A stretch of 30,161 nucleotides of DNA from an uncultured bacterium (GTDB taxonomy: Bacteria > Acidobacteriota > Thermoanaerobaculia > Multivoradales > JAHZIX01), in the NCBI GenBank assembly GCA_965368975.1, contig CBDUPA010000037.1, positions 1-30,161 on the forward strand, read 5' to 3'. A program made the translations under genes and the position numbers. How positions within the stretch are numbered: position 1 is the stretch's first letter; each line of letters begins with the position of its first letter. The notes below the pieces were generated by a model that was given only the letters and a program-made list of their open reading frames with translations, was not told the DNA's origin and ran no database searches. Positions 1 through 30,161 of this stretch are shown here, in pieces.

Positions 1-462
1 GCCAGCAGGCCCCGATGGAGTCCCGCTCAGCAGGATCTCACTCAAGCACTGAACAGCTGTAAAAAACTAAGTCATTATGAATTAAGAGGTTGCACCATAC
101 ACAGAGATCGCTTAATAACTACTAACCACCTGATTACGAATCAGTTGAGCTGGGTGTTAGATAGGTTTTTGGTGGCTTTCAAGGAAGTAAGCATCTCGCC
201 GCTAACTGCTGAAATGATTCAATTTAGGGTATTACGACTGATATCAAAGGATTTTCTCAAATTAACGTCCTGAAAGACCCAAATATGGACCCACAGACCC
301 GCTTGAGTCCCGATTCTGCCTAGAAAGTGCAGTGGCAAATTTACGTTCCTAGTCCGGCCTCTATTCCCCGGAATAGAATATATCTGCTTAATGAATGCAT
401 AGAGTCATGAAGCTTGATTCATGTTCGACGATTCACTCTCGCAGTTCCTGTTTGCGCCCTCG

Positions 463-1716
463 TTAGGTTGGTGTTGGAAGGTCGAGGATCGCAGCTCGGA
501 GCCTGGACGGTTCACCCGCCTCGGCCCAGGTCAACAGTACCTGCTCTCCGGTAAGCCCAAGCCGCGGGAACCCACCCGAGAGCTTCGGGCGACTGTCAGT
601 CACGACCTGCAGAGGACCGGGCGTTCCATCCGATCCGATGTGGCGCCACCGCAGCTGCGGGCCTTCGTCTGTTGACGCTATCCAGGTCGCTACCGCTTCT
701 CCCGAGGCTCCCAGCACGACGTCCACACGCCCCGACGGCCGAGCTTCGTCCAGCAGAATCGGAGGACCAAATGCCGCGCCAGCGTTGCTCGAGATCGCCA
801 GTTGAACGCGCGGTCGATTCCGGGACGCAGTGAACCAGACGACGACCACGCGCTGCCCGTGGGCAGCAACGGCTGGACCGTTGATCGGACAGGCAACTAG
901 TTCCCAGTCATCCTGGTGGACGACGGCCGGCTGGGTCCAGCCGTCAGCAGTTGCGCGAACGATTGAGATGTCGCGCTGTTCGGTGGCACTCCGGTCACGG
1001 TACACGACCACGGGTCCCTCGACCGTCATCGCGCTGTCGGTGGCACAACACTCGCAGACGCGATCATCGAGGACGATGCTCGCACTCGGCTCTTCTTCTA
1101 CGACCGCGGTGCGTAGTTGCATGCCACCACCACTCGGCATGGCGCGTCCATCGAGCCAGAAGGCCTGGATAGCGTCATCCGACAGCGGCACGTAGGAGAC
1201 AAAGCCATGCTCGGTCGGGGATGCATCGTCGTGGAGCAGCCCTAGTTCCTGCCAGGTATCCCCACCGTCAAGCGACCGCGCGAGCTTGGCCCCGTAGGCA
1301 TGGCCGTGATCTCCGAGCATCTCGAGCCAGTGTGCCAACCGGGCTCCGCTGCTGGCCTCCGCCGCCTGCGGCACGTCCGCCCAGTTGGCGAGGAAAGTAC
1401 CTCCGGTCGCGATCTGCCGCGGTTCACTCCAGGTCCGTGCAGAGAACTCCGAGAACCGTAGAGAGTATCCCTGGGAACCAGGCTCCAGCCAGGTCAGCAC
1501 CAGGCCAGCTCGACTGGCCGATAGGTTCGGTGCCATCGCGCCGCCTCCGGCCGGTGGGTCCACGAAGTTCAGTACTGCCGCTGACTCTGGCGAGGAGTCG
1601 TTCGTGCCCTGGGGCTGACTGGGAGAACAAGCGACCAGCAGACACAGCCAGCTGAGCGCACACGTCACCCCGAGAGATTGGAGACGTGAGACCGAAGAGA
1701 ACGTAGGGAACGACAT
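463..1716 (-). CDS. BNR/Asp-box repeat (sialidase-like beta-propeller) lipoprotein
   Basis: 417 aa ORF; lipobox LVAC; Asp-boxes SLDGGDTW and SSNAGAAF; Cys motifs VCECC and ACPINGP; AGGAGG upstream of the ATG. Confidence 0.8.
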   Translation of the reverse strand: MSFPTFSSVSRLQSLGVTCALSWLCLLVACSPSQPQGTNDSSPESAAVLNFVDPPAGGGAMAPNLSASRAGLVLTWLEPGSQGYSLRFSEFSARTWSEPRQIATGGTFLANWADVPQAAEASSGARLAHWLEMLGDHGHAYGAKLARSLDGGDTWQELGLLHDDASPTEHGFVSYVPLSDDAIQAFWLDGRAMPSGGGMQLRTAVVEEEPSASIVLDDRVCECCATDSAMTVEGPVVVYRDRSATEQRDISIVRATADGWTQPAVVHQDDWELVACPINGPAVAAHGQRVVVVWFTASRNRPRVQLAISSNAGAAFGPPILLDEARPSGRVDVVLGASGEAVATWIASTDEGPQLRWRHIGSDGTPGPLQVVTDSRPKLSGGFPRLGLTGEQVLLTWAEAGEPSRLRAAILDLPTPT

Positions 1717-1815
1717 TGAGAAGCCTCCTTGGACGATCGTGGTTCTGGAGCCGCGATGGTAGCAGCAGGGAGGAGAGAACCGTCAGTATCGACACTCCGG
1801 TTCCCCGGAGCCAAC

Positions 1816-1849
1816 TTGACGCCGCAGGGGGCAAGCAGTACCTTGCCCC
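1816..1849 (+). promoter_or_regulatory. sigma70-like promoter with overlapping inverted repeat upstream of the DUF2231 gene
   Basis: TTGACG (1816-1821), 17 bp, TACCTT (1839-1844); GGGGCAAG (1828-1835) / CTTGCCCC (1842-1849) dyad overlaps the -10. Confidence 0.45.
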
Positions 1850-1903
1850 TGATCCAGTCCCGGCACTCCCAGCTCAACTTTCCGAGATCGGAAGGAGACA
1901 CGC

Positions 1904-3004
1904 ATGCTCGAATCAATCCTGCACATGACAGCGCTGCCCAACCTGCACCCGCTCCTGGTGCACTTCCCGATCGCCCTGCTACCCACAGCGTTGCTTCTGG
2001 ATGCAGCTGGATTGGTGCGATTCGAGCAGAAGTGGCTGCGCCACGCCGCCGCAACCCTGCTCGGCTTGGCAGCTGTAGGGGCGGCACTATCCGTATGGGC
2101 TGGGCGCCAAGCCGCTGACTCGCTAGGGCTGGTGCCGGCCACGGTCCAGCCTCACATAGGCCGCCACAGCGATTGGGCTCATTGGGCGCTGTACGCTGTC
2201 CTCGCGCTGGCCGTCCTGAGACTGTGGGTCGAGTTCAGTCCGAAACTCTCCGAGAAGAAGCTGCCCTTGGCGATTCTCTTCGTGGCGGGTCTTGGAACCA
2301 TGGTCCTGATGGCCAAGGCTGCGGATCTGGGAGGTGCCTTGGTCTACACCCACGGCGTGGCCGTGACTCCGACCGCAAGTGCAACTGCAGCTGTCAGCCC
2401 GCCCTCTGCAGCTCCAGTGGCCACAGACTCCGAAGAGATTCCGAATCAGATCGTTAGTGAGCCGTCCGGACGCCTTGTCTGGCGACCGTCGATCTGGAAC
2501 GGACCGGCAGAGGGAATCCGGATCGAATCCTCGAGTGAACAACCCGCGCCCTTTCAGTGGACCTCGGCTGCCGACGGTGAGTCGGGTCTGACGGTGACCG
2601 TGGATGGCACGGGTTTGGTGCTGCTACCAGGTGAGTTTGGAGATGTGCAAGTCGAAGCTATTCTGGAACTCGTGGAGTTCAATGGTTCAGTGGCCCTGGT
2701 CCACCACGTCAACGACAAGGGGCGTGGAGAGTTCGTGATCTCGAACGAGGGTGTCGCGGAACTCGTCGCCGTGAAGGGGGATCGCAGAACCGTCCTCGAT
2801 CGACGACTCGAAGTGGCACTTCCCTCTCGACTCGCGTTCGCGGTCAATTCGGCCGGGACCCATCTGAAGGGCTATATCGATGGCGCCACGATCACCCATG
2901 GTCACATCGGCCGTCCAGCCGACGGAGGGTGCGGCCTGCTACTCGATGGCACGGGACAAGTCACCATCGTAGAACTCTCAGTCACCCCAATTGACACAGA
3001 CTGA
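1904..3004 (+). CDS. DUF2231-type membrane protein fused to a C-terminal beta-rich soluble domain
   Basis: N-terminal LHPLLVHFPIAL...H...GGALVYTHGV with about 4 TM helices, Ala/Pro/Ser linker, ~180 aa beta-rich C-terminus; SD AAGGAG. Confidence 0.75.
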   Translation: MLESILHMTALPNLHPLLVHFPIALLPTALLLDAAGLVRFEQKWLRHAAATLLGLAAVGAALSVWAGRQAADSLGLVPATVQPHIGRHSDWAHWALYAVLALAVLRLWVEFSPKLSEKKLPLAILFVAGLGTMVLMAKAADLGGALVYTHGVAVTPTASATAAVSPPSAAPVATDSEEIPNQIVSEPSGRLVWRPSIWNGPAEGIRIESSSEQPAPFQWTSAADGESGLTVTVDGTGLVLLPGEFGDVQVEAILELVEFNGSVALVHHVNDKGRGEFVISNEGVAELVAVKGDRRTVLDRRLEVALPSRLAFAVNSAGTHLKGYIDGATITHGHIGRPADGGCGLLLDGTGQVTIVELSVTPIDTD

Positions 3005-3123
3005 CACGCCAGAGATTGAGCCGCCGCTCCTCTGGTAGGACACCCAAAGAGCATCTTTCACACCTCCGCTACCCCCTGACTCGGCTCTAGCCGGACATGT
3101 GGGCTCAACGGATTCGACACCCC

Positions 3124-3155
3124 TTGACTCCGTAGTTAGGTACGGGGTTTAGACT
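3124..3155 (+). promoter_or_regulatory. MerR-family promoter/operator
   Basis: TTGACT (3124-3129), 20 bp spacer containing dyad CCGTA-N6-TACGG (3130-3145), TAGACT (3150-3155); long spacer with internal dyad is the MerR-family hallmark. Confidence 0.85.
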
Positions 3156-3161
3156 CGGTTC

Positions 3162-3596
3162 ATGGAAGATGCACACTCGCCCGGACTGACCATCGGACAA
3201 CTCGCCCGGCAAGCCAACCTCGGCGTCGAAACCTTGCGGTACTACGAGCGCCGTGGCCTGATCGCAGAGCCGCCTCGGCGGGCTTCGGGTTACCGGCAGT
3301 ATCCCGAAGACACGATCCACCGCCTGCGCTTCATTCGCCGGGCAAAAGAGTTGGGCTTCACGCTGGACGAGGTCGCCGAGCTGCTGCGGTTACGTAGTCA
3401 CCCAACCGAGAACCGAGAGTCTGTCCGAGGCCGAGCCCAAGCCAAAGTCGACGATATCGACCGACGACTCGCGGATTTGACTCGAATGCGAGAGGTTCTC
3501 TCTGGTCTCGTCACTGCCTGCGAGCACGGCGATACCACCGAGGCATGTCCGATTCTGGCAGCGCTCGACGGAGAGCCAGCCGAAGGAGGCCCATGA
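3162..3596 (+). CDS. MerR-family heavy-metal-responsive regulator (probably a CueR-like Cu(I) sensor)
   Basis: TIGQLA...[13 protein letters not shown]...GYRQY...[19 protein letters not shown]; C-terminal metal loop [13 protein letters not shown]. Confidence 0.93.
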
Positions 3597-6043
3597 TGCC
3601 GACAGAATCAACGACGAGGTTAGATCCAGTCTGTGGAATGCAGGTCGACGCCGCCAAGGCTCGCTTCGAGAGCGTTGTAGACGGGACGCGGTACGTCTTC
3701 TGCTGCGCGGGCTGCAAGGCCAAGTTCGAAGCCGATCCGCGGCACTACCTGGAGCCAGAGGATCGGGCGCCGGGTCCAAGTGCCCCGAGCAGCCCGCACG
3801 GCATGTACGTGTGCCCGATGGATCCCGAGGTGCGGCAGCTGGGACCAGGAAGTTGCCCGAAGTGCGGCATGGCACTCGAACCCGAAACGCCTACTCTCGC
3901 AACCAAAACCGAGTACACCTGCCCAATGCACCCGGAAGTCGTTCGCAACGAGCCCGGCAGCTGCCCGATTTGCGGAATGGCACTCGAAGCGCGCACCGTC
4001 AGTGTCGAAGAAGAAGCCAATCCCGAACTCGAAGACATGCGTCGACGCTTCATCTTCTCCGCCGCACTGGCGCTGCCGGTGCTCGTCCTCGCGATGGGCG
4101 ACATGCTGCCCGGTGAGCCGATCTCGCGCTGGCTGGCGCCACGGGTTCGGGTGTGGATCGAACTGCTCCTGGCGACGCCAGTCTGTCTGTGGTCCGCCTG
4201 GCCCTTCTACCAGCGCGCCGTCGCCTCGGTGCGCAACCGCAGCCTCAACATGTTCACTCTGATCGGGCTCGGCGTCAGCGTCGCCTACGGGTACAGTCTG
4301 GTGGCGACCTTGGTGCCGCAGATCTTCCCCGACTCTTTCCGTGGCCACGATGGTACCGTCGGTGTCTACTTCGAAGCGGCGGTCGTGATCGTCGCCTTGA
4401 TCCTCCTCGGCCAAGTCCTGGAGCTGCGCGCGCGCAGCCAGACTGGCGCCGCCCTGCGTGCCCTACTCGGCCTCGCCGCCAAGACCGCTCGCCGGCTACG
4501 GCCCGATGGTCAAGAGGAGGACGTGCCACTGGAGGCCGTGCACGTGGGCGACAAGCTGCGTGTGCGGCCAGGCGAGAAGATCCCTGTCGACGGCACGGTG
4601 CTCGAGGGATCGAGTCGGGTCGACGAGTCGATGGTCACCGGTGAACCGATGCCGGTCGCCAAGACCGCCGGTGACACCGTGGTAGGCGCCACAGTCAACG
4701 GCACCGGCATGCTAGTGATGCGCGCTGAACGCGTCGGGTCCGAGACCCTACTGTCGCGCATCGTCACCATGGTCGCTGAAGCCCAACGCAGCCGGGCGCC
4801 GATCCAGAAGCTGGCCGACCGGGTCGCGGCCTGGTTCGTGCCCATCGTCATCGCCGTGGCCATCGGCACCTTCGTGGCGTGGAGCTTGCTCGGACCCAGC
4901 CCGCGCATGGCCTACGCGCTGGTCAACGCGGTCGCCGTCCTGATCATTGCCTGTCCCTGTGCACTCGGGCTGGCGACCCCGATGTCGATCATGGTCGCCA
5001 CCGGTAAGGGTGCCGGCGTTGGTGTCCTGTTCCGCAATGCGGAAGCGATCGAGCAACTGCGCCGGGTCGATACGCTGGTGGTCGACAAGACCGGTACTCT
5101 CACCGAAGGTCGGCCGAGCTTGGTGACCGTAGATGCAACACCGGGCGTCAGTGAGGATAGGCTGCTACGGCTGGCCGCAGGGCTGGAGCGAGGCAGCGAG
5201 CACCCGCTGGCCGAGGCCATTGTGCGCGGCGCCCAAGCCCGCGGCATCGGCATACCGGAAGCGTCGAGCTTCGAATCGGTCACCGGCAAGGGCGTGCACG
5301 GTATGGTCGACGAGACGCGCGTCGCGGTAGGCAACCGCACGCTGTTGCAGGATCTCGGCATCGGGCTCGGCGAGCTACCGGACCGTGCCGAGGCGCTGCG
5401 CGCCGAGGGGCAGACGGTCATGTTCGTCGTGCTCGGGGATACCGCCGCCGGCCTCTTGGGCGTTGCGGATCCGGTCAAGGACAGCACGCCCGAAGCGATC
5501 CGAGCCCTGCACGCGGAAGGCCTGCGAATCACCATGCTGACCGGCGACAACCGTACTACTGCACAGGCCGTGGCTCGCCACCTGGGCATCGACGAGGTGG
5601 TGGCCGAGGTGCTGCCGGAACAGAAGGCCGAAGCCGTCGCCACGCTGCAAGCCCAAGGGCACGTCGTGGCCATGGCAGGCGACGGCATCAACGATGCTCC
5701 GGCCCTGGCGAGAGCGAACGTCGGCATCGCTATGGGCACTGGCACGGACGTGGCCATGGAAAGCGCCGGTGTCACCCTGGTCAAGGGAGACCTGCGCGGA
5801 ATCGTGCGCGCACGCCGGCTCAGTCGGGCAACCATGGCCAACATCAAGCAGAACTTGTTCTTCGCTTTCGTCTACAACTCGCTCGGCGTACCGGTGGCTG
5901 CGGGCGTGCTGTATCCCCTCTTCGGGATCCTGCTGAGTCCCATGATCGCCGCGGCAGCGATGAGCTTCAGTTCCGTCTCGGTGATCGTCAACTCGCTCCG
6001 CTTACGTGGCGTGAAACTGGGACGGCGGGCAATTGAGCACTAG
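3593..6043 (+). CDS. copA: Cu(I)/Ag(I)-translocating P1B-type ATPase with N-terminal YHS domain and two YxCPM(H/D)P metal-binding domains
   Basis: DPVCGM...FCCAGC (YHS), [22 protein letters not shown] and MxxSS TM motifs; start moved to ATG 3593 (ATGA overlap with regulator stop, SD AAGGAGG). Confidence 0.95.
3806..3988 (+). repeat. Intragenic tandem duplication (108 bp period) encoding the two heavy-metal-binding domains
   Basis: 3806-3880 [25 protein letters not shown] vs 3914-3988 [25 protein letters not shown]. Confidence 0.85.
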
Positions 6044-6236
6044 ATTCTAACGAGGATCGAGGAGGTTCTGGACTCCGGAACTTCCGTTTATGTCGCCGCG
6101 AAGTGTACCTCTGGAGCGCACGGTCCAGCAGCGTTGACGACCACCCCCATAACCGGTTAGCTTCGAAAGCCCTATCCTCCTTCCAGCGTTCGGACTGAGG
6201 ATTCAGTCACTACCCAAGACCCATTGGAGCCCGAAA

Positions 6237-6719
6237 ATGAGCTTAGATCGCAACCTCTTCGTGCCTGAAGCAGTTTTTCTGTCCGTCTTCCTACTCACTG
6301 CCTGCGGCCAACCTCCGGCAGAAAAAGTAGCGGAAGCTGAGCCCGTTGCCGAGGCTGCGGCGGAACTAGCAGAGCACACTGCACGAGGTGAAGTGACGCA
6401 GATACCGGAGTCGGACGATTCCGGGAGCCAGTTCATGGTGCGCCACGAGCCGATCATGGGCATGGTAGATCAGGACGGCAACTCGCTGAACATGGACACC
6501 ACCATGAACATGCCGTTTTTCCCCGCTGACGAATCCTTGATCGAAGGCCTGACTGTCGGCGACAAGATCACGATGACCATTACATTGGACTGGGACAAGG
6601 TTCCCGCCATGCAGGTGACCGCTATCGATAAGCTACCTGCTGAGACCGAACTGAACTTCACGGAAGCTGAAGGCGACCACGCTGGCCACGATATGGATCA
6701 TGGAGGCATGAATCACTGA
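6237..6719 (+). CDS. CusF-like copper-binding lipoprotein with His/Met-rich tail
   Basis: Lipobox LTAC; ARGEV...VRHEPI...MNMPF...GLTVGDKI CusF-like pattern; tail DHAGHDMDHGGMNH; SD GGAG. Confidence 0.8.
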   Translation: MSLDRNLFVPEAVFLSVFLLTACGQPPAEKVAEAEPVAEAAAELAEHTARGEVTQIPESDDSGSQFMVRHEPIMGMVDQDGNSLNMDTTMNMPFFPADESLIEGLTVGDKITMTITLDWDKVPAMQVTAIDKLPAETELNFTEAEGDHAGHDMDHGGMNH

Positions 6720-6962
6720 GTGGATTAGCCCCAGAGCAACTCATCTGCCTGGAATGGTCTAGTAAGCACCGAGATTTACGAAAAAGTTGATGTTGCTTCG
6801 AGAGGTACTCTAGTCACCTCGCACCGGTAGATGCTCGAAGGCAACCTTGAGCAGGTGCCATTCAGCGGAGTTGGCTGGAAGCTCAGCGAGGGTCGTGGCC
6901 TACCTCCAACGTGTGAGGCTGGAGGCGCAAACCAGGCTCAGCTATCGGAGGGGAGGTTGTGC

Positions 6963-7814
6963 TCAGCAACTGAGTGCCACACGAAACCCAATGTAAGGAC
7001 AACGATTGTCAGGTCCAAGCCAGTCCCTGCTTGCGCAGTGAAGAAACTCGGGTTTGAAGGCCCAGCACCCACCCCGCAGCACTCGATCCACATTCTCGCC
7101 GCTGTGCGAGACTGGATCTGTCGACGGCGCATCGCGCTTTCGATAGATTTGCTCATCCCAAGCGTCCAAGCACCACTCTTCCACATTGCCCGCCTGGTCC
7201 AGCGTTCCAAATGGACCAGCTCCATCTGGGTAAGCTCCCACGGTGGAAGTTTTCCCTCGACGCAGGCTGAAATCAGCAGAACTGCTATTAGCGAGGTCCG
7301 GTGTTGGTTCCTGCTCGCCCCAGGGGTACGAGCGCCCTTCCGGTCCACGTGCCGCCGCCTCCCAGCGAGCCTCACTCGGTAGCTCAAGGTCCGCCCAGAT
7401 ACAGTAGTCCCGTGCTTCATTCCAGGTCACTCCCACCACGGGCTGGGCAGGGTGATTGAATCGCTCATCGTGCCAGAACTTAGGGGTAGGTTGGCCGGGA
7501 TTGTGAGATAGAAACTTCGCATATTGGACGTTGGTAACGGGGAATTTGCCGATCCAGAACGGGCTAAGCTGGACTGCATGTTCCGGCATTTCTTCAACAT
7601 CCAAGTGGTCGGCCCCCATTCGGTACTTGCCGCCAGGCACGAATACAAGTCTCGATCCGTCTAGGGTATGTACGCGTTCCCGGAAAGTGGGCGTCTTCTG
7701 CGAAGCGTGCTCGAGTTGCAGGCACTCGCTGCCATTGTGCTCAGGCTGAGCAACAAGAGCAGGAGCTAGAACTGCATCATCGACTCGCTGGGTGGCTTCT
7801 GAGACATCGAGCAT
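6963..7814 (-). CDS. Formylglycine-generating-enzyme (FGE-sulfatase/SUMF1) fold protein
   Basis: VPGGKYRMG, FPVTNVQY, QPVVGVTW, LPSEARWEAAARG, YPWG, GNVEEW, RVLRGG, IGFR; SD AAGGAG. Confidence 0.9.
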   Translation of the reverse strand: MLDVSEATQRVDDAVLAPALVAQPEHNGSECLQLEHASQKTPTFRERVHTLDGSRLVFVPGGKYRMGADHLDVEEMPEHAVQLSPFWIGKFPVTNVQYAKFLSHNPGQPTPKFWHDERFNHPAQPVVGVTWNEARDYCIWADLELPSEARWEAAARGPEGRSYPWGEQEPTPDLANSSSADFSLRRGKTSTVGAYPDGAGPFGTLDQAGNVEEWCLDAWDEQIYRKRDAPSTDPVSHSGENVDRVLRGGCWAFKPEFLHCASRDWLGPDNRCPYIGFRVALSC

Positions 7815-8042
7815 AAGGTTCTCCTTGAGACTTCGACGTCGGTTAAGTGACGCCGCAATAGCAAGCTAGCATCGGCTATCTCTAGGTACAGCAACCGTGC
7901 AGGCTTTCGCCACTGGACTGCTGGCAAAGCGAGAAATGGTGCAGTAGCCGGTCGCTACGAGTTCGTATCGGCCTTCTTCAGCAGGATGAGCCGGCAGCGG
8001 CGCGTCCCGTCAGGGAGCCCTCAGCATGCATGTGACGTTGCC

Positions 8043-8072
8043 TTGACCCAAGACCTGCCCTTTCGCTAGACT
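8043..8072 (+). promoter_or_regulatory. sigma70-like promoter of the first RND operon
   Basis: TTGACC (8043-8048), 18 bp, TAGACT (8067-8072); 7 nt before GTG 8080. Confidence 0.55.
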
Positions 8073-8079
8073 CCCTCAG

Positions 8080-8457
8080 GTGAGGATCCTGGTTCAAGCT
8101 CTCTGCGCCTTGTTGGCTTGCCTGCTGCTGACACCTTCAATGTGTGCTGCCGGCGTTGGCCTGCACTTGGTGCTCGATTCTCACCATGCGGGAGAGCTGG
8201 CCGAAGCCGAGACGCATGATGCTGCTGTCGGTTCAGACGCCCACGCTCACGCCACTGAAGCGGCGTCTCATGAACATGCGACGAATATCGAGGAACAGGC
8301 AGAAGGCTTGTGCCTGCTCCAGTTGGCTGGTTCACCGGCTCAGCTTCGCGCCGTCGAGTTCTCAGCTCGTCCGAGCATCGCGACTCCCGCTCCCTTCCCC
8401 GAACGCCCGCCACTCTCGATTCCTCTCTTCACGGCTCACTGTAGTTTGCTGATCTGA
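8080..8457 (+). CDS. Small His-rich exported-type hypothetical protein leading the RND operon
   Basis: Hydrophobic N-terminus, HH/HAH-rich acidic middle, C-terminal ERPP...HCSLLI; lies between the promoter and the TolC gene. Confidence 0.65.
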   Translation: MRILVQALCALLACLLLTPSMCAAGVGLHLVLDSHHAGELAEAETHDAAVGSDAHAHATEAASHEHATNIEEQAEGLCLLQLAGSPAQLRAVEFSARPSIATPAPFPERPPLSIPLFTAHCSLLI

Positions 8458-8530
8458 TCCACGGTTGCGTGTTGGTCAAGCCCTCTCTTCGAGTGGGGCT
8501 GAAAAACATCAACCTGGAGAGGAATCAGCA

Positions 8531-9730
8531 ATGTTTCGAATTGTCTTCGTCGGCCTGCTGTCGGTTGCGGCCCTTGGCTCTGCGCCAGGCAGACCCGCAT
8601 CGGCGTTCACTGAGGCAGAGTTTCTAGCTGCGTTGCAGCCGGACCACCCAGCAATCAGAGAGACAGCCGAGGCTGTCGAACTGGCTCGGGCACGGTTGCT
8701 CTCGGCCCGACTTCTTCCCAATCCCGAGTTCGGCTTCGAGCACGAAGATCCGGAAGGCCCTTCCGGACAGTCGAGCTGGACTGTAGCTTGGCAGCTTCCC
8801 GAGCTGGATCGCACCTCGCAGATCGCAGCTGCACGTAGCTCGGCCACCGCTGCCGAACACCAGCGGACTCATCAACTTCACTTGGTCCGGCTATCCATGC
8901 GAGAAGCCTACGCTGAGTGGGCTGTGGCCTTCGAACGCTGGAGGTTGCTCAGCCAGCGAGTAGCGGCAGGCGAGGCGCTTCTGCAGCGGGAGACGCACCG
9001 CTTCGAAGGTGGTGAGACGTCTGGTCTCCAAGTGAGGCGGCTAGAGCTGATGGTGTCGACTCTGCGGGTTCAGGTAGCCCAAGCGGACGCTCTTCGAGCA
9101 GCGGCCCGGGGCCGTGCCGAGGTCTGGGCCGACCTCCCGGCAGGGGCAACGCCGGTGCTACCGGATGCGACGGCAGTTCACGACCGCATCGGCGAGCACC
9201 CGCTGATTCTGTCCGCGAGAGCTGACTTGGAAGCGGCGAGCTTCGAACGGGAAGCAGCGGGGGTCGTCCTGGGATCACCCGAGATTCAAGTTGGCTGGCA
9301 ACGACAACAGATGGAGACGTTTTCACCCGAAGGACCTCTGTTCTCGATCTCTTGGTCGGTGCCGTTGTGGTCGCGCAAGCAGGGTGAGAGAGCTAGTGCG
9401 ACAGCTCACGTAGACGCTGCGCAAGCTCGGTTGGCGACCCTACAGCGGCAAGTCCACGCTCACTTCGGTGCCGCAGAGGCCGCATGGCACCGGCTTTCAA
9501 GCGCCTATTCGGAAGCGGAAGCAAACGCCGCTGAGAACGCCCGGTTGCTTGCAGGGGCTGAAGCAGCCTTTCAACTCGGAGAAGCTACGCTGACGGACTA
9601 TCTCGACACAGCGCGTGCGGTTACGGAGTCCGAACTGAGCTTGCTGGAGTTGCATTCCGCTCTTCTCGCTGCGGAGCGAGAACTCGTTCGCCTCGGGGCT
9701 TCAGTCTCAGACGTACCCTTCTCAAACTAA
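8531..9730 (+). CDS. TolC-family outer-membrane efflux protein
   Basis: Signal peptide MFRIVFVGLL..., LLPNPE, SVPLW, FEGGETS / FQLGEAT repeats; start at ATG 8531 after GAGGA. Confidence 0.88.
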   Translation: MFRIVFVGLLSVAALGSAPGRPASAFTEAEFLAALQPDHPAIRETAEAVELARARLLSARLLPNPEFGFEHEDPEGPSGQSSWTVAWQLPELDRTSQIAAARSSATAAEHQRTHQLHLVRLSMREAYAEWAVAFERWRLLSQRVAAGEALLQRETHRFEGGETSGLQVRRLELMVSTLRVQVAQADALRAAARGRAEVWADLPAGATPVLPDATAVHDRIGEHPLILSARADLEAASFEREAAGVVLGSPEIQVGWQRQQMETFSPEGPLFSISWSVPLWSRKQGERASATAHVDAAQARLATLQRQVHAHFGAAEAAWHRLSSAYSEAEANAAENARLLAGAEAAFQLGEATLTDYLDTARAVTESELSLLELHSALLAAERELVRLGASVSDVPFSN

Positions 9731-9747
9731 CCATCAGGAGTAGACCC

Positions 9748-10071
9748 ATGACGAAACGATTCCACCTATGCCTACCAATGCTGGCCGTTTTCTTTCTGTT
9801 CGCAGCTTGCCAATCGCAGGCGCCGCAGGAGCCGGCCGACGATGCGCAGGAGCCGGCGGCCTCAGCAACAGAGGCGGTCGAGTTCGAACCCGCCTATCCC
9901 ACGGATGTCAGCGAGGACACTCTCGACGAGCAGGATGTTTCCCAGCAGGAAGCAGTCCACGCACACGGTGAAGAGACCCATTCGCACGGAGACGGTGAGC
10001 ACTCGCACGGCGATGGTGAGCAAACCCACGAAGATGGAGAGGGGCATGACGACTCTGATCACCAACATTGA
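9748..10071 (+). CDS. Small acidic His-repeat lipoprotein (putative metal-binding)
   Basis: SD AGGAG; lipobox FAAC; C-terminal HAHGEETHSHGDGEHSHGDGEQTHEDGEGHDDSDHQH. Confidence 0.8.
   Translation: MTKRFHLCLPMLAVFFLFAACQSQAPQEPADDAQEPAASATEAVEFEPAYPTDVSEDTLDEQDVSQQEAVHAHGEETHSHGDGEHSHGDGEQTHEDGEGHDDSDHQH
9958..10041 (+). repeat. 21-bp tandem repeat (4 degenerate units) encoding HxHGDGE
   Basis: cattcgcacggagacggtgag (9979), cactcgcacggcgatggtgag (10000), caaacccacgaagatggagag (10021), plus a degenerate unit at 9958. Confidence 0.75.
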
Positions 10072-11653
10072 TCCCTCCCGGCTCTGGACTCCCCTGCAGC
10101 GCATCCTCGTTATGGGTGTCTGCTTCATGACGGTTGCCGGCTGCGGCCCAGGCCCAGGCCCGAGCACCTCCTCTCCGGATGCACGGCCGGCGGGGTCTTC
10201 TTGGGCCGTGACAGCGTGGGGTAACCAGTACGAGATCTTCGCGGAGATCGATCCCTTGGTGGCCGGGGAGCTTGCCCGTGCCCACACTCACGTCACAGCG
10301 CTCGATGGCTTCACACCCGTCGAGGCCGGACAGGTCGAGATCGTGATCACGGATTCTGGTGGCGAGCAAGTGTTCCGCAGCAGCGCTCCGGTCCGCCCCG
10401 GCATCTTCACGATCGAGATTCGCGGTCAGGCTACGCAGGAGGCAGACCTGGCCTTTCGAGTCCAGACGAGCGCGGGCAGCGAGGTGATTCGCGGAGGTAC
10501 GGTGCGAATTGGTAGCGTCTCCGAGCCAGGCGGCCCGTTGAGGTTGCCCGCCCCGCGAGGAGCTTCAGACGGCGGCGAGCCGCAATCGTTCCTGAAAGAA
10601 GAGCAATGGCGTAGCGAGTTCGCGACCACTTGGGTACGCCGAGGACAGCTGGCTGCCAGCGTTTCAGGACCGGTACGCTTGCAGGCTCCGGCTGGCGGAG
10701 ACGCCTCGGTTACCGCACCTGTGGATGGTGTCCTGCGACCACCCGGTGGCAGCCCGGACAGCTGGCCGTTTGTCGGCATGCAAGCTCGCAAGGGTGCCGC
10801 CCTGTTCCGCTTGACGCCACACGTAAGTTCCGGGCGCAGCCTGGCGAGCCTGGAGGCGGAAGTGGCCATTGCTGCGACCGAGCTAGAGGTCGCTCGCAAC
10901 CATCTCGAACGACTGAATCGACTTTGGGAGCTGGAAGCGATCAGCCGACGCGAGTTGGACGAGGCCACAGCTCGTGTAGAAACCACTACGGCTCATCACG
11001 CGGCAGCGCTGAAGGATCTCGAAGCGGCCCGTTCAGCTCGTCAGGGTGGTGGCTCGGACAGCCTCACCTTGAGGGCTCCGTTCACGGGCGAGGTCGCTGA
11101 CGTCACCGCGTCGCCGGGAACCACGGTCGCCGCCGGCACCGTGCTGGCCCGGTTGGTCCGGACTGACAGCGTGTGGTTGGATGTGGCTCTGGCACCAGCA
11201 GCTGCCCAGCGACTGCGCCAAGGAGCTGTTAGAGGGGTAGTCCTCAGCGGTCCGGAGTACGAATCGATCCGCTTGAATGATGTCGAACTCGTCTCGATCG
11301 CTCCCGAACTCTCGCAGCGAACCGGCACCGTTGCCGTGTTGTTGCAGGCGCCGAGAGTCACGGAACTGCCGCTCGGCACAATGGCCGACGGGCAGATCCT
11401 CTTGCAGCAAGTCAACGAGGGCATCGTAGTCCCGGCATCGGCACTGGTCGATGACGGAGGTGTTCCGGTGGTGTACCTCCAACTCGCTGGCGAGACCTTC
11501 GTACGCCAACCCGTCGAGGTGCTGGAGCGACAGGGAACACAACTCCTCGTCGAGGGACTCGTTTCGGGACAACGCTTGGTCAGCCGCGGAGGAGTCGCCA
11601 TTCGGCGCGCGTCCTTGATGGCGGGTGGCGAGGCTCACGGGCACGTGCATTGA
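10046..11653 (+). CDS. RND efflux periplasmic adaptor (MFP) with N-terminal extension
   Basis: Lipobox VAGC, VTAPVDG and LRAPFTGEV lipoyl halves, coiled hairpin, VVPASALVD, GLVSGQRLV, C-terminal AHGHVH; start uncertain (10046 chosen; ORF is open from 9842). Confidence 0.85.
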   Translation: MTTLITNIDPSRLWTPLQRILVMGVCFMTVAGCGPGPGPSTSSPDARPAGSSWAVTAWGNQYEIFAEIDPLVAGELARAHTHVTALDGFTPVEAGQVEIVITDSGGEQVFRSSAPVRPGIFTIEIRGQATQEADLAFRVQTSAGSEVIRGGTVRIGSVSEPGGPLRLPAPRGASDGGEPQSFLKEEQWRSEFATTWVRRGQLAASVSGPVRLQAPAGGDASVTAPVDGVLRPPGGSPDSWPFVGMQARKGAALFRLTPHVSSGRSLASLEAEVAIAATELEVARNHLERLNRLWELEAISRRELDEATARVETTTAHHAAALKDLEAARSARQGGGSDSLTLRAPFTGEVADVTASPGTTVAAGTVLARLVRTDSVWLDVALAPAAAQRLRQGAVRGVVLSGPEYESIRLNDVELVSIAPELSQRTGTVAVLLQAPRVTELPLGTMADGQILLQQVNEGIVVPASALVDDGGVPVVYLQLAGETFVRQPVEVLERQGTQLLVEGLVSGQRLVSRGGVAIRRASLMAGGEAHGHVH

Positions 11654-11666
11654 CAGGGAGAGTTGT

Positions 11667-14600
11667 ATGGGGCAATTGGAACGACTGATCCGCTTCTCGC
11701 TACGCCATCGCTGGCTCGTGCTCGGAGGCGCCGCTCTGCTTACAGCCTTGGGGGCACTCTGGATCTCCAGCCTGCCGGTGGACATCTTTCCTGACCTCTC
11801 GACGCCAACGGTTACGGTGATCACCGAAGCACCCGGCATGGCGCCGGAAGAGGTAGAACGCCTCGTGACCTTCCCCGTGGAGTCGGCTGTCAACGGCTCT
11901 CCGGGCGTGCGGAGGCTGCGCTCGGTATCCGCGGACGGCATCTCGGTACTGTGGACGGAGTTTCACTGGGGCACAGATATCTATCGAGCCCGCCAGATGG
12001 TTGCCGAACGCCTGCAACGCGTTTCTCTGCCCGCTTCGGCCGAGCGTCCGGAACTCGGACCGATGTCGTCGATCATGGGAGAGATCACGTTCATCGCCAT
12101 GACTTCGGAGACTGTCTCGGCACGCGAGCTGCGCCTGCTCGCCGAAACGGTCGTGCGTCGCAATCTGCTGTCGATCTCCGGAATCTCTCAGGTCGTCGCG
12201 ATCGGAGGCGAGACGCCGCAGCTTCAGGTGACCCTGCGACCTTCGGCTTTGTTTCAGCACCAAGTGTCCATGGCCGAGTTGGCTTCGGCCGTGGCTCAGG
12301 CGAGCGCCAGTCCGGCAGCCGGGTTCCATGTATACGGCGGCCAGGAATACCTGGTGCGCGGCCTGGGCCGTGCCCAGACCCCAGCCGATGTAGCCGCTTC
12401 CGTGGTGCGCGTCACCGATGGCGTCCCGCTGAGAGTCGGTGACTTGGCCGATGTCGCCTGGGGGGCCGAGCCTGCCCGAGGAACAGCGTCCTACCGGGAT
12501 CAGTCGGCCATCATTCTGTCTGTTCAGAAAGAACCCGGAGCCAACACGCTCGCGCTGACCGAGCAGATCGATCAAACCCTCGACGACCTTCAGGCCGTAC
12601 TGCCGGAGGGCGTGACCCTCGAGACCGAGAATTTCCGACAAGCCGACTTCATCGAGGTCGCGATCGGCAACGTCAGAGAAGCTCTGCGCGACGGCGCCTT
12701 CTTGGTGGTCGTCGTACTCATCCTGTTCCTGGGCAGCCTGCGCACAACCTTGATCTCAGCACTCGCTATTCCTCTCTCACTCGTGACAGGAATGCTAGTG
12801 ATCTCCGCCTTCGGCCTCAGCATCGACACGATGACGCTGGGCGGCCTGACGATCGCCATTGGACTCTTGGTCGACGATGCCATCATTGCGGTCGAGAATG
12901 TGTTCCGGCGTCTCAAGAGCGAGCGGACCCTGCCCGAAGAGCAGCGCAGACCGACTACCGAAGTCGTTGCAGTGGCCACCAGCGAGGTGGTGAGTCCGAT
13001 CCTCTTCGCCACCTTGATCATCATTCTGGTCTTCCTGCCCATTTTCTTTCTCCCCGGACTCGAAGGGCGCCTGCTGCGGCCTCTCGGATTCGCCTTCGTG
13101 GCAGCCTTGGCGGCTTCGCTGCTGGTGGCCTTGACGGTCACGCCTGTGCTGGCTGCAAGCCTGCTAGGACGCGCCAAGGTACTCGAAGCCCGCGAGCCCT
13201 GGCTCCTGCGGAGCTTGCACAGTGCCTACGAGCCCACACTGGGCTGGTGCCTGCGACATCGACGCTCGGTCCTCGCCTGCACGATGGTACTCTTGCTCGC
13301 TGCAGGTGCACTCTTGCCCAGTCTTGGTCGCAGCTTCCTACCCCCGTTCAACGAAGGGTCGCTGACCGTCTCGGTCGTGAGTCCGCCCGGAACTCCGCTC
13401 GCTGAGAGCGACCGGCTCGGCAGCCAGGTCGAGCAAGCCTTGCTCGCGTTCCCGGAAGTCGTCTCGACCAGCCGGCGTACCGGCAGAGCCGAGAAGGACG
13501 AGCACGTCCAGGGTGTCAACGCTTCGGAGATGGAAGTCGTTCTGACGCCGCTAGAAGGGCGCAGCAAGGACGACTTGGTAGCTGAAATGCGCCGAGCGGT
13601 CGCCGCGATCCCAGGGGCGACGGTCTCCTTTGGTCAGCCGATCAGCCATCGAATCGACCACATGATCTCAGGCTCCAAGACCAATCTCGCGGTCAAGGTC
13701 TTCGGCCCTGATCTGACAGTTCTGCGCGCCCTGAGTGCTCGGATCGAGCAGGTCCTCGGGGAAGTCCCCGGCATCGTCGATCTGTCCAACCAGGAGCAAG
13801 CGGCTGTGCCGCGCTTGGTGATCGACTTCGATCGCACCGCCATGGGACGCTACAACGTGCGATCGGCACAGCTTGCGGATGCCCTGGAAACGTCCTTTCA
13901 GGGACTGATCGTTGGTGAGATCGTCGAGGATGGCGTCAACTCGCAAGTCGTCCTGCGCCTACCACCCGAACTGCGATCGAGCCCCGAGAAGCTAGCGGAT
14001 CTGCCCGTACTGAGTCCAGATGGCGACTTGGTTCGCCTCTCTTCCCTGGCTCAGGTACGCAGCGATCTGGGCCCATCCATGATCCGCCGCGAGAACGTCC
14101 AGAGGCTTGCCATGATCACTGCCAACGTCACCGGTGCCGACTTGGCCGGCGTCGTTGAACGCGCTCAGGCGGCAGTAGCCGAAGCAGTCTCGCTACCCTC
14201 GGGATACCTGGTTTCCTTCAGTGGACAGTTCGAGGAGGCAGCCCGTAGCGTCAGAACACTGTCGCTGTTGGTGATCCTGATCCTGGTCGGAATCTATGCA
14301 TTGCTCTACCTGGAGTTCGGTAGCCACCGAGAGACGATGATCGTCCTCGTCAACCTGCCGCTGGCATTGATCGGCGGTATCGCTGGGGTTGCCCTCGGAA
14401 CCGGGGTCTTTTCCGTTGCGACGTTGGTCGGCTTCGTGACTCTCTTCGGTATTGCCACGCGTAACGGTGTGTTGTTGGTCAACAGCTACCAGCGCTTACG
14501 CGCTACCGGCCTGTCGTTGACCCAAGCGGTCCATCAGGGCTCGGCCGAGAGAATGGCCCCGATCCTTATGACCGCTTTGACCGCCGGTTTCGCACTGATC

Positions 14601-14774
14601 CCCTTGCTGCTGGCAGCAGGTGCACCGGGCAATGAGATCCAGAGCCCCATGGCGCAGGTCATCCTGGGCGGCCTACTGAGCTCGACCTTTCTGAACCTGA
14701 TTGTGGTGCCGGTGCTGTACCTGCGCTTTGCAGCAGGCTCGGGCGTGGAAGATGAAGAGAGGCTAGGCTCATGA
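11667..14774 (+). CDS. CusA/CzcA-family heavy-metal RND permease (AIGLLVDD subtype)
   Basis: LPVDIFPDL, PEEVERLVTFPVE, TM4 TLGGLTIAIGLLVDDAIIAVENV, FLPPFNEG, GIATRNG, PILMT; ATG 11667 after GGGAG. Confidence 0.95.
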   Translation: MGQLERLIRFSLRHRWLVLGGAALLTALGALWISSLPVDIFPDLSTPTVTVITEAPGMAPEEVERLVTFPVESAVNGSPGVRRLRSVSADGISVLWTEFHWGTDIYRARQMVAERLQRVSLPASAERPELGPMSSIMGEITFIAMTSETVSARELRLLAETVVRRNLLSISGISQVVAIGGETPQLQVTLRPSALFQHQVSMAELASAVAQASASPAAGFHVYGGQEYLVRGLGRAQTPADVAASVVRVTDGVPLRVGDLADVAWGAEPARGTASYRDQSAIILSVQKEPGANTLALTEQIDQTLDDLQAVLPEGVTLETENFRQADFIEVAIGNVREALRDGAFLVVVVLILFLGSLRTTLISALAIPLSLVTGMLVISAFGLSIDTMTLGGLTIAIGLLVDDAIIAVENVFRRLKSERTLPEEQRRPTTEVVAVATSEVVSPILFATLIIILVFLPIFFLPGLEGRLLRPLGFAFVAALAASLLVALTVTPVLAASLLGRAKVLEAREPWLLRSLHSAYEPTLGWCLRHRRSVLACTMVLLLAAGALLPSLGRSFLPPFNEGSLTVSVVSPPGTPLAESDRLGSQVEQALLAFPEVVSTSRRTGRAEKDEHVQGVNASEMEVVLTPLEGRSKDDLVAEMRRAVAAIPGATVSFGQPISHRIDHMISGSKTNLAVKVFGPDLTVLRALSARIEQVLGEVPGIVDLSNQEQAAVPRLVIDFDRTAMGRYNVRSAQLADALETSFQGLIVGEIVEDGVNSQVVLRLPPELRSSPEKLADLPVLSPDGDLVRLSSLAQVRSDLGPSMIRRENVQRLAMITANVTGADLAGVVERAQAAVAEAVSLPSGYLVSFSGQFEEAARSVRTLSLLVILILVGIYALLYLEFGSHRETMIVLVNLPLALIGGIAGVALGTGVFSVATLVGFVTLFGIATRNGVLLVNSYQRLRATGLSLTQAVHQGSAERMAPILMTALTAGFALIPLLLAAGAPGNEIQSPMAQVILGGLLSSTFLNLIVVPVLYLRFAAGSGVEDEERLGS

Positions 14775-15190
14775 ACCTGACACAGCTACCAGTCGGCCCG
14801 AATCCTCCGAACAAGGATACATGTCGTTGTTGAGATCCCGCGAAACTCGCGCACAAGTACGAGTATGACCCGGCACTCGGCATGTTCAAGCTGGATCGGG
14901 TTCTGTACTCTGCAGTCCACGACCCAACTGCGTACGGCTTCATACCCTCGACTCTCGGCAATGATGGAGATTGCTTAGACGCCCTCGTTGCGACTTCAGA
15001 ACCGACTTTCACAGGATGTTTGATCGAGGCTCGCCCCGTTGGGGTACTACGCATGGAAGACGAGCATGGTCTGGACGAGAAAATCCTGAGCGTTCCCGTT
15101 GGTGATCCCACTTTCCATGGCATCGAATCTCTCGACCAGTTGCCGCCGCACCACCTGCGCGAGATCGAGCACTTCTTCCGTACCTACAAA
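14771..15190 (+). pseudogene. ppa: Family I inorganic pyrophosphatase, disrupted
   Basis: ATGA overlap with RND stop; MNLTQLPVGPNPP, then a shifted frame reads IHVVVEIPRNSR, then back in frame KYEYD...LDRVLY...YGFIP...DGDCLD...DEHGLDEKIL...IEHFFRTYK; in-frame TGA at 14831-14833; similarity lost after ~15190 (ORF runs on to 15346). Confidence 0.85.
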
Positions 15191-15481
15191 GGACCTTGTG
15201 TTCTGCCTCAGTTGAAACATGACTCCCTCTCACTCCAAGATACGGAGCCAGAAGGAGTCGCAGGCAGCAGCATCTGGAGATGGCTGCTCAGAGTGCGTAG
15301 CTACTTCAACCCTGGAGTCATGTTTCCGCTGAACCAGTACACTTGAAGGCAAGTAGTGCAGAGTCTTCGGATGGGCTGACCATGTGGAAGCCTACCGAGT
15401 GATCGAGTCCTGCTCCAGCCTGCAACCCGTACCTAGCGAACATGGGCTCAGCGACCGAGTTGAGCCCCTCCAAGGAACATT

Positions 15482-16225
15482 ATGGCTTCACTACTATTGC
15501 TTGGCGGACTCGGCTTGCTGGTTTGTTGGAGCCGAGCTCCTGGTCGGCGGCGCGTCAAGAGTTGCTGCAAGGTTTGGAATTCCTCCGCTCGTCATCGGCT
15601 TGACGAGCGTGCCTTGGCACCAGTGCTCCCGAGCTTGTTGTCAGTATCAGGGCAGCACTGTCTGGCAACGCTGACATCGCCATGGGAAACGTTGTCGGAA
15701 GCAACATCTTCAACGTCCTTCTCATCCTCGGCGCATCGGCCGCGATGACACCCTTGATTGTGTCGAAGAAGCTCGTTCGCTTGGAAGTCCCGTTGATGAT
15801 AGGAGTTTCGCTGCTGACCCTGATCCTGGGGTGGGACGGCAGGATCGGTCGCCTCGAAGGAGGGTTTCTGGTCTTCTCGGGCCTTCTTTACACGATCTTC
15901 CAGATCAGGGAGGGTCGCCGAGAAGACAACTCTCAGGAAGACATTCAAGTTCCGTCACAGAAACCACAGCGCCACCCCTTGCGATCCCTCGCATCCATTT
16001 CTCTCGGTCTGGTACTCCTGGTCTTGGGATCGCGCTGGCTCGCAGATGGCGCTGTATCCCTGGGTCGCAGCTTCGGTGCCAGCGAACTGATCATCGGCTT
16101 GACAGTTATCGCCGCCGGCACATCCCTGCCCGAGCTGGCGACCTCTATCATGGCGAGTATCCGAGGGGAACGCGATATCGCGGTTGGCAACGTGGTGGGT
16201 AGCAATATCTTCAACATCTTGTGGG
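15482..16225 (+). pseudogene. Calcium/sodium antiporter (YrbG/CaCA family), frameshifted and 3'-truncated
   Basis: Three frames join to give MASLLLLGGLGLLV / GAELLVGGAS...IGLT / GTSAPELVVS...GNVVGSNIFN...GTSLPELATS...GNVVGSNIFNIL; shifts near 15524 and 15610; final TM helices missing. Confidence 0.88.
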
Positions 16226-16522
16226 TCCCCGCGGCGGTGAGAAGACCGCTCGCCGCAGTCAACAGGCCCTGAGGCCGGCGTCGGCGCCGAATGTCGTCTC
16301 CCGAGCCGCCTTCCTCCCAGACCTCTGCCCGCATGCCCGTACCAGCAACCGCCTCCTGGATCGCCATCGGGGCGACTCCATTGGTTCGGACCGTCAGCTT
16401 GCCTCGAAGGACATCGAACGAAAGACGCTCTTCATCCTCGACGAGAGGGTTGAGCGCTTGTTTCAGGATCGCTACCTCTTCGGCGCAGTCCATGCCATCG
16501 ATTCGAAACGAGTGCTGCACGG

Positions 16523-16526
<4 letters not shown>
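16226..16526 (-). pseudogene. 5' fragment of a CadA/ZntA-like P1B ATPase (HMA domain plus start of first TM)
   Basis: GTGA overlap with czcA stop, SD GGAGG; FRIDGMDCAEEVAILK...LSFDVLRGKLTV...AVAGTGMRA...GLLTAASGLLTAAG, then runs into antisense antiporter sequence. Confidence 0.75.
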
Positions 16527-19654
<3,128 letters not shown>

Positions 19655-19666
19655 GATCTCGCCTCC

Positions 19667-20947
19667 TCAGTGCTCATGGCCGCCGCCCAAGGAGTCCTTG
19701 GAGGCTGCGGATTTCAGCAGGAATGCACCTTCGACCACTACCGACTCACCGAACTCGAGCCCGCTCAGGACCGCTACGGAACCATCCGATCTCTGCCCGA
19801 TCTGGACGTCACGTCGCTCGAAGCGAAGCTCACCGGCGGGAACGAAGACCAGGTACTCCTCGCCATCGCGCACCACAGCGCTTTCGGCCACCACCAGGCT
19901 TGGGCTCTGGGCGAGGCCACCTTCAAGCGGATGAGGATCGAGCAATTCGACCTCGACGAACATGCCAGGACGGAGCTTGCCATCGGGATTGGCCACGTCG
20001 ATCCGTGCGCGCACCGTGCGCGTGTCGCTGTCGACCTGTGCGCTCAGGTACGAAACTGTGCCGGCGAAGACCTCACCGGGGAAGGCATCGACCCGCGCGC
20101 GGGCCTCGTCTTCGAGGTGCACACCGCCGAGATCCCGTTGATAGACGTCGATCCAGATCCACACCCGGCTGAGATCGGCCAGGGTGAAGAGGTTTCGCTC
20201 CGGTGTTACCAGTTCGCCGAGGGTGACATGCCACTCGACCACCGTCCCGGCGAAGGGTGCCCTCAGGGGATAGAGTGCGGCTCTTCGGTCTTCGTAGGTC
20301 AAGCCATCGACCTGCGACTGACTCAGGCCGTAGAGGCGGAGGGTCTCCTCCGCAGTCTGAAGCGAGGCTGTGGCTTCCCGGAGACTCGCTTCCGCTTCGA
20401 TCACCTCTTGCTCGGAGGCGATGCGCTCCGCGAGCAAGCTCTCTGCCCGGTCGAAGCTCTTGCGCGCCAGCTCCTCTCTCGCCTTGGCTTGAAGGAAGGC
20501 CGCCTTCGATTGTCCCAGCTCGACGGAATCGATCTCGGCCAATGCCTGCCCAGCGCCAACCTGCTGGCCAAGCACCGCGTGGACCTGATGCACTCGCCCC
20601 GAGATCCTCGGGCTGACGTGCGCCAGCCGAGTTTGGTCGAAATCGACCTGACCGGTGGTCGACAGCTCTGCTGCGAGAATCCTCTGCTCGACCGGCGCCG
20701 TGCGGATCTCGGCCCTCGAAGCCGCTTCTGGCGTCAGCTCGACGATGCCTTCTTCATCATTATCGTGTTCATCGGCATCGGTGTGCTCTTCGTGGTTGTA
20801 CGCACCGTGCTCTCGATTCTCCAGGGATGCACTGGCCGGCTCGGTATCGCCGTTCTCGGTATCGAGCTCGCTCTTGGAGCAAGCGCCCATGAGCATGGTG
20901 AGGACGAGCGTCAGGGCGATGAGACTACGATGTGCCAGGCGGTTCAT
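19667..20947 (-). CDS. czcB: CzcB-type RND periplasmic adaptor
   Basis: Lipobox MGAC, His/acidic N-terminal segment, LRAPFAGTV, ADLSRVWI, TRTVRAR, LRPGMFV, C-terminal GGHEH; ATG 20947 (ATGA overlap, SD GGAGG). Confidence 0.92.
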   Translation of the reverse strand: MNRLAHRSLIALTLVLTMLMGACSKSELDTENGDTEPASASLENREHGAYNHEEHTDADEHDNDEEGIVELTPEAASRAEIRTAPVEQRILAAELSTTGQVDFDQTRLAHVSPRISGRVHQVHAVLGQQVGAGQALAEIDSVELGQSKAAFLQAKAREELARKSFDRAESLLAERIASEQEVIEAEASLREATASLQTAEETLRLYGLSQSQVDGLTYEDRRAALYPLRAPFAGTVVEWHVTLGELVTPERNLFTLADLSRVWIWIDVYQRDLGGVHLEDEARARVDAFPGEVFAGTVSYLSAQVDSDTRTVRARIDVANPDGKLRPGMFVEVELLDPHPLEGGLAQSPSLVVAESAVVRDGEEYLVFVPAGELRFERRDVQIGQRSDGSVAVLSGLEFGESVVVEGAFLLKSAASKDSLGGGHEH

Positions 20948-22242
20948 GACGGTTCCTCCCCGAGAGATTGTCGAGGCGATGAGAGACGGCCGACCGCCAA
21001 GTCGAGCGCGATTCGTGCCAGCCAAGCGTCGGCCAGCGCTTCGATGTATTCGCGGCGGCTGGCGACGAACTCGCGACGAAGCGTTACGACGTCCGTCGCG
21101 CCGATACGGCCAGCCTCGAACGAGCGCTGCAGCAGCTCGACGTTCTCGTCCAGAGTTTCGAGCACCTGGTCCCGTAGATGCTCGGCCGCTGCGCGGGCCG
21201 CGAGCAGGTTGTTGAACGCAGTGACCACTTCTTGCTCGATGGCCAGGTGTAACGCATCCTGCTCGTGACGCAACCGCTCGCGCAATGCACGGCTTTCCGC
21301 AATACGGCCTTGGTTGCGGTTGAACAGAGGCACCGAGATACTGATTGCGGCGCCAACGATATTGTCCGATGCCTCCTCTCGCTGAAAGAAGCTTCCAACG
21401 ACGAGATTCGGCTTGCCCTCGGCAATCGCGAGGCGAATTGCCGCCTCGGCGGCTTGCTCCCGCTGACCGGCAGCGCGGAGGTCGCCGCGACGCTCGGAAG
21501 CCAAGGCCAGCAAGTCTTCGAGCGCGAGAGGCTCCGCTTCGGGGACATGCAGATCTCCTACCAGCTTGGGTGGGGTCTGCGGGTTCGCCCCCGCGATCTC
21601 AGCCAGCCGGCTCCGCGCGGACGCGTAGTCTGCCCGAGCCTTACGGAGGGATCTCTCTGCCCGCCCTGCACTCGCCTGGGCCAGATTGACCTCGATTTGG
21701 GTCGCCGCACCACGTTCCAAGCGCCGCTGCGAGAACGCCAGAATCTCCTGGGCTAGTTCGGCATCGGTCGTTGCCACACCCAACAGTTCTCGCGCCATTA
21801 CGGCCTCTGCAAAGGCAGATTCAACCTTGTAGGCCAACAGCCGTCGGTGATGAACCAGGACTGCTTCCGCGGCAGCTAGCTCCTGATCAGCGACCGCAAT
21901 ACGCTTACGTCGCTGGCTAGCTAGCTCGAACTCTTGCGAGATGCTCAAGCCGCGGTCGATCGCCGACTCGCGAGGACTACTCCGGTCGGCAAGCTCCAGC
22001 GAGATCTCAGGATTATGGGGGTAGGTCTTGGCATCGACCAAGCGGCTGGTGACCTCCTGTCGCTCTGCTTGTCTGCCGCGTAACACCGGACTGTTCTCGA
22101 AGGCAGTATCCAGCGCCTCAGACAGCGTCCATTCGGGGACGACCTGCGCCATCACCGTGACAGAAAGCAGCAGGCTGCCCGCCAGAATTCCGCCTTGCAG
22201 AAGTTGACACCGGCTTAGCCGGCGATTCTCGTTTCGAAACAT
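20944..22242 (-). CDS. czcC: CzcC/TolC-family outer-membrane protein
   Basis: Signal peptide, YPHNPE, SVPLFNRNQG, FEAGRIG; start ATG 22242 or GTG 22245. Confidence 0.9.
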   Translation of the reverse strand: MFRNENRRLSRCQLLQGGILAGSLLLSVTVMAQVVPEWTLSEALDTAFENSPVLRGRQAERQEVTSRLVDAKTYPHNPEISLELADRSSPRESAIDRGLSISQEFELASQRRKRIAVADQELAAAEAVLVHHRRLLAYKVESAFAEAVMARELLGVATTDAELAQEILAFSQRRLERGAATQIEVNLAQASAGRAERSLRKARADYASARSRLAEIAGANPQTPPKLVGDLHVPEAEPLALEDLLALASERRGDLRAAGQREQAAEAAIRLAIAEGKPNLVVGSFFQREEASDNIVGAAISISVPLFNRNQGRIAESRALRERLRHEQDALHLAIEQEVVTAFNNLLAARAAAEHLRDQVLETLDENVELLQRSFEAGRIGATDVVTLRREFVASRREYIEALADAWLARIALDLAVGRLSSPRQSLGEEPS

Positions 22243-22449
22243 CACAATTCCTCGCTCTGGTCATGACAGCGTGTTCGAGCCGATCTGTGGATGGCTCGGG
22301 TTTAAATCCTTGGGCTTGCAGAGCTGAGTCGCTAGCAAGCGATGAGCGAGCCGGTATCGGCCCGCCACGACCGCAGAAGATTGAGCCGGCGGAGGCGGAA
22401 CAACCGGTGCGCGAAGACGCACTGGTCCTAGCTACCGCGAGGCTCGCTG

Positions 22450-22782
22450 TCAGACTCGAGGAGGATGATCGATCGAAGACCAGAAGCCCGTTGGTGGAGG
22501 GATGGGCTTGGGCGCTTCCACAGTGTAGGAAGCGCGAAGAGTTTCGGTAGGCGTGATCTGTGGACTGAGAAAGGATAGGCTTGCGTGGCAGCCACAGAGA
22601 TGGAAGATCTGTGTACAGCCATGCTCAGGGCCGACGGGCTCGTGGTGGTCACCATCGGGAGCCGAATGCGCAAGGTGTCCTTGGGTCACGAGATGTACGG
22701 CGCTCTCAGCGATTTCTGCAGCCCCCGGCACTAGGGCTAGAGCCAGAATCGCGGCATAGATCTTGGAGCAACGTACTCTCAC
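22450..22782 (-). CDS. Small His/Cys-rich protein leading the czcCBA operon
   Basis: Signal-like N-terminus; HLVTQGHLAH...DHHE...EHGCTQIFHLCGCH; ends IDHPPRV. Confidence 0.7.
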   Translation of the reverse strand: MRVRCSKIYAAILALALVPGAAEIAESAVHLVTQGHLAHSAPDGDHHEPVGPEHGCTQIFHLCGCHASLSFLSPQITPTETLRASYTVEAPKPIPPPTGFWSSIDHPPRV

Positions 22783-22789
22783 GACGACT

Positions 22790-22795
22790 ATTCTA
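22790..22795 (-). promoter_or_regulatory. -10 element of the czc operon
   Basis: TAGAAT on the minus strand, 7 nt before GTG 22782; -35 is weak. Confidence 0.45.
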
Positions 22796-23127
22796 CACAG
22801 TCCTTGGCCATATGTTCAGGGTTCAGGGTTGCCGAGACTGCAGTCGTCAGTCACTTCTAGCTTGTAGGCGGGTTCCAGTTCGCTGTGCCGGGCTTCGGCG
22901 AAATGTCTCCGATCCAGGGCGATAAATGCCTCTTCCCCGGCACGATCTTCATCGTCACCACGAGTTCGTATCGGCATTCCATTTCGCGGATTCCGGGATC
23001 AGATAACCAGCCCACCGTGGCACACCCCACCGTGCAAGAGAGGTTCGACAGAGCCAGCCCTCCGGTCGAGAGCAAGAGGGCTTCAGCTGGGAGTTTTGGT
23101 CGCTTGGCGATGGGTGGGCAGCCATGT

Positions 23128-23753
23128 ACCGGGGTGGCACCCTGCCGGCTATGTCGAGGTACCGGGGTGTACCAGGGTGGAGAGCTGTCAAAATTCCTCG
23201 TCGCGATCGGCCCAATGCTTCGATTCCGGCTCTCGTTTAGCGTGGCACCCAAAAACTGGCCATCTTGCCTCGATTCCCGTGAGCGTAAGGCTCCTCAAAA
23301 TTAAAAGCTCATTTCATTCGAATAAACATTATAGCAATAACCCCCTGTCGGGCCTTCACTTACACATACTGGGATCGACGAAGAGGTCTGCTGATGGCTC
23401 CGCGAGTAAGATCGACAAGGAGAAGCTGCAATCGAGGCAGAAGGCCAAGAAATGCCTCGAAATAGCCCCCTGCTTCGGTTCTGAGAGCCTGCAGAGCCGA
23501 GGGGTGGATTCGGGTACCCCAGTTCGTACCAGAATTCATTAGTTACAGTAACGTGGTAGACCGGGGTGGTACCCCCCGTAGTTTGGCCAAGGTCGAGGTA
23601 ACCGAGGGGTGGCACCAGGTACACTGGTCGCGGCGACGGTCCCAACCTGATGGTGCCGGTCACATGCGTGCTTTTTGGGGCTTGGGAGAGGCTGGAGAGC
23701 ACCTGGAGACAGAGAAACAGCGGGTGTGCACGGGTGGGGTACCCGGCCACCCC
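23128..23753. repeat. Dispersed ACC(GA)GGGGTGG(C/T)ACC-like repeats flanking an AT-rich core
   Basis: Copies at 23128, 23161, 23497, 23560, 23601, 23732 and an inverted core at 23746; AT-rich stretch 23297-23340. Confidence 0.6.
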
Positions 23754-23779
23754 TGAAGCAATGGAGAGAGGCTGCCAGA

Positions 23780-24688
23780 TCAGGCAGCCAGGGAGGGGAT
23801 GTCGAGGCTTTTCAAAGCCTGGCGCTTGGCTGCCTCGCCTCTGCGATCGTAGCGAAGAGTCGTGTTGGCGTTGGCATGGCCGGCGAGTTGCTGGACGGTG
23901 AAGACATCGACACCAGCATCGAGCATGTGGGTAACGGTCGATCGTCTCAAGTCGTGAGCCGAGAAGTGGTCTACGCCGGCTTGCTGCTGACGTTTGCGCA
24001 GGATGTAGGCGATGCAACTGCCGCGCAGGCGAGTGTGGCGGATCTCACCAGTCTGGCGGATCGGGCAGAAGAGCGGACCGGGCTCGTCACCGCGGACGTT
24101 GAGCCAGGCGGCCAGGTACTGGCAGCCGGCATCGCTCAAGTAGACCGTGCGCTCTTTGTTGCCCTTGCCGTGTACGAGGATCGCCCCCTCCTCCAGGTCG
24201 ACGTCAGCGACGTTGAGCCGGGCGACCTCTCCTCGGCGCAAGCCGCAGCCGTAGAGCACGGTGAGCATGGCGGCATCGCGCGCGCCCTTGGGACTTTCGT
24301 CGCTGGTGCAGGAGCTGAACAGCTTCACGATCTCGGGCATCTCCAGGGCTCGGCCGGCGGGCAGTTTGGAGGCGCGCACGTTCGGCACCGCAGCAGCGCG
24401 TTGGTACGTGTCGGCGTCGATCAGGCCCAGCGCCCACGATTGCTTGAGCACACCGCGCAGCGTCGACAGAATCTTATTGACAGTCGCAGGTTGGTAGCGC
24501 GCGATCAGAGCTTGCCGCACCGTCATTCCGTCTGCGTACGTCAGCCGCCACCAGGGGTAGGTGTCGATGGTGTGGCTGGGATCGAGGATATCGACGATCT
24601 TGTCGAGGCAGCGGCGCATGCCTTGGCTGCCCTTGGATAGGCTCGCCATGTACAGGCGGGCCGGGTTGGCGATGATCGAGGTCTTCAT
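23780..24688 (-). CDS. Tyrosine recombinase/integrase
   Basis: Full catalytic set GLRRGE, HGKGNKER, HDLRRS, LAGH, TTLRY; PATVN core-binding helix; 302 aa, no obvious arm-binding domain. Confidence 0.95.
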   Translation of the reverse strand: MKTSIIANPARLYMASLSKGSQGMRRCLDKIVDILDPSHTIDTYPWWRLTYADGMTVRQALIARYQPATVNKILSTLRGVLKQSWALGLIDADTYQRAAAVPNVRASKLPAGRALEMPEIVKLFSSCTSDESPKGARDAAMLTVLYGCGLRRGEVARLNVADVDLEEGAILVHGKGNKERTVYLSDAGCQYLAAWLNVRGDEPGPLFCPIRQTGEIRHTRLRGSCIAYILRKRQQQAGVDHFSAHDLRRSTVTHMLDAGVDVFTVQQLAGHANANTTLRYDRRGEAAKRQALKSLDIPSLAA

Positions 24689-24941
24689 ACGTTGCCCTTT
24701 CTCCTGGTGAATGACTATGAAGCTGGAAAGGCGTGGTGGCGATCGCGTAAGTCTCGCTCTCCTCGTCTTTACGTCGTCGTGTCGTACCGTCTATGGATAC
24801 CAATACGTGGTTCCACGATCGGTTGTCAACGGGACAGCGACCGATTCTTTGGGACTTTGCTTCGGGGGGATGTTCGGGCTTGGTTCGCAGCTACGGAGAG
24901 AGGAGAGCGAGCAGAGACAGGAGGCAGGCAGGCAGAAGAAG

Positions 24942-24976
24942 GGCACCGGTGCCCAGTGACCTGGGAGACCGGTGCC
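24942..24976 (-). terminator. GC-rich hairpin just after the terminase-like operon (possible terminator)
   Basis: ggcaccggt-g-cccag-tgac-ctggg-ag-accggtgcc, about 20 nt after the stop at 24996; only a weak CTTCTTCT tail. Confidence 0.4.
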
Positions 24977-24995
24977 TTGGGGCGTCAGAAGTCGA

Positions 24996-25691
24996 CTAAT
25001 CCCAGTACGAGAGACGACGGGCGTAGAGGTCCCGCAGGCGCACAGGTTCTCGGCGTGGTGGCCATTGCTTGCGAGGCTTCTCGGGTGGCATCGGGATCTC
25101 CATGCACGCATCCTGAATGACAGCCAGGCCGAGGCAGGTCACCAGCTGGTCCTGCGTACCGACCTGGAACGCGCCGTAGATATCGTTGGCGTTGTCGATC
25201 GTGTCGAGCTGGTAGTCCAGTAGCTCTTGGACCAGGCGCTCACTTTGGGGGTGACGCCCGAGATGGAGCCGGTTGGTTTGCAGCAGCATCTGTAAGCGCG
25301 TGACCAGGTATGCTTTGCCCACTCGCAACTCTCGGTCGCCCTCGACGAGCTGGTCTCCGTGATTGAAGGTGACTTGCCAGTAGTACGGCTGGGTCGCGTA
25401 CTCCTTGAGTAGCTCGAAGACAGGATTGCCCAAGCCGGTCGTATCGACGTGGGTGTTCTGGCGCCAGTTCGAATTGCGCTCGACGAGTCCATCCGAGATC
25501 TCGCGCAAGCGTTTGCCGATGGCCGGATACGTGCTCTTGGCTTCGAACTGTTGCAGGTGACGGACCGTGAAGTGCTGGTCCCAGTATCCGCTGTTGTCGT
25601 CGCGTCGACGCATCTCGACCTCGACGACGGCCAAAGCGGGGGGCTTGCGGTTCTGGCCCAGGCTCAGGCCGAGAAAGACTCCGGTTGACAT
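24996..25691 (-). CDS. Terminase-nuclease-like (RNase H fold) protein, catalytically degenerate paralogue B
   Basis: FLGLSLG...PALAVVE...VDTTGLG...QVTF...GKAYLV...ELLDY...YGAF...QDQLVTCLGLAV; SD AGGAGG, ATG 25691. Confidence 0.8.
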   Translation of the reverse strand: MSTGVFLGLSLGQNRKPPALAVVEVEMRRRDDNSGYWDQHFTVRHLQQFEAKSTYPAIGKRLREISDGLVERNSNWRQNTHVDTTGLGNPVFELLKEYATQPYYWQVTFNHGDQLVEGDRELRVGKAYLVTRLQMLLQTNRLHLGRHPQSERLVQELLDYQLDTIDNANDIYGAFQVGTQDQLVTCLGLAVIQDACMEIPMPPEKPRKQWPPRREPVRLRDLYARRLSYWD

Positions 25692-25705
25692 TGGATACCT
25701 CCTAC

Positions 25706-26479
25706 TCAGAACCAGTATTCGATGTCTTCGCGTTGGGCTCGGCTCACTTCGGCCTGGCCGAAGGCTTGGTCTTCGCTCTCCACGAACTGGCAGCCATACT
25801 CCTGGTCGTACAACCAGTCGCCGTGGACACGCCGCTCCTCGGCGAGAAAGTCCGGACTGATGCGCGAGCAAGACTCTGCCGGAACCTCGTAGCGCTCCCA
25901 GGCTTCCTCGGAGTGCCAGGCTCCGTGCCACCACCCTCGGCTGCCGTACGGCGTCGAGAGGGCAAACAGGCGACCTCCTGAAACTGCCAGCATCGGCCGT
26001 ACCGAGAAGTAGAGGTCCGAGGCCACCCGTGCGGCCTCGTCGATGATCAGCAGCTCGACACCCGAGAAGCCGCGAATCGTGCCTTCCTTGCCGGGCAGCG
26101 AGACGATGCGACTCTTGTTGACGAGTTCGAGCCGCAGGGCGGACTCGGTCTCGACCGGGACCAGGTCGCCGGTCGCGTGGTAGCAGGCCAGCGCCTTCTT
26201 GAACAGCTCCTGCGACTGGCGTAGCGAGGGCGAGAGCAGCAGCACGAGCGAACCGGGCTCGAACAGAGCCGTATGGACCGCCAACGTGGCCGCAGTGGTG
26301 CTCTTGCCGGTCTGACGCGAACAGTTGAGCAGAACGCGTGACGAGGACGAGCGCAGCAATTGGGCCTGCCAGGGATCCGGATCGAGCCCAGCCCGCCGCG
26401 AGAACTCGACCGGATCCAGCGCAAGCTCCAGGCTTTGCTGCAGCGTCAACTCTACCTGCTGTTTCTTCTTGGCCTTCAT
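25706..26479 (-). CDS. Terminase large subunit, ATPase domain only
   Basis: DPWQ adenine motif, Walker A SRQTGKST, SPSLRQS, IRG, Walker B LLIIDEAA, motif III LSTP, QEYGCQF; stops at 257 aa without a nuclease domain. Confidence 0.9.
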   Translation of the reverse strand: MKAKKKQQVELTLQQSLELALDPVEFSRRAGLDPDPWQAQLLRSSSSRVLLNCSRQTGKSTTAATLAVHTALFEPGSLVLLLSPSLRQSQELFKKALACYHATGDLVPVETESALRLELVNKSRIVSLPGKEGTIRGFSGVELLIIDEAARVASDLYFSVRPMLAVSGGRLFALSTPYGSRGWWHGAWHSEEAWERYEVPAESCSRISPDFLAEERRVHGDWLYDQEYGCQFVESEDQAFGQAEVSRAQREDIEYWF

Positions 26480-27048
26480 GCCCCCGCCCCCCTGAGAGCC
26501 TCTACGACCGCCTGGCGAGCCTCAGGGAAGGGCTTGAGTGCTCGCAGGATGGTTGCACGCAACTGGGTCCACTCGGGCAGGCTCGTTACGGAGAATCCCT
26601 CCGGCAACTCCTCGAGCTTTCCGTGCACGCGTACATCGAGTTCAATCTGGCGCGCCACGCGGTCGACGGCACGCAGGACAACCGCATATTGCTTCTTCTC
26701 GCGTGCTTCCCGCAGCACTTCCAGGCTTGCCGAGTTGATGGCCTTGATCTGTTGCACTGTCTCGATCGCGTACTGCTGTCGCGCGGTCAGTGGATGTGAT
26801 CCTGCCTGCTGCTGCGCCGCCATCGAGTCGGCACTGGCTTGCGGTGGTGCCGTCCCATCAGACACTGCGGGTAAGAGCTTGAGCCCTTCCGCGATCAGCT
26901 CGGGTATGTGGTAGCGCCGGTGCCGCCAAACAGCCGACGGTGACACCGCGAAGTGACGCGCTACCGTGCGGTAACCATCACTCCCGAGCAACGCCATATC
27001 GATCTGGCGCACGCGGGGGTGTTCACAGATAGTGCACTTTCTAGCCAT
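26476..27048 (-). CDS. Zn-site/HTH protein, putative terminase small subunit
   Basis: CTICEHP...YRTVARHFAVSPSAVWRHRRYH, helical C-terminus; ATGA-coupled to the ATPase gene; SD AGGAG. Confidence 0.65.
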   Translation of the reverse strand: MARKCTICEHPRVRQIDMALLGSDGYRTVARHFAVSPSAVWRHRRYHIPELIAEGLKLLPAVSDGTAPPQASADSMAAQQQAGSHPLTARQQYAIETVQQIKAINSASLEVLREAREKKQYAVVLRAVDRVARQIELDVRVHGKLEELPEGFSVTSLPEWTQLRATILRALKPFPEARQAVVEALRGAGA

Positions 27049-27134
27049 GGAGAATCTCCTGAGTTGGGAAGTGAGTCGAAGGAATGTAAGTCACGCATTT
27101 CGATTCTCGATCCGTCTCGCCTGGCGCTGGACAA

Positions 27135-27887
27135 TTACAAGTGGCCCCTGGTGCGCCAGTAGTAGTGCTCCCGCGCGCGCGCTCGGCGTTGACGCCGTTG
27201 CAACCACGTCTCGGGCGGTGGCGGTGGCTCCGGGGCTTCGCAACGTTGGGTCGTGTTGACGGCCAGGCCGAGGCTGGTCACCAGCTGATCGCGGGTTCCG
27301 ACCTGGAAGGCGCCATAGGTGTCGTTGCCGTTGTCGCTCGTTTCGAGCTGATAGTCGAGTAGTTCCTTGACAAGCCGATCGCTCTGGGGATGGCGTCCGA
27401 GGTGGAGTCGGTCGGTTTGCAGCAGAGTCTGCAGACGCGTGACCAGGTACGCCTTGCCGAGCCGGATCTCGTCATCAACCTCGAGACGCTGGTCACCATG
27501 GTTGAAAGTGACTTGCAGCAGGCCCAACTTGGGTACTTTCTCGCGCAGAAGCGTGAAGACAGGCTCACCCAGTCCGGTCGTGTCGACGAAGGTTTGCAGG
27601 GACCAGCGGGGATCGCGCTCGACCAACCTCTCGGAGATCTCGCGCAGGTACTCGGCGATGGCCGGGTACGTGGTCTTGGCCTCGAACTGCTTGAGGTGAC
27701 GGACGGTGAAGTGTTGGCACCACTCCGACGCATCGGTCTCGCGTCGACGCCAATCGGCCTCGACGATCGCCAGTGCAGGAGGGTTGCGATGCTGCCCGAG
27801 GGTCACTCCCAGGGCTACATTGCTGTACAGCGGCTTGTCCTCTGCGACGGGGTGCTGTGACCTGGGGAAGTCGTCGTCAGGCCACAT
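27135..27887 (-). CDS. Terminase-nuclease-like protein, catalytically degenerate paralogue A
   Basis: ALGVTLG...PALAIVE...VDTTGLG...RDQLVTSLGLAV; SD AGGAGG, ATG 27887; aligns without gaps to 24996-25691. Confidence 0.8.
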   Translation of the reverse strand: MWPDDDFPRSQHPVAEDKPLYSNVALGVTLGQHRNPPALAIVEADWRRRETDASEWCQHFTVRHLKQFEAKTTYPAIAEYLREISERLVERDPRWSLQTFVDTTGLGEPVFTLLREKVPKLGLLQVTFNHGDQRLEVDDEIRLGKAYLVTRLQTLLQTDRLHLGRHPQSDRLVKELLDYQLETSDNGNDTYGAFQVGTRDQLVTSLGLAVNTTQRCEAPEPPPPPETWLQRRQRRARAREHYYWRTRGHL

Positions 27888-28524
27888 CGTCGAGCCTCCT
27901 GCGTCGCGGCTGGATGTGCTGGACGGCCAGCCCCAAGGCCGTGGCCAGGTCGTCGTGACGGTCCTGGCCGAAGGCGCCGAAGCGCTCCCGGCCGTCCTCG
28001 TCGATGCGGATCTCGTAGTGCAACAGCTCCTCGACCAAGACGTCGGTCTCACTGCCCCTGGGCAGGTGGAGCCGTCCGCTTTGCAGCACGACTTGGAGGC
28101 TGCAGACGAGCCGGGTCTTTCCCAAGCTCAGCGTGCGCTCTCGGCGGCGGACGGTGCGCTGCATGCCGGACACGAAGGTGACCGCCCACAGTTCGGCGGC
28201 GAGAGGCTGAGCTTCGAGCAAATCCAGGACACCCTGCCCGACACCGGTCGCGTCGAGGTACAGGATCGGCTCGGCGCCCGTGCGCGCGGTGACGTTGCGA
28301 CACAGCGTACGCAAGCGCTGAGCCACGTCGGGGTAGGCAGTGCCCAGCGGCAGGCGTTCCAGGAAGCGCACGACGAAGTGGAAGCCATCGCTGCGCTCTT
28401 GCAGTTCAGCAACGACGATCGCGGTCGGGTCGTGTTTCTTGCCCACATCGACGCCGACCACGACTGGATGCTGGCTCGGCCGTTCTGCGGGAGATGGTTG
28501 AGGGTGAGGTGAGTATGGAGTCAT
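27877..28524 (-). CDS. Stand-alone terminase-type RNase H-fold nuclease with intact acidic motifs
   Basis: VVGVDVGKKHDPTAIVV, YLDATGVG, EELLHY, HDDLATALGLA; SD AAGGA, ATG 28524. Confidence 0.82.
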   Translation of the reverse strand: MTPYSPHPQPSPAERPSQHPVVVGVDVGKKHDPTAIVVAELQERSDGFHFVVRFLERLPLGTAYPDVAQRLRTLCRNVTARTGAEPILYLDATGVGQGVLDLLEAQPLAAELWAVTFVSGMQRTVRRRERTLSLGKTRLVCSLQVVLQSGRLHLPRGSETDVLVEELLHYEIRIDEDGRERFGAFGQDRHDDLATALGLAVQHIQPRRRRLDDVA

Positions 28525-28528
28525 GGAT

Positions 28529-29167
28529 TCATCCTTCTGAGAGTGCATCGTCCTCGATGCGTTTGGGATAGGGCTGCGCCTTGGCCACGAGCTGTCGGCG
28601 CAGAGCCTTGGTGAAGGCAAAGACGTAGCGGTGCTTGGCGGGCATGTAGATGCGCTTGGCGGTCGGGTCAACGTGTCGGCGCACCCAGTCGAGCTTCTGG
28701 CTGCCCGGCCCGTAGCGGTCGTACAGGGAGCGCAGGTGCTCGATCTTGCCCAGCACCTTGAAGCAGGGCTGGACCGAAGTGCCGAGGTAGATCCAGTTGG
28801 TGGCCTGGTAGATGATGCCGAGATGCCCCTGGCGCGTGTCGGCGTAGGAGACGATCACCTCCAAGCCCGGCGACTGCCGGCGCAGCATCTTCAAGCTCTG
28901 CGCCACGCACTTCGAGGTGGGGTGCTCGCGCCCTGGTGCCAGGGCGACGCGCACCAGTTCGCAGGCACCGGTGGGTTCGAGGCCGAAGGGACTCGATAGG
29001 TTGCGATTAGCGCCGCTGCCGTAGAGGATCGCGCCGACGAAGCGGCCTTCCTCCCAGACACCGATGCGCACCAGCTTGCCGGCGGGCATCTTGCGGCTGT
29101 AGTGCCAGCGCAGTACGGCGTGGGTCGCCGCCTTGTGAGAGCAGTAGTCGAGGTGGAGCGAGGTCAT
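28529..29167 (-). CDS. Mom-like (phage Mu Mom family, GNAT fold) DNA-modification protein
   Basis: WHYS, GVWE..FVGAILYG.GAN, CELVRVAL, IVSYADTRQGHLGIIYQATNWIYLG, KHRY; SD GAGGTG, ATG 29167. Confidence 0.8.
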   Translation of the reverse strand: MTSLHLDYCSHKAATHAVLRWHYSRKMPAGKLVRIGVWEEGRFVGAILYGSGANRNLSSPFGLEPTGACELVRVALAPGREHPTSKCVAQSLKMLRRQSPGLEVIVSYADTRQGHLGIIYQATNWIYLGTSVQPCFKVLGKIEHLRSLYDRYGPGSQKLDWVRRHVDPTAKRIYMPAKHRYVFAFTKALRRQLVAKAQPYPKRIEDDALSEG

Positions 29168-29177
29168 CTCGCTCACC

Positions 29178-29771
29178 TCACGGCCGGAACTCGTGGCCGC
29201 AGTGCGGACAGGTCGCGAGCTTCTTCTGATCCAGGCGGTTTTGCTCGTCTTCGCCCACCGGCTCGAACGCAGGACCAGCCAGCAGCATGTCAACATCGTC
29301 GCGGTCGAAGCTGGCCAGCAGGTCGCCGGCATCGGGCACGTCCGCGAGCACCTGTTGCAACCCGGACTCGTCCCAGATTTGCAGCACATCGGTAAAGCCC
29401 AGGTCGCCGCCGAGAAGCGTGAGGTTGTTGTGATCGATGGCGAAGGCTACCGCCGCCGCATGGCTCTCGGCATCGACGCCGAAGATGATCGGCACCGCCC
29501 AGGAGCCATCCTCTAGGGCCAGGATGCCGCGCGGGGGTGTGCCACCCGCCTGGCGCATCCGCTCCAAGGCCTCGGTGCGGCCGTTGCCGTAGACCAGGGC
29601 ACCGAGGGTGGCGTCGAACTTCGGCGGGTCACCGAAACCATGGGTTTGTATCGAGACTTCGAGGCGATCCAGGTCGTGACGCTTGGGGTTGGCGTCCCAG
29701 CGCCGAGCTTGGCTCAAGGGGACGTAGCGGAGTTCGAGTTGGTCCGGTGGAGTCTTCTGAGGAGTGGACAT
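29178..29771 (-). CDS. ParB/Srx-like N-terminal-domain protein with C-terminal CxxC knuckle
   Basis: VPLSQ...NPKRHD...SIQTHGF.DP...LVYGNGRTEAL...AFAIDHNNL; ends RLDQKKLATCPHCGHEF; SD AAGGA, ATG 29771. Confidence 0.72.
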   Translation of the reverse strand: MSTPQKTPPDQLELRYVPLSQARRWDANPKRHDLDRLEVSIQTHGFGDPPKFDATLGALVYGNGRTEALERMRQAGGTPPRGILALEDGSWAVPIIFGVDAESHAAAVAFAIDHNNLTLLGGDLGFTDVLQIWDESGLQQVLADVPDAGDLLASFDRDDVDMLLAGPAFEPVGEDEQNRLDQKKLATCPHCGHEFRP

Positions 29772-30161
29772 CGGTGCGTTTCCTTGGAAAGAGGGGTGAG
29801 TAGATGGAGAGGAAGGAAGAATGAAGTCGAGACGATCGCGGGTGAGATGGTTGCGGCTCACCTTCGTCGTACGGTGCGAGAGCTGAGAACCGAATCCATG
29901 TGCATTCTTTTCGTTGCTCTATCGTCGATAGTTGGGCGTTTCCTGCAAGCGCTCCTTATTAGGAACAGTACCTCGTGCGAAATGCACGTCGCAAGGATAT
30001 TTTCTGAGTCCTAGGCAGATCTACAGTGCTGTCGAAGGAGTACGCTCTGCTGATGAAATCCCATGAAATACCTATCGCGAGTGCAACGATTCAGATGCTC
30101 CTTGGGACCAATAGGGCGCTCACAGAGTCGGTGGAAGTCTTTGCAGCTACGCAAGATCGGA

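What the first reader, a model, noticed from the sequence alone, without database searches (positions are those of the whole stretch)
24996..29771. Split-terminase operon: solo ATPase, three solo nuclease-fold genes, TerS-like, Mom and ParB, with no virion genes
Seen: seven co-oriented, closely packed genes (gaps 86 nt or less, two overlaps). The order is ParB-like, Mom-like, nuclease, nuclease*, TerS-like, TerL ATPase, nuclease*, then a hairpin and a tyrosine recombinase. Established: tailed-phage TerL is normally one ATPase+nuclease polypeptide followed by portal and head genes. Here the ATPase ends at the domain boundary, the only catalytically intact nuclease lies upstream of it, and the usual portal slot holds a degenerate nuclease and then the recombinase. 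All frames are intact. Inference: a repurposed packaging module, for example a satellite that hijacks or poisons a helper phage motor, a defence system with Mom-marked self DNA, or a DNA-transfer module.
Basis: partly seen in the sequence, partly recalled or inferred. Interest (0 to 1): 0.88.

Follow-up and report, generated by a model that had tools for sequence, protein, structure and literature searches.

The report
Satellite-like element carrying its own split terminase
This stretch is the DNA-packaging end of a small integrating mobile element, probably a parasite of phages, that carries its own three-part packaging enzyme but no capsid genes and has relatives in many bacterial and some archaeal genome bins.

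Summary
Seven co-oriented, tightly packed minus-strand genes lie at 24996-29771: ParB-like, Mom, an intact TerL-type nuclease (NucA), two catalytically dead paralogues (NucB, NucC), a TerS-like protein and a 257-aa TerL ATPase that ends at the domain boundary. A terminator hairpin and a tyrosine recombinase follow.

The split TerL is not itself a sign of repurposing. Six IMG/VR phage contigs have the same ATPase gene plus nuclease gene, followed by portal, and four of them by a major capsid gene.

What is unusual is the context. In 31 loci from other genomes the TerS-like/ATPase/nuclease set sits behind integrases, AlpA and primase-helicase genes, and no recurrent portal or capsid gene was seen. 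One relative is bounded by a 45-bp tRNA repeat (11.5 kb). Another is an 11.7-kb contig with a terminal repeat.

This genome holds three diverged copies under purifying selection (dN/dS 0.07-0.44). ParB-Mom is a common phage pair.

Best reading: a PICI-like phage satellite that brings its own complete terminase. No helper phage, excision or packaging is shown. It is a new variant of a known kind.

The parts
29178..29771 (-). ParB-like (ParB/Srx-type N-terminal domain with a C-terminal CxxC zinc-ribbon-like tail), 197 aa
   Evidence: phrog_620 'ParB-like partition protein', E 1e-15. No Pfam family at E<=0.1 except short zinc-ribbon hits. 69-81% identical to proteins in L006-L012. The sister copies on C52 and C59 carry a +1 A insertion that shifts the frame.
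28529..29167 (-). Mom-like DNA-modification protein, 212 aa
   Evidence: Pfam Mom, E 1.2e-49, 169 bits against a cut-off of 27.1. phrog_1384, E 5.8e-52. dN/dS 0.07-0.10 between the genome's copies. Homologues in 272 phage records.
27877..28524 (-). NucA: stand-alone TerL-type RNase H-like nuclease with an intact catalytic triad
   Evidence: Pfam Terminase_6C, E 2.1e-7, above the cut-off. The family profile hits the G20c TerL nuclease 5m1f at E 1.9e-11. Motifs GVDVG, LDATG and RHDD correspond to G20c D294, D347 and H427-D428-D429. dN/dS 0.16.
27135..27887 (-). NucB: catalytically degenerate paralogue of NucA with a basic/aromatic C-terminal extension
   Evidence: 34% identical to NucA in the alignment. 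Motifs GVTLG (D294->T), VDTTG and TRDQ (D429->Q). The model has mean pLDDT 84.3 and an RNase H-like fold; best PDB match is RuvC 4ep5, E 3.2e-4. dN/dS 0.34-0.44. Predicted to dock on the ATPase C-terminal tail: ipSAE 0.73, best control 0.01.
26476..27048 (-). TerS-like protein: N-terminal CxxC plus helix-turn-helix, then long helices
   Evidence: No terminase family in Pfam or PHROGs. Weak HTH hits across 22 homologues, and 1 of 22 hits Sf6_terminase at E 0.005. tblastn hits directly upstream of the ATPase in 20 of 31 genome loci, and in phage contigs L038, L039 and L042. The model (pLDDT 81.5) has no PDB fold match better than E 0.9.
25706..26479 (-). TerL ATPase domain as a separate 257-aa protein
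   Evidence: Terminase_6N above the cut-off. phrog_7579, E 1.2e-59. P74-26 TerL ATPase 4zni, E 4.4e-8. G58-K59 and D147-E148 are invariant in 34 sequences; their reading as Walker A and Walker B is recalled. It ends where the fused TerLs pass into the nuclease domain. dN/dS 0.08-0.11.
24996..25691 (-). NucC: second degenerate nuclease paralogue, a duplicate of NucB found only in this copy
   Evidence: 62-68% identical to NucB. Motifs GLSLG (D294->S), VDTTG and TQDQ. Absent from C52 and C57. dN/dS against NucB 0.28.
24941..24954 (-). Terminator-like hairpin GGGCACCGGTGCCC followed by a T-rich tail
   Evidence: scan_promoters_terminators. It lies about 40 nt after the NucC stop codon.
23780..24688 (-). 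Xer-like tyrosine recombinase (302 aa), one of about 11 copies in the genome
   Evidence: Phage_integrase, E 7.3e-34. XerC and XerD models match below their cut-offs. Copies about 90% identical on C28, C15, C49, C54, C51, C50, C57, C41, C46 and C52. dN/dS 0.10-0.11.
22873..23020 (.). Conserved non-coding piece of about 150 nt found downstream of the recombinase at all 9 copies whose downstream DNA is held. Similarity between copies stops sharply at about 22873, which is the likely right edge of the mobile DNA
   Evidence: Alignment of 9 copies. Substitutions are spread evenly over codon positions, 27/27/28. At most 1 compensatory pair. No Rfam match. Beyond it lie unique DNA and an outer-membrane efflux gene at 20944-22245.
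29868..30159 (.). Left-arm remnant, 71% identical to the DNA that lies upstream of AlpA in the sister copy on C52
   Evidence: blastn. No AlpA, Prim-Pol or 477-aa gene lies between it and ParB in this copy.

Best explanation
The stretch is the packaging end of a small integrative, satellite-like mobile element of the PICI kind.

Its TerS-like, ATPase and nuclease genes come from a lineage of tailed phages in which the large terminase is naturally encoded as two genes. The ParB-like/Mom pair is a common phage DNA-modification cassette. This element lineage has in addition multiplied the nuclease gene.

Shown here: gene identities; the split at the domain boundary; one intact and two dead nucleases; purifying selection on all of them; recurrence of the same set behind integrase, AlpA and primase-helicase genes, with no recurrent virion gene seen, in many other genomes.

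Inferred mechanism: after a helper phage is induced or infects, the element excises and is replicated. In this copy replication must be supplied in trans, because only the sister copy on C52 has AlpA, Prim-Pol and the 477-aa protein. Mom modifies the DNA. The TerS-like protein recognises the element's own packaging site. The ATPase joins NucA through its C-terminal tail to rebuild a working TerL, which cuts the DNA and pumps it into helper-made procapsids.

The dead paralogues NucB and NucC are predicted to bind the same ATPase tail. They may act as non-cutting alternative subunits: regulators of cutting, adaptors to a helper portal, or competitors of the helper's terminase. Their role is the least certain step.
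For: 1. Identities.

2. Split at the domain boundary.

3. The solo ATPase is a very large family. 7996 of 8000 scored candidates had E<=0.001, and the 120 listed are 233-281 aa long and 63-100% identical.

4. In the 31 loci from other genomes, tblastn with the window's proteins found a nuclease next to the ATPase in 27 of 31. Two of the four misses have under 100 nt of downstream DNA. It found a TerS-like gene upstream in 20 of 31, ParB in 7 of 31 and Mom in 8 of 31.

5. ATPase frame length was measured in 25 of these loci. It was 240-276 aa in 24 and fused (455 aa) in 1.

6. Upstream census: 136 ORFs from 27 loci (29 were screened; 2 had no qualifying ORF). Phage_integrase 8, Mom 6, DUF3631 4, AAA_25 4, Prim-Pol 2, DUF3987 2, PriCT_1 2, D5_N 1, DnaB 1. 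No virion family among the 25 families shown of 46.

7. Downstream census: 144 ORFs from 29 loci. 26 match the nuclease family. No portal or capsid family among the 25 shown of 75.

8. L021 is bounded by a 45-bp direct repeat of the 3' end of a tRNA-Pro gene, giving 11.5 kb.

9. L044 is an 11,694-bp IMG/VR contig with a 123-nt terminal repeat. It encodes an integrase, a D5-type primase-helicase, RusA, DUF5681, the ATPase and a nuclease, and the 10 further ORFs scanned matched no capsid or portal family.

10. Real phages with the same split carry portal and capsid genes. They form a separate branch from the ParB-Mom elements in the ATPase tree (SH-aLRT 92 for each branch).

11. This genome holds three diverged copies with dN/dS 0.07-0.44.

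12. The sister copy has AlpA, E 1.5e-7, and Prim-Pol, E 4.9e-40.

13. ATPase with NucB: ipSAE 0.73, best control 0.01. That mark was reached by 58 of 80 solved complexes and 2 of 110 mismatched pairs. Runs agree in at least 91% of contacts; partner pLDDT is at least 74. The interface is ATPase residues 237-257. These are halves of a split gene with solved fused relatives, so the pass may reflect likeness to those structures.

14. Possible resident helpers exist: full-length TerL frames on C7 and C32, and portal plus HK97 capsid on C7 and C28.
Against: No helper phage is identified, and no excision, circular form or packaging of this element is shown.

The contig ends 300 nt upstream of ParB, so the left part of this copy is unseen. 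What is seen lacks AlpA and a replication module.

No att repeat was found for this copy. A clean flanking repeat was found in only 1 of 11 related loci tested.

The sister copies show damage: the same +1 frameshift in ParB on C52 and C59, and NucA broken at a multi-copy repeat in the C59/C57 copy.

The two censuses print only the 25 commonest families, so single virion genes could be hidden. L032 has a tape-measure gene 3.7 kb downstream of the ATPase.

The portal and capsid proteins of the split-TerL phages have no homologue in this genome, so any helper is of another lineage.

The TerS assignment rests on position and a helix-turn-helix; there is no family or fold match.
Confidence: 0.55

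Rival explanations
1. It is a decaying remnant of a prophage of the split-TerL lineage that has lost its virion genes. The genes are on their way to becoming pseudogenes and do nothing.
For: Phages with the same split exist. The sister copies carry a ParB frameshift and an interrupted NucA. This copy lacks a replication module. Two of its three nucleases are catalytically dead.
Against: dN/dS is 0.07-0.44 for every gene compared between copies that differ by dS 0.2-1.8. The same virion-less layout recurs in distant phyla. One relative is bounded by att repeats and another is a contig with a terminal repeat. The ParB-Mom elements form one branch of the ATPase tree, apart from the phages.
Confidence: 0.1
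2. It is an anti-phage interference or defence module. Terminase parts, above all the dead nucleases, poison the packaging motor of incoming phages, or an ATPase-nuclease pair restricts DNA that lacks the Mom mark. The element itself is not packaged.
For: Known satellites block their helpers at packaging (read in passages of PMC10085698, and PMC9618062). The dead paralogues are kept under selection. NucB is predicted to bind the conserved ATPase tail. Mom could mark self DNA.
Against: PADLOC has no hit for any of the seven module genes except a weak MTase-like match in ParB, E 0.0018. Mom is missing from 23 of 31 related loci. The set always travels with integrase and replication genes. An intact nuclease and a TerS-like protein are retained, as expected for real packaging. 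Interference and satellite life are not exclusive.
Confidence: 0.13
3. It is part of a complete phage. The virion genes lie on other contigs because the assembly broke at repeats.
For: The contig ends 300 nt from ParB. The module is repeated in the genome and the assembly is fragmented there. The genome holds portal and capsid genes elsewhere.
Against: In phages with this split the portal follows the nuclease. Here the nuclease is followed by a recombinase and then an efflux gene. The sister copy C52 shows AlpA, Prim-Pol and a 477-aa protein upstream of ParB, not virion genes. Relatives on contigs of 156-938 kb and on a 4.2-Mb contig have no recurrent virion family on either side.
Confidence: 0.05
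4. It is a self-transmissible or plasmid-like element that uses the terminase set for its own DNA processing, for example resolving replication concatemers or loading DNA into vesicles or gene-transfer-agent-like particles, without a helper phage.
For: A complete cutting-and-pumping enzyme is present without any capsid. ParB-like proteins also serve plasmids. One relative is a contig with a terminal repeat, consistent with a circle.
Against: No known system uses TerL without a portal-bearing capsid (recalled, not tested). No conjugation or partition ATPase gene was seen among the families listed in the censuses.
Confidence: 0.07

Closest known systems
PICIs (phage-inducible chromosomal islands)
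   Same: Core set of integrase, AlpA-type regulator, primase-replicase and a TerS homologue at the distal end. About 10 kb in size. No structural or lysis genes. (Definition read in passages of PMC10085698. Matched here.)
   Different: PICIs borrow the helper's TerL. These elements bring a TerL ATPase and one to five TerL-type nucleases. No capsid-morphogenesis gene was found. Hosts here are Acidobacteriota, Myxococcota, Actinomycetota, Chloroflexota, Bacillota and archaeal bins, by record titles. Helper dependence is untested.
Capsid-forming PICIs (cfPICIs)
   Same: Satellites that encode their own terL and terS (PMC10085698).
   Different: cfPICIs also encode capsid, portal, protease and head-tail connectors. 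No Phage_portal or HK97 capsid match lies on this contig, and none recurs beside relatives. TerL here is split.
Tailed phages with a two-gene TerL (IMG/VR contigs L038-L042, L049; PHROGs 7579 and 27743)
   Same: ATPase of 238-258 aa followed by a separate nuclease gene. A TerS-like tblastn hit lies upstream in 3 of the 6 (L038, L039, L042). ATPase 53-58% identical to the window's.
   Different: They go on with portal (phrog_64, E 4.5e-16 for L041) and, in four of the six contigs, head-morphogenesis and major capsid genes. They have one intact nuclease, and no ParB or Mom hit in the part fetched.
Putative satellite scaffold ML_43_3791 of group G8, cryoconite viromes (Bellas et al. 2015, PMC4490671)
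   Same: [quoted passage not shown]
   Different: Only the gene list was seen. No sequence was compared, so homology is unknown. A split terminase, Mom and nuclease paralogues are not mentioned. A tail gene is listed there.
Marine VEIMEs (Eppley et al. 2022, PMC9618062)
   Same: Virion-encapsidated integrative elements with integrase, AlpA, primase/helicase, TerS homologues and 'motor-like ATPases' (passages read).
   Different: The paper assumes the helper's large terminase is used. No TerL nuclease genes are described in the passages read. Its supplements, which hold the gene lists, could not be seen.
TerL of Thermus phages G20c and P74-26 (PDB 5m1f, 5tge, 4zni)
   Same: Best solved relatives of both halves. 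NucA keeps G20c D294, D347 and D429.
   Different: Those are single polypeptides. NucB and NucC lack D294 and D429, residues that the G20c paper calls indispensable for catalysis (PMC5389553).

Membership tests
TerL ATPase domain (Terminase_6N) | Sequence match above the curated cut-off, with Walker A and Walker B motifs | tested here: met
   26.6 bits against a cut-off of 22. G58-K59 and D147-E148 are invariant in 34 sequences. 4zni, E 4.4e-8. The Walker labels are recalled.
TerL (whole large terminase) | ATPase and nuclease domains on one polypeptide | tested here: not met
   The frame stops at 257 aa, at the position that matches residue 237 of a fused 417-aa TerL. The same holds in 24 of 25 genome loci measured.
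TerL nuclease (Terminase_6C, RNase H-like) | Three metal-binding carboxylates equivalent to G20c D294, D347 and D429 | tested here: met
   NucA only: GVDVG, LDATG, RHDD. Terminase_6C 31.5 bits against 22.6.
TerL nuclease (Terminase_6C, RNase H-like) | The same carboxylates in NucB and NucC | tested here: not met
   NucB has T, D, Q and NucC has S, D, Q at the three positions. The fold is retained: model pLDDT 84.3, RuvC 4ep5 E 3.2e-4.
TerS (small terminase) | Match to a TerS family or fold; N-terminal DNA-binding HTH; gene directly upstream of TerL; ring oligomer | tested here: inconclusive
   Position and HTH are met. There is no family match above a cut-off, and no PDB fold match better than E 0.9. 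Oligomer state cannot be tested here.
Mom | Full-length match to Pfam Mom above the cut-off | tested here: met
   169.2 bits against 27.1, profile positions 2-202 of 202.
ParB/Srx-type protein | Match to a ParB N-terminal domain family | tested here: inconclusive
   phrog_620, E 1e-15, but no Pfam or NCBIfam ParB model.
PICI | Integrase | tested here: met
   Xer-like recombinase at 23780-24688. P4-type integrases, with an Arm DNA-binding domain, in relatives.
PICI | AlpA/Stl/MerR-type regulator and a primase-replicase | tested here: not met
   Not present in the sequenced part of this copy. Present in the sister copy C52 and in relatives. The left end of this copy is unseen.
PICI | Induction, excision and packaging by a helper phage | not testable with these tools
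   No sequencing run was listed. No helper is identified.
cfPICI | Own capsid, portal, protease and head-tail connector genes | tested here: not met
   No PF04860 or PF05065 match on C37. None among the families listed beside relatives.
Known anti-phage defence systems (PADLOC 2.0) | Match of the module's proteins to a defence-system model | tested here: not met
   0 families for 7 of the 8 proteins scanned (the seven module genes and the recombinase). ParB has a weak MTase_II match, E 0.0018.
Integron integrase | Score above the curated cut-off of the integron-integrase models | tested here: not met
   TIGR02249 76.9 bits against 265; NF011946 47.6 bits against 435.

The most novel reading that the evidence does not exclude
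This is a widespread, so far unnamed class of phage satellites, present in at least ten bacterial phyla and in methanogen genome bins, that carries a complete but modular terminase. One conserved ATPase has a C-terminal tail that plugs into interchangeable nuclease-fold subunits. The intact subunit cuts. The multiplied dead subunits, up to five nuclease copies per element, serve as adaptors that dock the motor on the portals of different helper phages, or as poison subunits that disable the helper's own terminase. That would make packaging specificity a swappable cassette.
Probability: 0.2. Interest if true: 0.85.

Novelty: new variant of a known kind. Interest (0 to 1): 0.62.

Why it matters
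Known satellites either borrow the helper's large terminase (PICIs, P4, PLEs) or bring a whole head-building kit (cfPICIs). An element that brings only the motor would be a third strategy. It would need only empty procapsids and tails from a helper.

The family looks very large. 7996 of 8000 scored candidates for the solo ATPase passed E 0.001. By the record titles its hosts are environmental lineages, such as Acidobacteriota, Myxococcota, Chloroflexota and methanogen bins. The satellite surveys read here report hosts mostly among gram-positive genera, a few gram-negative species and marine bacteria (abstract of PMC9618062).

The naturally split TerL, with a tail-docking interface and dead paralogues, is also a ready-made system for asking how the ATPase and nuclease of a packaging motor talk to each other.

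For genome annotation, many 'terminase family protein' calls of about 250 aa are probably markers of such elements and not of prophages.

Tried and rejected
- Assembly error as the cause of the split: rejected. The same stop at the domain boundary is seen in 24 of 25 measured loci from independent assemblies.
- Fold search for the TerS-like model: no PDB match better than E 0.9. The name rests on position and the HTH only.
- Sequence search of the PDB with NucA alone: no hit at E<=1. A 30-row profile was needed.
- tblastn of NucA against phage records: no match.
- Word-index search for TerS-like relatives: only 5 hits, so it was not informative on spread.
- tRNA and tmRNA in the window: none. 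None in the sister contigs.
- Rfam: nothing at gathering score in the window. Nothing at E<=1 in 22200-25100. One chance-level hit in L002/L003.
- The conserved 150-nt piece as a small gene: rejected, substitutions 27/27/28 over codon positions.
- The same piece as a structured RNA: no support, 0-1 compensatory pairs.
- Contig-end overlaps to join C37, C52, C57 and C59: none found.
- att repeats: none of 12 nt or more that made sense in 10 of 11 loci.
- Integron reading of the recombinase: scores are far below the cut-offs.
- Public sequencing runs: none was listed, and no RNA holder was listed.
- Supplements of PMC9618062, PMC10085698 and PMC4490671 could not be seen. They may list elements like this one.
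- Print searches for a description of such elements. They found the partial precedents named under Closest known systems and no description of a split-terminase satellite. This covers only the held library.

Full report
WHAT IS THERE. The window is the whole of contig C37 of a 7.1-Mb, 59-contig genome. Between 24996 and 29771 lie seven co-oriented minus-strand genes. With starts chosen from homologue alignments they are: ParB-like 29178-29771, Mom 28529-29167, NucA 27877-28524, NucB 27135-27887, TerS-like 26476-27048, TerL ATPase 25706-26479 and NucC 24996-25691. The spacings are 10 nt, 4 nt, an 11-nt overlap, 86 nt, an ATGA overlap and 14 nt. A terminator-like hairpin lies at 24954-24941, and a 302-aa tyrosine recombinase at 23780-24688.

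Mom is a full-length Pfam match (169 bits against 27.1). The ATPase passes Terminase_6N and hits phrog_7579 at E 1.2e-59. NucA passes Terminase_6C. All three nucleases hit phrog_27743. ParB-like hits phrog_620. The TerS-like protein hits no terminase family.

THE SPLIT AND THE NUCLEASES. The ATPase aligns to residues 4-237 of the fused 417-aa TerL of Thermus phage Riverbug, and NucA aligns from residue 239. In that phage and in Meiothermus phage MMP17 the gene is whole and is followed by portal and head genes.

A 30-sequence profile of the nuclease family finds the G20c TerL nuclease (5m1f, E 1.9e-11) and P74-26 (5tge). [quoted passage not shown] The chain numbering of the alignment places these in the motifs GxDxG, xDxTG and HDD.

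NucA has all three. NucB has T, D, Q and NucC has S, D, Q at those positions, so both should be unable to cut. The NucB model (pLDDT 84.3) still has an RNase H-like fold. Its best PDB matches are RuvC chains (E 3.2e-4), with low TM-scores. NucB and NucC also carry a basic, aromatic C-terminal extension that is absent from the other 28 rows of the alignment.

THE SPLIT IS A PHAGE TRAIT. Of 13 IMG/VR loci with a related ATPase, six (L038-L042, L049) have an ATPase of 238-258 aa followed by a separate nuclease gene and then a portal. The L041 portal matches phrog_64 at E 4.5e-16. Four of the six (L038, L041, L042, L049) also carry a major capsid gene in the part fetched. Three loci (L043, L045, L046) have a fused TerL and another portal type. 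A two-gene TerL is therefore the normal state of one phage lineage, and PHROGs already holds families for both halves.

THE CONTEXT IS WHAT STANDS OUT. The solo ATPase family is very large. 7996 of 8000 scored candidates had E<=0.001, and the 120 listed are 233-281 aa long.

A scan of one genome per species returned 31 loci. By their record titles they come from Acidobacteriota, Myxococcota, Actinomycetota, Armatimonadota, Planctomycetota, Chloroflexota, Bacillota, Gemmatimonadota, Thermodesulfobacteriota and two methanogen bins.

tblastn with the window's proteins found the following:
- A nuclease beside the ATPase in 27 of 31 loci. Two of the four misses have almost no downstream DNA.
- A TerS-like gene upstream in 20 of 31.
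- ParB in 7 of 31 and Mom in 8 of 31.
- One to five nuclease copies per element in the seven ParB-Mom loci (five in L010).

By eye the close relatives run: P4-type integrase, AlpA, an 800-aa primase-helicase (or Prim-Pol plus a second protein), ParB, Mom, TerS-like, nuclease, ATPase, nuclease(s), and then unrelated genes.

Two censuses put numbers on this.
- Of 136 ORFs upstream of the ATPase, from 27 loci, 8 match Phage_integrase and 6 match Mom. Many match replication families: DUF3631 4, AAA_25 4, Prim-Pol 2, DUF3987 2, PriCT_1 2, D5_N 1, DnaB 1. No virion family is among the 25 families shown of 46.
- Of 144 ORFs within 7 kb downstream, from 29 loci, 26 match the nuclease family. No portal or capsid family is among the 25 shown of 75.

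These lists are truncated, so single virion genes could be hidden. A direct scan of nine suspicious ORFs found a tape-measure protein in L032, and Ig-like decoration or tail matches in the distant L036.

The portal and capsid proteins of the split-TerL phages have no tblastn match in the 31 loci or in the window's genome.

Two relatives have defined ends.
- L021 (Acetivibrionales bin) is bracketed by a 45-bp repeat of the 3' end of a tRNA-Pro gene, giving 11.5 kb that includes an IS110-type gene.
- L044 is an 11,694-bp contig with a 123-nt terminal repeat. It holds an integrase, a D5-type primase-helicase, RusA, DUF5681, the ATPase and a nuclease.

Flanking repeats were not found in the other 10 loci tested.

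In the ATPase tree the ParB-Mom elements (with two Actinomycetota loci nested among them) and the portal-bearing phages each sit on one side of a branch. SH-aLRT is 92 for both; this was a quick search without bootstrap.

THIS GENOME. The module occurs three times: on C37, on C52 and on C59 plus C57.
- C52 has AlpA (E 1.5e-7), Prim-Pol with PriCT_1 (E 4.9e-40) and a 477-aa protein of no Pfam family upstream of ParB.
- C59 keeps only AlpA.
- C37 has none of these before the contig ends.
- NucC exists only on C37, and C57 has a second TerS-like gene.

Between copies, dN/dS is 0.08-0.11 for the ATPase, 0.07-0.10 for Mom, 0.16 for NucA, 0.18-0.27 for TerS-like, 0.34-0.44 for NucB and 0.28 for NucC against NucB. 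The genes are therefore maintained, and the dead nucleases evolve fastest.

Against this, ParB on C52 and C59 shares a +1 A insertion. NucA of the third copy is broken at its GVDVG motif, where both contigs run into a repeat that is also found at other contig ends.

The genome holds possible helpers. There are full-length TerL frames on C7 and on the self-overlapping 48-kb contig C32, and portal plus HK97 capsid on C7 and C28. Nothing links them to the element.

PARB AND MOM. Mom homologues occur in 272 phage records. In the two best Arthrobacter phage matches the gene is annotated next to a ParB-like nuclease-domain gene near the genome end. ParB-like relatives are annotated as the first or one of the last genes of several Microbacterium phage records. 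The pair is thus an ordinary phage cassette. Mu Mom is known to modify adenine and shield DNA from restriction (recalled).

HOW THE PIECES MAY FIT. A complex prediction of the ATPase with NucB scored ipSAE 0.73 against a best control of 0.01. That mark was reached by 58 of 80 solved complexes and 2 of 110 mismatched pairs. Runs agree in at least 91% of contacts, and the partner pLDDT is at least 74.

The interface is the last 21 residues of the ATPase lying on the NucB sheet and helices. These are halves of a split gene with solved fused relatives, so the pass may only reflect that likeness. It supports binding but does not show it. Only NucB could be tested.

If the tail is the common plug, NucA, NucB and NucC would compete for it. 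That idea is inference.

VERDICT. The finding is real and more than chance. The best reading is a PICI-like satellite that carries its own three-part terminase. That it is a discrete mobile element and not a prophage fragment I put near 0.75. That it is packaged into helper capsids by its own terminase I put near 0.5.

Rivals are a decaying prophage remnant, an interference module, a phage broken up by the assembly, and a helper-free DNA-processing role.

Partial precedents in print:
- A virome scaffold listed with ParB, terminase, Prim-Pol and a P4 integrase (PMC4490671).
- 'Motor-like ATPases' in marine VEIMEs (PMC9618062).
- The PICI and cfPICI definitions (PMC10085698).

Six full-text searches found no description of a split-terminase satellite. 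Supplements were not available.

Noticed in passing
window 22873-24688, and copies on C28, C15, C49, C54, C51, C50, C57, C41, C46, C52: The 302-aa Xer-like recombinase occurs about 11 times in the genome at about 90% amino-acid identity, with dN/dS about 0.1. At all 9 copies whose downstream DNA is held, a conserved, non-coding piece of about 150 nt lies 400-1200 nt past the stop codon, and similarity between copies ends abruptly after it. On C28, C15, C49 and C50 the recombinase follows a 329-aa protein, a P4-type integrase and a small unknown protein instead of a terminase module (Pfam checked on C28: the 329-aa protein is RadC-like). On C28 low-GC cargo, including an Hsp90-like ATPase, follows the piece. 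It looks like a mobile or cassette-capturing unit of its own.
   Followed up: partly
L050 (= contig C52) 454-520 and 7852-7918; upstream of most recombinase copies: A repeat R of about 180 nt (a terminator-like hairpin followed by conserved short palindromes) lies 150-350 nt upstream of most copies of the recombinase. It also lies in the left arms of C52 and C59, so on C52 two direct copies, 7398 nt apart, bracket the whole AlpA-to-ATPase block. It may be a recombination site. The window's copy lacks it: NucC and the hairpin sit in its place. There is no Rfam match.
   Followed up: partly
contigs C52 (about 3713) and C59 (about 1457), equivalent to window about 29590: ParB in the two sister copies has the same single-A insertion (CCGAAAG against CCGAAG) that shifts the frame, yet the downstream part stays 95-97% identical in protein to the window's copy. 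It is either a recent pseudogene or a tolerated shift.
   Followed up: partly
L006 8759-8834 and L007 8635-8710: ARAGORN calls a tRNA-Gly-like gene in the short gap between Mom and the TerS-like gene of two related elements. The window has none. It could be a real tRNA or a tRNA-like site.
   Followed up: no
contigs C32, C7 (274-280 kb) and C28 (22-25 kb) of the same genome: C32 (48,262 nt, 57.5% GC) overlaps itself by 55 nt, so it may be circular, and it encodes a full-length TerL frame. C7 has TerL, portal and an HK97 capsid side by side. C28 has a portal and a capsid. These are candidate resident phages or helpers.
   Followed up: no
ends of contigs C59 (2633-2702) and C57 (4537-4606): NucA of the third copy is interrupted at its first catalytic motif. 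Both contig ends run into sequence that also sits at the ends of C50, C7, C13, C25 and C18, as an insertion sequence would.
   Followed up: partly
L010 6805-12613; L007 and L009: Related elements carry up to five nuclease-fold genes. One class recurs with Glu in motif I and Asn in motif II (L006:10732, L009:11983, L010:11951). This is a different kind of degeneration from that in NucB and NucC.
   Followed up: partly
L035 789-2213: One locus that groups with the solo-ATPase loci in the tree, on a long and uncertain branch, has ATPase and nuclease in a single 474-aa frame. This could be a re-fusion or a retained ancestral state.
   Followed up: no
contig C1 356.5-358.7 kb: A second Prim-Pol plus 477-aa gene pair, 67-70% identical to the pair on C52, lies on the largest contig with no terminase module detected beside it.
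   Followed up: no
window 22246-22872: About 600 nt with no convincing ORF, and unique in the genome, lie between the edge of the conserved piece and the outer-membrane efflux gene.
   Followed up: no
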